Of a stretch of 64,000 nt of DNA, positions 1 to 64,000 are shown piece after piece. The notes beneath the pieces were generated by a model, which made no database searches, was not told where the DNA came from, and saw nothing but the letters and a program-made list of their open reading frames with translations. Position numbers and translations under genes: made by a program. The stretch is from an uncultured Candidatus Saccharibacteria bacterium (GTDB taxonomy: Bacteria; Patescibacteriota; Doudnabacteria; UBA920): positions 5,354-69,353 of the forward strand of contig CAZRKK010000002.1 in NCBI GenBank assembly GCA_964600695.1, given 5' to 3'. Position 1 is the first letter of the stretch, and each line of letters begins with the position of its first letter.

Positions 1-1
1 T

Positions 2-183
2 CGAAGAAACCCAGATTACATAGGTAATATGAATGGTCCAGCGGGGAGTAGTTCAGTCTACGATATCTGTATCGATACAGATGGGAATATGTATTGGAAT
101 GAATGGCTTATTCGTGGGCAGATGTTTAATGATCCAAATTATCCTAATTTCCATCCAGGCTGGTTTTTCCCAGCAAATCAATA
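2..183 (+). CDS. 3' end of an upstream ORF (partial, ~60 codons). Hypothetical protein C-terminus (...DTDGNMYWNEWLIRGQMFNDPNYPNFHPGWFFPANQ*).
   Basis: Open reading frame runs from the window edge to TAA at 181-183. No recognisable family. The upstream part lies outside the window. Confidence 0.25.
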
Positions 184-279
184 ATGTCCAGATTTACTGA
201 TTTTGTTTGTGGATAACTTTTTTGGGAAATCTTAATAAACCACTATACTTATAGTAAGTAATTAAACTTTAGAAATAAA

Positions 280-564
280 ATGAAAATAGAGAAGCAGTCT
301 TTGTTTATTGGCTTAGCAATTGGAGCTGTTATGGGCGGGGCAATTATTGGTTATTTAGATGCCAATCGCCCAGAGCCGTTGTTTTCTTCGGCTGATGAAA
401 TGGGTAGTATTTGGATTCCATCTTTTGAATCATGCCCACAAGGATATTCACCAACAGGTGCTGTAAGAACGGTTAAGCGTGGTGGCATAGGTGGAAGTAA
501 TTTGACCCTAAAGGAATGCACAAACGAACCTCAAGAAGGTGGTGGACAACCCCTATTGGATTAG
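280..564 (+). CDS. Hypothetical small protein with one N-terminal hydrophobic segment (94 aa).
   Basis: ATG at 280. TM-like stretch LFIGLAIGAVMGGAIIGYL. Gly-rich C-terminus. No known family recognised. Confidence 0.4.
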   Translation: MKIEKQSLFIGLAIGAVMGGAIIGYLDANRPEPLFSSADEMGSIWIPSFESCPQGYSPTGAVRTVKRGGIGGSNLTLKECTNEPQEGGGQPLLD

Positions 565-683
565 TCTAAATAGTTAACAAAAACTCTCCTCTACACTTTA
601 AGTAAGGGGAGTTTTTGTATTATTGACTAATTCTTAAATATATCGTAAAATAAACGCATTGAAATTTTAGGAGGAATTTATCA

Positions 684-1406
684 ATGATCAGTAATGAAGT
701 TGTAGATGATTTGGAAGACCGGATCACCAGCGCTGTTGATATCCGAGAAAAGGGTAATCCATTGTTAGCAGCCGGCTTGTTAACCGAAATTATAAATTTT
801 TGTTATGACAATTGTCTTGATGTGATTTGTGCAAGCGCACTTGGTGAAAGAATTGTTTGTAGCAAGCACATGTTTCAAAAAGAAGGATTGCAAATATATC
901 TTAATCAGATGCTGGCTGATATCAAAAAAGGAAAGACTTTGAATATTTCCGAGTCAGATCATGCCGTATTCTACCTCCGTCATGGGGATGTTTGTGCGTC
1001 TCTTGGCGAGCATGCAGAAGCGGAGGGTCTGTACTATCAAGCACATTGTTTAGTTAACAAAGGTGGCAGGGAAGAGGCGGAATATCTTGGTCATTATGCC
1101 GAAGCTTTGGCTACCAACCCAGAAGCAACCGAAGAGAAATTAGAGAAAGCTATGGACTTGCTTCGCAAGGCCTTTTTGATTCTCGAGGATGTTCCAGAAG
1201 AGCAGCTCGATATTAAGTATCGTTTGATCATTCTTTCTGGATTACATGGACGCTTAGCAAAAGTTGCTGTTAAGTCACGGTGTTATATCTTAGCGTTTAG
1301 AGCATTAACTGAGTGTTGGCGAATGTCACGCGAGTTGGCTTATAAGCACAATTACCCAATGCGATTAGAGCAGTTTTGGCTTCGCGCGCGAGGTAGAGGA
1401 GCTTAG
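684..1406 (+). CDS. Hypothetical cytoplasmic protein (240 aa), helical-repeat-like.
   Basis: Strong SD AGGAGG 7 nt upstream of ATG 684. Followed by an intrinsic terminator at 1412-1442. No recognisable catalytic motif. Confidence 0.5.
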   Translation: MISNEVVDDLEDRITSAVDIREKGNPLLAAGLLTEIINFCYDNCLDVICASALGERIVCSKHMFQKEGLQIYLNQMLADIKKGKTLNISESDHAVFYLRHGDVCASLGEHAEAEGLYYQAHCLVNKGGREEAEYLGHYAEALATNPEATEEKLEKAMDLLRKAFLILEDVPEEQLDIKYRLIILSGLHGRLAKVAVKSRCYILAFRALTECWRMSRELAYKHNYPMRLEQFWLRARGRGA

Positions 1407-1411
1407 TTTTT

Positions 1412-1442
1412 ATCCCGGAACGTTGTTTCCGGGATTTTTTTG
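1412..1442 (+). terminator. Rho-independent terminator (atcccggaa / ttccgggat stem plus T-run).
   Basis: 9-bp perfect stem 1412-1420 / 1427-1435 followed by tttttt. Confidence 0.6.
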
Positions 1443-1516
1443 TACTAAAATTTTTCCTTTGACGACAGAATATTATTGAGTTAAAATCAGCGTAGTTTGA
1501 ATGGAGGTTAGATAAA

Positions 1517-1966
1517 ATGACTCAACCACAATGGAAAAGCGTAGATTCTATTTCGCGCATGTTAAATTCGGCTTCCGTAGTCACTAATATAGTAAATCAT
1601 GTTGCAGAGGAGCTTGTTCAGATACCTCAAGAAAAACTGGTGGAATTATACAGGTTTAGATCTGCTACCATTCCAATTAAAAACCGTCATTTAGAAATTA
1701 ATTTTTCTCAACTGAGTGATAGGCAGAAAGAGGCTGTGATCGAAGGCGTTGGTGCGTTGGGAAGCGAACTAGGTTTTGAAATTGGTATCGAAGCCTGTGA
1801 ATTAGGCAATCCGAATGATTTGGAGTATTGTTTAATAATCTCAGAACCCATTGATGATGTTATTGATGGAGGTGGCGATGATGATAGTGATAGGCGAGTT
1901 GATCTGCCAATCACATCTTCGCAAGATGAAATCCATGCCCCAAAAGTAATGGCAGCTCATGGTTGA
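1517..1966 (+). CDS. Hypothetical acidic protein (149 aa).
   Basis: SD GGAGG upstream of ATG 1517. Asp/Glu-rich C-terminus (IDDVIDGGGDDDSD). Own terminator downstream. Confidence 0.5.
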   Translation: MTQPQWKSVDSISRMLNSASVVTNIVNHVAEELVQIPQEKLVELYRFRSATIPIKNRHLEINFSQLSDRQKEAVIEGVGALGSELGFEIGIEACELGNPNDLEYCLIISEPIDDVIDGGGDDDSDRRVDLPITSSQDEIHAPKVMAAHG

Positions 1967-1996
1967 CGCATAGTTCAATTCAAAAACTGTATATTA

Positions 1997-2029
1997 AAAG
2001 AAGCGTAATCTCGCTTCTTTTTATTTTTG
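1997..2029 (+). terminator. Rho-independent terminator (agaagcg / cgcttct stem plus T-run).
   Basis: Hairpin 1999-2018 followed by ttttatttttg. Confidence 0.55.
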
Positions 2030-2155
2030 TAAACAATAATGCGAATGATGCAATACAATTAATTAACTTATGAGAAATATATTAGTCTAGCATTATGGAA
2101 TATATTGGCTAATATGTCAACAATAGGGAAAAACCCAAAATTTCCTCAATAAAAA

Positions 2156-2184
2156 CTTGACACTAACCAGAATATGGGATAAAA
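2156..2184 (+). promoter_or_regulatory. Candidate sigma70 promoter of the S10 ribosomal-protein operon (TTGACA-17-TAAAAT).
   Basis: ttgaca at 2156-2161, 17-nt spacer, taaaat at 2179-2184. Lies ~95 nt upstream of rpsJ. Confidence 0.5.
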
Positions 2185-2278
2185 TTTTGATTAAGTTCTA
2201 CTAGCAATAAAGCTAGTGGTTTTAATTGCTGTAAAGTCCCTTAAATAAGACAAAAACAGCATATTGTCAATCTATTTT

Positions 2279-2602
2279 ATGGAAAAGGCCGAACACAAGC
2301 CAAAAATTCGCATCAAGATTCGCGCATACGATCACAAGTTAATTGATCAAAGTGCAAAGCAAATCGTTGATACTGCCAAGAGAACTGGTGCCAGCGTTTC
2401 TGGTCCAGTACCTTTGCCTACCGCAAAGCGAAAGTACACAGTGCTTCGTTCTACTTTTGTACATAAAGATAGCCGAGAACAGTTCGAAATGCGTACTCAT
2501 AAGCGTATGATCGATATCCTCGACCCAACCCCTAAAACCATCGATTCTCTCACTAACTTGGCTTTACCAGCTGGAGTAGATGTAGAGATCAAAATGAGTT
2601 AA
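2279..2602 (+). CDS. rpsJ: 30S ribosomal protein S10.
   Basis: [17 protein letters not shown]...[35 protein letters not shown] matches the S10 family. The ORF track starts at TTG 2264. The first ATG is at 2279. Confidence 0.9.
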
Positions 2603-2731
2603 AGGCGTGCCGCAAAATATAGCGGCCGCTCGGTGTGAATCTGTTCTGAAATTTTAGAGTCCAAACAGCTCAAAACTTCAGATAACTATTCGCCAAATAC
2701 AAGCAAAGCATCCTAGATGATGAATTGTTTA

Positions 2732-2760
2732 TATGTGGTGATTAGCCACATTTTTTTATT
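2732..2760 (+). terminator. Terminator-like hairpin plus T-run inside the 200-nt rpsJ-rplC spacer (possible attenuator).
   Basis: atgtggtgattagccacat stem-loop followed by tttttttatt. Its position inside an r-protein operon suggests regulated read-through. Confidence 0.35.
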
Positions 2761-2806
2761 TAATAAGACGTGATGTCCACCACTTAAGTGGACCAATCAA
2801 AACCGT

Positions 2807-3478
2807 ATGAAATTTATTGTTGGAAAAAAGTTAAATATGACAACCTACTTCGCAGAAAATGGCGAAGTTATTCCTGCTACCGTAGTCAAAGCCCCAAACA
2901 TGGTGGTTACTCAGATTAAGACTGCAGACAGTAAAGATGGTTATAACGCTATTCAAGTTGGTATTAGCGCAGTTGTAGCTGGAAGTAAGAATTCAAACAA
3001 AGCAAAGACAGGTCACTCTAAAGATCTTGGTAAATTTGGAAAATTTGTTGAATTTCGTGTAGACAACCCTCAAGATTTTACTCTTGGTCAGAAGGTGGAA
3101 GTTTCTCAATTCGAAATTGGTGAAATGGTAGATGTAATTGGTGTGATGAAGGGACGCGGTTTCGCAGGTGCGATGAAGCGTCACGGTTTCCATGGATTCC
3201 CAATGAGTCACGGTCATAACCGTCCTCGTAGTGTAGGATCTATTGGTTCTCGTTACCCACAGCACGTTAACAAAGGCCGTCGTATGGCTGGTCATATGGG
3301 AACTCAACACGTTACTGTAAAAAATCTTCAAGTTGTTGATGTTGATGGTGGAAACGGTTTAATTTTAATCAAAGGTGCGGTTCCAGGAACTCGTAATGGC
3401 ATGGTTCGCATTTCTACAACTGGAGTAAAGAAGCCTTTGTTTGTAGCTGTTGTTGAAGATACTAAGAAAAAGAAATAG
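2807..3478 (+). CDS. rplC: 50S ribosomal protein L3.
   Basis: MKFIVGKKLNMTTYF... N-terminus and conserved L3 core. Position after rpsJ. Confidence 0.9.
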   Translation: MKFIVGKKLNMTTYFAENGEVIPATVVKAPNMVVTQIKTADSKDGYNAIQVGISAVVAGSKNSNKAKTGHSKDLGKFGKFVEFRVDNPQDFTLGQKVEVSQFEIGEMVDVIGVMKGRGFAGAMKRHGFHGFPMSHGHNRPRSVGSIGSRYPQHVNKGRRMAGHMGTQHVTVKNLQVVDVDGGNGLILIKGAVPGTRNGMVRISTTGVKKPLFVAVVEDTKKKK

Positions 3479-3490
3479 TCTAATATCTAT

Positions 3491-4240
3491 ATGAAGATTC
3501 AAGTTTACAATCAGAACGCCGAAGCCGTAGGTGAAATGGAAGTTAGCGACAGCATCTTTGCTGTTAAGCCATCTTTGCATTTAATGGCCGAAAGTGTCCG
3601 TGCTCAAGCTAACAACGCTCGTAAAGGTTTAGCTAATACCAAAACTCGTGGTGAAGTTAGTGGTGGCGGTAAGAAGCCTTGGAAGCAAAAGGGAACTGGT
3701 CGCGCTCGCGCAGGTTCTACTCGTAGTCCAATTTGGCGTCATGGTGGAGTAACCTTTGGTCCAACTTCTGATCGTAACTGGAGTGTGAAGATCAACAAGA
3801 AAGCCAAGACTAAAGCTTTATTCATGTCTTTGTCCGACAAAGCTCGTGATGGCAAATTTATTATCATCGAAGGTATCAACCTAGAAACTCCAAAGACTAA
3901 AGAATTCATCAAGGTTATGGAAGCTTTCCATTCTAAGCTTACTGTTTTAGGCAACAAGCAGATGATGGTTCTACCAAAGAAAGATGATTCCTTAATCCGT
4001 GCTTCTCGTAACCTTCAAGAAATTAACACAGCTTTTGCAACTAGTTTAAATATCACAGATATCCTAAAAGCAGATTCCATGCTTGTCATGAAAGACAGCT
4101 TGAAAGTTATCGAACGAACTTATTTAAAAGAAGCAGGCAAAGCAGTTAAAGAAGAAAAGGCAGTCAAAGAAGTTAAAGCAGAAGATAAAGAAAAAGCTCC
4201 TGCAAAATCTGAAGCTAAGAAAGAAGTAACTAAAGAATAA
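3491..4240 (+). CDS. rplD: 50S ribosomal protein L4 with a lysine/glutamate-rich C-terminal extension.
   Basis: KPWKQKGTGRARAGSTRSPIWRHGGVTFGP motif. ~40 extra C-terminal residues (KEAGKAVKEEKAVKEVKAEDKEKAPAKSEAKKEVTKE). Confidence 0.9.
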   Translation: MKIQVYNQNAEAVGEMEVSDSIFAVKPSLHLMAESVRAQANNARKGLANTKTRGEVSGGGKKPWKQKGTGRARAGSTRSPIWRHGGVTFGPTSDRNWSVKINKKAKTKALFMSLSDKARDGKFIIIEGINLETPKTKEFIKVMEAFHSKLTVLGNKQMMVLPKKDDSLIRASRNLQEINTAFATSLNITDILKADSMLVMKDSLKVIERTYLKEAGKAVKEEKAVKEVKAEDKEKAPAKSEAKKEVTKE

Positions 4241-4263
4241 TTATTCCCCCTAACACTAATTAA

Positions 4264-4692
4264 ATGGCAATTTTTTCTAAAAAAGAGAATACTGACGAAG
4301 TTGTAGTTGATGCTCCTGTAGCAGATCAACCAACATCTTCTAAAGATACAGCTGTAACAGCTGACTCTGAATCCCCAAAAGCAATGGCGGATGTTGTTAA
4401 TAGTGGAATCGGCACTAAGGGTTTAATTGTTCCTCGAATTTCCGAAAAGGCTGGATTTGTAGCTCGCTTTAACCAATACATTTTTACCATTCACGGTAAG
4501 CTTAATAAAATTGAAGTTAAGAATGCTGTGCAAAAAATGTATGGAGTTAAAATCGCTAACATTAATATGATCCAAGTTGCTGGCAAGGGCCGTCGTTTTG
4601 GTACTAAAAAAGGAATGCGCAGCGGTTTTAAAAAGGCAGTAATTACCTTAACCCCAGATAGTAAGAAAATTGATATAGTAGAACCTAACTAA
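4264..4692 (+). CDS. rplW: 50S ribosomal protein L23 with a possible 40-aa N-terminal extension.
   Basis: The L23 core begins at an internal Met (4384). The first ATG at 4264 adds an acidic/Ser-Thr-rich extension. Confidence 0.85.
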
Positions 4693-4696
4693 ATTT

Positions 4697-5542
4697 ATGG
4701 CAGTTAAAATTTACAAACCAACTACACCAGGCCGTCGTCAGACTAGCGTTATAGACTACGCTAAAGTCCTCAATAAAACCGAGAAAACTCCGAAGTTTTT
4801 GATTATGAGCAAGGCTAAGCAAGCTGGTCGTAATAATTCTGGAAAAATCACAGTTCGTCACCGTGGTGGTGGTGCACTTAAGAAAGTTCGTATCGTAGAT
4901 TTTATTCGTGCGGACCGAAAAGATATTCCTGGAACAGTTAAGACCATCGAATATGATCCAACTCGTACTTCATTTATTTCTCTAATCGATTACAATGATG
5001 GAGTAAAGCGTTTAATCATCACTCCGATTGGTTTAAAAGTTGGCGATAAAGTCATTTACAGCGAAACAGCAGAAATTCATCCTGGTAACCGATTGTCTAT
5101 TTCTAATATCCCAGTTGGTAGCTTAATCCACGATGTAGAATTAGTTCCTGGTCGCGGTGGTAAGCTTGCTCGAAGTGCTGGAAATAGCGTATTGTTACAG
5201 AACATCGAAGCTGGTTATGCCTTTCTAAAATTACCATCAGGTGAAATTCGTAAGGTTCGCGAAACATGTACCGCTAGCATTGGCCAAGTTTCTAATAATG
5301 ATTGGATGAATGTCCGAATCGGTAAAGCTGGTCGTAAGCGTCACATGGGTTGGAGACCTCAAGTCCGTGGTAAAGTTATGAACCCGGTAGATCACCCTCA
5401 TGGTGGTGGAGAAGGTAGTAACTCGATCGGTATGAAATATCCTAAGACTCCTTGGGGTAAGCATGCTCTCGGTGTAAAGACTCGTGATAAGAAAAAAGGC
5501 TCTTCCAAGTTTATTGTGAAGCGTCGAACTAAGAAGCGTTAA
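4697..5542 (+). CDS. rplB: 50S ribosomal protein L2.
   Basis: [16 protein letters not shown] motif. 281 aa. Confidence 0.95.
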
Positions 5543-5554
5543 TTAATATAATTT

Positions 5555-5842
5555 ATGTCTAGAAGTTTAAAAAAAGGTCCATTTATAGATCCTCGAGTGA
5601 TGAAGAAAGTTATCGCTGGTAAGCCTGGTGATAAAATCAAGACTTGGGCTCGCGATTGTGCTATCTCTCCAGAGATGGTTGGTTATACTTTTATGGTACA
5701 CAATGGCAAAACTCATCTCGAAGTATTCGTTACAGAGAACATGGTTGGACACAAACTTGGTGAATTTTCACCAACACGTAAATTTATTGGTCACGGTGGT
5801 AAACTTGCTAAAGAGCAAAAAGCCGAAGCTTCATCTAAATAA
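5555..5842 (+). CDS. rpsS: 30S ribosomal protein S19.
   Basis: [12 protein letters not shown]... NGKTH...GHKLGEF motifs. Confidence 0.9.
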
Positions 5843-5870
5843 TAATTTCCCGATATTTTAATCCCATTAT

Positions 5871-6524
5871 ATGGCAGAAAAAACTGTACAAAAGAATAAG
5901 AAGACCCCAGCGGCTAAGCCGTCTGTTAAGGCTGGATCTAAAACAGCAACTGCTGTTGTAGAAGCACCTAAGCAATTGGTACGTGCTCATGCTCGTAATC
6001 TTCGAATTTCCCCACGTAAATTACGCTTAGTTACAAACATGGTTAAGAACATGCGTGTTGGTGATGCTTTGGTACAGTTGCAATTTACCAATAAAAAAGG
6101 TGCACCGATGATCGCGAAGTTATTACAATCTGCTGTTGCTAACGCTGAACATAATTTTTCTTTAAATCGTGATGGGTTAATAATTAAGAGCATTACCTGC
6201 GACATGGGGCCAGTTCTCCAACGTGCCTTTCCGCGTGCCCGTGGTAGTGCTTTTGTAATCCGCCGTAAGATGAGCCATGTCAACGTCATCTTAGAAGAAA
6301 AGGCGATTAAGAAAACTGCTGGCGGCAAAAAGAAGCCAGCGGCAGCAAAAGTACCAAAGACTACTAAAGCAGATAAACCAGTACAAACAGTAGAAGGTTC
6401 AGCTGGCTTACCGGTCGAAAAAGTAACCAAGTTACCTAAAGAACAGAAAGTCAAAGAAGTTCATCACGAGAACGAAGGCAATCTAGTTGACCAAAAGACA
6501 GAACCAGAAAACTTAATAAAATAA
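5871..6524 (+). CDS. rplV: 50S ribosomal protein L22 with N- and C-terminal lysine-rich extensions (217 aa against a typical ~115).
   Basis: L22 core (AHARNLRISPRKLRLV...). ~35 aa N-terminal and ~70 aa C-terminal K/A/P-rich tails. Confidence 0.85.
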   Translation: MAEKTVQKNKKTPAAKPSVKAGSKTATAVVEAPKQLVRAHARNLRISPRKLRLVTNMVKNMRVGDALVQLQFTNKKGAPMIAKLLQSAVANAEHNFSLNRDGLIIKSITCDMGPVLQRAFPRARGSAFVIRRKMSHVNVILEEKAIKKTAGGKKKPAAAKVPKTTKADKPVQTVEGSAGLPVEKVTKLPKEQKVKEVHHENEGNLVDQKTEPENLIK

Positions 6525-6525
6525 T

Positions 6526-7182
6526 ATGGGAAATAAGATCAATCCAACTTCATTTAGACTTAAGATTACCGATACTTGGAAGTCCAAGTGGTACTCTAAA
6601 GGCAATTACGTAGAACAGCTTAAAGAAGATGTTGCTATTCGTGAATATCTCGAAAAGCATTTACGTAAGGCCGGTCTTGCTCGAATCGATATCGAACGTC
6701 TTAACGACGGTACTATCACTATCGTAATTCGTACTACTAAACCAGGTTTAATTATTGGTAAAGGTGGTGCGGGGATCGAAGAACTTAAGAAGCGCGTTAA
6801 GAAGCAACTTAAGATCAAGAGCGAACTCAAAGTTAACATCGAAGAAATTCGTGACGTTAACATGCATGCTCAAGTGATCGCTAACGGCATCGCCGAACAG
6901 ATCGAACGCCGTGTTGCATTCCGTCGTCTAATGAAGCAATCTCTAGAACAAATTATGCAGGCTGGTGCTAAGGGTGTAAAAGTAGCAATTGGTGGCCGTT
7001 TGAATGGAGCAGAAATTGCTCGTTCCGAACATTTGTCTAGTGGTAAGATTCCTCTTCATACACTTCGCGCAGATATTGATTACGCTAAAGCTACTGCTCA
7101 CACTACATATGGAACAATTGGTATTAAAGTGTGGATCTATCGAGGCGATGTGTTCTCCGAGAAAGCTAAAGAGATTAAGTAG
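6526..7182 (+). CDS. rpsC: 30S ribosomal protein S3.
   Basis: KH-domain motif IIGKGGAGIEELKK. Synteny. Confidence 0.9.
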   Translation: MGNKINPTSFRLKITDTWKSKWYSKGNYVEQLKEDVAIREYLEKHLRKAGLARIDIERLNDGTITIVIRTTKPGLIIGKGGAGIEELKKRVKKQLKIKSELKVNIEEIRDVNMHAQVIANGIAEQIERRVAFRRLMKQSLEQIMQAGAKGVKVAIGGRLNGAEIARSEHLSSGKIPLHTLRADIDYAKATAHTTYGTIGIKVWIYRGDVFSEKAKEIK

Positions 7183-7221
7183 TTAAATAAATTAAGTAAC
7201 GTTTAGTTTTATACAAAGATT

Positions 7222-7629
7222 ATGTTAATTCCAAAAAAGGTCAAACACCGCAAACACCATCGCGGTCATAACAAAGGTAAAGCAACTTCTGGTAATTTTA
7301 TTGCTTTTGGAAGCTTCGCTCTTAAGGCTATGGAAGGCAGTTTCGTAACTGCTCGCCAAATCGAAGCCGCTCGTCGAGCTATGACTCGTAGTGTTCAACG
7401 TGGTGGTAAAATCTGGATTCGTATTTTCCCAGACAAGCCAATGACTGATCACGGTAACGAATCTGTAATGGGTAGCGGTAAAGGTGCCGTATCTCACTTC
7501 GTAGCTGTAGTCAAATCTGGTCGCATCCTATTCGAAATGGATGGTGTCCCAGAAGTTGCTGCTCGCGAAGCGATGAGACTCGCTGCACACAAACTGCCTG
7601 TGAAGACTAAATTCCTAATCAAGCAATAA
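7222..7629 (+). CDS. rplP: 50S ribosomal protein L16.
   Basis: [15 protein letters not shown]... L16 N-terminus. Synteny. Confidence 0.9.
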
Positions 7630-7630
7630 G

Positions 7631-7825
7631 ATGAAATATACAGAAATCACCTCACAATCTATAGAGGCGTTACGCAAAGAGCTAACGACTTTACAAGAAA
7701 AACGCGAGAACCTCAAGATGAAAACTAAGCTTGGTCAGGTTAAGAACACCAACCAATTGTCTATGGTTAAAAAAGACATTGCTCGCATTATGACCTTTCT
7801 AAGATCTAGCCAAGGGGCTAAATAG
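7631..7825 (+). CDS. rpmC: 50S ribosomal protein L29.
   Basis: 64-aa helical protein located between L16 and S17. Confidence 0.8.
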
Positions 7826-7845
7826 AGCTAACTAATTATATTTAT

Positions 7846-8088
7846 ATGGAAAAGCAAGTTACAAAACAACAAATGTCCGGCACTGTAGTGTCAAATAAGA
7901 TGGATAAAACCGTTGTGGTTAAGGTTGATATTTTAAAACGTCACCCTAAGTATCACAAGAGTTACACAAAATCTTATCGCTACAAAGCACATGACGAAGA
8001 CAACAGTTGCCAGATTGGCGATAAGGTTGTAATCGAAGCTATTCGTCCTATGAGCCGCGACAAGAAGTTTACAGTTTTAAAGAGCTAA
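7846..8088 (+). CDS. rpsQ: 30S ribosomal protein S17.
   Basis: [18 protein letters not shown]...[18 protein letters not shown] motif. Confidence 0.9.
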
Positions 8089-8139
8089 GTCGCGGACAGC
8101 TAGTCGCAAATTACTCGTTACTAAATACTTAATAAATTT

Positions 8140-8511
8140 ATGTTACAAATAAGATCTTACATTAAAATCGCAGATAACACTGGCGCTAAAGTCGTCAACT
8201 TGTTCGCAGTGAACGGAAAAAACAAACGTCGCTTTGCACGAGTTGGGGATATTGTCGCTGGTTCAGTTCGCCAAGCTGCTCCTAATGGGCAGGTTAAGAA
8301 AGGTGATAAGATCTATGCAGTTATCGTTCGTACTAAAAAGGAAATTCGTCGTAAAGACGGTTCATACATCCGATTTGATGAGAACGCTGGCGTATTGGTA
8401 GATAAAGAAAAAGGTGAACCACGTGGTACTCGTATCTTTGGTCCAATCCCAAGAGAAGTCCGTGATGCTGGTTTTTCTAAAATCGCTTCATTGGCTCCAG
8501 AGGTTATCTAA
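8140..8511 (+). CDS. rplN: 50S ribosomal protein L14.
   Basis: [17 protein letters not shown] motif. Confidence 0.95.
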
Positions 8512-8534
8512 CGCGACAAGTAATTTATTTATAT

Positions 8535-8858
8535 ATGACACAGATCAAGTTAAAAATTAAGAAAGGCGATACCGTTAAAGTATTGTCCGGTAAAGACAAG
8601 GGTAAGACTGGTAAAGTATTACGTGTTCTTCCAACTATCCAAAAAGTAGTTGTAGAAAACGTTAATATGCACACTAAGTTCGAGCGTAGCCGCCGAGCTG
8701 GTCAGCCAGGTCAGAAGATTGTATTTGCTGGAGTAATGGCTTCCTCTAAGGTTCAATTAATTGACCCTCATTCTGGTAAACCAACTCGGGTTAGCTTCCA
8801 GACCTTAGAAAATGGCACTAAGCAACGAATAGCTAAGCAGAGCGGAAAGGCCATCTAA
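8535..8858 (+). CDS. rplX: 50S ribosomal protein L24.
   Basis: KIKKGDTVKVLSGKDKGKTGKV KOW motif. Confidence 0.9.
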   Translation: MTQIKLKIKKGDTVKVLSGKDKGKTGKVLRVLPTIQKVVVENVNMHTKFERSRRAGQPGQKIVFAGVMASSKVQLIDPHSGKPTRVSFQTLENGTKQRIAKQSGKAI

Positions 8859-8862
8859 TTAT

Positions 8863-9402
8863 ATGAACAGATTACAAACACAATATAATAAAGAGATTGT
8901 CCCTGCGCTTAAAGAAAAGTTTGGTTACACAAATGTAATGGCAGTACCAAAGATTAAGCAAGTTAACCTCAACATTGGTGTCGGACGTTTCCTTAAAGAC
9001 AACAAGTTTATGGAATCAATTAAAAAAGATTTCACAAAGTTGGCTGGTCAAGCTCCGGTAGAAACCATGGCTCGTAAGTCTGTCGCTGGATTCAAAGTTC
9101 GTGAAGGCCAACAAGTCGGTCTAACAGTAACTATCCGCGGTAACCGCATGTACGAATTTCTAGATAAGTTGATCAGTGTGGCTATGCCTCGTGTCAAAGA
9201 TTTCCGTGGTGTGTCTCGTAAAGGTTTCGACGGACGTGGTAACTATAACCTTGGACTTAAAGAACATCTCGTATTCCCAGAAATTTCCCAAGAAGCTCTC
9301 GAACACATCTTCGGTCTTCAAGTAACGATAGTAACAAGCGCAGGTAAAGATGAACCTGCATATGAATTATTAAAGCAGATGAAGTTTCCCTTCAAAGATT
9401 AA
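8863..9402 (+). CDS. rplE: 50S ribosomal protein L5.
   Basis: L5 family core. Synteny. Confidence 0.9.
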   Translation: MNRLQTQYNKEIVPALKEKFGYTNVMAVPKIKQVNLNIGVGRFLKDNKFMESIKKDFTKLAGQAPVETMARKSVAGFKVREGQQVGLTVTIRGNRMYEFLDKLISVAMPRVKDFRGVSRKGFDGRGNYNLGLKEHLVFPEISQEALEHIFGLQVTIVTSAGKDEPAYELLKQMKFPFKD

Positions 9403-9411
9403 TTAATAACA

Positions 9412-9606
9412 ATGGCTAAAAAATCTCTAATCGCAAAAGCTAATAGAAGTTTGATCAAACCGAAGTTTTCTACTCGGGTGATTCGTCGTTGTTTTAAGTG
9501 TGGTCGAAAAGCTGCTTTTATGAGAGATTTCTCTCTATGCCGTATTTGTTTCCGAGAACTAGCCAGCCGTGGAGAAATCCCTGGTGTATCTAAAGCCTCC
9601 TGGTAA
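9412..9606 (+). CDS. rpsN: 30S ribosomal protein S14, zinc-binding type Z (64 aa).
   Basis: C-x2-C ... C-x2-C motif (CFKCGRK...CRICF). Confidence 0.9.
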
Positions 9607-9623
9607 GAACTAATTAAACTACT

Positions 9624-10016
9624 ATGTACACAGATCCAATTTCAGACATGTTAACAAGAATCCGAAACGCGCTTGGGGCTTCCAAGCAGGATTTAGTTAT
9701 GCCTTACTCTAAGTTTAAACACAGCTTGGCTCAGGTTCTTTTAGAAGAAGGCTTTATTGCTGGCGTTAATGAACTTCCAGGTCGCATCAAGATGCTTCAA
9801 ATTAATTTAAAATATGATCAAACCGGTAATCCAGTAATCTCAGGTGTTAAGCGTGTTAGCACCCCAGGTCAAAGAATTTATATGCCTGTGACTAAAATTC
9901 CTCGTACTAATGGTGGATTTGGAATCACAATCGTATCAACTTCTAAAGGCTTAGTTACAGATAAGCGCGCACGTAAGGATCGTATTGGTGGAGAAGTAAT
10001 TTGCCAAGTCTGGTAA
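9624..10016 (+). CDS. rpsH: 30S ribosomal protein S8.
   Basis: TDPISDMLTRIRNA motif. Confidence 0.9.
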   Translation: MYTDPISDMLTRIRNALGASKQDLVMPYSKFKHSLAQVLLEEGFIAGVNELPGRIKMLQINLKYDQTGNPVISGVKRVSTPGQRIYMPVTKIPRTNGGFGITIVSTSKGLVTDKRARKDRIGGEVICQVW

Positions 10017-10034
10017 TTTTTAAAGAATAAATAT

Positions 10035-10616
10035 ATGAGCAGAATAGGAAAAAAACCAGTAATCTTAACTCAAGGCATCACCGCTGAGCTTAAGGATAAG
10101 CACCTCACTATCAAAGGTAGTAAAGGTACTTTAGAGTTGGATATTCACCCAAAAGTTTTAGTTGAAGTAAAAGATGGGGAAATCACTGTTGATGTTGCCA
10201 AGAAGGAAGACAAGCGCGAAAAAGCTCTTTGGGGCCTGTCTCGAGCTTTGGTACAGAATATGGTAGATGGATTAACAACTGGTTTTTCTAAGCAGTTAGA
10301 TATTGTTGGAGTTGGTTTTAAAGCAGAAATGCGTGGTCAAACTTTAGTTCTGAACTTAGGTTTTTCTCATGCTATTGATTTTGAAATTCCTGCCGGAATC
10401 GAAGTTAAAGTAGAAAAAGATCCTTCTAAAGTAACTATTGCTCAGTATCAAACAACTGTATCTCTTTCTGGAATCGATAAGCATTTAGTTGGTCAAGTTG
10501 CTGCTAATATCCGTGAGCTTAAAAAGCCAGAACCTTACAAAGGTAAAGGGATTCGTTATAGCGATGAAAATATCTTGCGTAAGGCAGGTAAGGTTGTTAA
10601 AGCAGTAGGAAAGTAA
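10035..10616 (+). CDS. rplF: 50S ribosomal protein L6.
   Basis: MSRIGKKPV... Two-domain L6 architecture. Confidence 0.9.
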   Translation: MSRIGKKPVILTQGITAELKDKHLTIKGSKGTLELDIHPKVLVEVKDGEITVDVAKKEDKREKALWGLSRALVQNMVDGLTTGFSKQLDIVGVGFKAEMRGQTLVLNLGFSHAIDFEIPAGIEVKVEKDPSKVTIAQYQTTVSLSGIDKHLVGQVAANIRELKKPEPYKGKGIRYSDENILRKAGKVVKAVGK

Positions 10617-10638
10617 CCTCTAATAGAGAAATAATTAT

Positions 10639-10992
10639 ATGAACAAACAAGAGCATAAAATTTTAAAGCACAAATTACGTAAGGGTCGTGTTCGAAGCCG
10701 CGTCAGCGGTACCGAAGCGAGACCTCGTTTAAGCGTGTTTCGTTCTAATTCTCAAATCTACGCTCAAGTAATAGATGATATTTCTGGTAAGACTGTAGCT
10801 GCTACTTCTAGCATCAATATCAAATCAGCAGGTAAGAAAGTTGATCAAGCCACAGCTGTTGGTAAAGAAATTGCTGCTAAGGCAATCGCCAAAGGTGTTA
10901 AAGCAGTAGTGTTCGATAGAGGCGGTTATAAGTATCATGGTCGTGTAAAAGCATTAGCAGAAAGCGCTCGTGAAGCTGGGTTACAATTCTAA
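10639..10992 (+). CDS. rplR: 50S ribosomal protein L18.
   Basis: L18 family ([18 protein letters not shown]...). Confidence 0.9.
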
Positions 10993-11005
10993 CTAATTTA
11001 AATAT

Positions 11006-11509
11006 ATGGAAAAAAGAACTCGTAGAAACAATTCAAGAGACGGCGGAGAAGCCCGTGAATTCGACCAAAAAGTGGTTGAGATTAAGCGTGTAACCCGTGT
11101 AGTTGCTGGTGGAAAACGTATGCGTTTTCGTGCACTTGTTGTAATTGGTGACCACAAAGGTAAAATCGGTATCGGTTTAAAGAAGGGGATGGATGTAACC
11201 GAAGCTGTAAACAAAGCTGTTAATGCTGCAAAGAAAAGCATGATCGTAGTACCAATTGTTAACGATACAGTTCCTCATCAAGTTAACATTAAGTATAAGT
11301 CTAGTAAGTTGTTAATGATGCCTGCTCGTCCTGGTACTGGTGTAATTGCTGGTGGTGCAGTTCGTAGCGTACTCGACCTTGCTGGTGTTAAGAATGTAAT
11401 CAGTAAAATGATTGGTTCTAACAACAAAACTAATAATGTCCGAGCCGCTTTCGAAGCTTTTAAAATGATGCGTAGTAAAGAAGAAATTTTAAAGAGCCGC
11501 GCAAAATAG
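11006..11509 (+). CDS. rpsE: 30S ribosomal protein S5.
   Basis: VVEIKRVTRVVAGGKRMRFRALVVIGD motif. Confidence 0.9.
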   Translation: MEKRTRRNNSRDGGEAREFDQKVVEIKRVTRVVAGGKRMRFRALVVIGDHKGKIGIGLKKGMDVTEAVNKAVNAAKKSMIVVPIVNDTVPHQVNIKYKSSKLLMMPARPGTGVIAGGAVRSVLDLAGVKNVISKMIGSNNKTNNVRAAFEAFKMMRSKEEILKSRAK

Positions 11510-11536
11510 TTCTCAGTTAAATTTAATTTCAATTAT

Positions 11537-11971
11537 ATGATCAAACTTCATCAATTAAAACGTCATCCAAAAGCTACAAAGCGCCGCAAAGTTGTCGGTC
11601 GTGGTATTGGTAGTGGTCACGGTACTTACTCTACTCGTGGTGCTAAGGGACAAAAGTCTCGTACAGGTCACTCTAAGTCTCCGGCACGTTTTGAAGGTGG
11701 TCGCCAACCATTGATTCGTCAAATTGGTAAACTTCGTGGATTCAAGAGCTTAGCTCCGAATGCATTTGCAGTTAAGTTGGATTTGTTAAACTCATTACCT
11801 GATGGTACAGAGGTTACATTAAATAGCTTAAAGGCACACGGCATCATTGATACTGGTGTTAAGAAGGTAAAGATTCTAAAAGGCGAACTTAAGCGAAAGC
11901 TAGTGGTTGCTGTTCCTGTTTCTGCTACTGCTAAGGCTTCTATTGAAGCTGCAGGCGGTAGTATCAAATAA
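11537..11971 (+). CDS. rplO: 50S ribosomal protein L15. Follows rpsE directly, with no rpmD (L30) between them.
   Basis: RRKVVGRGIGSGHGTYSTRGAKGQKSRTG motif. Only 27 nt separate rpsE and rplO. Confidence 0.9.
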   Translation: MIKLHQLKRHPKATKRRKVVGRGIGSGHGTYSTRGAKGQKSRTGHSKSPARFEGGRQPLIRQIGKLRGFKSLAPNAFAVKLDLLNSLPDGTEVTLNSLKAHGIIDTGVKKVKILKGELKRKLVVAVPVSATAKASIEAAGGSIK

Positions 11972-11981
11972 ACTTATTAAG

Positions 11982-12095
11982 AGCCTATGGCAATTATTAA
12001 TTCCTGTCGCTAAACTGCTACGTCTGCTAAAAATTTCTTCGAAACTTTTGCATACTGGGCAGTGATGCTCCTTGAATCAACAATTGCCATAGGCT
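11982..12095 (+). promoter_or_regulatory. Long-range 14-bp perfect inverted repeat (AGCCTATGGCAATT ... AATTGCCATAGGCT) spanning the rplO-secY spacer. Candidate structured RNA or processing element.
   Basis: Arms at 11982-11995 and 12082-12095. They would enclose an ~86-nt domain in the transcript. Confidence 0.4.
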
Positions 12096-12142
12096 TTAAA
12101 GTTTAATTAGACCTGATTTGAGGATTAAAGTATAATACAAAT

Positions 12143-13420
12143 ATGAATAAATTAAGCTTAATTTGGAAAACTAAAGATTTGCGTTGGAAGATCTTCATGG
12201 TCATGATGTTGCTTTTAGTGACTCGTGTTTTGGCTCATGTCCCAATTCCTGGGATTAGCGTCACTGGCTTGAAGGCTTTCTTCGAAAGCAATCAATTTTT
12301 AAACTTATTGAACGTTTTTTCTGGTGGTGGACTAAGTAACTTTTCTATCGCTATGCTTGGTGTTGGACCATACATCACAGCATCTATTATTATGCAGTTG
12401 TTGGTCATGATTGTTCCTTCACTTACAGAACTACAGAAAGAAAGTGGAGAAGCTGGTCGAGTTAAAATCAACCAGTACACTCGTTTTTTGACTTTGCCAT
12501 TAGCAGTTTTGTCTGGTTTCGGAACTATTCGATTATTACAAAGCCAAGGTGGGGCAGAGTTACTTGGAACTTTCTCTCCTTTCCAGTGGTTCCTAACTTT
12601 GTTAACAGTTACCGCTGGTACAATGTTGGTTATGTGGATCGGTGAAATCATTTCCGAATACGGAATTGGTAATGGTGTATCTTTAGTAATTTTCGCCGGT
12701 ATCGTTTCTCAGTTACCTAAGAGCGTTGGTTCGTTGGTTCAGTTATATGATCCAAGCCAATTACCAACCATTATTGGATTTGCTATTGTCGCTTTGATCG
12801 TTATCGCCAGTGTAGTATTTGTGACTGAAGCTCAGCGCAATGTCCCGGTTACGTATGCAAAGCGGGTGAGTGGAGATAAACAAGTTGGTGGAGTTAACTC
12901 ATTCTTACCGTTACGTCTTAACCAAGCAGGTGTTATTCCAATCATCTTCGCAATTTCATTATTGTTGTTCCCAGCGATTATTGCTCAGTTCTTCTTAAAT
13001 GCCAAGACTCCTTTGATTGCTGAATATGCCCAAAAAGCTATTGATTTTACAAATAATCAAGGCGTTTGGTATGGCGTATCTTACTTCCTATTAGTTGTTA
13101 TATTCACTTATTTCTACACTAATATTGTTGTAAATCCAGATGAAGTTTCCGAAAACATGCAACGCAGTGGTGGCTTTGTTCCTGGTATTCGCCCCGGGAA
13201 GCAGACTGCTGATTACTTATACAAAGTTTTGAACCGCATCACTTTGCCTGGATCCTTATTCCTTGGTTTAATCGCTATCCTGCCTTTCATCTTACAAACA
13301 TGGACAGGAACCCGAGCATTAACATTTGGTGGTACTGGATTGCTGATTGTAGTAGCGGTAGTAATTGAAAGTATCAAGCAAGTCGAGGCTCAGCTAACTA
13401 TGCACGACTATCAAAAATAA
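12143..13420 (+). CDS. secY: Preprotein translocase subunit SecY.
   Basis: 10-TM SecY family (MLGVGPYITASIIMQLL, GNGVSLVIFAGIV). TATAAT at 12131-12136 ends 6 nt before the ATG, so a leaderless transcript is possible. Confidence 0.95.
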   Translation: MNKLSLIWKTKDLRWKIFMVMMLLLVTRVLAHVPIPGISVTGLKAFFESNQFLNLLNVFSGGGLSNFSIAMLGVGPYITASIIMQLLVMIVPSLTELQKESGEAGRVKINQYTRFLTLPLAVLSGFGTIRLLQSQGGAELLGTFSPFQWFLTLLTVTAGTMLVMWIGEIISEYGIGNGVSLVIFAGIVSQLPKSVGSLVQLYDPSQLPTIIGFAIVALIVIASVVFVTEAQRNVPVTYAKRVSGDKQVGGVNSFLPLRLNQAGVIPIIFAISLLLFPAIIAQFFLNAKTPLIAEYAQKAIDFTNNQGVWYGVSYFLLVVIFTYFYTNIVVNPDEVSENMQRSGGFVPGIRPGKQTADYLYKVLNRITLPGSLFLGLIAILPFILQTWTGTRALTFGGTGLLIVVAVVIESIKQVEAQLTMHDYQK

Positions 13421-13426
13421 ATTATT

Positions 13427-13461
13427 AACTCCCTCTAGTAATTAGGGGGAGTTTTTTTATT
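13427..13461 (+). terminator. Rho-independent terminator after secY.
   Basis: aactccctc...gggggagtt hairpin plus ttttttt. Confidence 0.6.
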
Positions 13462-13481
13462 GGTATTTATTAGGAGTTTTG

Positions 13482-13490
13482 TGGTATAAT
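13482..13490 (+). promoter_or_regulatory. Extended -10 promoter element (TGgTATAAT) 9 nt upstream of ATG 13500.
   Basis: tggtataat at 13482-13490. Implies a leaderless or near-leaderless mRNA for the downstream acidic protein. Confidence 0.35.
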
Positions 13491-13499
13491 ATTCATATT

Positions 13500-13874
13500 A
13501 TGGCAGAAGAAATAAGAAAAATTCCTGGATTCGAATCAGAGCAATCTGCGGAACCAAATAGCAACGAGTCCCCAGAATCAGAACAGACTGAATCTCTAGA
13601 AGCATCGTCTTCGGAAACTCTGAGTGATAATAACTTAGACCAGCAGGATTTGAACGAGACACCAATTGAAGAAGAAGTCGATACATCTAACTTATCGATC
13701 GAATCAGCTTTAGAGCCCAAATCAGGAGTGACTGCTTCTGATTCTATTGCTTCCGAAAGTAACGATGAAGTTCTTTCTGAAAGATTGTTAGCCGACAGTA
13801 AAGAATTAGAGACTGCCACCGAAGCCCGTAAACTTTTAAATGATATCTTAGGCACAACCGAAACTAAAAACTAG
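13500..13874 (+). CDS. Hypothetical highly acidic, Ser/Glu-rich, likely disordered protein (~125 aa).
   Basis: The ORF track begins at TTG 13479. The ATG at 13500 (MAEEIRK...) fits the promoter geometry. Composition is dominated by E/S/D. Confidence 0.45.
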   Translation: MAEEIRKIPGFESEQSAEPNSNESPESEQTESLEASSSETLSDNNLDQQDLNETPIEEEVDTSNLSIESALEPKSGVTASDSIASESNDEVLSERLLADSKELETATEARKLLNDILGTTETKN

Positions 13875-13909
13875 GTTTGTAAAATAAAAGCAAAAAATAA
13901 AAATTATCA

Positions 13910-16468
13910 ATGCCTTTTGGATTTGAACTCAATACTGTAATTTATGCATCACTACTACTAGGAATTTTAGTAGTAGTGTTTTTGCTTGTCGCTGCTTATT
14001 ATATTCACAGGCATTGGTATTACAGTCATGTCATTTTACCCCGCACTAAAGAGTGGGTGTTTTTGGAAATTCAAATGCCAAAAGACAACAGCGAGGATAA
14101 AGAAAAATATCAACGCGATGAAGAAAAAAAATTACTAATTGGTATTGCCGAGCAATTATTCACAACTTTATCAGGAATTAGTCACACTAATTGGTTTTGG
14201 CAACCTAAAGAATATATAAGTTTTGAAATTGCGTGTACAGACAAAAAGATTTCCTTTTATATCAATTGTCCGCGTAAGCTTCAGGAGCTAATAGAAAAAC
14301 AAGTTCAAGCTCAGTACCCTCACGCTTTTATCGAGGAGATTAAAGGCTATAATCCCTTTCCAGAAACTGGGGAGATCGAAGCTACCGAGTTAAGATTGAC
14401 CAAGCCTTATATGTATCCTTTTCGTACTTACAAGAGTATGGAAACAGATCCATTGAATGCGTTAACAAACGCTATGTCAAAACTGAGCGATGGTGATGGG
14501 GCGGTTATTCAAATGATTTTGTATCCAGCAGGGGATCACTGGCAGCATCGTCCGCGGCACATGGCTTTAGAAATTCAGCAAGGTAAAAATCCGAACATTG
14601 TTGCCAAGAGTGCGTTTGGAAGATTTGCGCGCGAGGTAGGAAGCACAGCTAAGGATGGTGTCTTAGGTGGAACTCAGTTAAGTAAAGATCAAATGCAACA
14701 ACGTACCGATTTGTCGGGACGTTATTCGGCCATCAACTTAACTCCGATGCAACAAGACATGGTTAAGCGTTTCGAAGAAAAAGCTAGCCGCCCAGGCTTC
14801 TATACCAACATTCGTATTGTCACAGCATCACCAACTCCTGGAACAGCTAAAGTGAATATGCATAATTTAGTGTCTTCATTTTTGCAGTACAACATGCCGC
14901 CGTTTAATGGTTTTAGAGTTAAGCGTCGTGCTAAGAAGCGTATTATTAAAGATTATATTTTTAGAATTTATCGCCGCTACGGACGTAAGTCTATTTTAAA
15001 TACCGAAGAATTAACTAGTATTTGGCATCTTCCGACTCCATTTTTGGAAACACCTAATATTAAATGGTTGTTATCTAAAAAAGCTCCACCACCTATAAAC
15101 TTGCAACCAGAAGGAATATTACTAGGCCGAAATATATATCGTGGGCAGGAGACACCAATTCATATGGCACGTGATGATCGTCGTCGTCACATGTATATTT
15201 TGGGACGTACTGGTGTGGGTAAAACCGAAATCATGAAATACATGTCCGTTCAAGATATCAAGAACGGTGATGGAATTTGTATTATCGATCCTCATGGTGA
15301 TTTTATTGAAGATGTTTTACCTCACATTCCAAAAGAACGAGCCGAAGATGTAATCTTATTTGACCCATTCGATACCGACAGGCCGATGGGTTTGAACATG
15401 CTCGAAGTCACTAGTGAAGGTCAAAAAGATTTTGCTGTTCAAGAAATGATCTCTATCTTTTATAAATTAGTTACAGATCCTGCGATGCTTGGACCTATGT
15501 TCGAGCACAACATGCGTAATGCCATGCTAACCTTAATGGCTGACGAAGAAAATCCTGGAACTATTGTTGAAGTCCCACGTATATTTACGGACACTGAATT
15601 CCAAAAGTATAAAGTCTCTAAATTAAATGATCCTGTGGTAAGAGCATTTTGGGAGAAAGAAATGGCCAAGACTTCCGATTTTCATAAGTCGGAAATGTTA
15701 GGTTACTTAGTTTCTAAAGTAGGCCGCTTTGTAGAAAATTCCATGATGCGAAATATTGTTGGTCAACCAAAGAGTTCTTTTAACTTCCGTGATATCATGG
15801 ATAACAAAAAAATTCTTTTGGTGAATTTAGCAAAGGGTAAAGTAGGGGAGGTGAACGCAAAATTAATTGGCTTAATTTTAGTGAGTAAAATTCAAATGGC
15901 GGCATTGTCCCGTGCAGATATTCCAGAAAGCGAACGCCAAGATTTCTATTTATATGTTGATGAATTCCAAAACTTTATTACCGATGCTTTTTCTTCTATT
16001 TTGAGCGAAGCCCGTAAGTATCGATTGAATTTGATTATTGGTCATCAGTTCTTAGCTCAGTTGGGGCAAGCAGCTGGTGCGCAAGGTGCAGCTAGTAACG
16101 ATTTACGTGATGCTGTGTTTGGTAATGCTGGTAGTATGGTAACTTTCCGTATTGGTGTAGAAGATAGTGAAGTTATGGCAAAGGAGTTTGCACCAACTTT
16201 TAATGAGTTTGATTTATTAAATGTCGATAGATTTAATGCTTTTGTAAAGTTGATGATTAATGGAACAGCCAGCAAACCATTTAACATGGCCACATACCCC
16301 TTAGCTAAACCAACTGAAGATCAAAAGAAGACAGGGGATGCTATTCGACAGTTATCAAGGTTAAAATTTGGTCGTCCACGGGCCGAAGTTGAAGCAGAAA
16401 TCCTAGAAGCCAGCCAAGTTGCTGATATGATGGCGGCTGGTCCAGGGAGTATCGAGAAAACGGTTTAA
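13910..16468 (+). CDS. N-terminally membrane-anchored P-loop NTPase (852 aa). Most similar in motif pattern to conjugative coupling proteins (TraD/TrwB/VirD4, AAA_10 / T4SS DNA-binding type) or HerA/DUF87-like ATPases.
   Basis: One N-terminal TM helix. Walker A ILGRTGVGKTE (~aa 432). ICIIDPHGDF motif. Walker B-like LYVDEFQNF (~aa 680). C-terminal region Gln/Ala/Gly-rich. Confidence 0.55.
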   Translation: MPFGFELNTVIYASLLLGILVVVFLLVAAYYIHRHWYYSHVILPRTKEWVFLEIQMPKDNSEDKEKYQRDEEKKLLIGIAEQLFTTLSGISHTNWFWQPKEYISFEIACTDKKISFYINCPRKLQELIEKQVQAQYPHAFIEEIKGYNPFPETGEIEATELRLTKPYMYPFRTYKSMETDPLNALTNAMSKLSDGDGAVIQMILYPAGDHWQHRPRHMALEIQQGKNPNIVAKSAFGRFAREVGSTAKDGVLGGTQLSKDQMQQRTDLSGRYSAINLTPMQQDMVKRFEEKASRPGFYTNIRIVTASPTPGTAKVNMHNLVSSFLQYNMPPFNGFRVKRRAKKRIIKDYIFRIYRRYGRKSILNTEELTSIWHLPTPFLETPNIKWLLSKKAPPPINLQPEGILLGRNIYRGQETPIHMARDDRRRHMYILGRTGVGKTEIMKYMSVQDIKNGDGICIIDPHGDFIEDVLPHIPKERAEDVILFDPFDTDRPMGLNMLEVTSEGQKDFAVQEMISIFYKLVTDPAMLGPMFEHNMRNAMLTLMADEENPGTIVEVPRIFTDTEFQKYKVSKLNDPVVRAFWEKEMAKTSDFHKSEMLGYLVSKVGRFVENSMMRNIVGQPKSSFNFRDIMDNKKILLVNLAKGKVGEVNAKLIGLILVSKIQMAALSRADIPESERQDFYLYVDEFQNFITDAFSSILSEARKYRLNLIIGHQFLAQLGQAAGAQGAASNDLRDAVFGNAGSMVTFRIGVEDSEVMAKEFAPTFNEFDLLNVDRFNAFVKLMINGTASKPFNMATYPLAKPTEDQKKTGDAIRQLSRLKFGRPRAEVEAEILEASQVADMMAAGPGSIEKTV

Positions 16469-16509
16469 GTAGCTGTAAGCAGCCATAATTAGTAATAAGT
16501 CAGTGGGTA

Positions 16510-16538
16510 TTGACAAAATCAACTATTTGTGATATTAT
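16510..16538 (+). promoter_or_regulatory. Consensus sigma70 promoter TTGACA-17-TATTAT with an upstream TG (extended -10) for GC-rich cassette 1.
   Basis: ttgaca at 16510-16515, 17-nt spacer ending gtga, tattat at 16533-16538. Confidence 0.5.
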
Positions 16539-16593
16539 ATTCGCAGTAGTTTTTTTGTAGTTTAAATCAATTTAGTTGGAGGACTTTGTTAAT

Positions 16594-17064
16594 ATGTATA
16601 AAAACTCGTTGGTCATGAAGATGATCCTAACGTTTGCGGCCTTTAGCGCCGTCGTTGTATTCCTGAACTACGTGGTCGGCATGCCGACTACTAAGCGCAT
16701 GAACTTCGTCTTGATGAGCTATGGTGTTGGTTCGGCCACCATCTTGGCTCTCGCGGCCGTTTTTCCGAGCCGTCTGACATCGGCGCTGTGCCGTCTTGTG
16801 CAGATTGGTTGGGCAGTGGCCATCGTTCTCGGTGGTTTTGCTATGATTATTATCATTGTGGTTGGTTTGGGGCAGTTTAACCTGCCGTTCCTATCGCTAC
16901 AGTGGTATAGCCTGTTCATGGCTTTAGGAATCTTGGGGGCCAGCGTGTTCATGTTTGTCAACGACTCGTATTTTGAAGTCGTTAACGAATATGAAAGCAA
17001 AGCTGGGAAGCCTAAGGTGGTGACACCGCCGGCAAACAGCACTTCGTCGAGCGTTTCGGCATAG
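16594..17064 (+). CDS. Small 4-TM integral membrane protein (157 aa) encoded with atypical GC/CpG-rich codons.
   Basis: SD GGAGGA at 16578-16583. Four hydrophobic helices. Hydrophilic Ser/Thr/Pro tail. Codons tcg/ccg/gcg/ctg dominate, unlike the rest of the window. Confidence 0.5.
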   Translation: MYKNSLVMKMILTFAAFSAVVVFLNYVVGMPTTKRMNFVLMSYGVGSATILALAAVFPSRLTSALCRLVQIGWAVAIVLGGFAMIIIIVVGLGQFNLPFLSLQWYSLFMALGILGASVFMFVNDSYFEVVNEYESKAGKPKVVTPPANSTSSSVSA

Positions 17065-17091
17065 AAACTCCGCACAAGGGTTAGAAGTATT

Positions 17092-17128
17092 GGGTAAGAG
17101 CGAAAATATTCGCTTTTACCCTTTTTTT
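17092..17128 (+). terminator. Rho-independent terminator after cassette 1.
   Basis: gggtaagagcgaa aatatt cgcttttaccc hairpin plus ttttttt. Confidence 0.55.
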
Positions 17129-17169
17129 ATTGCCTAAAATTGCCATTTTAAAATTTCTGTTATCAGCTA

Positions 17170-17198
17170 TTGACAAAACATCAAAAATAGTGTATACT
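17170..17198 (+). promoter_or_regulatory. Consensus sigma70 promoter TTGACA-17-TATACT with an extended-10 TG for GC-rich cassette 2.
   Basis: ttgaca at 17170-17175, 17-nt spacer ending agtg, tatact at 17193-17198. Confidence 0.5.
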
Positions 17199-17233
17199 GT
17201 TACTTAAACTAAATATTGGTTAGAAAGTGAATT

Positions 17234-17277
17234 ACCTTCAGAAATTCAGATTTATCGAGATATGGTTTTCTGAAGGT
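17234..17277 (+). promoter_or_regulatory. 11-bp perfect inverted repeat (ACCTTCAGAAA / TTTCTGAAGGT) forming a stem-loop in the ~185-nt 5' leader of cassette 2.
   Basis: Arms at 17234-17244 and 17267-17277 with a 22-nt loop. Three further short hairpins follow (17276-17293, 17303-17326, 17331-17346) before SD AAGGAGG at 17366-17372. Confidence 0.35.
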
Positions 17278-17385
17278 CATGCACGTGTATGACTGTTGTA
17301 GCGCTGTAAATAAAAAAACAGCATTGTAACGGTCAATCACATGACCAAGTTTTCAAAAACAGCCTAAGGAGGGCTAATCAATACT

Positions 17386-18102
17386 ATGCAGAAATTCATT
17401 ATTTCGTTCGTTTTTGTCGCAATGTCACTTATGGCTGTTTCGTCGGCCTCGGCCCAGAATCCGGACTTGAACGTTCCGGTGCCTTCGGGAAAGACGCAGA
17501 CCACGAAGAGCCCGGACTTGAACGTTCCGGTGCCTAACAAGTCGGTTCAAAGTTCGGCTAACGTCTATAGGACGTACCGCAACACTACGGTCGTTAAGAA
17601 GTATTCCATGAACGGCGTCGACAAAGACGCTCGTGAAGTGAATGTCGCTCAGGACATTCGTATAAAAAAACTGGAAGACGGCAAGGCTAACTCGTCGGAC
17701 GTCGAAGCAGGATTTAAGTCGGTTGACGATCGTTTCGCGGCTAAGGATCAGGTGGATGCACGACAGGACCGAGAGCTCGGATATACTTTCTGGGCTTTCA
17801 TAATCATCCCGGTAGTCTTTCTGGTTCTGGCGTTGTTGTACTTCATGTTTGGAGGCAACAATAATAACGTTCAGGTTAACGGTGGTGGACATGCACCGGC
17901 ATACGTACCTCAGGCCCAGCCTGCAGTACAGCCGATACCATACTACCAGCCTATTCCTGCACAACCCGTTCCTGCGGCACAACCGGTTCCTGCAGCCAAC
18001 CAACAGCCAAGCGTAAATGTTCCGATCAATATTGCGGTCGAGCCGATTCAGATCGATCTCCGACCGTCGTTGCGTGGAACACCGCCGGCACCCGCTCAGT
18101 AG
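17386..18102 (+). CDS. Secreted or bitopic membrane protein (238 aa): signal peptide, duplicated PDLNVPVP motif, one TM helix, proline/glutamine-rich C-terminal tail. GC/CpG-rich codon usage.
   Basis: MQKFIISFVFVAMSLMAVSSASA-QN signal peptide with an AxA site. TM FWAFIIIPVVFLVLALLYFMF. Tail is PAxQP repeats. Confidence 0.55.
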   Translation: MQKFIISFVFVAMSLMAVSSASAQNPDLNVPVPSGKTQTTKSPDLNVPVPNKSVQSSANVYRTYRNTTVVKKYSMNGVDKDAREVNVAQDIRIKKLEDGKANSSDVEAGFKSVDDRFAAKDQVDARQDRELGYTFWAFIIIPVVFLVLALLYFMFGGNNNNVQVNGGGHAPAYVPQAQPAVQPIPYYQPIPAQPVPAAQPVPAANQQPSVNVPINIAVEPIQIDLRPSLRGTPPAPAQ

Positions 18103-18120
18103 TGAGCATCTCTCTTACAG

Positions 18121-18150
18121 AGAGCAAGGTAAAACTTGCTCTCTTTTTTC
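18121..18150 (+). terminator. Rho-independent terminator after cassette 2.
   Basis: agagcaagg taaaa cttgctct hairpin plus ttttttc. It is preceded by a ctctct tac agagag hairpin. Confidence 0.55.
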
Positions 18151-18212
18151 ATTTTTATAAAAAATAGTGGTATAATTAAAACAACTTTAAATTGTTAATT
18201 CGAAACAAAAAT

Positions 18213-21200
18213 ATGGCTAAAGCCGAAATGGCTCGTCAACCAGATCAAGGTCCAGAACCGGCAATTGACTTGTCGAAAACACTCAAAACCAGTGTAGATG
18301 ATGCTAAAAATAGAGCACGACCACGAGGCCGTGATGTTGATTTTGCTATCCAGCAGAATGATATGCGCGAAGCTAATTTAAGACAGGGTCATCCAGACAT
18401 ATCTGATAAAAAAGAGTTTATTCGACGGGAAAAGGCAAAGAACGAGGCGCGTAGTAAGTCTAAATCTGAAAAGGGACCTAAAAAGAATGAAGTAATTCTT
18501 CAACCTATAGCTCCGGCAGAAAAATTAAAAGCTGTAGTTAACCAAGAAAAAGCCGCGCAGAAACAAAAACCAGAGCAAAAGCCGGAAACACAGCCAGAAC
18601 AAAAGATAGCTCAACAAGAACAAAAAGCAGCCCAAGAAACCAGTAAAGTTGTAGAAAGTGTAGTTCAGGAAAGCACTAAAGAGATGTCCGCAGAAGTGGA
18701 CAAGGCACTTGCCGTACATGCAATTAGTCCAGAACATGCTCAGCAAGCCAAAGCAGTTATAAACAATGAACAGGTAAAGCAAGGAGTTTTTTCTAGAGCT
18801 TTTGGTGCTATAAAAGACAAAGCAGTGGGTGTTAAAGAGTGGTTTGCAGATAGTCCTAGGTTAACTTCACTTTTGGTTGGTGCGGGTACTGGTATGGGTG
18901 TTCGTTACGCTGTTAAGGCTGGGTTTATTGCTGCATTTGGAGCAAACTTACCTTGGTTGGTTGCCGCAGGTGCCACTGCAGGTGGTTTACTAGAAGGTGG
19001 GCGTTCATTTTGGCGTGAATCAAAATCCTATCAATCTAAAGAGATTATGGATCGGTTCAGAAGCGCGGATTATCTAGAAAAGGCAGCCATGCTTTCTAAG
19101 CTTGAGGAAGCATACAAAACCCAAAGATTTGATGCGTCTCCAGAAGGTTACCAAGAAATTGGTACAGCTTTGGCTCATGCTCGAACAGAAATGCAACTTG
19201 AATTAGACAAAAAGGATGGCAAGTTTGCTAATCATTCCGATCGAGATAAAATTCAATATATTTTAAATTTATCACAAGGTATTAAGGGTGAAATTCATAA
19301 AGATAATCGTGGTAAGGAAGCCAGAAAGCTTATTCGTGACATCGAAAAGAGCTTAGAGTACAAGCGTGATTTTAAAGGTGTCTTACAGAACAAAAAGATG
19401 GTAGTTGCCAAGGCAGCTCTTAAAGGTGCAGCTTATGGTGGGCTGGGTTCATTAATCGGTGGGGCAGTATCACACTATTTCTTCGAAAGTGGAACAACTC
19501 AAACTGTCAGCCATGTTGTCGAGAACAGACCTACTGTGGCAGATCATTTTACAAAACATTTAGATCATCGAGGTTTAACCGGTGGTGCTCGTGATTCATT
19601 GCATGATTTGATAGAAGAACAAAGAGGTATTGATCCTAATTTTGCCGAAGGAGTCACTGTAGAGCAACTAGTTTATGCAGAAGACACTCTCGCTAAAGAG
19701 GCTATTAAAAATGGCGTTAAGTCTGGCGTTTCGGAGCATACTTGGACTCATGATGAGTTGATGCGAGCCTTAGAAAAATCTGGAGCGGTTGGAGATAGTT
19801 CTACGCTTACTGAAGCAGGAGAAAGGAATATCGGACGATTGATTTCGCATCGACCTCATTTCTTGTCCGAAGCTACCAAAGAGAAAATGCTTGATTTTAC
19901 ACCTAAAGATTTTAATGTAGTTGTTGAGCAAATTACTTCTCAACCAGAAAATATCGTTCTCTCAAACGAAGATTATGCAGCTATTATTGGTGCACTAACC
20001 CTAGTAGCGGCTTCAGAAGTGGCTAGTGCCGCCGACAGAAGAATCGCTAAGAATCGGCTTGAACAAATGCAAGCGAATCCTCCAACTGGCCAGCCAGGGG
20101 ATGGTGTAGAAACAGCTCCAGCTAATAATGTTGTATGGCCTACAGAAGGTGTTCTTACTGCAGAAGAAGCACGTGTGGATAATAGAAAATTCCCTAATGG
20201 CCCACCACCGTCACCATTTGATGGTAATGTAGAAACTACTCCTACACCTAAACCAGAGGGTAGTCCTTTTGATGACGAAAAAAAGCAAAATGCAGAGTCG
20301 ACTACTAATAAAGCAGGTAAGGTTGAGGAAATTGACGAAGATGTTGAAGCTCAAGTGGATGTACAAGATTTGCCTGGTGTAGAAAAAATCAAAGACTCGG
20401 AAGTTACTCCCGATGCAATTAATCGAAAACTGAAGAGTGCAAAAGTTAATGCAGAAGTAGTACCATGGCCTTTAGAAAAGATTACCAACAAACAGAAAGG
20501 ACAAATTAACAGATTAACTGATTTATATATTTCTTCGGCACGCAAGTTAAACGCCTTAAATATTACAAATAAGGTTGTCTTGAATTTTTATCCAACAGGT
20601 TCAAGAGAGTTAGATTTTACAGATTCTGAATTTACCGCTGGTATTCCTCTTAGTGATAAAACTTATAATAAAAAGAGCTTCGAGAGCTTAGTAGATAGGA
20701 TGATTGAAACTAAGATTTCCGAAAAGTTTGCTGAAATACAAAATAACTATGCATTTCAAACAGAGATGCCTGTCATAGGAAATTCAGAGGATGATCAAGC
20801 TGTTGAACAGTATAAAGCTTTAGATAAATTCCAGCGAAACATGGAAGCAATCGACGCAAAAGAATTAAAACGACTAACTTCTGGACTTAAGAAAGTTACA
20901 ATTGGTGACTATTCATTTATAGGTACTGATGAGGTGGTTCTACCAATGTTTATTAGAGACAACAGGGGTTATCATTATAAATCTTTCAAGCCTAACCAAT
21001 TAAAGGGTATGTTGAAAGAGTATTCCAAAGATCGGTTTGCGTTAAAGCCGATGGATTTAAAAGAGCAGAATGATAAATATCCAAATATTGGAGCAGATAA
21101 AAACTTTTACGATAATATCGAGGAAGCTGAGAGGATAAAAGCAGAAGAATTAGTATACAGTGTTATTGAAAATGAATTCAAAGATGGTTTTCCACCAAAC

Positions 21201-21806
21201 GTAAAGGTATTGTTTTCGGATAGATTCCAGTCAAAGCCAGGTGTCTTATACCTCGACATGTCAAAGTTTGACCAAGCATATATTAGTCGTCAGCTTCACC
21301 AAGGATTGCGTCGTTCTGCGCCAGATCGTTTACAGCGCACTCCTGGTCCTGTTAAAGAGCGTTTAAAGCGGGTTTCTCCTGATTATGGGAATAAAAAGTC
21401 TGACCAAGACAAAGCCATTGAAGCAGCTGTTGATAGAATAATTCGACCCGAAGATTGGGAGAAAAAAGAAACTGGGCCAGCTAATTTAAACCATATTGAA
21501 GAACAGAACGGAGAAGATGAGCTCTATAGTTTACTTGGAGACATAGATAAGAAATATCCAGGGTCTATCTCCGAAAGCATGCAAAAAAAGATCTCTAGTT
21601 ACTTAAAAGACAATAATTTATCAGCAGAGGATTTACTAACCGCCGATAAATTACCTAAAATTACGAGTGTTCTTCCTAAAAAACTTGAGCAGTACATAGC
21701 CGAAGAGTCGTTTGCTAAACTAGAAAAACTGGCAATGGCCGACGAGGATTATACTGACGAAGGCATTAGATTAAAAAATCAGTTAGAAGAATTCATCAAA
21801 AAATAA
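18213..21806 (+). CDS. Giant hypothetical protein (~1198 aa from ATG 18213; the ORF track starts at TTG 18192). K/Q/E-rich low-complexity N-terminus, a Gly/Ala-rich amphipathic membrane-hairpin-like segment, then a long hydrophilic charged body.
   Basis: TGgTATAAT at 18168-18176 upstream. Segment LTSLLVGAGTGMGVRYAVKAGFIAAFGANLPWLVAAGATAGGLL. No recognisable catalytic motifs. Confidence 0.6.
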   Translation: MAKAEMARQPDQGPEPAIDLSKTLKTSVDDAKNRARPRGRDVDFAIQQNDMREANLRQGHPDISDKKEFIRREKAKNEARSKSKSEKGPKKNEVILQPIAPAEKLKAVVNQEKAAQKQKPEQKPETQPEQKIAQQEQKAAQETSKVVESVVQESTKEMSAEVDKALAVHAISPEHAQQAKAVINNEQVKQGVFSRAFGAIKDKAVGVKEWFADSPRLTSLLVGAGTGMGVRYAVKAGFIAAFGANLPWLVAAGATAGGLLEGGRSFWRESKSYQSKEIMDRFRSADYLEKAAMLSKLEEAYKTQRFDASPEGYQEIGTALAHARTEMQLELDKKDGKFANHSDRDKIQYILNLSQGIKGEIHKDNRGKEARKLIRDIEKSLEYKRDFKGVLQNKKMVVAKAALKGAAYGGLGSLIGGAVSHYFFESGTTQTVSHVVENRPTVADHFTKHLDHRGLTGGARDSLHDLIEEQRGIDPNFAEGVTVEQLVYAEDTLAKEAIKNGVKSGVSEHTWTHDELMRALEKSGAVGDSSTLTEAGERNIGRLISHRPHFLSEATKEKMLDFTPKDFNVVVEQITSQPENIVLSNEDYAAIIGALTLVAASEVASAADRRIAKNRLEQMQANPPTGQPGDGVETAPANNVVWPTEGVLTAEEARVDNRKFPNGPPPSPFDGNVETTPTPKPEGSPFDDEKKQNAESTTNKAGKVEEIDEDVEAQVDVQDLPGVEKIKDSEVTPDAINRKLKSAKVNAEVVPWPLEKITNKQKGQINRLTDLYISSARKLNALNITNKVVLNFYPTGSRELDFTDSEFTAGIPLSDKTYNKKSFESLVDRMIETKISEKFAEIQNNYAFQTEMPVIGNSEDDQAVEQYKALDKFQRNMEAIDAKELKRLTSGLKKVTIGDYSFIGTDEVVLPMFIRDNRGYHYKSFKPNQLKGMLKEYSKDRFALKPMDLKEQNDKYPNIGADKNFYDNIEEAERIKAEELVYSVIENEFKDGFPPNVKVLFSDRFQSKPGVLYLDMSKFDQAYISRQLHQGLRRSAPDRLQRTPGPVKERLKRVSPDYGNKKSDQDKAIEAAVDRIIRPEDWEKKETGPANLNHIEEQNGEDELYSLLGDIDKKYPGSISESMQKKISSYLKDNNLSAEDLLTADKLPKITSVLPKKLEQYIAEESFAKLEKLAMADEDYTDEGIRLKNQLEEFIKK

Positions 21807-21809
21807 GCC

Positions 21810-22124
21810 ATGATTAAAGATACAATAGACAAGGTTCTTAAAGAGTTAAACGTCAACAATCTATCTGATGATGATAAGTTTGCGGTGATGGAGCAACTTA
21901 CAGAGCACTTTAACAAAATCATTCTAGACACAGTACTAGCTAATCTTAATGACGAGCAACTCCTCGAGTTTAAGAATATGGTTGATCTGGAGGATTTAGA
22001 TAAAATGGAAGAAGGAATTGCTCTTATTGTAGCCAAAATTCCCGCAATAAACTTTAAAATCGAAGAAGCCATTAATAATGAAATCGCTCATATTAAAGAA
22101 TCCAAAGCGATAATCGATCGATAG
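21810..22124 (+). CDS. Small acidic all-helical protein (104 aa), translationally adjacent to the giant protein (3-nt gap). Candidate partner or chaperone.
   Basis: ATG 21810 follows the TAA at 21804-21806. pI is clearly acidic (D/E-rich). Leucine-rich heptad-like pattern. Confidence 0.5.
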   Translation: MIKDTIDKVLKELNVNNLSDDDKFAVMEQLTEHFNKIILDTVLANLNDEQLLEFKNMVDLEDLDKMEEGIALIVAKIPAINFKIEEAINNEIAHIKESKAIIDR

Positions 22125-22234
22125 TTACTTTCTTTTTAAACATAGTTGTGGTATAGTTCTGGTAACTGTCTAGGACTGAATTTATTGCGGAAACAGAAAT
22201 CAAAATTTAAAAATCAAAGAAAACCAAAAACAAA

Positions 22235-22882
22235 ATGGATAAATCAGCAAATTTTGCTTTGATCGTGCAAATGATCGAAGCTGCAGAAAAGAATATTCAA
22301 TCGGCTAAGCATTTATTGCGAGAAATGGCCGGTGGAACTGTATCTAAATCTTCCACTAACTTTTTAGAAAAGGCTAGTGGTCTTGATGTTAGTCAAGGTG
22401 GTAAAGTTGTCGAGGGTGTGTTTGATGGACAAAACATGATTGGTCCGGATAGCAAACAGTACCCAGTTCCAGCTAATTATGCATCCAAATCCAAATTAGT
22501 TGAAGGTGATGTGCTTAAATTAACAATCGCAGATGACGGCTCGTTTATTTATAAGCAGATTGGGCCAGTTGAGCGTCGCAAGTTGATTGGTGTGTTAATG
22601 CAGGACGAAAATGGTGATTATAAAGTTATCGCAGATGGCAAAACTTTTCGGGTTTTATTGGCTTCACTTACTTATTTTAAAGCTCAGGGTGGTGACGAAG
22701 TAACTATTGTTGTCCCTAGTGAAGGTGATACTCAATGGGCTGCAGTAGAAAATGTGATCAAGCATTTAGGTGGTGACGGAAGTTCCGACGGGGAATTTAG
22801 TGCATCCGCTGGGCTGCAAGACCAAAAAGATGAAGACATGGAAGCTGAGGGTTTAGCCTCTGGCGAGACAGAAGAATTTTAA
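22235..22882 (+). CDS. Hypothetical protein (215 aa) with an acidic C-terminal tail.
   Basis: Clean ORF with an A-rich leader. No family recognised. Confidence 0.5.
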   Translation: MDKSANFALIVQMIEAAEKNIQSAKHLLREMAGGTVSKSSTNFLEKASGLDVSQGGKVVEGVFDGQNMIGPDSKQYPVPANYASKSKLVEGDVLKLTIADDGSFIYKQIGPVERRKLIGVLMQDENGDYKVIADGKTFRVLLASLTYFKAQGGDEVTIVVPSEGDTQWAAVENVIKHLGGDGSSDGEFSASAGLQDQKDEDMEAEGLASGETEEF

Positions 22883-22909
22883 TTTTTAATCTTAATTAGG
22901 ATTAGTTTT

Positions 22910-23578
22910 ATGGAAGGTCAGTTGCTTACATTCAATCAAAAACTAACTCAATTGCTGGCAAATAAACCAGTTATTTTGCAAATTCTAAAATTTGCTGCTA
23001 TAGGTGCTCTTAACACAGCTTTAGATTTTATTATTCTCAATTATGTTACTAAAGCTTTTGGTGTGGAATCAGGACTTAATTTAGGCCTTTTAAATGTCAT
23101 TAGTTTTGGAGCAGCAATGATTCAGAGCTACTTATGGAATCGGGCATGGACCTTTGCAGCATCTAATTCTTCTCCTTTATCTAATCTATTTCGGTTGATA
23201 GTTGTTGGTGGTTTGGGGTTTGTTAGCTTTTTATTGGTGGTTATAGGTGGAATTTACAGCGTAGTCGATACCTATTACTTATTCATTTTAATAGTATTTT
23301 TAATTGCAGAAATCTTGATTTGGTATGGTTTTAACCTTAATTTAGGTAGTGATTCCAGTGTTGGTGTCGGTCATCAGTTTGGAATATTCATGATTGTTAG
23401 TTTAATTGGGTTATTGATAAATAGCGGAATTGTAGTAATTGCTTCTATGGCTCTAGCCCCGACATTATCTAATTTAATTAATGTGGATTCTGTAAAGAAT
23501 GTAGCTAAGATCCTGGCAACCATGGTTTCTTTGATCTGGAATTTTGTAGGTTATAAGCTATTTGTGTTCAAGAAATAA
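22910..23578 (+). CDS. GtrA-like polytopic membrane protein (222 aa). Apparent tandem GtrA-type halves.
   Basis: KFAAIGALNTALDFIILNYV...SYLWNRAWTF and a C-terminal NFVGYKLFVFKK pattern, typical of the GtrA family (polysaccharide/lipid-linked glycan translocation). Confidence 0.45.
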   Translation: MEGQLLTFNQKLTQLLANKPVILQILKFAAIGALNTALDFIILNYVTKAFGVESGLNLGLLNVISFGAAMIQSYLWNRAWTFAASNSSPLSNLFRLIVVGGLGFVSFLLVVIGGIYSVVDTYYLFILIVFLIAEILIWYGFNLNLGSDSSVGVGHQFGIFMIVSLIGLLINSGIVVIASMALAPTLSNLINVDSVKNVAKILATMVSLIWNFVGYKLFVFKK

Positions 23579-23612
23579 TTTTTAAAAAAGTAGCATAATT
23601 AAGCTAAATTTT

Positions 23613-23637
23613 ACTGGCGTATAGCCAGTTTTTTTAT
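23613..23637 (+). terminator. Rho-independent terminator after the GtrA-like gene.
   Basis: actggc gtata gccagt plus ttttttt. Immediately followed by a TGgTATAAT promoter (23637-23645) for dnaX. Confidence 0.5.
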
Positions 23638-23722
23638 GGTATAATATAAGGAGCAAAGACAGTGATTTACTCAGCAAAACACTAGCAAATCTGGTATCAA
23701 AATAAATTAGAAACAAATTTAA

Positions 23723-25273
23723 ATGGCAGTATTTTACCAAACATATCGACCACAAAATTTTTTGGAAGTCATTGGCCAAGAGGCGATTGTTAAAACCCTT
23801 CAACAAGCTGTTGCAAGCGGGAAGATTGGTCATGCTTATTTGTTTACCGGCAGTCGTGGTATAGGAAAAACTACACTAGCAAGGATACTGGCTAAGGCCG
23901 CTAACTGTAATACTCTTAAAGATGGTAACCCTTGTGGGATTTGTGATATTTGTTTAAATATCGCCAATGGTTCCTTCTTGGATGTAATAGAAATTGACGC
24001 TGCATCTCATACTGGTGTAGATAACATCCGCGAACTCATCGAACATATTAGATTTCAACCTTCACAGGGTAGAACTAAAGTTTTTGTAATAGACGAAGTA
24101 CATATGCTTTCCAAAGCAGCCTTTAATGCTTTACTCAAAACTTTAGAAGAACCACCATCACATGTCTTGTTCATTTTAGCTACTACTGACATAGAAAAAG
24201 TTCCGGATACGATTATTTCTCGAACTCAGCGATTTGATTTTAGAAAGATTACTACCGATCAAATTAAAAAAGCTTTGCAACAAATTGTTAAGGTAGAAAA
24301 ATTATCTTTGCCAGAAGAGGCTATTGATGTCATTGTCGAAAATAGTGAAGGTGGTTTACGAGATGCTTTATCTCAATTATCATTAGCTGCTCATTTAGAT
24401 AGCTCTGCAAAGGCAGAAGACATTCATTTGTTGTTGGGAACAACATCACGGTCATCAGTTTTGGAGTTGTTGAATTTAATTTCCGAAGGTAAGACTTATG
24501 AGTTAAACGCTTTTTTTAACAAATTAACTCAAGCTAATTTTGATGCTGTTTCTTTTGCCAGAAAGACTTTAGTTATTTTACAGGAGCATTTAGAGGCAAA
24601 TCTTTCTGCTTCGAGTGACGGTAAAAATGGCGCTAATGATTTGATTGCAAGTCTTAGCCTTGCTCAGTTACTTTACATTATTCGATTGTTTATGCGAGCT
24701 TACAAAGAGATTGATAAAGCCTTAACTCCAGAACTTCCCTTGCTAATGGCTAGTATCGAAGCGGCGTTATTTATTAAACCTAACTCGACAATTTCTGTGG
24801 AAAAAGGCCGAAGTGAGCAAAGTAGCTCCGCGGCTACAGCATCGATAATTTCTACAAGTGAATTAGTGGATATACCAATTCAAAAGCAACCAGTTTTTGC
24901 TACAGAAAATATCGAGCCCGAGCAGGATAGTGATTTAAATTTAACAGCTGAACAGGTTAAAGAGTGGTGGCCTGGTCTTGTAGCAGAAGTGAAGGCAGTG
25001 AACAGCCCTTTGTCTACTTTGTTAAAAAATTCTCCTATCCATGAGGTTTCCGGTAATCGAGTCAGTGTAATGGTTAGATACCTTTTCCATAAAGAACATT
25101 TAGAAAATGCCAAGATTCGCGTGATGATTTCCAATTATCTAGGCGAAAAAGCTGGTGGAAACGTAGAATTTAGAGTAGTGATCCAAAAAGATTCGGTTGG
25201 AGAACAAATCGTTGATACGGCCTCTGCTGTATCTGATGCAATAAAAATATTCGGTGGCGAATTGGTGGAGTAA
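23723..25273 (+). CDS. dnaX: DNA polymerase III subunit gamma/tau.
   Basis: Walker A GSRGIGKTT. Zinc module CGICDIC. VFVIDEVHML. Sensor motifs. Confidence 0.9.
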   Translation: MAVFYQTYRPQNFLEVIGQEAIVKTLQQAVASGKIGHAYLFTGSRGIGKTTLARILAKAANCNTLKDGNPCGICDICLNIANGSFLDVIEIDAASHTGVDNIRELIEHIRFQPSQGRTKVFVIDEVHMLSKAAFNALLKTLEEPPSHVLFILATTDIEKVPDTIISRTQRFDFRKITTDQIKKALQQIVKVEKLSLPEEAIDVIVENSEGGLRDALSQLSLAAHLDSSAKAEDIHLLLGTTSRSSVLELLNLISEGKTYELNAFFNKLTQANFDAVSFARKTLVILQEHLEANLSASSDGKNGANDLIASLSLAQLLYIIRLFMRAYKEIDKALTPELPLLMASIEAALFIKPNSTISVEKGRSEQSSSAATASIISTSELVDIPIQKQPVFATENIEPEQDSDLNLTAEQVKEWWPGLVAEVKAVNSPLSTLLKNSPIHEVSGNRVSVMVRYLFHKEHLENAKIRVMISNYLGEKAGGNVEFRVVIQKDSVGEQIVDTASAVSDAIKIFGGELVE

Positions 25274-25360
25274 ATATTCTTCAAAATTCCAAGGCTCATA
25301 AGCAACTTAGATCAATCATAAAAATAAAGTTAAAATCTAAATTAAAATAAAAATATTAAA

Positions 25361-26995
25361 ATGTTTACTAACCCAGAACAAAAAAATAAAAAGATTACCT
25401 TTGCAGTAATAGCGATGGCGGTCGTTGCTTTGGCCGTGGTAACAATATGGCAACCAGGAGAGTTAAGCTTCACGGATAAAACAGATTACAATGCTGAGAC
25501 ACAAAGAGCTCAGGCTGAATTAGCACAATACAAAGCCTTTTTAGCGGAACTTGAACCAAATTACGAAGCTAGTCAACAGTTATTAAAAAAGATTGCTAGT
25601 GCAGATGTAGTTCGTGCAGAAGTTGAGCAGACTTTACAGACAAAGCAGAAAATTGTTATTCCACAAATCGCCAACTCCGAATTAAATATCAGCGATCGTA
25701 AGGATAAAGACTTTGTTTTAAATTATTTGAACACAGTTAGTTCCATGGTGGCTAATTACAAAAATGCAGTTCAACCCGGAACTAATGATTTATTTGTTGA
25801 TAATGCCAACTCTGCTAGTTTGGCTAGGGCTAAGTCGGAAACCGATAGATTTTTAGCAAATTTACGCGGTGTGTCTGTGCCTGCTAGTTTAGTTGAATTA
25901 CACAAAGCTAATATTGTTTCTTTTCAAAAGTACGGACAAATTTTTAATGATGCAGCAAGTTATAGCGAGGGAAGTAACATCGATCCATGGCCAAGTTTCT
26001 ACCAGAGTTACGCTGTGATCGATAATAGATTAGCTGTAGTAAGTAACGAATTAACAAAAGTTGGAAATCAGTTTGCTTTAGCCGAAGAGTTAGAGCGCGC
26101 AACAGGGCCACCATTTATTAAAGTAGCTCAAGCTCAATTAGGTGGTGTGGTAGTAGTTTCTACAGATTTAAAGCGTGATATTTTGGAAGGCATTAAAGAA
26201 GGTTTGGCTAAGTCTTTTGCAAACTTTTCCATGAAGATGCTAGATAAATTAGTCTCTCATATCGAAAAAAGTTTTGCTATTGCTAGTCAACTATATTATT
26301 CCAATGAGCTTGGTAGGTTCTATTCTGTTGAGTATATGAAGAAATTTGTTTCTGATCCACTGGACCAAAGTATTATCCAAAAGTTTTTACCCGAATACTT
26401 TTGTATCGCGCCAAACAAAAAAGATTTGAATAAAATCTTTGTAGCCAAGGCAGCCGAAAATGTGGGTAATGATATAACCATTAATCCGAATGATCCAGAC
26501 TTTGTAGAAAAACTAGCACGGTTGGGAAGTGATGAAAAAAATTATCCACAATGGTGGGAAGGTTACTATCAAGGTTTGGCAGCACAAACAAAGGCAGAGG
26601 CCGAAAGTGCTTCTACTAAAGAAGTTTTGAGCCCTGGAGTAAAAACCGGGAGAGACATAATTACTAACCAAGTTAACAAAACAGTTTCGGCAATTTTCAG
26701 TGTACAAGAAGCGGCAATTTCTGGAGCAATTAACTTAGGAACCAATAACACAGGTAGCCCTGTGAGTCAGTTAGTTTCTGGTGTGGTAGAAGGCTTGGTT
26801 AATAAATTTGTGTTTACCCCAATAAGTGGTGGAGCTTCTAGTGGCGGTGGGATTGGCGTTATCCAAGAAAAAAATGTTTGTCTACAAACTCAAGAGATTA
26901 AGCCTTTGATTCCATTACCTTCATCGGAATACGAAACACCTACAGGAACAACTACAGCTCCAGTTACATCACCACCGTTTGTACCACGTAATTAA
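25361..26995 (+). CDS. Hypothetical N-terminally membrane-anchored extracytoplasmic protein (544 aa) with a Gly/Ser/Thr/Pro-rich C-terminus.
   Basis: TM ITFAVIAMAVVALAVVTIW. No known domain recognised. Confidence 0.5.
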   Translation: MFTNPEQKNKKITFAVIAMAVVALAVVTIWQPGELSFTDKTDYNAETQRAQAELAQYKAFLAELEPNYEASQQLLKKIASADVVRAEVEQTLQTKQKIVIPQIANSELNISDRKDKDFVLNYLNTVSSMVANYKNAVQPGTNDLFVDNANSASLARAKSETDRFLANLRGVSVPASLVELHKANIVSFQKYGQIFNDAASYSEGSNIDPWPSFYQSYAVIDNRLAVVSNELTKVGNQFALAEELERATGPPFIKVAQAQLGGVVVVSTDLKRDILEGIKEGLAKSFANFSMKMLDKLVSHIEKSFAIASQLYYSNELGRFYSVEYMKKFVSDPLDQSIIQKFLPEYFCIAPNKKDLNKIFVAKAAENVGNDITINPNDPDFVEKLARLGSDEKNYPQWWEGYYQGLAAQTKAEAESASTKEVLSPGVKTGRDIITNQVNKTVSAIFSVQEAAISGAINLGTNNTGSPVSQLVSGVVEGLVNKFVFTPISGGASSGGGIGVIQEKNVCLQTQEIKPLIPLPSSEYETPTGTTTAPVTSPPFVPRN

Positions 26996-27017
26996 GGAAT
27001 TAATTTTTAGTTTAACC

Positions 27018-28238
27018 ATGAATGATTTAGAAACTCAACAATCAAATAATAATTCAGAAATCACCGGCCAAAAACTTGGTATCGTTGTGTTGGCTCTGGT
27101 GTTTGGTATTGTCGGAGGGTTATACGGATCATTAGATTTAGCTCGTCGACCATTTTTCCAAAAGATATTTGGTGGAAATAATTCAACCAATTCTGGATAC
27201 ACTCAAAATTTAGTTTTAAACGAACAATCAGCTACAACCGATGTTGTAAAAAAGGCTGGTCCAGCAGTGGTCTCGATAGTAGTTTCCAAAGATATTAGTC
27301 AATCACAGCAATTTAGGTTTGACCCATTTAACTTTTTTGGGCAGATGCCTAACCAAAATTTACCTAAAACACCAAATGTTCAAGAAGTGGGTGCTGGGAG
27401 TGGGTTTTTTGTTAGCAGTGATGGGATGATTATGACTAATAAGCATGTGGTCAGTGATACATCGGCAAAGTATTCTGTAATTACTAACGATGGAAAATCT
27501 TATGATGCCACGGTATTATCTTTAGACCCAACAAATGATATCGCCATTATAAAAATTGATATTAAAGACGCACCATTTTTGGAGTTAGCAGATTCTAGTC
27601 AATTGCAGTTAGGTCAACATGTTATAGCAATCGGAAATTCTTTAGGTCAATATCAAAACACTGTAACTACTGGAATTATCTCCGGTATTGGTAGAAGTAT
27701 TACCGCAGGTGGAGCAGGGGAATTGGAACAGCTAGATGGTGTTATCCAAACTGATGCTGCGATAAACTCTGGTAATTCTGGTGGGCCTTTACTTGATCTT
27801 GCTGGAAGAGTTGTGGGTATCAACACCGCTGTTGACCAACAGGGCCAATCTATTGGTTTTGCTTTACCTGCTAATGATGTAAAAATTGCTCTAGAGAGTT
27901 ATAAGAAAGACGGCAAGATTACTCGACCATATTTGGGAGTTAGATATTTTATGATCACTGATGCCATTGCGAAGACAGAAAAGTTACCTAAAGATTATGG
28001 TGCATTTATAGTCGGTGGTAATAATGCAGACGCCGCTGTTGTACCTGGTAGTCCAGCCGATCAAGCAGGTCTTAAAGAGAATGATATTATTTTAGAAATT
28101 GAAGGAAATAAGTTAACAGATAATTATTCATTATCTAGAGCAATGAAGAAGTATCGACCTAACGATCAGGTGAGTATAAAAATTTTTAGAGATGGTGAAG
28201 AAAAAAATGTAACAGTAACATTAGGCGAAACTAAATGA
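27018..28238 (+). CDS. htrA: HtrA/DegP-family periplasmic serine protease with a PDZ domain.
   Basis: Catalytic His (TNKHVV), Asp, and Ser in GNSGGPLLD. C-terminal PDZ-like (GAFIVGG...GLKENDIILEIEG). The ORF track starts at TTG 26979. The ATG at 27018 precedes the TM anchor. Confidence 0.85.
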   Translation: MNDLETQQSNNNSEITGQKLGIVVLALVFGIVGGLYGSLDLARRPFFQKIFGGNNSTNSGYTQNLVLNEQSATTDVVKKAGPAVVSIVVSKDISQSQQFRFDPFNFFGQMPNQNLPKTPNVQEVGAGSGFFVSSDGMIMTNKHVVSDTSAKYSVITNDGKSYDATVLSLDPTNDIAIIKIDIKDAPFLELADSSQLQLGQHVIAIGNSLGQYQNTVTTGIISGIGRSITAGGAGELEQLDGVIQTDAAINSGNSGGPLLDLAGRVVGINTAVDQQGQSIGFALPANDVKIALESYKKDGKITRPYLGVRYFMITDAIAKTEKLPKDYGAFIVGGNNADAAVVPGSPADQAGLKENDIILEIEGNKLTDNYSLSRAMKKYRPNDQVSIKIFRDGEEKNVTVTLGETK

Positions 28239-28639
28239 AGATATTAGGAATGGATTATGGTACTAAACGAATTGGCTTAGCTATTTCGGACGAGACTCAT
28301 ACTTTGGCTAGGGAATATGCCATTTGGCCAGCAGTAGAAGTTGATGATGAGTTCTGGAAAAAACTTGCTGAGCTTATAGAAGCCGAAGATATAGAAAAAA
28401 TTGTTCTAGGGATGCCACTGAATATGTCTGGTGAGTCAACTCAAAAATCTGAAGAGGTCCAAAAGTTTAATCAAGTTTTACAAGAGCAAGTAAGTGTACC
28501 AGTGGAATTAGTTGATGAAAGACTCTCGAGTGTGATGGCCGAAAACTTATCTGGGCAAATGTCCGGCCAGCACCATCAAATAGATAGCTTAGCCGCTCAA
28601 ATCTTCTTACAAAATTATTTAAACCAAAATAAAAAATAA
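28235..28639 (+). CDS. ruvX: Putative Holliday-junction resolvase / pre-16S rRNA nuclease YqgF (RuvX).
   Basis: MKILGMDYGTKRIGLAISD N-terminal RNase-H-fold motif. 4-nt ATGA overlap with htrA. Confidence 0.8.
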   Translation: MKILGMDYGTKRIGLAISDETHTLAREYAIWPAVEVDDEFWKKLAELIEAEDIEKIVLGMPLNMSGESTQKSEEVQKFNQVLQEQVSVPVELVDERLSSVMAENLSGQMSGQHHQIDSLAAQIFLQNYLNQNKK

Positions 28640-28641
28640 CA

Positions 28642-29664
28642 ATGTCACAATTTAGACGCAATCCAATCAATAAACAGTGGGTATTAATTGCCCCAGGTCG
28701 CGGCAAACGACCTGAGGATTTTCGAACATACAGTGTAAGTTATGGGCTTCCAGAGCTTGACCCGACTTGTATTTTTTGTCCAGGAAATGAAGGAAAAAAC
28801 CCAGACTTGTCAACTGATTCTAGTCGAATTCCAAATAATAAGGATTGGCAATTGCGTGTGATTCCTAATAAGTTCCGGTCGTTGGAGCAGACTAAAGTTT
28901 ATAGTAATAAGGATTTTTATGAATCTCGCTCTGGTTATGGTGATCACGAAGTAATTATTACTCGTAAACATAATGAACCACCGGCTTTGCAATCCGCAGT
29001 GCTTGTTCAACAAAGTTTGAAGTTATTCCAGGATCGGATTAAAGAAATTCAAAAAGACCCAGAGATAAATTATGTTCAAATATTCCACAATCATGGTCGT
29101 GATGCTGGGGCTTCGTTGGTTCATCCTCATTACCAAATTTTAGCGACTCCAATGGTGCCTCCTCATGTACATGAGGAACTTCGTGGTTGTTACCATCATT
29201 ATCAAGAGACTGGTAAGTGTTTGTATTGCGAGATAGTCAAAGAAGAGCTTAAGCATAAAGATCGAATCGTTTATGAAGATGATTATTTTGTAGTCATGTC
29301 TGCTTATGCATCTCGTAGTCCGTTTGAGACTTGGATTTTGCCAAAACGTCATCATTCCAGATTCGAAACAACTTCTGATGTGGAATTACTTCACTTAGCT
29401 CATGTCTTAAAAAAAGTACTCGGTACATTATATGTGAAGCTTGCTGACCCCCCTTTGAATTATTATATTCATACTATGCCTCGCTCGAGTGATAAGCATT
29501 TAGTGCACGAAGAGAAAAGTTACCACTGGCATTTAACAGTATTCCCACGTTTAACTATTTGGGCAGGCTTTGAATATGGAACAGGGATTCCTGTAAACCC
29601 AATGCCTCCAGAAGAGACAGCTAAGTTTTTAAGAGGGGATGCAAATCTTGGGAGGTCTAACTAA
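28642..29664 (+). CDS. GalT-family nucleotidyltransferase (galactose-1-phosphate uridylyltransferase-like / HIT-superfamily branch).
   Basis: N-terminal Cys motif CIFCPG and active-site HPHYQ (H-x-H-x-Q). Duplicated half-barrel length of 340 aa. Confidence 0.7.
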   Translation: MSQFRRNPINKQWVLIAPGRGKRPEDFRTYSVSYGLPELDPTCIFCPGNEGKNPDLSTDSSRIPNNKDWQLRVIPNKFRSLEQTKVYSNKDFYESRSGYGDHEVIITRKHNEPPALQSAVLVQQSLKLFQDRIKEIQKDPEINYVQIFHNHGRDAGASLVHPHYQILATPMVPPHVHEELRGCYHHYQETGKCLYCEIVKEELKHKDRIVYEDDYFVVMSAYASRSPFETWILPKRHHSRFETTSDVELLHLAHVLKKVLGTLYVKLADPPLNYYIHTMPRSSDKHLVHEEKSYHWHLTVFPRLTIWAGFEYGTGIPVNPMPPEETAKFLRGDANLGRSN

Positions 29665-30347
29665 TGTCAAAAATAATTATTGCTAACTGGAAGCTGAATC
29701 CTATGACTGCTCGCGAGGCTACAGATTTAGCAAGAAAAATTGATGTAGTTTCTAAATATGAAGTTGTGTTATGTCCACCAACTCCATTTTTGGGAGTGAT
29801 TGAATATATGCACAAAGGAGCTCAAGATGTCAGCTCTCAAATTAAAGGACCCTACACTGGTCAAATTTCGAGTGCCAACCTAGCAAGCCTTGGAGTGACT
29901 TATTGCATAGTTGGTCATAGTGAAAGAAGAGCTTTAGGCGAAACCGACACACAAATCAACGAAAAAATTCATGCTTTGCTAGATTATAAAATTACTCCAA
30001 TTTTGTGTGTTGGCTATGGCACAGCAGTGAATCAGGACGAACTAGAAGTTACAGATGTATTAGCTTCTCAACTCCGACAAGATTTAGATGAAGTTGATGT
30101 TAAAAAAGTTATTGTCGCTTACGAACCAGTATGGGCAATCGGTTCTGGAAGGCCAGCTACACCAGATCACGCCGAGCAAATTGCTTTGTATATCAGTACA
30201 AAGTTTGGAGTACGGTCTGTGATATATGGTGGTAGTGTAAATAGTACTAATAGCGCTAACTTTTTAAGTCAGCATAATGTTGGCGGTCTATTGGTTGGTG
30301 GAGCTTCATTGCTTGCCGACGATTTTAATAAAATTATTCAGTCATAA
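29664..30347 (+). CDS. tpiA: Triosephosphate isomerase.
   Basis: IIANWKLN, GHSERR, AYEPVWAIGSG, YGGSV motifs. TAATG overlap with the upstream gene. Confidence 0.9.
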   Translation: MSKIIIANWKLNPMTAREATDLARKIDVVSKYEVVLCPPTPFLGVIEYMHKGAQDVSSQIKGPYTGQISSANLASLGVTYCIVGHSERRALGETDTQINEKIHALLDYKITPILCVGYGTAVNQDELEVTDVLASQLRQDLDEVDVKKVIVAYEPVWAIGSGRPATPDHAEQIALYISTKFGVRSVIYGGSVNSTNSANFLSQHNVGGLLVGGASLLADDFNKIIQS

Positions 30348-30370
30348 CGCGGCTCAGCCGCAATACAAAA

Positions 30371-30841
30371 ATGATTTACATTGGAGCCGATCACGGCGGA
30401 TACAAATTAAAGGAACATATTAAAAAGTTTTTAGTTAAAGAGTGGAACCGAGAGTCTGGTGGCCAACAGCTCGAACTAAAGGATCTTGGAGCAAGCAAGT
30501 TTAAAGATGGGGATGATTACCCTGATTATGCTGCCAGAGTAGCTAAGCAGGTTTCCGCAAATCCTTTAGCTAATTTAGGAATCTTGATTTGTCGCAGTGG
30601 GCAAGGTGTATGCATAGTGGCTAATAAGTTTAAAGGGGTTCGAGCAGTATTAGTATGGAACGAACTCGAAGCCAAAATGAGTAGAAATGACGATATGAGC
30701 AACGTGTTATGTTTGCCAAGTGATTATATAGATACAAAGATGGCAGAAAAGATTGTTAAGGCGTGGCTCGAGACGCCATTTTCGACGGAGCAGAGGCATA
30801 TGCGACGTGTGAAGAAGATCAGTGCTTTAGAAAATAATTAG
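30371..30841 (+). CDS. rpiB: Ribose-5-phosphate isomerase B (RpiB/LacAB family).
   Basis: IGADHGGYKLKE, CRSGQGVCIVANKFKGVRA, QRHMRRV motifs. Confidence 0.85.
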   Translation: MIYIGADHGGYKLKEHIKKFLVKEWNRESGGQQLELKDLGASKFKDGDDYPDYAARVAKQVSANPLANLGILICRSGQGVCIVANKFKGVRAVLVWNELEAKMSRNDDMSNVLCLPSDYIDTKMAEKIVKAWLETPFSTEQRHMRRVKKISALENN

Positions 30842-30850
30842 AAAACATAA

Positions 30851-31489
30851 ATGCTTATTCCGGCAATATTAGAAAATAATAAAAAGAAATATTTAGAAAA
30901 TCTAAAAGCAGTTTTAGCATTGAAGAATATCAAGTCTATACAAATAGATTTTGCCGATGGGGAATTTGTGGCCACTAAAACTTTACCAATCGCCGAGATA
31001 GAACTTCCTGCAAGGTCTAAAATTTTGTTCGAAGCACATTTGATGGTTAAAGAACCCAAGGATTTTGTTTTGTATCAAAAGGCTGGGTTTAAAAAAATCA
31101 TCGTTCATTACGAAGCTTTTAAAAGTGAACTTGATTTAGAAGCAGCTATAGAAGAAATAAAAAAGTTAAAAATGATTCCTGCAATAGCCATTTCTCCAAC
31201 TAGTGAAATTTCTGTAATTCGTTATCATACTGATACAATCAAGGACTTCACTTTGTTGGCTGTGGTTCCGGGTAGGCAAGGACAAAAAATGTTACCAGAA
31301 ACTTTTGATCGACTTCGAGAATTAAGAGATCATGCCCCAGGTGCAAATATCGAGATAGATGGCGGAGTTGATGGTAAAAATATTGCTTCTTTAATAGACG
31401 CCGGCGCAACAGATTGCGTAGCAGGTTCAAGTTTACTAAGAGGTGATATTAAAGAGAATTATAAAGTGCTTATGGAGGCTTTAAAATAA
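30851..31489 (+). CDS. rpe: Ribulose-phosphate 3-epimerase-like TIM-barrel enzyme.
   Basis: IDFADGEFV, HLMV, VVPGRQGQKM, IDGGV...AGSSLL pattern matches the Rpe family. Confidence 0.75.
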   Translation: MLIPAILENNKKKYLENLKAVLALKNIKSIQIDFADGEFVATKTLPIAEIELPARSKILFEAHLMVKEPKDFVLYQKAGFKKIIVHYEAFKSELDLEAAIEEIKKLKMIPAIAISPTSEISVIRYHTDTIKDFTLLAVVPGRQGQKMLPETFDRLRELRDHAPGANIEIDGGVDGKNIASLIDAGATDCVAGSSLLRGDIKENYKVLMEALK

Positions 31490-32340
31490 TGTCAAAACTT
31501 TCATCAACAGATTTACAACTAACTGCTAATAAAATTCGAGAAGATATTATCAGTATGTTAGTGGAGGCGGGGAGTGGTCACAGCGCCGGACCTTTAGGTA
31601 TGGCTGATGTTTTCACTGCTTTGTATTTTGAAGTCATGAATATTAATCCTCATGACCCTAATTGGGAAGAACGTGATTGGTTAATTTTATCGTGTGGCCA
31701 TATTTGTCCAGTGTTGTACGCAACAATGTCTGAACGTGGCTATTTCCCAGCGTCAGAATTAAAATCGCTTCGCAAGCTTGGTACTCGTTTGCAAGGACAT
31801 CCTCATAACTTATCTTTACCTGGCATAGAAACAACTAGCGGACCCTTAGCACAGGGTGCTTCTCAGGCTGTGGGAGTAGCTTTAGCAATGCGGATGAGTG
31901 GTAAAAAGAATCGTGTTTATTTAGTGATGTCGGATGGTGAGCAAAATGAAGGTCAGATTTGGGAAGCTGTTATGTTGGCTGGCAAAGAAAAACTTCATAA
32001 TCTTACTGCCATTATAGACCGCAATAATATTCAAATTGATGGTTATACAGAAGATGTTATGCCTTTGGACAATTTGAAAGCAAAGTACGAAGCCTTTAAT
32101 TGGCACGTTATAGAAGTTGATGGACACAATATTCAGGCAGTGATTAATGCCTATCGTGAAGCAGAGGCGGTGTATGAAAAACCAACAGTCATTATTGCGC
32201 ATACCATTCCAGGGAAGGGCGTGGACTTTATGGAGGGTAAGTTTGAATGGCATGGTAAACCACCAAAAGCTGACGAAGCCAAATTAGCTCTGCAAGAGCT
32301 ACGTACATTGCAAGGAAAAATTAAAAGTGAACATGAATAA
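31489..32340 (+). CDS. Transketolase, N-terminal (TPP-binding) subunit of a split enzyme.
   Basis: GSGHSAGPLGMADV, GHPH, LVMSDGEQNEGQIWEA motifs. TAATG overlap with rpe. Confidence 0.85.
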   Translation: MSKLSSTDLQLTANKIREDIISMLVEAGSGHSAGPLGMADVFTALYFEVMNINPHDPNWEERDWLILSCGHICPVLYATMSERGYFPASELKSLRKLGTRLQGHPHNLSLPGIETTSGPLAQGASQAVGVALAMRMSGKKNRVYLVMSDGEQNEGQIWEAVMLAGKEKLHNLTAIIDRNNIQIDGYTEDVMPLDNLKAKYEAFNWHVIEVDGHNIQAVINAYREAEAVYEKPTVIIAHTIPGKGVDFMEGKFEWHGKPPKADEAKLALQELRTLQGKIKSEHE

Positions 32341-32367
32341 TTTTATTAATATAATTAACCAAAAATC

Positions 32368-34125
32368 ATGACAATTCTAATAGGGCTTATTGTAATAATA
32401 TTTTTAATTACTTTAAGCAGAAGAGTTTCTAAAATTGAAGATGCTCTTAAAATCAATCCTGCATTAGGTCGGGCTGTACAACAGCCAGTACCACAGCCAC
32501 AAACCGCACAACCATTACAAGTTGCTCAAACAGCAAAGGTTGCCCAAAAAGCTAGTGCTACTCAACCGGTTGTTGTTGAAACTAATCATCTTGATTCAAA
32601 ATCTTTTGTTAATGCCTTGCCAAAAATTGGGGTCATTGCTCTAGTATTTGGTTTAGCATTTTTCCTAAAATATGCGATTGATCAAGGATGGATTAGTGAA
32701 TCTTTGCGTTTGGGTTTGGGTGCAGTGGTTGGTGGATTGTTATTGGTTCTATTTTATTTATGGAAAGAAAAATATGCTAAGTATGCCTTAGTCTTGGCTG
32801 GTGGAGGATTAGCTATTTGGTATTTAACAATTTTTGCAGCAGTAGAAATGTATGCCATGTTGAGCATGAATGGTGGATTAATCATTTTGTCGATAGTTAC
32901 TATAATCGGTTTATTGCTGGCATATAAAACAAAGTCTCCGAGTTTATCAGCTTTGGCTTGGGGAGGCGCATTTTTATCTCCAATCATATTGTCGTTTAAT
33001 TCCAGTTCTTATAGTTTAATGTTGATTTATATCAGCATCGTCGTGTTGGGATTACTAACATCTATTGTTTATACGAAGTCTTACAAATTATTTGCACTTA
33101 TAATTGCTGGAACTGCCGTTAACTTATTATTCGGGTTGTTCGCAGGATTGTTCACAGAAGAATATTATATTAGAACTCTAATCTTTTTAATAATCCATCT
33201 ATGTGCTAATACGTTTGTAATTACTAATCTTATTCGATCCGATAAAGCAGAGAATAAAGAAATAAATCAAACAGAGTTCGGGCTTTTATTAGTTTTGATA
33301 TTTGCAATTTTTGTGTTGCCAACAGCGTTGATTGCATACTTTAAGTTTAATGATTACTCTACACTTATCATGACTGCTTTGGCTGTTTGGACTTTCCTAA
33401 TTTATGCATTTATTGATCGATTAGAGCTCACTAAGCTTAATTATTTGTTGTCTGGGTTTGGCACATCTCTTTTAGTAATTAGTGTGATTTGGCAGTTTGG
33501 TGATAATTCTCAAGTAGTTATGTTTTATATTCTGGGTTTGGTGGGGATTATCGTTGGTTATATTCAAAAACGAGCGGAACTTCGAGCGTGGGGAGTTTCT
33601 ACAGTTATGGTTGGTCTAGTCTCAGCTTGTTTGGTTAGTTATGGTTCTGTTCCACAGTTGATTGTCACTCAAAAATTTGGTCTCGAAATGCTCGGGTTGG
33701 TAGCATTGGGTGTCGCATATATTTTCTTTAAGGAAGATCAACTCTCAGAATTCGAACATGATATTCATTTAGCAATTCAGTATCTCATAGCTGGATTTGC
33801 ATGGTTCTTTATTTCTTGGGACTTGTATAACTACTATTCTGCTTTCGACCAAGTTAATCAAAGAAATCTATCCTTAAGTTTGTGGTGGTTGGTTTATGCA
33901 ACACTCTTACTTGGAGCTTCTGTTACTCACGTTCTTAAACCTTTAAGAAAAGTAGGTTTGTTGCTATTTGGTTTAGTAATTATCAAAGTGTTTCTTTATG
34001 ACGTGCAGAGTCTAGATATGGTTTATAGAATAATTTCATTTATCAGTTTAGGTGTAATTCTGTTGGTGGTCTCATTTATCTATCAACACAACAAAGAAAA
34101 AATTATCAAATATATTGAATCTTAA
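32368..34125 (+). CDS. Polytopic membrane protein (585 aa, at least 12 predicted TM), DUF2339-like. Inserted between the two transketolase subunit genes.
   Basis: Pro/Gln-rich linker after the first TM. FFLKYAIDQGWI motif. Many hydrophobic helices. Stop overlaps the tkt-C start (TAATG). Confidence 0.5.
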   Translation: MTILIGLIVIIFLITLSRRVSKIEDALKINPALGRAVQQPVPQPQTAQPLQVAQTAKVAQKASATQPVVVETNHLDSKSFVNALPKIGVIALVFGLAFFLKYAIDQGWISESLRLGLGAVVGGLLLVLFYLWKEKYAKYALVLAGGGLAIWYLTIFAAVEMYAMLSMNGGLIILSIVTIIGLLLAYKTKSPSLSALAWGGAFLSPIILSFNSSSYSLMLIYISIVVLGLLTSIVYTKSYKLFALIIAGTAVNLLFGLFAGLFTEEYYIRTLIFLIIHLCANTFVITNLIRSDKAENKEINQTEFGLLLVLIFAIFVLPTALIAYFKFNDYSTLIMTALAVWTFLIYAFIDRLELTKLNYLLSGFGTSLLVISVIWQFGDNSQVVMFYILGLVGIIVGYIQKRAELRAWGVSTVMVGLVSACLVSYGSVPQLIVTQKFGLEMLGLVALGVAYIFFKEDQLSEFEHDIHLAIQYLIAGFAWFFISWDLYNYYSAFDQVNQRNLSLSLWWLVYATLLLGASVTHVLKPLRKVGLLLFGLVIIKVFLYDVQSLDMVYRIISFISLGVILLVVSFIYQHNKEKIIKYIES

Positions 34126-35135
34126 TGTTTAACCCAACGCAAAAACTTAATCCCAAACTTAGCGTGATGAGCGCAAGCGATCTGGACAACCTAATAGAGC
34201 AAAAACCGACTCGGGATGGTTTTGGCGAAGCTTTGTTGCGTCTAGGTGAGCAAGACGAACGAATTGTTGTTCTAACCGGCGACTTAAAAGAAAGTACGCG
34301 CGTGCAAGCTTTTGCAGATAAATTTCCTGATAGATTTGTAGAATGTGGGGTTGCAGAACAAAATATGATGGGTGTGGCGGCAGGACTAGCGCTTGCAGGA
34401 AAAATCCCTTTTGCTGCTAGTTACGCTACTTTTAGCCCTGGACGTAATTGGGATCAATTTCGAGTCTCGGTTTGTTATAGCAAGGCTAATGTGAAGGTAA
34501 TAGGTGCTCATACAGGGGTTTCTGTGGGCCCTGACGGTGCAACTCATCAAGCTCTAGAAGATATAGCTATTACCCGTGTGCTTCCAAATTTAACTGTACT
34601 GCAACCAATCGACGCCATCGAAGCCTCAAAAGCAGTGATCGCGATGAGTGATATAGATGGGCCAGTGTATATTCGATTAACTAGAGAAAAAAGTCCTGTT
34701 ATTACAACGCCGGATTCTCCATTCGAAATTGGGAAAGCAAATATATTAAGAGATGGTACGGATGTAGCGATAATAGGGTGTGGCCCAATACTGTATAATG
34801 CTATTAAGGCCGCAGTAGAGTTAGAGAAACAAAATATTAGTGTTTTGATAATCAACAACCATACTATCAAGCCAATCGATAAAAATACTATTCTGTGGGC
34901 AGCTAAGTTAACTAAGGCGGTTGTGACAGTAGAAGAGCACCAAATAGATGGTGGCTTGGGAAGCGCAGTGGCAGAAGTCTTAGCCAGAAATTACCCTGTG
35001 CCTGTCGAGATGGTGGGGATGCCAAATACTTTTGGTGAAAGTGGAACCCCAGAAGAATTATTCGAAAAATATGGCATGGGTGTACAGTCTATAGTTAAGT
35101 CAATAAAGAAAGCGATATCTAGAAAACAAAGTTAA
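34125..35135 (+). CDS. Transketolase, C-terminal (pyrimidine-binding plus C-terminal domain) subunit.
   Basis: FGEALLRLGEQDERIVVLTGDL, ECGVAEQNMMGVAAGLA motifs. Confidence 0.85.
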   Translation: MFNPTQKLNPKLSVMSASDLDNLIEQKPTRDGFGEALLRLGEQDERIVVLTGDLKESTRVQAFADKFPDRFVECGVAEQNMMGVAAGLALAGKIPFAASYATFSPGRNWDQFRVSVCYSKANVKVIGAHTGVSVGPDGATHQALEDIAITRVLPNLTVLQPIDAIEASKAVIAMSDIDGPVYIRLTREKSPVITTPDSPFEIGKANILRDGTDVAIIGCGPILYNAIKAAVELEKQNISVLIINNHTIKPIDKNTILWAAKLTKAVVTVEEHQIDGGLGSAVAEVLARNYPVPVEMVGMPNTFGESGTPEELFEKYGMGVQSIVKSIKKAISRKQS

Positions 35136-35155
35136 AGAAATTATTAAAATAAATT

Positions 35156-36181
35156 ATGCCGAAAACCAAATTTGATTTAATCGCCATTGGTGATCCTACA
35201 ATAGATACTTTTTTGTTGGTCGATGATATTGAAGTAAAAAAAATTAACGGACAACTAAAAGCTATTATAAGCTGGGGTGATAAACTGCCAGTGCAAAAAT
35301 TTTATCGTACAGTTGCTGGGAATGCTGCTAATAATGCTGTTGGAAGTAGTCGATTGGGTCTTAAAACGGCTTTCTATACAGTTCTCGCTCATGATGCAGG
35401 TGGAAGAGAGATTATTCACAAAATGCAAAAAGAAAAAGTTGTTACAGATTATATTGTCATCGATGACAAGCACCCAACTAACGCATCTACAGTACTAAGC
35501 CATAACGGCGAACGGACTATCTTTGTATATCATGAGCATCGAAAATATGTTTTGCCAAAATTGGCACCAGCAAAATGGGTTTACTTAACAAGCTTGGGTG
35601 ATGGCTTCGAAAAAATTTATAAAGATTTGGCTAAGTATTTAGATAAGAATAAAGTCGAGCTAGCTTTTAATCCGGGAACATTTCAACTTCGTAAAGGCCC
35701 TAAGTTTAATAAATTAATGCTCGAAAGAACTTCTGTATTGTCATTAAATAAAGAGGAAGCGCAAAGCTGGGTAGGGAATAGTGAAGATATCGAAGTCTTG
35801 GCGAAAAAATTACAGAAACTTGGGCCAAAGTGTGTAGTAATTACAGATGGTCGTAAAGGTGCTTATAGTTATAGTAACGAAGGTTATTTTTATATCACAG
35901 AATTTCCTGGACCACGCATAGATGCAACAGGGGCAGGTGATAGTTTTACCACTGCGTATGTCGCAGCTTTGGCAAGTGGGCAATCTCATAAGGAGGCCTT
36001 ACGGTGGGGTCCTGTGAATGCTGCTAGTGTCGTTAATAAAATTGGTCCACAGGAAGGCCTGCTCACTAAGAAGGAACTAGCAGGAAAACTTTCTAGAAGT
36101 AAAAGTTATCAGGCCACAGAAATGAAAGACGAAAAAATTAAATCTAAGATTGCTGCTATGGTAGGAAAGATGAAGGATTAA
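35156..36181 (+). CDS. PfkB-family carbohydrate/sugar-phosphate kinase (ribokinase superfamily).
   Basis: N-terminal glycine motif IAIGDPTIDT and C-terminal DATGAGDSFTTAYV anion-hole motif. Confidence 0.75.
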   Translation: MPKTKFDLIAIGDPTIDTFLLVDDIEVKKINGQLKAIISWGDKLPVQKFYRTVAGNAANNAVGSSRLGLKTAFYTVLAHDAGGREIIHKMQKEKVVTDYIVIDDKHPTNASTVLSHNGERTIFVYHEHRKYVLPKLAPAKWVYLTSLGDGFEKIYKDLAKYLDKNKVELAFNPGTFQLRKGPKFNKLMLERTSVLSLNKEEAQSWVGNSEDIEVLAKKLQKLGPKCVVITDGRKGAYSYSNEGYFYITEFPGPRIDATGAGDSFTTAYVAALASGQSHKEALRWGPVNAASVVNKIGPQEGLLTKKELAGKLSRSKSYQATEMKDEKIKSKIAAMVGKMKD

Positions 36182-36182
36182 A

Positions 36183-37049
36183 ATGTTAGTTCATATCAAA
36201 GAACTTTTCAACTCAGAAGTTAGGGGAAAGTTTGCTTACCCAGCCTTCAATACTATGAATCTCGAAATAACTCGAGGTATTATTGAAGCTGCCGAGGAAT
36301 TAAATACTCCAATTATTATAGAGACAAGTGAAGGAGCCATTAAGTATGCTGGGCTTGAGCCTATGTTCGAAATAATTGCTAGCCTTGCAATTAAAGCCAA
36401 GATTCCAGTAGCTTTGCATATGGATCATGGTAAAGATATGGAACAGTTGCAGAGAGGTATTGAACTCGGATATTCTTCAGTGATGATTGATCATTCTTCT
36501 TTACCTATTAATGAGAATATAAAGAACACCAAAGCAATGGTTGAATTTGCACATAAGGAAGGCGCTTGGGTTCAGGGTGAAGTGGGCCGTATCCGTGGAA
36601 GTGAAGACTGGGTGTCTGTATCTGAGAGTGAAAGTTTGCTGACTGAGCCCCAAGAAGCTTTAAAATTTTGGCAGGACACCAATGTTGATAGTTTAGCTTG
36701 TTCTTTTGGTACAATTCACGGTATTATTAAGATGAGTGGAAAGGCTGAAGCTAATGTAGACATCGACCGCATTAAACAGGTGTCTGAACTAGTTCCAGTT
36801 CCTTTAGTGTTACATGGTGCAAGCGGTGTACCTGATGATGTGATCGCCAATGCAATTAAAGCCGGCATCAGTATTATTAATATTGATACGGAGTTAAGGA
36901 TAGGGTTCACTAAAAATTTAAGACAGGCGTTATTAGAGCATCCTGATGAAGTTGACCCAAGAAAATATTTAACACCGGCAATTGAAGGTGTTAAGGATGC
37001 AGCAAAAAAGAAGTTATTAGCATTTAAAACAATTAATCAACTTAATTAA
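36183..37049 (+). CDS. fba: Class II fructose-bisphosphate aldolase.
   Basis: ALHMDHG, zinc-ligand His residues, GEVGRIRGSED motifs. Confidence 0.85.
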   Translation: MLVHIKELFNSEVRGKFAYPAFNTMNLEITRGIIEAAEELNTPIIIETSEGAIKYAGLEPMFEIIASLAIKAKIPVALHMDHGKDMEQLQRGIELGYSSVMIDHSSLPINENIKNTKAMVEFAHKEGAWVQGEVGRIRGSEDWVSVSESESLLTEPQEALKFWQDTNVDSLACSFGTIHGIIKMSGKAEANVDIDRIKQVSELVPVPLVLHGASGVPDDVIANAIKAGISIINIDTELRIGFTKNLRQALLEHPDEVDPRKYLTPAIEGVKDAAKKKLLAFKTINQLN

Positions 37050-37050
37050 T

Positions 37051-37284
37051 ATGGGAATGGCTGGTTCCGGTTTATCGGACAAAAATGTAAGGTTACGTTT
37101 TTTAATCTATATTTTCATGGGGGTAATTGCTCTCGGTTCTGTGATGTATTGGAAAGTTAAACTTTTTGAGAATTCAGAATATGTAGAACTGACTTTCGGT
37201 ACTCATAAAGAAAAAGATCCATCACTCTTACAATCAGAAAATTATCAAATCGAAACATTCGAGACTTCACCAAGTGTAAAGTAG
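37051..37284 (+). CDS. Small hypothetical membrane protein (77 aa).
   Basis: One TM (FLIYIFMGVIALGSVMYW). Start codon abuts the fba stop. Confidence 0.3.
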   Translation: MGMAGSGLSDKNVRLRFLIYIFMGVIALGSVMYWKVKLFENSEYVELTFGTHKEKDPSLLQSENYQIETFETSPSVK

Positions 37285-37334
37285 TTATACGTAGCAACGC
37301 AAATAGACCGTAGTATTGAAATAAAAATAATAAA

Positions 37335-38366
37335 ATGCAAAATAAAATTAAAATTGGTATCAATGGATTTGGTCGTATAGGGCGACAGGCTTTTAAAATT
37401 GCTTTAGATAAACCAGAAATCGAGATTGTGGCGATAAATGATTTAACTAGCCCAGCAAGTTTGGCTCATCTTTTAAAATACGATAGTAACTATGGGAAGT
37501 TTGATCATACTATAGAGTCAAACGAAACTCATTTAATTGTAAATGGTAAAAGTTATTTAGTGACTGCAGAAAAAGATCCCGCTAACTTGCCTTGGGGCAA
37601 GCTTGGTGTAGATGTAGTTATCGAAAGTACAGGTAGATTTACAAGTGGAGAAAAGGCTAGTGGTCATTTAGCTGCGGGCGCGAAGAGGGTAATTATTTCT
37701 GCTCCAGCTAAAGATGAAGGTATTACTAAGACATATGTTTTAGGGGTAAACGAAGATGCTTATACCGACGAGGCTATCATTAGCAATGCCTCTTGCACCA
37801 CAAACTGTATTGCTCCTGTAGCGGCTGTTATGCATGCAAAGTTTGGAATCGAGAAAGCTATGATGACTACCATTCATAGTTACACAGCCGAACAAAACTT
37901 AGTAGATGGTCCTCCTCCAGGAGGGCACTCCGAAGATTTTCGTAGAGCACGAGCAGCAGCGGTAAATATTGTACCAACTACCACTGGGGCAGCTATTTCT
38001 GCCACAGAAACAATTCCAGAATTAAAAGGTTTGTTTGATGGTATGGCTATTCGCGTGCCTACTCCTGTTGGAAGTTTAACCGATTTTACCATGTTGTTAA
38101 AAAAAGATGTTACGGTCGAGGAAGTTAATCAAGCGTTTATAGATGCAACTACTCATCCTTTATACAAAGGCGTGTTAGTAGTAACAGATGAACAATTGGT
38201 TTCTTCTGATATCGTTGGTAACCCTGCTTCGGCTATTGTAGATTTATCTTTAACTAAAGTTACTGCCGGTAATTTTGTAAAAGTAATTGCTTGGTATGAT
38301 AATGAATTTGGTTATTCCAATAGACTTGTCGAACAAGTAATTTTAGTTGGCCAGAGTATTAAGTAG
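37335..38366 (+). CDS. gap: Glyceraldehyde-3-phosphate dehydrogenase.
   Basis: INGFGRIGR, ASCTTNCIAPV motifs. Confidence 0.95.
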   Translation: MQNKIKIGINGFGRIGRQAFKIALDKPEIEIVAINDLTSPASLAHLLKYDSNYGKFDHTIESNETHLIVNGKSYLVTAEKDPANLPWGKLGVDVVIESTGRFTSGEKASGHLAAGAKRVIISAPAKDEGITKTYVLGVNEDAYTDEAIISNASCTTNCIAPVAAVMHAKFGIEKAMMTTIHSYTAEQNLVDGPPPGGHSEDFRRARAAAVNIVPTTTGAAISATETIPELKGLFDGMAIRVPTPVGSLTDFTMLLKKDVTVEEVNQAFIDATTHPLYKGVLVVTDEQLVSSDIVGNPASAIVDLSLTKVTAGNFVKVIAWYDNEFGYSNRLVEQVILVGQSIK

Positions 38367-38373
38367 GTAAAGT

Positions 38374-38404
38374 GTAAAAAAAAAGAGCAGAAATTTCTGC
38401 TCTG
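38374..38404 (-). terminator. Intrinsic terminator for a minus-strand micro-gene. On the minus strand the hairpin gagcagaaa/tttctgctc is followed by a U-run.
   Basis: The plus-strand A-run at 38375-38384 becomes a T-run on the minus strand directly after the hairpin. Confidence 0.45.
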
Positions 38405-38422
38405 GATGAGGTGTAATTTGTT

Positions 38423-38509
38423 TTAGTTAGGGAGAAAGCTTATCCCTACGGCAAGAATTACAATCCCAAATAAGTAAGCGATGATTAAAATTTTAATATC
38501 TTTTCTCAT
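38423..38509 (-). CDS. Candidate 28-aa hydrophobic micro-protein (MRKDIKILIIAYLFGIVILAVGISFLPN) on the minus strand between gap and pgk.
   Basis: SD GGAGG 6 nt upstream of the ATG (minus strand). Single TM helix. Own intrinsic terminator. Confidence 0.4.
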   Translation of the reverse strand: MRKDIKILIIAYLFGIVILAVGISFLPN

Positions 38510-38574
38510 TTGTCCTCCAGTCGATCGATGTAATAATTGATGTAGCACTAGTATTAAATCATAAATTATCAATT

Positions 38575-39822
38575 TTGTCAATAGAAAGCTTAACAAATAT
38601 TCTTAAAAAAGATGCAAAATCTCTCAAAAATAAGAGAGTTTTGTTAAGATTAGATTTAAACGAAGAGATATCCACAACTGGTAAGTTGCTAGATAATTTT
38701 AGGATTCAGTCGGCAATACCTACAATAAAAATTTTGCGTTCTGCTGGTGCAAAAATCATTATCGTCTCTCATTTGGGTCGGCCAGAAGGGAAGTGGGGTA
38801 CTAGCTTGTCCTTAAAACCAATCGCTAATTGTTTAGCAGAGATGTTGGATTATAAGTACGTAGAGACTGATGGTAAGTTACCGACATATTCAATTCCACA
38901 TCTCGTACTTTTTAAAAATGATATTACCAAGCCTGAGTCTTTAGAATTTCTAAATGATCAGTCAGCTCAGGATATTGTGATGTTAGAAAATATTCGCTTT
39001 TACGAAGGCGAAGATCTAAACTCAGATATTTTTTCGGAACAACTTTCTAAGACAGCTGATTTATTTGTTAATGATGCGTTTAGTGTTTGTCATAGAGCAG
39101 CTGCTTCTGTAGTTGGGGTTACTAAATACCTACCTAGTAGTGCAGGGCCCTTACTAGAAAAAGAAATTAAAGCACTAGAGTTCATGCTTTCTAATAAAGT
39201 TGCAAAACCATTTGTTCTTATGATGGGCGGAATTAAGATTGCCGACAAAGAACAAACTTTGCGTAACCTTGGTAAGCGAGCCGACAAGATTTTACTTGCC
39301 GGTGGTTTGGCTAATTTGTTTTTAAAAGCTCAGGGTTATGATGTTGGTGTTGATGTTGCAGATAAAAAAAGCCTGGCTTTAGCCAAAGAGTTATTACTAA
39401 ATTTTAAATCAAAACTAGTATTACCTTCTGATGTTGCAGTTAAAACTATCAAAGCCCCAAATCAGGCACAAGCTAAACAGTTATCAGAAATTGTGGCTAC
39501 AGATAAACTTTATGATATTGGTCCGCAATCAATTTTGGCTTTTAGCAAGATATTAAAAACTGCTGGAACAATTTGTTGGAATGGCCCACTAGGGTATTTT
39601 GAGGATAAGTCTTTTCGGGCGGGGACAATGGCTATCTCCAATGTTATAGGTGGTTTAGGTAAACGCAAAGCTTACGTATTGGTAGGTGGTGGTGAAACCG
39701 TTGCCTCTGTTAGGTTGGCTGGCCAGTTAGAACACATTGACCATGTGTCTACAGGTGGTGGTGCTATGCTAGAATTTTTAGCCGGTGCTAAACTTCCTGG
39801 AATTGAAGCCTTAAGAAAATAA
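38575..39822 (+). CDS. pgk: Phosphoglycerate kinase.
   Basis: KRVLLRLDLN, SHLGRPEG motifs. Apparent TTG start, with no in-frame ATG before the conserved N-terminus. Confidence 0.9.
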   Translation: MSIESLTNILKKDAKSLKNKRVLLRLDLNEEISTTGKLLDNFRIQSAIPTIKILRSAGAKIIIVSHLGRPEGKWGTSLSLKPIANCLAEMLDYKYVETDGKLPTYSIPHLVLFKNDITKPESLEFLNDQSAQDIVMLENIRFYEGEDLNSDIFSEQLSKTADLFVNDAFSVCHRAAASVVGVTKYLPSSAGPLLEKEIKALEFMLSNKVAKPFVLMMGGIKIADKEQTLRNLGKRADKILLAGGLANLFLKAQGYDVGVDVADKKSLALAKELLLNFKSKLVLPSDVAVKTIKAPNQAQAKQLSEIVATDKLYDIGPQSILAFSKILKTAGTICWNGPLGYFEDKSFRAGTMAISNVIGGLGKRKAYVLVGGGETVASVRLAGQLEHIDHVSTGGGAMLEFLAGAKLPGIEALRK

Positions 39823-39833
39823 TTTTTCTCTAT

Positions 39834-41087
39834 ATGATTTCCAAAATTAGCAAAATTACTGCTCGCCAAATTTTAGATAGCAGAGGCAATCCAACCTTAG
39901 AGGTTAGTGTGTATGCCGGTAAATCTTTTGCTGTGGCGTCTGTACCAAGTGGAGCCTCGACAGGAAGTCACGAGGCAGTAGAATTACGCGATGGCGGCAA
40001 AGCTTGGCGCGGTTTAGGGGTGCAAAAAGCAGTAAAAAACGTCGAGAAAATCATCACTCCCTTATTAAAAAATATTTCGGTTTTTGACCAAATGGAAATT
40101 GATAGACTAATGTTGGCTAAAGATAATACACCCGACAAGCGACGCTTAGGAGCCAATGCAATATTAGGAGTATCGTTGGCGGTATCACGCTTAGCTGCGC
40201 AATTAAAAAATCAAACTTTATATAATTATTTAGCTAAGACCTATCAGTTTAAAAAACCTTCCTCTCTACCAACACCTTTACTAAATGTTTTAAATGGAGG
40301 ACTTCATGCTGATTCTGGCACAGACGTGCAGGAGTTCTTCTTTATTCCAAAGCGGGGAAAATTTGCCCAAAAGTTAGAAATTGGTAGCCAAGCTATATCT
40401 GCATTAAAACAACTAATAAAAAAGAAAAAACTTTCTGTTGGTTTAGGTGACGAAGGTGGATTTGCTCCTAAGGTTCATTCTAACGAGAAGGCTTTACGTT
40501 TATTACTGGCTGCTGTGCATAAAGCTAAGTTTCGTTTAGGGAAAGATATCGCCTTAGGTATCGATGCTGCTGCCAGTGAATTTTTTGATGCCGAGAGAGA
40601 AGTCTATAATTTTAGTTCTGATAACAAACATTACAAACCTGCAAGTGTTTATAAGTTATATGCAAGTTGGGTAAAACGATTTGGTTTAGAAATAATCGAA
40701 GACGGATGCGCCGAGGATGATTTTGCGGGTTGGCAAAAGTTAACTTCAGCTTTAGGGGATAATATAACTCTGGTAGGTGATGATTTGTTTGTAACAAACC
40801 CTGCACGACTACAGGCTGGAATAATTTCTGGAATAGCTAACAGTGTACTAATTAAACCAAACCAAATTGGATCGGTGTCGGAAACAATGGCAACGATTAA
40901 GTTGGCCAAAAAGTTTAATTATAAAGTTGTCATTTCACATCGAAGCGGGGAAACGGCCGATGATTTTATTGCCGATTTAGCAGTTGCGGTTGGCGCGGAT
41001 TATATCAAGGCAGGTAGCTTAGCTCGAGGGGAGCGTTTAGCAAAGTATAATCGATTATTAAAAATTGCCGACGAACTTAAGCAGTAG
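39834..41087 (+). CDS. eno: Enolase.
   Basis: ILDSRGNPTLEV, SHRSGETAD motifs. Confidence 0.95.
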   Translation: MISKISKITARQILDSRGNPTLEVSVYAGKSFAVASVPSGASTGSHEAVELRDGGKAWRGLGVQKAVKNVEKIITPLLKNISVFDQMEIDRLMLAKDNTPDKRRLGANAILGVSLAVSRLAAQLKNQTLYNYLAKTYQFKKPSSLPTPLLNVLNGGLHADSGTDVQEFFFIPKRGKFAQKLEIGSQAISALKQLIKKKKLSVGLGDEGGFAPKVHSNEKALRLLLAAVHKAKFRLGKDIALGIDAAASEFFDAEREVYNFSSDNKHYKPASVYKLYASWVKRFGLEIIEDGCAEDDFAGWQKLTSALGDNITLVGDDLFVTNPARLQAGIISGIANSVLIKPNQIGSVSETMATIKLAKKFNYKVVISHRSGETADDFIADLAVAVGADYIKAGSLARGERLAKYNRLLKIADELKQ

Positions 41088-41115
41088 AGCTTAGTTACGG
41101 GAACTTAATTTATAA

Positions 41116-42735
41116 ATGAAAAGAGTTTACAAAAAAATTGTCTTGGTGGTCTTAGATGGATTTGGTGTGGCTACATACAGTCACGGTAATGCCATTGCTT
41201 TGGCTAATCCAGAGGCGATGAACGATCTCATTGCTCACTATCCATCGTTAACTTTATTGGCTTCTGGTCCAGTGGTTGGTTTGCCGTGGGGTGAAGTAGG
41301 TAACTCTGAAGTTGGTCATTTGAATATGGGAGCTGGTAGGGTTGTTGGCCAAGATTTGCCGCGTATTAATGCGGCAATTTCGGACCATTCATTTTTAAGC
41401 AACCCAGTCTTTTTAGAAGCAATTGAGCATGCTCGAAAAAATAACTCAAAACTACATTTAGTTGGGTTGGTGAGTGACGGTGGTGTTCACAGTAGTTGTG
41501 AGCATTTATACGCGCTATTGGGTGTGGCAGCCGAGCAACAGTTTAATGAGGTTTATATCCATATGTTTACTGATGGACGTGATACAGGGCCAAAAGTCGC
41601 CTTAGAAAGCATTGCTAAACTCAAAGACACAATTGCGAAATTAGGTGTAGGGAAAATTGCTACAATCGCTGGGCGATTTTATGGCATGGACCGTGGTAAG
41701 CATTGGGATCAAACTGAAGCTATGTATAGAGCAATGGTTAAAGGCGCAGGTGCTGCTGCGGACTCTGCAGAAGATGCAATTTTAAATAACTATAATCAAA
41801 ATATTTTTGATGAAATGATTCCACCTACGGTAATTGTTTCTAGGGGTGAAGATGGAAGTATTAAACCTACTGGTGTTGTTTCTAGTAATGATGCAATAAT
41901 ATTTTTTAATTTTCGATCTGATCGAGCTATTCAGTTAACTAAAGCATTTGTGGTCCCACAGGATATGGATATCGAAAAAAAGCACCCTCCTTTGGATAAT
42001 TTATATTTTGCCACTATGACTGAGTATCTTAGTAACTTGCCGGTTCATGTGGCTTTTGCTCAACAGAATCTAAAAAATAATTTGGCCGAAGCTTTATCTA
42101 CCAGAGGAATTCGTCAGTATCACATTGCGGAAAGCGAAAAATTTGCTCACGTCACTTCATTCTTCAATGGGGGAGTAAGTGAGCCGTTTGCGGGTGAGGA
42201 GCGTACTATTGTGCAAAGCCCTATCAATGATAAGAATTATGTGGATCGACCTCAGATGTCGGGAATCGAAGTTGCAGACAAGTTAGTTCATAAGATTATG
42301 GAAGAAGACTTTCAATTCTATTTAGCTAACTTTGCAAACTCAGATATGGTTGGTCATACAGGGAATATTACTGCTGGGATTAAGGCTGTGCAGTATCTAG
42401 ATCGTTTCTTAGAACAAATTCGTAAGGCTGTGCTAAGTGTTGATGGTTTATTAATCATTAGTGCCGACCATGGTAACATCGAAGAAATGATCGACCGTAA
42501 GACTGGTGATATAAACACAGAGCATAGTACTAGCCCAGTTCCATTTATTGCCATGGCTAAAGACTTAGCTTTTCCTGTAGCTAAGAATCGTAACTATTTA
42601 TCATTATCCAGTATGATGCCTTCTGGGGTAGTTTCTGATATTGCGCCAACCATCCTAGAATTTTTTGGTATTCCTAAGCCAGCAGAGATGACTTCTGTAA
42701 GTTTAGTGGATCAAATCGAGGCCCAGCTAAAATAG
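41116..42735 (+). CDS. gpmI: 2,3-bisphosphoglycerate-independent phosphoglycerate mutase.
   Basis: VLVVLDGFG, SEVGHLNMGAGR, ADHGN motifs. Confidence 0.9.
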   Translation: MKRVYKKIVLVVLDGFGVATYSHGNAIALANPEAMNDLIAHYPSLTLLASGPVVGLPWGEVGNSEVGHLNMGAGRVVGQDLPRINAAISDHSFLSNPVFLEAIEHARKNNSKLHLVGLVSDGGVHSSCEHLYALLGVAAEQQFNEVYIHMFTDGRDTGPKVALESIAKLKDTIAKLGVGKIATIAGRFYGMDRGKHWDQTEAMYRAMVKGAGAAADSAEDAILNNYNQNIFDEMIPPTVIVSRGEDGSIKPTGVVSSNDAIIFFNFRSDRAIQLTKAFVVPQDMDIEKKHPPLDNLYFATMTEYLSNLPVHVAFAQQNLKNNLAEALSTRGIRQYHIAESEKFAHVTSFFNGGVSEPFAGEERTIVQSPINDKNYVDRPQMSGIEVADKLVHKIMEEDFQFYLANFANSDMVGHTGNITAGIKAVQYLDRFLEQIRKAVLSVDGLLIISADHGNIEEMIDRKTGDINTEHSTSPVPFIAMAKDLAFPVAKNRNYLSLSSMMPSGVVSDIAPTILEFFGIPKPAEMTSVSLVDQIEAQLK

Positions 42736-42771
42736 TGTTGTCGAGTTGGGAGGTTGTGTTATGATGCCTAT

Positions 42772-44667
42772 ATGGCAAAATACTGGCAATTAAAACAACC
42801 TGTTCCACCGGCAATTTTGGAACAATTTCCAGAAATTTCTACACTGCAAGTGCAGTTGCTTTATAATTTGGGCTTATCCGATCCAGATCGTGTGGATTGG
42901 TTTTTAAATCCTGATTATCATAATCTATACGACCCATTTTTATTCGGACAAATGCAGACTGCAGTCGACAGGACTTGGGAGGCTATAGAAAAAGGCGAAA
43001 AAATCCTAATTTATGGAGATTATGACGCCGACGCTGTGACTGCCAATGCCGTTCTTCAACAAACTTTTCGATATTTAGGTATAAATGATGTAGAAAGTTA
43101 TATCCCAGACCGTTTTTCTGAAGGATATGGGCTTAACTTAGAGGCTTTTCAAAAAATTAAGGACATGGGGGTAAAGTTAGTAATTACGGTTGATTGTGGG
43201 ACAAACTCTGTTGAAGAAGCCAAATTTTGCAAAGCTAATGGCATTGATTTAATTATCACCGATCATCACGAAATTACTGGGGATATCCCGGACAGTTTTG
43301 CTTTGGTTAATCCAAAAAACCCAGAAGAACTTTATCCAGATAAACAGGTAACTGGTGTGGGGGTGGCCTATAAATTTGCTAAGGCTCTATTAAGTAATCA
43401 TGAAAAAGTTATTGCTCAAAAGAAAATTGAACCAGACCAACATAATCCGGAATGGGATAAATGGTTATTAGATTTAGTTGCTATTGGTACCGTTGCAGAT
43501 TGTCATTCTTTACTTGGAGAAAATAGAATCTTAGTAAAGTTTGGATTAAAGGTTTTACAAAAGACTCGCTGGTTAGGCCTTCGTTTATTAATAGAGAATG
43601 CAGGCTTAGATTTTCGTAAGAAAACTCCCGACTCAATCACAATTGGTTTTAATATTGCACCGCGTATCAATGCCGCAGGACGTTTAGAACATGCCGACAT
43701 TGCGTTAAAATTACTTACCACTACCGATTATGCAGAGGGTATTGATCTTGCCAATCGTATCGAAGAAATTAACCGTCGACGTCAAGATATTACCGCGCGG
43801 ATAGTTTCTGAGGCAAAAGAAAAAGCGGCATTAATATCTGATCGAAAAATTTTAGTGTTAGCCGATGAGGCTTGGCCAAAAGGAGTTGTAGGGATTGTTG
43901 CCGGAAAATTAGCCGACCATTATAAGAAACCAGTTATTGTAATGCAAAAGGGCGAAACTGAATCTACAGGATCCGCTCGCACAGCTCGCGGGTTTGATAT
44001 TGTTTCGGCTCTTATTGCTTGTCGAGAAAAGATTAAAAAATTTGGTGGTCACAAGGAGGCCGCTGGTCTGACAGTGGAGAACGATAAGATGGATGAGTTT
44101 TACATGGAGCTGCTTAAATATACAGAACTTCATTGGCCAGAAGAATTACCTCCAGCTATTTTAGAACTAGATGCTGAATTATCAGAAACAGATTTATCTT
44201 TTGATCGATATGCTGAAATCGAAGCCTTAGAACCCTATGGAGCAGGAAACCCTAAACCAAAGTTTATTTTGGCAGAAAGCACTGTAATTTCTCATCGATT
44301 GGTTGGGGCTACTAGTCAGCATTTGCAGTTACAAGTATTATGCGGCGAAACTTTACTAGAAACTATTGGTTTTAGTATGGCGTACGCGGCAATTGGTTTA
44401 GAAGCTGGGAAGGAAGTCTCTCTTGCTGGAGAGCTAATGGTCGACAGTTGGAATGGAACAAAAAAGTTAAAAATGCGCCTAATTGATGTTAAACTTAAAG
44501 AGGCTCTGGAAGAGGCAGAAGCCATTGCAGTGCCGGACGTAGAAGTAGTCTCGGGCGTAGAAGTAGCCTCGGAAGCAGTTGAAGCGCCGATCGCCGTAGC
44601 GCCGGCAGCGTCAGAGTCAAATTTAGAAACAATAACCTTAAAACAAAATGAAGAAATTACAGCTTAG
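42772..44667 (+). CDS. recJ: Single-stranded-DNA-specific exonuclease RecJ (DHH/DHHA1).
   Basis: GDYDADAVTA, ITVDCGT, ITDHHE motifs. The C-terminal ~35 aa is a repetitive Val/Glu/Ala tail encoded by GC-rich repeats. The start could alternatively be TTG 42754. Confidence 0.85.
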   Translation: MAKYWQLKQPVPPAILEQFPEISTLQVQLLYNLGLSDPDRVDWFLNPDYHNLYDPFLFGQMQTAVDRTWEAIEKGEKILIYGDYDADAVTANAVLQQTFRYLGINDVESYIPDRFSEGYGLNLEAFQKIKDMGVKLVITVDCGTNSVEEAKFCKANGIDLIITDHHEITGDIPDSFALVNPKNPEELYPDKQVTGVGVAYKFAKALLSNHEKVIAQKKIEPDQHNPEWDKWLLDLVAIGTVADCHSLLGENRILVKFGLKVLQKTRWLGLRLLIENAGLDFRKKTPDSITIGFNIAPRINAAGRLEHADIALKLLTTTDYAEGIDLANRIEEINRRRQDITARIVSEAKEKAALISDRKILVLADEAWPKGVVGIVAGKLADHYKKPVIVMQKGETESTGSARTARGFDIVSALIACREKIKKFGGHKEAAGLTVENDKMDEFYMELLKYTELHWPEELPPAILELDAELSETDLSFDRYAEIEALEPYGAGNPKPKFILAESTVISHRLVGATSQHLQLQVLCGETLLETIGFSMAYAAIGLEAGKEVSLAGELMVDSWNGTKKLKMRLIDVKLKEALEEAEAIAVPDVEVVSGVEVASEAVEAPIAVAPAASESNLETITLKQNEEITA

Positions 44668-45058
44668 TACAGATGGTGGAGCAAGGGGTAACCCTGGTCC
44701 GGCAGGTGCTGGTTTAGTTATAAAAGATGAGAATGGCAATATACTTCTTGAGCACGGTCAGTACTTAGGAGAGACTACTAATAATGTAGCCGAGTATTCT
44801 GCGCTAATAGAGGCTCTGAAGTTTGCAAAAACACTAGGCGGCACCGACTTGGAAATTTTTATGGATTCCGAGTTGATTGTTAAGCAAATGTTGGGTCAGT
44901 ATAAAATAAAACAGCCTCATCTGCAGGAATTGGCTGTTAAGGTTAAAGCTTTGCTAGCGGAATTTGATAGCTATACTTTTAAACATATTTTGCGTGAGTA
45001 TAACAAGGAAGCCGATCGAATGGTTAATCAAGCTATCGATCAAGCATTGGGGCTCTGA
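44648..45058 (+). CDS. rnhA: Ribonuclease HI-like protein (RNase H type 1).
   Basis: TDGGARGNPGPAG, TNNVAEYSALI, DSELIV, NKEADR motifs. 20-nt overlap with recJ. Confidence 0.8.
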   Translation: MKKLQLSTDGGARGNPGPAGAGLVIKDENGNILLEHGQYLGETTNNVAEYSALIEALKFAKTLGGTDLEIFMDSELIVKQMLGQYKIKQPHLQELAVKVKALLAEFDSYTFKHILREYNKEADRMVNQAIDQALGL

Positions 45059-45061
45059 GTT

Positions 45062-46360
45062 TTAATTAACAATAATTGAATACAATTTTTGGCCAGCTAG
45101 AACAACTAGCTGGTTTTCATTTCCAGAAAGTTGCATCATTGAAGGGGTGTTGTTTTCGAGTAGGGAGTATCTGTTCTGTCCATTGCGGTTGTCTATTTCT
45201 ACTGCTGTAACGTCTTTTGTAGTCGACACAAAGCCGTAACCCAACTCCGGTACAACTACTGCTTGAGTTAATGTTTGGCTGTTGCGATAGAATAATTCGG
45301 TTTTGCTAGAAATAAAATTATAGAAATAAATTTCTGTAGGAGTGGTAAATGTGAGTTCCTGCCGTGTTGAATTAAAATTAACTAATTGAACCTGGTTGTT
45401 TAGTAATTCTGGTTGGCTGTTGATTCTAAATAAAGAAGAATCTACTAACAGAAACAATTCTTTATGGTCTGTTAAGAATAATTGAGTGGACTTTCCCTTT
45501 AATATTTCTCCAGAGAATAGAACACCTTGCTTGGTTAAGGTTTTGCCATCCCAGTAGTAAGTTTGTAAACTGTCTGTTCCAGACTTTGCAGCATAGATAA
45601 TATTATCGCTAAGAGTAAACCCTCTCACATCATCTAGAATAACTTTGGCTGTTCCCTTGGTTTTTAAATTATACGAATAAATGGAGTTATCTTTTAAGGC
45701 AACAATAATATTTTCGGAAATTATATTAATATTGGAGCTATCTTTAAATTGAGTTGGCAAGTCGATTAGTTTTAAATTGCCAACATCTAGTAAGGATAAT
45801 TTTCCAGAGCTAGAAGTTGTTATAACAAAATTGTTAGATTGCGTCTCTTTAAACTTAATAATTTCTTCTGGTAAGGCATTGCTTTGATTAACAACTTTTT
45901 TCTGGCTTAAGTCGTAGAGTGTTATGGTTTTATCAGCACTGCTAAATAAAACTTGGTTGTTAATTACCAAAGCACTGCTTACGATCTTGTCAGTAAAGTT
46001 AATAGGGGTCGAATCTGGTAACAAAATGATTGCCTCGTCGAGACTACCCGCATAGGTTACTTTACCAGCTTCAATAAATAAACTTTTGGACCAGCTTCGA
46101 TAACCGTCTTTTTTTATTTCAATTTGATAGGTACCCTGTTTAACAAAACGCATTGTAGCTGGGGTGGTATCGGATTTCTTTCCATTTAAGTATACTTGAG
46201 CGCTGCTAGGGTCTGTCTGCACATCTAAGATACCAGTGCCATTAGTAGAGTCACTAAAGTTGAGTCCTTTACCGCTCACATAAATTACAATCAGTGGAGC
46301 TAAAGCAAAGAACACTATACAGATAAATAAGAGAATTAAATAACGAGTAATTTTGTCCAT
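45062..46360 (-). CDS. N-terminally anchored PEGA-domain protein with a long beta-rich extracytoplasmic region (432 aa).
   Basis: TM then AQVYLNGKKSDTTPATMRFVKQGTYQIEIKKDGY (PEGA signature). TGgTATAAT lies ~10 nt upstream of the ATG on the minus strand. Confidence 0.55.
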   Translation of the reverse strand: MDKITRYLILLFICIVFFALAPLIVIYVSGKGLNFSDSTNGTGILDVQTDPSSAQVYLNGKKSDTTPATMRFVKQGTYQIEIKKDGYRSWSKSLFIEAGKVTYAGSLDEAIILLPDSTPINFTDKIVSSALVINNQVLFSSADKTITLYDLSQKKVVNQSNALPEEIIKFKETQSNNFVITTSSSGKLSLLDVGNLKLIDLPTQFKDSSNINIISENIIVALKDNSIYSYNLKTKGTAKVILDDVRGFTLSDNIIYAAKSGTDSLQTYYWDGKTLTKQGVLFSGEILKGKSTQLFLTDHKELFLLVDSSLFRINSQPELLNNQVQLVNFNSTRQELTFTTPTEIYFYNFISSKTELFYRNSQTLTQAVVVPELGYGFVSTTKDVTAVEIDNRNGQNRYSLLENNTPSMMQLSGNENQLVVLAGQKLYSIIVN

Positions 46361-46462
46361 TTGTCTATTAATTATACCAAATTTAGCTTAGTTAATAAAT
46401 CAATTTAGTCACTAGTTTTACTGATTGATGATTTTGGTCGAAACAGCTAGAATATAAGGACT

Positions 46463-47785
46463 ATGTCGGATCAAAAACAAACCCACGGCTCTTCTGATAA
46501 TGACAAGTTTATCATTACCGGAGGACAAAAATTAGAAGGAAATATCTCGGTTCGAGGTGCAAAAAACGCTGCTTTAAAGGCTTTAGCAGTGAGTTTAATT
46601 TTAGACGAACCTTCAAAGATTTTAAATGTTCCAGAAATCGAAGATATTAGTCGGTTGGTAGAAATTATGGAAGATCTTGGAGTAGAAATTAATAAACTCG
46701 ATCAAGGCACAGCCCTTGAACGTGGTTACGAAATAAAAAATCCTCGTATTCAGAAAAATAGTATTGCTCCTCATCTGCATCAGAAGACTCGGTCATCAAT
46801 GATGTTAGCTGCACCAATTTTGCTTCAGCACGGCGAAGTAACTTTTGCTTATCCAGGTGGTTGTGTTATTGGGAATCGACCCATAGATTTTTTCTTACAA
46901 GGTTTTAAGGAATTTGGAATCGAAGTTGAAGATCATGATAATGGTTATACTTTGCGAACTGGTGGTAAATTGCATCCAGCTAAAATTGTTTTTTCTCGTA
47001 TAAGTGTCACAGGAACAGAAGCCATGATGATGGTTGCTTGCAAAGTTGCTGGTCGTAGTGAAATTATAAACGCCGCCATGGAACCAGAAGTAGTTGCATT
47101 AGCAGAATTTTTGAATTCATGTGGTGCAAAAATTTCTGGAATTGGTTCGCCTCATTTAGTAATCGAAGGAGTGGAAAAATTAAGAGGGGGAGTTTACACC
47201 ACTATTTCAGATCGAATTGAAGCTGGTACTTTTGCAATTATGGCAGCAGCAACGAATTCTAATCTTACAGTGATGGGGATTGTCCCAGAGCATTTAGAGG
47301 TCTTATGGCAGTTCTTTAACCAGATTGGTGTTAACTATGAGCTAGGCGAAAATAGTGTTACGATAAAGCCATCAGGACAGTCGCTAAAAGCTGTAGCAAA
47401 AGATATAATTACGCATGAATATCCGGGTTTTCCGACAGACCTTCAGGCTCCAATGACAATTCTGATGACTCAAGCTCACGGTTCGTCCCTAATTTTTGAG
47501 ACCATTTATGAAGGCCGATTATTCTATATCGACAAGTTAAACTCGATGGGAGCAAATATATTTATGGCTGATCCACATCGGGTAATGGTAAATGGTCCAA
47601 CAAAATTAGTCGGTAAAAAAATTGCTTCACCAGATATTCGAGCAGGTATGGCGATGGTTATCGCTGGGTTAATAGCAGAAGGCGAGACAGAAATAGACAA
47701 TATTTATCAGATTGACCGAGGTTACGAACGAATCGAAGAACGTTTACAAGCTATCGGTGCAAAAATTAAAAGGGTGCAAGATTAA
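46463..47785 (+). CDS. murA: UDP-N-acetylglucosamine 1-carboxyvinyltransferase.
   Basis: KLEGNISVRGAKNAALK motif. EPT fold. 440 aa. Confidence 0.9.
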   Translation: MSDQKQTHGSSDNDKFIITGGQKLEGNISVRGAKNAALKALAVSLILDEPSKILNVPEIEDISRLVEIMEDLGVEINKLDQGTALERGYEIKNPRIQKNSIAPHLHQKTRSSMMLAAPILLQHGEVTFAYPGGCVIGNRPIDFFLQGFKEFGIEVEDHDNGYTLRTGGKLHPAKIVFSRISVTGTEAMMMVACKVAGRSEIINAAMEPEVVALAEFLNSCGAKISGIGSPHLVIEGVEKLRGGVYTTISDRIEAGTFAIMAAATNSNLTVMGIVPEHLEVLWQFFNQIGVNYELGENSVTIKPSGQSLKAVAKDIITHEYPGFPTDLQAPMTILMTQAHGSSLIFETIYEGRLFYIDKLNSMGANIFMADPHRVMVNGPTKLVGKKIASPDIRAGMAMVIAGLIAEGETEIDNIYQIDRGYERIEERLQAIGAKIKRVQD

Positions 47786-47811
47786 GGTTACACAGCATTA
47801 AGTTTAAGTTT

Positions 47812-48819
47812 ATGTTTCAAAGTAAAATTGGTATCGATTTGGGAACTGCAAATGTATTAGTTCATGTTCCTAAGCGAGGTATTATCATAAATGAACCAAC
47901 AGTAGTTGCTATCTCTGTGGATGACAATCGCGTTTTAGCGGTTGGTCAAGAAGCTAAAGAGATGTTGGGTCGCACTCCCGAAACTATTATTGCTAATCGG
48001 CCGATGCGAGATGGAGTAATTGCAGACTACAGAGTTACAGAGGCTATGCTTCGTTATTTTATTAACAAAGCTTTAGGTAAGGTTCGCTTTTTTCGTCCAG
48101 AAGTAATGATTAGTGTTCCTGGTGGGATCACTTCAACAGAAAGACGTGCGGTTATCGATGCGGCTCGTAGTGCTGGTGCAAAAACTGCCTTTGTAATTAA
48201 AGAAACCGTTGCGGCGGCGATTGGGGCAGGTATTCCTATTTCTTCGGCAAGCGGAAATTTGATTATTGATATGGGTGGTGGCACAACCGATGTGGCAGTA
48301 CTGTCGCTTGGTGGAATTGTAAATTCAACTTCAGTGCGTGTTGCAGGAAATAAAATTGACGCAGCCATCATTGAATACATTCGCAAGAAACATAGTTTAG
48401 CTGTAGGGGAGAGAACTGCCGAAGAAATAAAGATTAATATTGGCAGTGCTTTAGCTTTACCAGAAGAAGAAGTCATGGAAATTAAAGGCCGCGACAACAT
48501 TAGTGGTCTTCCAAAAACTGTAACAATTTCTACTAACGAAGTAGTAGAAGCTATTCAAGAAGAAATTAAAGAAATTGTGAAAGCTGTTAAAACTGTATTA
48601 CAAGATACTCCACCAGAACTAGCCAGTGATATTATTGATAAAGGCATGATTATGACCGGTGGTACTGCGATGCTTCGAAACCTGGATCAGTATATTTCTA
48701 AAGCTGTGGGAGTGCCGTGTTATGTAGCCGAAGAACCTTTGTTGTGTGTGGCTAAGGGCACAGCTATTGCGCTTGAACATCTAGACAGTTACAAGAAGAG
48801 TATTTTGAGTATAAAATAA
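47812..48819 (+). CDS. mreB: Rod-shape-determining actin homologue MreB.
   Basis: IGIDLGTAN, DMGGGTTDVAV motifs. Confidence 0.9.
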   Translation: MFQSKIGIDLGTANVLVHVPKRGIIINEPTVVAISVDDNRVLAVGQEAKEMLGRTPETIIANRPMRDGVIADYRVTEAMLRYFINKALGKVRFFRPEVMISVPGGITSTERRAVIDAARSAGAKTAFVIKETVAAAIGAGIPISSASGNLIIDMGGGTTDVAVLSLGGIVNSTSVRVAGNKIDAAIIEYIRKKHSLAVGERTAEEIKINIGSALALPEEEVMEIKGRDNISGLPKTVTISTNEVVEAIQEEIKEIVKAVKTVLQDTPPELASDIIDKGMIMTGGTAMLRNLDQYISKAVGVPCYVAEEPLLCVAKGTAIALEHLDSYKKSILSIK

Positions 48820-48831
48820 TTTCAAAAATAA

Positions 48832-48854
48832 AAACGGTTGCGGCCGTTTTTTAG
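48832..48854 (+). terminator. First of two tandem terminators after mreB.
   Basis: aacgg ttgcgg ccgtt hairpin plus tttttt. Confidence 0.45.
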
Positions 48855-48863
48855 GTAAAAAAG

Positions 48864-48893
48864 AGACGACCGAATTCGGTCGTCTTTATTTTC
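48864..48893 (+). terminator. Second, strong terminator after mreB. It has a 11-bp perfect palindromic stem.
   Basis: agacgaccgaa ttcggtcgtct followed by ttattttc. Confidence 0.6.
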
Positions 48894-49062
48894 AGGTAAA
48901 CAGAATGTTCTTTAGAAATTTTTTACACTTATTAAAAAGTATAGGAATATAACCCTAAGTATGGTATAATTTATTTAAAGAAAGCTCTGTGAGTTGAAGC
49001 TCTGTCTTAGATATAGACTCAGGCTCAGCAAGCAAACACAGAAGAAATAAATACAAAAAATT

Positions 49063-49632
49063 ATGACTAATGCAAAACGTAAGGCGTTATATTTGTTTTT
49101 GACATCACTGTTAGGGATTTTATTATTACTGATGTTCCATAGATCTCTATTTGTAATCTATGATATCCTCGGTGGATTTTTCCCAACAAACCCATTTTTT
49201 AATGTTCGTTCGGAAGTGGTATTCACTTTAGATTTCTTCACTATGATAATAGCTATGTTTTTGGGTGGATGGTACGGAGTGTGGCTTGGTTTAGATTGGT
49301 ATAAGATGATTTATGAAGAACGTGAAAGCCGAGAATGGTTCCATGGTTTCTTACCTCATCATTGGAGAGGTTATCATGCTCGCAAGCACAAAACACAAAA
49401 AAATTCTGAACCAGAGTTCGAAAAGTTAGATGCAATGTCTAGCCCAAAACGTATTGTGGTAAAAGGACCTGTGGCTGCTTCTCGCCGAGTAGAAAGCTTT
49501 GCCTCTTTTAAAACTGCGCCAGCAGACACCGCTTGGAGCTTTGACGATGTAGCTGCTCCTTCGGAAACTGCTAAGCCAAAACGCAAAGCCGTTGCTAAAA
49601 AACGAGTTGTCAAAAAGAAGGTTGCTAAATAG
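49063..49632 (+). CDS. Hypothetical membrane protein (189 aa) with a basic Lys-rich C-terminal tail.
   Basis: Three predicted TM helices. TGgTATAAT at 48962-48970 upstream. Confidence 0.45.
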   Translation: MTNAKRKALYLFLTSLLGILLLLMFHRSLFVIYDILGGFFPTNPFFNVRSEVVFTLDFFTMIIAMFLGGWYGVWLGLDWYKMIYEERESREWFHGFLPHHWRGYHARKHKTQKNSEPEFEKLDAMSSPKRIVVKGPVAASRRVESFASFKTAPADTAWSFDDVAAPSETAKPKRKAVAKKRVVKKKVAK

Positions 49633-49650
49633 TATATCTAAAATATTCGT

Positions 49651-50025
49651 ATGAAGTTAGATCAGTTAATACTCAAGACAATCATTGTTCAAGTTTTATT
49701 AATGATCACAAAGGTCATATTTTTTAGGTTTCTAAATACAGACTTGTTGCCAATATTGATTTTGTATTATTTAATTCTGGCCGCGATTTCGATTGCAATA
49801 GTCAGAAGGATGGGTGTTTTAAATTATTTTGAAGGTATTCTAGTTACCATAATTTGGTTAGTCTTGAATATTTTAATTGATTTACTAATTACTCAAGCTA
49901 TAATCGATAATGGTGTATTCTCCAATGGTCATTTCTGGATATCTTATTTAGTTTTACCTTTAGCTGTTTTAATTTTCCATAAGAAGGCCCATGTTGAAAC
50001 TAGAAAAGCCTTAAGAAATAGCTAG
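49651..50025 (+). CDS. Hypothetical small membrane protein (124 aa).
   Basis: Three to four hydrophobic helices. Confidence 0.4.
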   Translation: MKLDQLILKTIIVQVLLMITKVIFFRFLNTDLLPILILYYLILAAISIAIVRRMGVLNYFEGILVTIIWLVLNILIDLLITQAIIDNGVFSNGHFWISYLVLPLAVLIFHKKAHVETRKALRNS

Positions 50026-50114
50026 GACCAACGAACGTAGTTAAAACTTCACCTTTAAATAAGGTGATTTTTATTTAAATTGACTTTAGGTGAACGATTG
50101 TATACCATAACAAT

Positions 50115-51431
50115 ATGCAACCAATCATCGCTCATATTGATATGAATTCGTATTTCGCCACAGTGGAACAGCAGGATAACCCTGCTTGGCGTGGTCATCC
50201 TGTGGCAGTGTGTGAGCACTTGGGTGGAATTATTATTGCCGCCAGTGTAGAAGCCAAAAGATGGGGGATTAAAACCGGTACTCCTGTATGGAAAGCTCGC
50301 CGCATTTATCCAAAAATTATTTTAACTAAAACTAGCCCAGAGAGGTATAGATTTTATACGGCAAGGTTTTTAAAAGTATTTGAAGATTATACAGATAGAG
50401 TCGAAAAATATAGTATTGATGAAGCTTTTTTAGATTTAACTAAGTCTTGTAATATCCGTGGTTACAAAGATGGGATTTTACAAAAGTTGGACCCATGGCA
50501 AGAAGCCGCGCGAGTGATTAATGAAATTAAAACTCGCATGAAGACCGAAGTCGGAGATTGGATTACTTGCAGTGCCGGTGTCTCTTATTCAAAGTTAGTT
50601 GCTAAAATTGCTTCGGATTTGCAAAAGCCAGACGGCTTAGTAATTGTTCGTTCCGAGGACAAAGCCGCTCTGTATGATCGCCTTGCCTTAACAGATATTC
50701 CAGGTATTGGATCTCGCATGGAGATTCGTTTAAATAAGTTGGGTGTTAAAACTTTGTCGGAGTTGCGCGATTTTCCACTAACAAAGTTAGTAAGCTATTT
50801 TGGAATTCAAGGTTATCATTTACATAGCATGGGTCAATTAGAGGGGAGTTGGAAAGAAGAATTTGCAGATAACGATGACCAACCAGAAACTGCTTCCATG
50901 AAGTCTATTGGTCATATGTATACTATTCCGCAAGAGTTCCGTAAACAAAAAATTATGAAGCCGGTGTTGTATAAGTTATCAGAGATGGTTGGGGCTCGAT
51001 TGCGGGTTAATGGTTTAGCCGGTGGTGTTGTACATGTTCACGTGCACGACCCAGAGCGGTTGTGTGCCAATCGTGGTGGTAAAATTGGTTATTCCGTGCA
51101 AGATGGCCGCGATATATATTTAGAATGCCTAGCATTGTTAAAGCAAACCGGTATTAGTATGGAGGAGTTAGAAAGTAAGAGTTACTTAGTTGGTGTAACT
51201 GTGGCAGGTTTACAGCCCGTTATAGAGCAACCAAGCTTATTTAAAACTAAGCGCCATACCGGTAAATTAATGGAAGCACTCGATATTATAAACCAAAAAT
51301 ATGAAGATTTTACCATCGCTCGCGTACCAGCGTTCTTAGCCCGCGACATTATCCGTGACTCAATTGGTTTTGGCCGAATGAAAGAATTTAAAACCACTTT
51401 TATGCGAGGTGGGCAAGGCGGTTTTAAATAA
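50115..51431 (+). CDS. dinB: Y-family translesion DNA polymerase (DinB/ImpB type).
   Basis: IAHIDMNSYFATVEQ, IDEAFLDLT motifs. 438 aa with a C-terminal extension. Confidence 0.85.
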   Translation: MQPIIAHIDMNSYFATVEQQDNPAWRGHPVAVCEHLGGIIIAASVEAKRWGIKTGTPVWKARRIYPKIILTKTSPERYRFYTARFLKVFEDYTDRVEKYSIDEAFLDLTKSCNIRGYKDGILQKLDPWQEAARVINEIKTRMKTEVGDWITCSAGVSYSKLVAKIASDLQKPDGLVIVRSEDKAALYDRLALTDIPGIGSRMEIRLNKLGVKTLSELRDFPLTKLVSYFGIQGYHLHSMGQLEGSWKEEFADNDDQPETASMKSIGHMYTIPQEFRKQKIMKPVLYKLSEMVGARLRVNGLAGGVVHVHVHDPERLCANRGGKIGYSVQDGRDIYLECLALLKQTGISMEELESKSYLVGVTVAGLQPVIEQPSLFKTKRHTGKLMEALDIINQKYEDFTIARVPAFLARDIIRDSIGFGRMKEFKTTFMRGGQGGFK

Positions 51432-51472
51432 AATAAAAAACGCTTCATTCAAGGAACAAAGCGTTGGGAATT

Positions 51473-52006
51473 TTAACTACTTGCTGTAACTGCATGAGTT
51501 TCTTTAACTGCAAAAAAGTTTTCAGCCCACTTTTTTATACGGCTCTTTTGCGGTGGCAATGGGGTGCAGGCTAGTAAGATCCAAAATAAAGTATAGGCAA
51601 TATGTTCGACTAATCTTGCTGCACTGACGGGGGTAATAATCCTTGTTAGATATTCATAAATTACAGAATAAGCAAAGTATAATGTCATTCCGTAAAGGAA
51701 AATCCTAACAAATTTATGAAATGAATCGATGCGGTTAGGGTTACAGGTGTTGCTTACTGGTTTTATAGTTTCATCGACTTTATCCGCCCACCATACCAGA
51801 ATTAAAGGGAATAAGAAGATAAATATCGTAAAAATTCCTGTCGAAAGGTCTAAGCCTTTGATCATTATCTTATCTACTGCAACGACACAGGATGCAACTG
51901 CATAAACTAAGATTGCCGCATATTTAATTAACTTTAGACTGATTCCAAAGTTTCTTTGTAATCGATGGCAGGTTTTTTCGACTTTATCACAAATCCAGTC
52001 ATCCAT
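51473..52006 (-). CDS. Hypothetical membrane protein (177 aa).
   Basis: SD AAGGAGG 6 nt upstream of the ATG on the minus strand. Four hydrophobic segments. Confidence 0.45.
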   Translation of the reverse strand: MDDWICDKVEKTCHRLQRNFGISLKLIKYAAILVYAVASCVVAVDKIMIKGLDLSTGIFTIFIFLFPLILVWWADKVDETIKPVSNTCNPNRIDSFHKFVRIFLYGMTLYFAYSVIYEYLTRIITPVSAARLVEHIAYTLFWILLACTPLPPQKSRIKKWAENFFAVKETHAVTASS

Positions 52007-52181
52007 ATTAATTCCTCCTTTTGAAAAATAAGATTACCTCAAAATTTGGGTTTTGTCAATGGTTTGTGGTATAATTAGCTTACAAAATATAGTAAATGAA
52101 AGTGTGGAAGGTGATTTTTTCGCACCTTCTTCCTAGCATTCTGAAATCAAAATTCAAACTAAAAATAGATAACAAAACAAA

Positions 52182-52505
52182 ATGGTTGCGATTCAATTTT
52201 ATAGAAAGTTTATAACCGAATTTGTTCGAGAACAGATGATTGTTCTCGGTCCAAATTTAGCTGTCGACACAGCGAACCGTGCCGAAGGTATAACGATTAA
52301 TAATCGTGGACAGGTTGTAGAAATCGTAGGTGATGGGAGCCAGGTTTTGTATTTGGTCGTGCAGGAGTATTTAAAACTTTCACCACAGCTAACTAACCAT
52401 TCAATCCATTCATTATTCGTTAAATATCCAGACATTGCAGAAGAATATCCAGAACATTTTACAAAAGTTAGCTTAATTTGTCCGTTAATGATTCCTGAAG
52501 CATGA
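52182..52505 (+). CDS. Hypothetical protein (107 aa) translationally coupled to the downstream histidine kinase.
   Basis: ATGA overlap with the kinase start. TGgTATAAT and a leader hairpin upstream. Confidence 0.4.
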   Translation: MVAIQFYRKFITEFVREQMIVLGPNLAVDTANRAEGITINNRGQVVEIVGDGSQVLYLVVQEYLKLSPQLTNHSIHSLFVKYPDIAEEYPEHFTKVSLICPLMIPEA

Positions 52506-54169
52506 TCATAGAATTATTATTACTTGCTGATTTTGCGGTTTTAGGAGTAGTCTTAGCTATCTATTTAAGACGTATTTATCGTGAGCGAAATAAGTTGGTT
52601 GGAGAAGCTAGCCGAACTTTAGAGCTACAGCAGAGAATGTATCAGATTCAGGTGCTTCAGGAGATCAGCGAAAGAATCGGTTACTCATTAGAAGGTAGTA
52701 AGATAATTGAAATCATTACCAACAGTATCGGGAACTTGCTCGAATATGAAACAGTATCATTCATGCTGTACAGCAAGAGTGATTCTGTAGTATTTAAGTG
52801 CCATGTTCATAAAGAAGTTAATCATCGGTTCATTCTTCAGGTCAAAGACCATATGATGGCCGCCACTAACGCTTTGTGTCGTCCTAAAAATCTAAATATA
52901 AAATTGGATGAAAGAATCGGCGGGGCAATTTTAGATGATCAACTTCAAGTTGATGTTAAATCATTTGTAAACATTCCTGTAATTATCGGAACGGAATTAC
53001 TTGGTTTGATAAATATTTCGTCATCTAAACCTGGTTTGTTCGGTTGGCAGCAAGCAGCAGTTTTGTTTACGATTACAAACCAAGCAGCGGTTGCAGTGTC
53101 TCAACTGCAAACCATGTTGGAAAGCGAAAAGGGAAAACTCACAGGGGTAATTTCTGCTATGACAGACGGGGTTTTGATGCTCGATTTAAATAATCAACTT
53201 CAGATTTATAATCCCGCAGTTGTGGATTTACTCGATTTGCCGGTGGGTAGAAAAATTACCATGTTTGATATAGTCGATAGCTTAGCCGGAAAAGTAGATT
53301 TGCGAACTAAAATTGACGAGTCATTAGTTAAGGGAATCCCTATTGAAATAAAAGAATTGTTTGTTCATGATAAAGCTTTAGAGATTACTATCACACCAGT
53401 GCGGGATCATTCCGGGGAGCATCGAGGAGTAGCTGTAATTTTGCATGATGTCACTTCTGATAAAGCTTTAGATAAACTCAGGCAGGAATTTACCGCCATG
53501 ATGGTCCATGAATTACGAGCTCCTCTTACAGCGGTTAGATGGTCAAGCGAAGCGTTGCTTAAAAACTTATCTGGTGCACAACAACAGTTGGAAGCAGTAA
53601 AAGTAAAGGACAGTGTTACCAATATTGATATTGCAGCAACCAACATGCTAGAGCTGGTAAATGATTTGTTAGATGTTGCAAAGATTGAAGCTGGGAAGTT
53701 TGATTTAAATATTCAGGAGTATGATTTGTCGGATGTTATCAATCAAGAGATTCAAACTTTTACACCTCAAGCAGAAGGCAAACACTTAGCTTTGAATTTT
53801 ATTACACCTGGGGTAACGAAAGTAAAGTTTGATAAAGTTCGCATCGGACAAGTATTAGGTAACTTGTTGAGTAATGCTATCAAATATACTGACAGTGGGC
53901 AGATAGATGTAAATTTAACCGTAGATTCTTCTAAAGATGAAGTCGTGATTGCGATAAAAGATACAGGTTTGGGTGTAAGTAGAGAAGATCTCTCTGTATT
54001 GTTTTCTAAATTTAAACAACTGAAAACCTTTGACCGCTCACGCAAAGGCACAGGATTAGGCTTGGTAGTTTCGAGGGGAATTATTGAAGCTCATAAAGGT
54101 AGAATTTGGGCAGAGAGTGCTGGTGAGAACTTAGGGTCCACTTTTTCGTTCAGCTTGCCGATGAAGTAA
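52502..54169 (+). CDS. Sensor histidine kinase (TM anchor, GAF/PAS-like sensor region, HisKA, HATPase_c).
   Basis: H-box MMVHELRAPLTAV. N-box LLSNAIKYT. G-boxes DTGLGV, GTGLGL. Confidence 0.85.
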   Translation: MIIELLLLADFAVLGVVLAIYLRRIYRERNKLVGEASRTLELQQRMYQIQVLQEISERIGYSLEGSKIIEIITNSIGNLLEYETVSFMLYSKSDSVVFKCHVHKEVNHRFILQVKDHMMAATNALCRPKNLNIKLDERIGGAILDDQLQVDVKSFVNIPVIIGTELLGLINISSSKPGLFGWQQAAVLFTITNQAAVAVSQLQTMLESEKGKLTGVISAMTDGVLMLDLNNQLQIYNPAVVDLLDLPVGRKITMFDIVDSLAGKVDLRTKIDESLVKGIPIEIKELFVHDKALEITITPVRDHSGEHRGVAVILHDVTSDKALDKLRQEFTAMMVHELRAPLTAVRWSSEALLKNLSGAQQQLEAVKVKDSVTNIDIAATNMLELVNDLLDVAKIEAGKFDLNIQEYDLSDVINQEIQTFTPQAEGKHLALNFITPGVTKVKFDKVRIGQVLGNLLSNAIKYTDSGQIDVNLTVDSSKDEVVIAIKDTGLGVSREDLSVLFSKFKQLKTFDRSRKGTGLGLVVSRGIIEAHKGRIWAESAGENLGSTFSFSLPMK

Positions 54170-54239
54170 TTAGTATTTCTGTGGATAACTTTTTTTTGCT
54201 CAGAGAGGTATAATATATTTATATTAGTAACTTAAAAAA

Positions 54240-54614
54240 ATGCTGAAAATTGTTTGTGCGGAAGATGACAAAATGATAGCAACTTCTTTGACAGAAGGCT
54301 TTAAAACCGGGGGTTTCGAAGTAACTCCAGCTTATGACGGAGAAGAAGCTTTAGCCAAGATTAAACAAGTTAAGCCTGATGTGGTGCTTTTAGATATTAT
54401 GATGCCAAAGCTTGACGGTATAGGTGTAGTTTGGGAAATGAAGGCAGATTCAGAAATAGCCGACATCCCAGTTGTAATGCTTACTAACTTAAGTGATCCT
54501 GCTACTGTTAGTAAAATTTTAGAAGCCGGTGTTACTGATTATCTTTTGAAGAGTGAACAGACTATAGATCAGATTGTAGAGAAGGTTCATGAAGTAATGA
54601 ACCGCGGGAAATAA
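54240..54614 (+). CDS. Stand-alone response-regulator receiver domain (CheY-like, no output domain).
   Basis: Acidic pocket EDD, phospho-acceptor LLDIMMP, conserved T and K (LKSE). Confidence 0.85.
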   Translation: MLKIVCAEDDKMIATSLTEGFKTGGFEVTPAYDGEEALAKIKQVKPDVVLLDIMMPKLDGIGVVWEMKADSEIADIPVVMLTNLSDPATVSKILEAGVTDYLLKSEQTIDQIVEKVHEVMNRGK

Positions 54615-54625
54615 ATATTATCTAA

Positions 54626-55249
54626 ATGGATGTAATAGCCCATACACTGTGGACAAACGCAGTTTTTCATTTTAAGTATAAGAATCAACGCAGAATGCGG
54701 TATCTTGCCGCTTTTTTTGGTGTTGCTCCGGACTTAGTAGGCTTTACGCCACTCTTTATTTACTTAATTATTTCCGGACGAGTCTTTAATGGAGAAAGAC
54801 TTTCGTTTTTGTATCAAACTCATTGGACTTTCCGATTTGCAGAGGAGGCTTATAACTACACTCATAGCTTAGTTATTTTCGGAATTTGTTTTTTATCAGT
54901 TTTAATACTAGGTAATTTATACAAACATTTAAAGCGTGGTTCTTTGCAAAGCTTTTCTTGGCGGAAGGCATGGTTTTTTTGGCCAATGTTAGGCTGGGCT
55001 TTGCATATCTTGATTGACATACCAACTCATCCAGATTTTTACTCTACGCCTTTCTTGTACCCAATTTCTAGTTTTGAGAATCATCATGGTATGCCCTGGA
55101 GTCATCCAGTATTTATGGTAGTAAATTACACTTTGCTGGCAATGGCTTACGCAGCAATTTCTGTTTACCATCGCCGTCGCCGCAATGCAAAAATCTTAAG
55201 TAAAAGTTTAAATAAAGATGGCAAAAAAAATCACTCGAACAATAAATAA
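54626..55249 (+). CDS. Membrane-bound metal-dependent hydrolase-like protein (DUF457/YdjM-like), hypothetical.
   Basis: N-terminal MDVIAHTLW. Several His and TM segments. Confidence 0.4.
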   Translation: MDVIAHTLWTNAVFHFKYKNQRRMRYLAAFFGVAPDLVGFTPLFIYLIISGRVFNGERLSFLYQTHWTFRFAEEAYNYTHSLVIFGICFLSVLILGNLYKHLKRGSLQSFSWRKAWFFWPMLGWALHILIDIPTHPDFYSTPFLYPISSFENHHGMPWSHPVFMVVNYTLLAMAYAAISVYHRRRRNAKILSKSLNKDGKKNHSNNK

Positions 55250-55745
55250 TCGACCAATAAATAACCAGCCCACAAATAATCACCTGTATGTAATTGCTCA
55301 TAACATTCGGTCTTTGCATAATGTGGGATCGATTTTTCGTACAGCAGATAGTTTTGGGGTAGATAAAGTCTATCTAACTGGTTACACTGGAGCACCAGTT
55401 GATAAAAATGCAGACAAAATTTCGAAAGTTGCACTTGGGGCAGAAAAGTTTGTGCCGTGGGAGCAATCTAAATCTTTGTTAAGAGTGGTAAAAAAGCTTA
55501 AATTAGCCGGAGTCAGGATTATAGCTTTAGAGAATAATGTAAAGTTTAAGACCACTGCTTTAAATAAATATAAACCGCAGTTTCCGTCGGCTTTGATCTT
55601 AGGTGAAGAAACCAAAGGTCATACTAAAAAAACCTTAGAATTAGTTGATGATATTGTGGAAATTCCCATGCATGGCCAAAAAGAAAGCTTGAATGTCTCT
55701 GTGGCTTGTGGTGTTGCATTGTATGGTTTGCGGTCAAACGATTAG
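55218..55745 (+). CDS. SpoU/TrmH-family RNA 2'-O-methyltransferase (SPOUT).
   Basis: HNIRSLHNVGSIFRTADSFG, LILGEETKGH, NVSVACGVALY motifs. Confidence 0.8.
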   Translation: MAKKITRTINNRPINNQPTNNHLYVIAHNIRSLHNVGSIFRTADSFGVDKVYLTGYTGAPVDKNADKISKVALGAEKFVPWEQSKSLLRVVKKLKLAGVRIIALENNVKFKTTALNKYKPQFPSALILGEETKGHTKKTLELVDDIVEIPMHGQKESLNVSVACGVALYGLRSND

Positions 55746-55751
55746 TAAAAT

Positions 55752-55794
55752 AAAAAATACCGAACCCAAATAAAAATAGGTTTCGGTATTTTAA
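55752..55794. terminator. Bidirectional intrinsic terminator between convergent genes.
   Basis: ataccgaacc ... ggtttcggtat hairpin flanked by an A-run on one side and a T-run on the other. Confidence 0.5.
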
Positions 55795-55795
55795 T

Positions 55796-56602
55796 TTAGC
55801 TACGAGCTAAATTAATAGTATCTGTGGCAGCTTTTAGATAGTTTTTACATCTGTTTAAGCTTAGCTCACCGGTTTCTGGATCGTGCAGATTTCCTTCCGC
55901 ATCAAAGCTGAATGGCTTGTATGATCGATTCCATTTAAGGAAGGGAAGTAATTCTGGGAAGTTATTTGCCGACAATCCTCCTGCGAACCCAAGTCCAAAC
56001 AGTGTCGGTAAATGCAGTTCGTCGAAGGCGGAGATGTATTCGTTTGCTTCATCTGTGTTCAACAATTTTCCTTGACCAGCCGATTTATCAAATAGTAAGT
56101 AATTGGTTATCCCAGCATATTGCCGTAGTCTTTTGGCCAATGATGTAGGGGTTTTAAATCTGTTGATTACTTTGCTATTCAACTGAATGACGATCTTTAA
56201 GTCTGGATTTGAATCTCTGATCTCAAATAAGTCTTCTGGATCTGGGAGATTCATATTGAGTTGAAAACCATCCAGTCTAACATTGGCCTCGCGACAAATT
56301 TGAATGTAGTTATAGATTAGAACGTACATATCACTCGCGTGGTTGGCATTGTCAGGGACATGAAGATGGATTAAATTCAAACATCTCTCGTCATCAATAA
56401 AGATTTTCGGTAGGTCTATTGTTTTAGGATGCCGGGGTGGTTTTTTATCTTCACCTCGGCCATCTTTGTCAAAATAATGGCCGCCGTGGGCTAGGCCTCC
56501 TACCATTAGTTTATAACCTGGTGGTAATGATAAATCCATGAGCACGGATTCAACTTGTTCTCGTTTCATAAACCCTGTAATCCCGATATAAGGTGTTTCC
56601 AT
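55796..56602 (-). CDS. Hypothetical protein (268 aa).
   Basis: SD GGAGG upstream on the minus strand. No confident family assignment. Confidence 0.45.
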   Translation of the reverse strand: METPYIGITGFMKREQVESVLMDLSLPPGYKLMVGGLAHGGHYFDKDGRGEDKKPPRHPKTIDLPKIFIDDERCLNLIHLHVPDNANHASDMYVLIYNYIQICREANVRLDGFQLNMNLPDPEDLFEIRDSNPDLKIVIQLNSKVINRFKTPTSLAKRLRQYAGITNYLLFDKSAGQGKLLNTDEANEYISAFDELHLPTLFGLGFAGGLSANNFPELLPFLKWNRSYKPFSFDAEGNLHDPETGELSLNRCKNYLKAATDTINLARS

Positions 56603-56684
56603 AATTCCTCCGTATTAACTTGGTAGAATAACAGCTGTGCAGGGAAGAGTCAAAAAAAAGAGGCACGGCCTCTTTTAATTAGAC

Positions 56685-56912
56685 TTAATTGAAGAATGAT
56701 AAAACTTTGTCCAACATTGTTCTAAGCTTTTTCTTGAGATTATTTCTCAGCTTCATTTCCTCCGGAATATGATAGTACTTACTATTTTTAACTGCTCGAT
56801 CAAACGCAACCTTGAAGGGGATCCCTTCTTCTTTTGCTTTGTCGAAGATAGAGCGGGTATCGGCAGCTTTTCTAAGTGGTTCTTGCGAAAAAATATTCCC
56901 TAGATCTGACAT
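56685..56912 (-). CDS. Hypothetical small protein (~75 aa).
   Basis: The internal Met (MSDLGNIF) is preceded by AAGGAGG at 7-nt spacing. The longer ORF start at 56933 would place this SD inside the coding sequence. Confidence 0.4.
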   Translation of the reverse strand: MSDLGNIFSQEPLRKAADTRSIFDKAKEEGIPFKVAFDRAVKNSKYYHIPEEMKLRNNLKKKLRTMLDKVLSFFN

Positions 56913-57077
56913 TATATCTCCTCCTTTTCTCATTAGTATTATACCAAAACCTACTTAACTTAACAAAAGATAACTAGTATTTTGCTGTACTGTGGATAGC
57001 TGGGAAACATCCTTGCGAAACATTTAAATCTCCTTTAAATACAAGGAGTTTTTTAATTTTTTATGTTTGTGGAACCT

Positions 57078-57106
57078 TTGCTAGATGGGGGAATGTGGGT
57101 TATAAT
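57078..57106 (+). promoter_or_regulatory. Candidate mraZ promoter TTGCTA-17-TATAAT.
   Basis: ttgcta at 57078-57083, 17-nt spacer, tataat at 57101-57106. Confidence 0.45.
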
Positions 57107-57112
57107 GAATTC

Positions 57113-57161
57113 AAGTGGTGAGGAGTGGGGACAAGTGGGGACAAGTGGGTGGATAAGTGGA
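57113..57161 (+). promoter_or_regulatory. MraZ-box-like array: direct GTGGG repeats at exact 10-bp phasing immediately downstream of the -10 element.
   Basis: GTGG at 57115, GTGGG at 57125, 57135, 57145, GTGG at 57157. TGGG also at 57086 and 57096 in the same phase. Confidence 0.5.
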
Positions 57162-57289
57162 TAACTCAAAACCATGAATTGCGAATTTCCTAACAAATAT
57201 TAAAATTTGGCTACTAGAATGTGAGTTGGTGTTTACTGCTAAGGAATCACAAACTAACGTTCTACTAGCTCAAGCTGGTAACGTACATT

Positions 57290-57721
57290 ATGTTCATTGG
57301 AGAATACAACGCATCAATCGATGATAAAGCTCGGGTAATTATCCCGGCTAAGTTTCGATCTGATTTAAAAAATAAAGTTGTAGTTACTCGTGGTTTAGAT
57401 AATTCGTTGGTTCTGTATACATTAGACGAATGGAAGAAGCTTGCAGAAAAATTGGCTAGTCTCCCAATTTCTACTGCCAACACACGTGCTTTTTCTCGTC
57501 TAATGCTTGCAGGAGCAATGGACTGCGAAATCGATAAGCAGGGCCGAATCATCTTGCCGGGGTACTTAAAACAGTATGCCAAGATCAACAAAAAAATGGT
57601 CTTCGCTGGTCTTTATTCCCGCATTGAATTGTGGAGTGAAGAACTCTGGACTAAGTACAAGACACAAACAGAAAAACAAAGTAATCAAATTGCAGAACAG
57701 TTAGGTGACTTAGGGGTATAA
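57290..57721 (+). CDS. mraZ: Transcriptional regulator MraZ.
   Basis: Duplicated MraZ fold (DDKARVIIPAKFR / DKQGRIILPGYL). Confidence 0.85.
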   Translation: MFIGEYNASIDDKARVIIPAKFRSDLKNKVVVTRGLDNSLVLYTLDEWKKLAEKLASLPISTANTRAFSRLMLAGAMDCEIDKQGRIILPGYLKQYAKINKKMVFAGLYSRIELWSEELWTKYKTQTEKQSNQIAEQLGDLGV

Positions 57722-57723
57722 AC

Positions 57724-58698
57724 ATGACACCTAAGAAATACACCCATATCCCAGTTCTTTTAAATGAAGTACTCGAGCTATTAGATCCTAAACAAAATAA
57801 AAATTATGTGGATTCAACTTTGGGCGGCGGCGGTTACACAGAGAAGTTACTTGAAGCTAATGCCCCGAATGGCAAAGTACTATCGATTGACCTTGACCAA
57901 GCGGCGCTAGACAATGCTAAAGAAAGATTTTCTAAAGCAGGGGATAGGCTGACATTGGTTCATGGAAACTTTAGAGATTTTGATAAGTTGATCAATCATC
58001 ACGAATTTAGCGGGATTGCAGGAATAGTAGCCGACATAGGATTATCTAGCTATCAGTTAGATGAATCCGAGCGGGGGATATCTTTCCAAAAGAAAGAATT
58101 ACTCGATATGCGGTTTGATAGTTCTAGTGATCAACCAGATGCTAGATTTTTACTTCACCATCGTTCTGTAGAAGAGTTAACCAAAATATTCCGAGATTAT
58201 AGCGAAGAAAAGCATAGCTACAAGATTGCTCAGAATATAGCAAAAGCCTTGGATAAAGCTCGAAGCGAGCATGGAAATACTAACGAAGTTCTAAAGTATA
58301 CAACTGACTTAGTAGAAATTATTCAAGATTCGCTCCCAAAGCCAGAAAAACATCGATGGACAGATACCGCTCGCAGAATTTTTCAGGCCTTAAGGATAGA
58401 AGTTAATCATGAGCTGGTTAACCTCGAGACATTTCTCCCCAAAGCTTTCGCTTTATTAGAACCAGAGGGTAGGCTGGCAGTAGTAACCTTTCATTCCTTA
58501 GAAGATAGAATAGTAAAAAAGTATTTTAAAGAATTAGCCACTGGATGTATTTGTCCGCCAGAATTTCCAATTTGCAAATGTGGATTAACTCCTCAAGGAA
58601 AAATATTAACCAAAAAAGCAGTTACAGCAACCGAGGAAGAACTAGAGCATAATCCACGGGCTAAATCTGCCAAGCTCCGAGTAGTCCAAAAATTGTAA
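57724..58698 (+). CDS. rsmH: 16S rRNA (cytosine1402-N4)-methyltransferase RsmH (MraW).
   Basis: HIPVLLNEVLELL, DSTLGGGGYT motifs. Confidence 0.9.
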   Translation: MTPKKYTHIPVLLNEVLELLDPKQNKNYVDSTLGGGGYTEKLLEANAPNGKVLSIDLDQAALDNAKERFSKAGDRLTLVHGNFRDFDKLINHHEFSGIAGIVADIGLSSYQLDESERGISFQKKELLDMRFDSSSDQPDARFLLHHRSVEELTKIFRDYSEEKHSYKIAQNIAKALDKARSEHGNTNEVLKYTTDLVEIIQDSLPKPEKHRWTDTARRIFQALRIEVNHELVNLETFLPKAFALLEPEGRLAVVTFHSLEDRIVKKYFKELATGCICPPEFPICKCGLTPQGKILTKKAVTATEEELEHNPRAKSAKLRVVQKL

Positions 58699-58739
58699 AC
58701 AAAAATCTAAAACCTAAATAAAAATTTAAATCAAAACAA

Positions 58740-59159
58740 ATGTTCAAATCCGCAGCCTTATCTTTTATAGCCCCCCGCGTTAGTTCAAAAATAAAAACTC
58801 AAACCACACCTACTGTTAAAGCCGCAACCATTACTTGGGCAGGTACACGTACTAAGTCCAAATCTGTGGATGTTTTGTCTGGTAATGTAGTTCCTTTAAC
58901 CGCGGTCTTGTTAGTTGTTGCTATTGGTGGAATGATGGCTCTGCATTTATTTTGGATCAACACTTATTCATCTAAAGGTGCTCAATTGAAAAAAGTTCAG
59001 ACTTCCATAGCCGAACAGACAGAAATTCAAAAGAAATTACTAGTTAAGCAATCCTTATTAAACTCTACTGTAAGTTTGAGTGATTTAGAAAATACCGGTT
59101 TGGTTCCTGTAACCGAAGCGGAAAATTTAGTTAGTAATACTTTTGCACAGGCCAAATAA
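58740..59159 (+). CDS. ftsL: FtsL-like bitopic cell-division protein (single TM plus coiled coil).
   Basis: Position between rsmH and ftsI. TM LTAVLLVVAIGGMMALHLFWI followed by a helical periplasmic segment. Confidence 0.5.
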   Translation: MFKSAALSFIAPRVSSKIKTQTTPTVKAATITWAGTRTKSKSVDVLSGNVVPLTAVLLVVAIGGMMALHLFWINTYSSKGAQLKKVQTSIAEQTEIQKKLLVKQSLLNSTVSLSDLENTGLVPVTEAENLVSNTFAQAK

Positions 59160-59186
59160 TAGGCCATATCACTAAAATAATTTATC

Positions 59187-60917
59187 ATGGTTGCAGCGCA
59201 AGCTTCATTTGAAAAAGTTTTTAAAAAGAGAATAGTCTTCCTGGCTGTTTTTTTCATTTTCTGCTTGTTACTGATAATTGCGCGATTAGCTTACATGCAA
59301 CTTTTCCGCCAATCATACTACAAGGCGATGGCGAATAATCAGCATTTAGGTGAACAGACCATTTTACCAACTAGGGGTGAGATTTTAATACAAGACAGTT
59401 TCACTGGCCAACCATACACAGTCGCGACATCAGACGAAAAAATTCTAGTGTATGGCAATCCGAGTGAGATTACAGACATGGGAGCGGTTCTCGATAAGCT
59501 TTCGCAGATTTTAAAAATTGATCGAGCTGTATTAGAAGAAAAATTAAAAGATTCTGAAAAACACTACATTGTTCTAAAGAAAGATTTGAGCGAAGAGGAA
59601 GAACAGCAGATTAAAGATGCCAAGCTTGCAGGTGTAAATTTTGATAAAGAAACTTCACGCTTATATCCAGAAAGTACGATGTTGGCCCAATTGTTAGGAT
59701 TCGTAGGTTATAAGGGTGATCAGAAACAAGGTGTTTATGGCTTAGAGTCCGCCTACGATAAAGAATTGGCTGGATCGGCTGGGACTTTGTTGCAAGAAAA
59801 AGATAATAGCGGCAGTTGGATTTTTGGAGGGAAGAGAGATCGGATCCCTGCTAAAGATGGGGATTCACTCCTTTTGACAATTGATAAATCTATTCAGTTA
59901 AAGGTGGAGGCTGTTCTTAAAGAGACTGTCGAAAAACATGGAGCAGATAGTGGAAGTGTGGTAGTTATGGATCCTAAGACAGGCGCGATTCTGGGAATGG
60001 CTACATATCCAACCTTTGATCTAAACACTTTTTCTAAGGTCAGTGACCCAGAGATTTATAACAATCAAGTTGCTTTGGGAGCTTATGAGCCAGGTTCAAT
60101 TTTTAAACCATTAACAATGGCTGCTGGAGTTAATGAAGGGTTGGTTTCGGCTAGTACCACTTTCGTTGATACTGGTGAGGTTAATGTTGATGGCTACACA
60201 ATTAAAAACTCTGACGAAAAAGCCCATGGTACTCAGACAATGAGTCAGGTTTTGGAGGAGTCATTGAACACAGGTACTGTGTTTGTTCAAGATAAAGTTG
60301 GAAACAAAAAGTTTTTAGAATATATTAACAATTTTGGATTTGGAAAGAAGACTGGCTTTGAAACTCCAGAAAGCGCTGGAGACTTAGGAAATTTAAAAGG
60401 TAATATCCAAGTCAACTATGATACCGCTAGTTTTGGACAGGGGATTAGTGTAACTCCACTGCAGTTAGTTCAAGCTTTTTCTAGTTTAGCTAATGGCGGT
60501 GTTATGACTAAGCCTTATGTTGTTAAGCAAATTATCAGAGAGAATGGAAAAGTGGAAGACGTTGCAAAGACCGAAAAGAAACAAGTTATTTCTGCTAAAG
60601 CGGCTAGTGAAGTTGCGGCAATGATGGTCAATGTGGTAGAAAAAGGCCATGGTAAAAAAGCCGCCGTATCTGGGTATTATGTAGCAGGAAAAACTGGAAC
60701 AGCTCAAGTGCCATTGAAGAATGGAAAAGGTTATGACCCAAATAATAATATTGGTTCCTTTATTGGATTTGCTCCTGTAGAAGATCCTAAATTTGTAATG
60801 TTAGTTAGGGTCAATCATCCGCGCAGTGTTAAATTCGCAGAGAGTACAGCCGCACCAGCGTGGGGTTCTATCGGTGCATTTTTACTCCAGTATTTTAAAG
60901 TGCCACCAACTCGTTAA
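59187..60917 (+). CDS. ftsI: Class B penicillin-binding protein (FtsI/PBP2 transpeptidase).
   Basis: SIFKP (SxxK), SLN-like SxN, KTGTA motifs. N-terminal TM anchor. Confidence 0.85.
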   Translation: MVAAQASFEKVFKKRIVFLAVFFIFCLLLIIARLAYMQLFRQSYYKAMANNQHLGEQTILPTRGEILIQDSFTGQPYTVATSDEKILVYGNPSEITDMGAVLDKLSQILKIDRAVLEEKLKDSEKHYIVLKKDLSEEEEQQIKDAKLAGVNFDKETSRLYPESTMLAQLLGFVGYKGDQKQGVYGLESAYDKELAGSAGTLLQEKDNSGSWIFGGKRDRIPAKDGDSLLLTIDKSIQLKVEAVLKETVEKHGADSGSVVVMDPKTGAILGMATYPTFDLNTFSKVSDPEIYNNQVALGAYEPGSIFKPLTMAAGVNEGLVSASTTFVDTGEVNVDGYTIKNSDEKAHGTQTMSQVLEESLNTGTVFVQDKVGNKKFLEYINNFGFGKKTGFETPESAGDLGNLKGNIQVNYDTASFGQGISVTPLQLVQAFSSLANGGVMTKPYVVKQIIRENGKVEDVAKTEKKQVISAKAASEVAAMMVNVVEKGHGKKAAVSGYYVAGKTGTAQVPLKNGKGYDPNNNIGSFIGFAPVEDPKFVMLVRVNHPRSVKFAESTAAPAWGSIGAFLLQYFKVPPTR

Positions 60918-61001
60918 AGTTAAGCATTCTTCCTATTTGACAATATTGCTAGATTCGATACAGTATAGGCGTCAGACTATTCTAAAATAAGGAGGTTGAT
61001 T

Positions 61002-61319
61002 ATGAATAGTACCGAAATTGCTAGGGTCAAAAGGCGTTTTGATAAGAAGAGAGTAAGACATCACAAACCTTTGTTGATGGTAACCAGGGAAGATTTGAGG
61101 TCTGTGAGGATCATTGGTAACGAAGTTATTCATCTAACTGATTTACCCGAAGGTGTTTACGAGGTTAGGGTTATAGCCAATCCAGATCGTTCTAAGCGTC
61201 GCAGAGGAACGAGTTGGGTGGTTACTCTCAGAAATAAACGGCTAATCGGAGCCGCAAAAAGCTACTTTAAGAGTTTAGTTCGAGATGGGGTAATCGAATT
61301 TTATGTCGAGAAGCGGTGA
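61002..61319 (+). CDS. Hypothetical basic protein (~105 aa).
   Basis: SD AAGGAGG 6 nt upstream of ATG 61002 (the ORF track starts at TTG 60996). Arg/Lys-rich. Confidence 0.45.
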   Translation: MNSTEIARVKRRFDKKRVRHHKPLLMVTREDLRSVRIIGNEVIHLTDLPEGVYEVRVIANPDRSKRRRGTSWVVTLRNKRLIGAAKSYFKSLVRDGVIEFYVEKR

Positions 61320-61394
61320 GCATGAAGGAATTATAAACTTCATGCTTTTTCTATTTCCACAAGTTGAGTTTTTAAGCTAAAATGGAGTAAAGAG

Positions 61395-63521
61395 ATGAAC
61401 TTCAAAAATATTTTTTACTGGGTCAGAAAATCAACTTTGCTGTTAGTTGTAACAGTGATTTTTGGATTTGGTTCGGTGTTCTTAGTTATCGGCTTAGCCT
61501 CTGGTGCCTACCTGATTGCTGTGAATTCATCTTTGCCAAACTATCAAGAAATCGAAAATCGTAACGTACCAGAATCAAGTAAATTATATTCACGTGACGG
61601 AACTTTATTGTATGAGTTTTACGGTGAGTACAAACGTTCTAAAGTTTCTTTGGATAAAATTTCCCCAACACTAAAAAATGCTACCATCGCTATAGAAGAT
61701 AAAGATTTTTACAATCATGGAGCTATTTCTTTACCATCGATTGCCAGAGCCATGCTTGCGAACTCTAAGTCCGGTGCTGTTTCTCAAGGGGGAAGCACTA
61801 TCACTCAACAGTTTGCTAAGAATGCTTTATTAGATAGGCAAAAACTATACAGTCGCAAAGTCCGCGAAGTTTTACTTGCCTATAAAATTGAATCACATTT
61901 TAGTAAAGATGCTATTTTAGAATTATATTTAAATGAAATTCCTTACGGGCGTAATAGCTATGGCGCCGAAGCTGCAAGTAAAACTTATTTTGGAAAATCT
62001 GCCACCGAGTTAAGCTTAGCCGAAAGTGCTTACTTAGCTGCATTACCTCAAGCTCCAAGTTTCTATAGTCCAACCGGTGCGAACACAGAAGCATTGGATA
62101 ATCGTAAGGATTTGGTTTTACAAAAAATGTTTGAGCAGGGCTATATCTCCGAACAAGATATGTATCAAGCTAAAACAGCTCAAGTGGCTTTCTTGCCAGC
62201 AACTAATAAAATGATTGCCCCATATTATGTGTCTTGGGTTCGTAACTATTTAGTAGATAAGTATGGAACAGAATTCTTAAAAGAAGGTGGTCTAAAAGTA
62301 TATAGTTCCTTAGATTTAAATTTACAAAAATTAGCCGAACAAGTTGTTAAAGAAGGAGCAGAAATCAACAAAACTAAATATCGAGCTTACAATGCTGCTA
62401 TCGTTGCCGTTGATCCTGTCACTAACAAGGTCGTGGCTATGGCCGGTGGAAAAGATTATTTTGGTGAAGCCGAACCTAGTGGTTGTAAAGTAGGGAAGAA
62501 TTGTAAATTTGAACCTAATGTTAACGTTGCATCGAGTATGCGTCAGCCGGGGAGTAGTTTTAAGCCTTACGCTTATTTAACTGCTTTCAAACCAGAATTT
62601 GGTTACACACCACTATCAAAAGTTTTGGATGTACCAACATCTTTTGGAACAGCTGGTGGACGACCATATATTCCACGAAACTATGATGGTTCTTCTCATG
62701 GTTTGATTACAATTCGAAAAGCATTGGCTGGGAGTTTGAATGTTCCTGCTGTTCGTACGTTGGCTGCTGTGGGAGTAGAAAATGTTGTGGCTACCGCAAA
62801 AAGTCTAGGCATCACATCACCCTTAAAGAATTGTGGATTGTCTTTGGTTTTGGGTGGATGCGAGGTTCAACTAGTTGATCATGTCACAGCATTCTCTGTG
62901 TTAGCTAATGGTGGAAAAGGGGATCTTAGTAGTCCATTTATCAGAATCGAAGACAAACACGGCAAAACTTTAGAGTCATCAAGTGGTAATCCAGAGCAGA
63001 TTGTAAATCCAGAAGCAGTATATGAATTAATAAGTATTATGACGGATGATCTATCACGTCAATATGTTTTTGGAAAGAAAAACCCTTTAACTTTACCAGA
63101 TCGAGTTGTTGCGGCTAAGACTGGAACTACTCAAAATTGGAAAGATGGATGGACATTAGGTTTTACTCCTCAATTAGCAGTTGGTGTTTGGACTGGTAAC
63201 AACGATAGTTCCTTAATGCGCGCTGGGGCTGATGGGGTATTTACTGCAGCACCTATTTGGCATAAATTTATGGAAGCTGCTATGGCTGGTCAGCCTGTGA
63301 AGGATTTTGAAGTTCCTGCTGGAGTTATTCAAGTAGCGTATGATATTTATTCTAATAAACCAGTTTCGAAGGATTCAAAAAATGTACGCATGGAGCCAGT
63401 GCCTTGGTACGCTTTACCAAAGGATATTCAAATTTCTGCTGCTCCAAAGAATTTACAGAAATCTTTAATAGGCCCAATTGGTCAAGTTGCAGGTGCAGTT
63501 ACTACCGAGCCTTCTCAGTAA
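61395..63521 (+). CDS. Class A penicillin-binding protein (bifunctional glycosyltransferase GT51 plus transpeptidase, PBP1A-type).
   Basis: GT51 motifs EDKDFYNHGAIS and GGSTITQQ. TP motifs SSFKP, SxN, KTGT. N-terminal TM. Confidence 0.85.
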   Translation: MNFKNIFYWVRKSTLLLVVTVIFGFGSVFLVIGLASGAYLIAVNSSLPNYQEIENRNVPESSKLYSRDGTLLYEFYGEYKRSKVSLDKISPTLKNATIAIEDKDFYNHGAISLPSIARAMLANSKSGAVSQGGSTITQQFAKNALLDRQKLYSRKVREVLLAYKIESHFSKDAILELYLNEIPYGRNSYGAEAASKTYFGKSATELSLAESAYLAALPQAPSFYSPTGANTEALDNRKDLVLQKMFEQGYISEQDMYQAKTAQVAFLPATNKMIAPYYVSWVRNYLVDKYGTEFLKEGGLKVYSSLDLNLQKLAEQVVKEGAEINKTKYRAYNAAIVAVDPVTNKVVAMAGGKDYFGEAEPSGCKVGKNCKFEPNVNVASSMRQPGSSFKPYAYLTAFKPEFGYTPLSKVLDVPTSFGTAGGRPYIPRNYDGSSHGLITIRKALAGSLNVPAVRTLAAVGVENVVATAKSLGITSPLKNCGLSLVLGGCEVQLVDHVTAFSVLANGGKGDLSSPFIRIEDKHGKTLESSSGNPEQIVNPEAVYELISIMTDDLSRQYVFGKKNPLTLPDRVVAAKTGTTQNWKDGWTLGFTPQLAVGVWTGNNDSSLMRAGADGVFTAAPIWHKFMEAAMAGQPVKDFEVPAGVIQVAYDIYSNKPVSKDSKNVRMEPVPWYALPKDIQISAAPKNLQKSLIGPIGQVAGAVTTEPSQ

Positions 63522-63529
63522 ATTTTTTA

Positions 63530-63560
63530 AAAACCACCGTATTGAGCGGTGGTTTTTTGT
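63530..63560. terminator. Bidirectional intrinsic terminator.
   Basis: accaccg tattgag cggtggt hairpin with an A-run upstream and a T-run downstream. Confidence 0.55.
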
Positions 63561-64000
63561 TTAAACTGATTTACGATATAGATAAACTGCCAAAGGCACA
63601 AAGACTACCAGAATTGCATCAATCCAAATAATTGAGTACCAGATATCCGGTGTAGATGGTAAGCCTAATGTTAGGTTGCGCACAGCATTTACGGTTACTG
63701 TGATAGGGCTGATTTTAGCAAAAGTTTGTAGCCAGTTTGGCATCGAGCTAATTGGCACAAAAATAGAACTTGCAAAAACTAAAGGAAACACCCAAATGAA
63801 TCCTGCTACTTGGGCAGTTTCAACATTTTTTACTAATAAGCCAATTGTGGCCGAGATCCAAGAAAAAGCGAATCCAAAAGCTAAAGTTAAACCAATTGCT
63901 GCTAAGGCTGCGCCAATTCCTTGGTTAAATCGATAGCCAATTAATAGTCCCACACCAACCATTAAGAACATGGTAAATAGATTGCGAGCCGTGTCAGATA
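63561..64000 (-). CDS. ABC-2-type transporter permease, C-terminal portion. The ORF continues beyond the window edge.
   Basis: ABC-2 signature PISSMPNWLQTFAKISPITVTVNAVR. Hydrophobic helices. No stop codon between 63971 and 64000 in frame. Confidence 0.5.
   Translation of the reverse strand, partial: SDTARNLFTMFLMVGVGLLIGYRFNQGIGAALAAIGLTLAFGFAFSWISATIGLLVKNVETAQVAGFIWVFPLVFASSIFVPISSMPNWLQTFAKISPITVTVNAVRNLTLGLPSTPDIWYSIIWIDAILVVFVPLAVYLYRKSV

Follow-up and report, generated by a model that had tools for sequence, protein, structure and literature searches.

The mraZ locus and its predicted promoter

The window, by which we mean the whole 64-kb stretch of DNA analysed here, carries a division and cell-wall gene cluster headed by mraZ. 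The intergenic region upstream of mraZ measures 356 bp (56934-57289) and separates it from a small divergent ORF. The genes from 57724 to 63521 share the orientation of mraZ and are separated by short gaps, and for this reason we infer that they form a single transcription unit with it. The genes of this cluster are as follows.

57290-57721, + strand: mraZ, opening gene of the operon, its 143-aa product the presumed DNA binder (Pfam PF02381, 7e-38, with two MraZ domains)
57724-58698, + strand: rsmH (ORF list and Pfam)
58740-59159, + strand: 139-aa ORF, family unknown, at the usual position of ftsL (ORF list)
59187-60917, + strand: FtsI-type PBP (Pfam)
60996-61319, + strand: 107-aa ORF (ORF list)
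61395-63521, + strand: class A PBP (Pfam)

The window MraZ aligns without gaps over residues 1-103 with MraZ of M. pneumoniae (1n0e) and of M. genitalium (9qlr, 9qlg, 9sx6), and residue numbering is therefore common to the window protein and the Mycoplasma proteins over this range. In M. genitalium MraZ, residues K13, R15 and R86 contact bases of the TGT/G core, and the substitutions K13A, R15A and R86A each abolish binding; D11 and D82 keep the arginines positioned. The window protein has the same five residues (D11, K13, R15, D82 and R86), which are invariant among 27 relatives. Both DXXXR motifs are present, as are K13, R15 and R86, the residues that contact bases in M. genitalium. Relatives of this protein number in the thousands in metagenomes; the named ones belong to Patescibacteria (CPR), and the nearest are labelled Doudnabacteria.

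Many MAG records titled 'uncultured Gammaproteobacteria' or 'Candidatus Saccharibacteria' (L017, L022, L024-L027, L029, L032, L037 and others) encode MraZ proteins that are 62-87% identical to that of the window. The promoter architecture at these loci is as in the window, and their titles are probably taxonomic mislabels.

A predicted promoter lies 184 bp upstream of the mraZ operon. Its two hexamers, TTGCTA and TATAAT, are separated by 17 nt and match 10 of 12 positions in a promoter consensus scan. Short G-rich repeats overlap it and continue downstream, and the region from 57078 to 57168 holds the following features.

57078-57083, + strand: -35 hexamer TTGCTA of the predicted mraZ promoter (consensus scan)
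57085-57089, + strand: candidate MraZ box ATGGG, the T of its TGG at about -27, within the -35/-10 spacer
57095-57099, + strand: candidate MraZ box GTGGG, at about -17, in the spacer and abutting the -10 hexamer
57101-57106, + strand: -10 hexamer TATAAT (consensus scan), its final base occupying the phased slot 57106
57115-57119, + strand: candidate MraZ box GTGGT, at about +3, at or overlapping the predicted transcription start
57125-57129, + strand: candidate MraZ box GTGGG, at about +13
57135-57139, + strand: candidate MraZ box GTGGG, at about +23
57145-57149, + strand: candidate MraZ box GTGGG, at about +33, the final box in strict 10-bp phase
57149-57165, + strand: GTGGATAAGTGGATAAC, composed of two GTGGATAA units that lie 4 and 12 bp past the last phased box

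The initial annotation had described this promoter together with a GTGG/GTGGG array downstream of it, and our reading agrees base for base: GTGG (57115-57118), six nucleotides, GTGGG (57125-57129), gacaa, GTGGG (57135-57139), gacaa, GTGGG (57145-57149), seven nucleotides and GTGG (57157-57160). The TGG(G) cores start at 57086, 57096, 57116, 57126, 57136 and 57146, in exact 10-bp register. Five of them are GTGG cores and the sixth belongs to ATGGG at 57085; all lie on the + strand, as a run of four (57116-57146) and a pair (57086/57096). The slot skipped between the pair and the run, 57106, reads TGA and falls on the last T of the -10 hexamer. The two motifs at 57150 and 57158 are +4 and +12 from 57146, out of register, and form GTGGATAAGTGGATAAC. 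The count of up to seven phased repeats given by the initial annotation thus holds for six cores, and the seventh, at 57158, sits 12 bp from 57146 as part of the terminal element. The - strand of the mraZ intergenic region contains neither GTGG nor TGGG. Transcription would start at about 57113, a prediction made solely from the position of the -10 hexamer, which ends some 7 nt before it. With this start, the box cores lie at about -27, -17, (-7), +4, +14, +24 and +34.

Such an array is not expected by chance. On both strands of the 64 kb, six or more of seven TGG slots in 10-bp phase are filled once, at 57086, against a binomial expectation of 8e-5; in 20,000 shuffles of the mraZ intergenic region this occupancy was never reached. 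The pattern GTGGG-N5-GTGGG-N5-GTGGG has its sole match in the window at the mraZ array (shuffle expectation 0.02), as has GTGG-N6-GTGG-N6-GTGG (expectation 0.07), and the array is the densest GTGG cluster of the window. A search for additional arrays, which the initial annotation had proposed as a way to define a regulon, returned in the 64-kb window no second triple GTGG repeat and one other GTGG-N6-GTGG pair, inside an ORF at 23237. No MraZ regulon is visible within these 64 kb.

Conservation of the array across Patescibacteria

We collected 80 species-representative mraZ loci (L001-L080), 75 of which have enough upstream DNA, and searched them for chains of TGG at strict 10-bp spacing with at least three members, no more than 350 bp upstream of mraZ. 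The initial annotation had allowed that the array might be missing upstream of mraZ in relatives. It is not: a chain precedes mraZ in 56 of the 75 Patescibacteria species, most often with four boxes (39 loci), and elsewhere in about 3 kb of the same loci, on both strands, chains occur in 3 of 75. When the arrays are aligned on their last box, the three preceding slots are filled in 56, 56 and 41 of the 56 loci. The consensus of the box unit is nAAGTGGnnnnA (AAGTGG with a 10-bp period), and position -2 of TGG is A in 85% of boxes and T in 7%.

The position of the boxes relative to the promoter is also shared. At 69 of 75 loci, a -10-like hexamer is preceded by a TGG box at a distance of 1-3 nt. 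This abutment or overlap fits repression by occlusion. Two architectures recur. In the first, found at 48 of 75 loci, the boxes straddle the -10 element (TGGnnTAnAATGG), and the second TGG begins on the last base of the hexamer. In the second, seen at 19 of 75 loci, among them 12 of the 15 nearest relatives, two spacer boxes are followed by the -10 element and four downstream boxes; this is the architecture of the window. In 436 kb of control sequence the straddling pattern occurred 7 times and the spacer-pair pattern 0 times. Slot 57106, which is degenerate in the window, is the exact box position of the straddling architecture. The initial annotation had called the array unusually clean and extended; it does exceed the three or four boxes of model bacteria, but six phased boxes are typical of this clade.

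A footprint alignment of close relatives comprised the intergenic regions of contigs with identical or 93%-identical MraZ and those of the next two species. In this alignment, 57078-57168 is a nearly invariant island and the DNA on either side is unalignable. Every GTGG core is invariant, as are ATGGG at 57085, the TTG of the -35 hexamer, TATA.T of the -10 hexamer, TTCAAGTGG at box 57115 and the terminal GTGGATAAGTGGA.AACTC. Substitutions within the island lie in the spacers, for example from GTGGTGAGGA to GTGGAGATGA or GTGGAATGAA, and from GGGGACAA to GGGGAAAA or GGGGATAA. In more distant relatives the -35 hexamer reads TTGAAA or TTGACC.

The mraZ leader (57166-57289) extends for about 125 nt past the last box and is unconserved, and its length is very variable both among the close relatives and among the 75 loci. 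No Shine-Dalgarno-like sequence precedes the mraZ start codon. The SD-like GAGGAG at 57120-57125 was rejected as a translation signal, as relatives read GATGAG, ATGAAG or AAGAAG at this place. A second promoter-like site within the leader, TTGCGA-16-TAAAAT (57179-57206), is present in near-identical contigs only; the next relatives have lost it, and their leader is much shorter. A scan of 56500-57400 against Rfam at permissive E-values found no known RNA element in the leader, returning two chance-level matches (E about 0.8) far below gathering scores.

Upstream of the island, a terminator-like hairpin on the + strand (57030-57063; CTCCTT-n7-AAGGAG followed by a T-run) lies about 15-30 bp from the mraZ -35 hexamer. 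It is weak (-6.4 kcal/mol, z = -1.6) and persists with altered stem bases in the relatives of the footprint alignment. In most other species, where the preceding gene runs in the same direction as mraZ, a comparable hairpin simply terminates that gene; in the window the upstream gene is divergent. The hairpin may serve as an insulator here, or its T-run as an UP element.

The divergent ORF itself (56685-56966, - strand) has no Pfam match, and gene callers are split between a product of 75 and one of 82 aa. Its start codon is probably the ATG at 56912 (75 aa), which has GGAGGAG 6 nt upstream, and not the one at 56933 (82 aa). A strong predicted minus-strand promoter, TTGTTA-17-TATAAT with a TG element, runs from 56966 to 56938; its transcripts would begin near 56931, past the start codon of the longer product.

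Characterised MraZ operators and a proposed mode of action

Operators of this kind have been published, and in most bacteria they comprise three GTG(G/T) boxes with 6-nt spacers. We read the E. coli K-12 Pmra sequence directly: TTGACA and a -10-like element are followed by GTGGGaaattGTGGGgcaaaGTGGG, 24 bp before the mraZ start codon. It shares with the window the GTGGG-N5 unit, with the same core and period (GTGGGaaattGTGGGgcaaaGTGGG compared with GTGGGgacaaGTGGGgacaaGTGGG in the window). Its three boxes all lie downstream of the -10 element, whereas the window has four downstream, two in the spacer and the offset GTGGATAA element. In B. subtilis, three GTGG[A/T]G boxes with 4-nt spacers are needed for repression, which also depends on MraZ R15 and R86. 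The B. subtilis and window arrays are alike in their GTGG core, in their 10-bp period at the mra promoter and in that the triple repeat is unique, in the genome there and in the 64-kb window here. They differ in that B. subtilis has three boxes, and spacer boxes or a terminal GTGGATAA element are not described for it; the window has both.

The M. genitalium operator consists of four AAAGTGT-N3 boxes, the first of which contains the mapped transcription start. MraZ binds it cooperatively, and each box that is mutated lowers affinity and repression by a further step. Like the window array, it has a 10-bp period, an A-rich 5' flank (AAGTGG in the window) and a start inside or at the first downstream box, the window's start being the predicted one. 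Unlike the window, where the core is GTGG and six boxes are phased, it has four boxes, and the core of most Mycoplasma boxes is GTGT. Cryo-EM structures of the M. genitalium complex (2026; 9qlr, 9qlg, 9sx6) show that the ring opens and places four subunits on four boxes; the DNA has a linear geometry that is incompatible with the curvature of a closed ring. Octamers are reported to predominate in Mycoplasma MraZ, and a dodecamer has been proposed for E. coli MraZ alone.

The mraZ upstream region of the window has all the sequence-level features that define an MraZ operator. We conclude, at a probability of roughly 85%, that 57078-57168 is the promoter and operator of an mraZ-led division and cell-wall operon of Patescibacteria, bound by MraZ and negatively autoregulated. 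The phased GTGG repeats are almost certainly the sites through which MraZ controls its own operon. The initial annotation had likewise proposed MraZ boxes overlapping the mraZ promoter as a candidate for dcw autoregulation, and gene context, the DNA-reading residues of the protein, the match to published operators and conservation across the phylum all speak for this proposal.

We infer from the sequence how MraZ would bind here, in an oligomer of what size and with which sign relative to the predicted start, and what the terminal element would contribute. MraZ is a two-domain protein of the SpoVT/AbrB type that forms oligomers. At each GTGG core, one subunit would fit a basic 'cradle' of K13, R15 and R86, which D11 and D82 keep in position, into a single major groove. 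The 10-bp recurrence of the cores would let neighbouring subunits of an oligomer bind cooperatively on the same face of the DNA. The oligomer would cover the spacer, the -10 element and the initial transcribed region, the four downstream boxes spanning about +3 to +37. With two boxes in the spacer and four from the predicted start, occupancy should exclude RNA polymerase or block its escape. MraZ would in this way repress its own gene together with rsmH and the PBP genes further along, a negative autoregulation of the kind that experiments have demonstrated in three other phyla. The GTGGATAA element 12 bp past the last phased box may extend the MraZ complex or recruit a second protein, most plausibly DnaA.

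The suggestion in the initial annotation that the DNA wraps around a dodecameric MraZ ring is at odds with the M. genitalium cryo-EM structures, in which the ring is opened and the DNA essentially straight. The six to seven slots of the window exceed the four subunit-box contacts seen in those structures. To fill six phased boxes, either more subunits than have so far been observed on DNA or two assemblies would have to engage. The phylum offers a natural series in this respect, with four boxes straddling the -10 element at some loci and two spacer plus four downstream boxes at others, which could be used to test how many subunits the opened MraZ ring engages.

MraZ operators are well described from E. 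coli, B. subtilis and Mycoplasma, with atomic-resolution structures available since 2026; one at Patescibacteria mraZ genes is therefore expected. The kind is thus already known; its Patescibacteria member is new, and the number of boxes in the window is normal for the clade. A literature search on MraZ boxes in Patescibacteria found nothing relevant. Alone, a Patescibacteria MraZ operator changes nothing. The association with DnaA boxes, to which we turn below, is the one lead worth following up.

DnaA-like boxes and other readings of the repeats

The terminal element (57149-57165) breaks the 10-bp rule and resembles a DnaA box, and part of the footprint may for this reason belong to another protein. 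It is invariant save for one base in close relatives. Its sequence would suit a DnaA site as well as an MraZ anchor box set off from the phased register. In most bacteria the high-affinity DnaA box is TTATCCACA (TTWTNCACA), which may not be the form used at the origins of these genomes. The two GTGGATAA units, read as GGTGGATAA (57148) and AGTGGATAA (57156), each match the DnaA consensus TGTGGATAA at 8 of 9 positions. An upstream copy, TGTGGATAG (56991-56999), also matches at 8 of 9, and all three are in forward orientation. These are the only candidates in the window's mraZ intergenic region, which contains no perfect DnaA 9-mer. The copy at 56991 is conserved only in near-identical contigs and is probably not a functional site.

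Related elements recur at other mraZ promoters. A forward GTGGA(T/C)AA element stands 12 bp past the last phased box in the window and at nine other loci. In other lineages it lies 20-22 or 52-53 bp after the last box (roughly 10n+2), and in further lineages it precedes the first box by about 40 bp, immediately ahead of the -35 hexamer. In most such loci the element is TGTGGATAA, the reverse complement of the DnaA consensus TTATCCACA. Of 74 species, 48 have a perfect TTATCCACA 9-mer, in either orientation, in the 350 bp before mraZ. Perfect DnaA boxes number 2.1 per kb in this interval; outside it, the loci contain 0.02 per kb overall and 0.2 per kb when only non-ORF DNA is counted. Relative to other non-ORF DNA, the enrichment upstream of mraZ in these 74 species is about 10-fold (Fisher p = 7e-10).

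These data raise the possibility of a shared operator, in which the phased AAGTGG boxes bind MraZ, and the GTGGATAA units at 57149-57165, like the TGTGGATAA/TTATCCACA elements of relatives, are DnaA boxes. Levels of DnaA-ATP would then also gate dcw transcription. This arrangement is compatible with the MraZ operator, and we regard it as a possible but less favoured account of the terminal element. Beyond the enrichment of the perfect 9-mer upstream of mraZ in relatives (2.1 against 0.2 per kb of non-ORF DNA), several observations speak for it. The 9-mers occur in both orientations and at varied sites: about 40 bp before the first box, 12-22 bp after the last, and reversed near the upstream terminator. 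Two bases before TGG the elements have T (TGTGG), unlike the phased boxes, which have A there (AAGTGG). The mraZ site is no replication origin, as the whole window shows positive GC skew. However, the three candidates of the window are all imperfect, at 8 of 9 positions, and the 9-mers at 57148 and 57156 overlap by one base, which would be expected to hinder binding of two DnaA molecules at once. Both terminal units also fit the MraZ consensus AAGTGG or GTGG, and a fixed 10n+2 offset would equally suit a single MraZ assembly. Our literature search found no paper that ties DnaA boxes to mraZ. In short, the window resembles known DnaA sites in GGTGGATAA, AGTGGATAA and TGTGGATAG and in the perfect copies enriched at the mraZ promoters of relatives; it differs in that its own copies are imperfect, overlap the MraZ-type consensus and lie away from any origin.

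A replication origin at the DnaA-like boxes was considered and rejected, since GC skew keeps its positive sign throughout the window. The 64 kb contain no dnaA gene and no oriC region.

A more far-reaching version of this idea, which we offer with still greater reserve, is that the Patescibacteria dcw promoter is a composite switch. Its four to six phased MraZ boxes would be paired with a consensus DnaA box at a set distance, either 10n+2 bp after the last box or about 40 bp before the first, and transcription of the operon would be under the joint control of the replication initiator and the division regulator. If the recurrent DnaA 9-mer is real, it would provide a direct link from replication initiation to division-gene transcription in organisms that are not yet genetically tractable. 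The composite switch, if true, would be a minimal circuit for coupling replication and division in ultra-small bacteria with few regulators.

Sequences of the DnaA type are also found away from the mraZ array. The non-ORF DNA of the window has only two perfect TGTGGATAA boxes, at 208-217 and 54180-54189, and both read TGTGGATAAC followed by a T-run. The first lies just upstream of a -10-like TATACT at 244, before the ORF at 280-564, and the second just upstream of a TATAAT at 54209, before a response-regulator gene (54240-54614). In this genome the TGTGGATAA motif may serve more generally as a regulatory site. A span of under 180 bp at 26373-26550 contains three DnaA-box-like 9-mers (TTATCCAAA, TGTGGGTAA and a perfect TTATCCACA), and the second-densest GTGG cluster of the window (26781-26880) lies about 240 bp past them. 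Both fall within a 544-aa ORF (25361-26995) without a Pfam match. At two of the sampled loci, L052 and L064, the box array is absent from the 350 bp next to mraZ; a perfect DnaA-type box lies about 300-590 bp upstream, accompanied in L064 by a short box chain. The distance of these elements suggests a very long leader or an inserted gene.

The reading of the array as an MraZ operator leaves the sign of regulation to be considered. MraZ might bind the array and activate the operon instead of repressing it, and the sign is not certain because overproduction of MraZ is reported to activate in M. gallisepticum. Boxes that lie inside the -35/-10 spacer and across the predicted start are nevertheless in the position of a repressor, and reporters have shown repression for E. 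coli, B. subtilis and M. genitalium. We consider activation improbable.

Less probable still is that the G-rich repeats act mainly as a G-quadruplex, in the non-template DNA or the leader RNA, and not primarily as protein boxes. There is a precedent in S. aureus, where a G-quadruplex has been demonstrated in vitro for the G-rich region downstream of PmraZ. The window likewise has G-rich repeats of MraZ type downstream of its mraZ promoter, and the array has the top G4Hunter score of the 64 kb (1.72 at 57127). It differs in having three tracts of at least three G with short loops and no four-tract motif even with loops of up to 12 nt; the G-quadruplex patterns that the array does contain are of the GG-tract (two-tetrad) type only. 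Relatives rarely have the motif, its canonical form occurring upstream of mraZ in 2 of 74 and a G4Hunter score of at least 1.5 in 12 of 74. The conserved feature is AAGTGG repeated every 10 bp, and in many boxes the base after TGG is T or A (TGGT, TGGA). With the AAG-preceded core and period retained and the base after TGG variable, selection acts on box and phase and not on G-tract length. With the canonical motif lacking in 72 of 74 relatives, the G-quadruplex was rejected as a conserved feature.

That the repeats are a functionless product of chance or replication slippage has next to no likelihood: the two central units are identical 10-mers (GTGGGGACAA), as recent slippage would give, but the chance expectation is about 1e-4 and the cores are kept across the phylum while the spacers vary, comparative sequence data by which this reading is ruled out.
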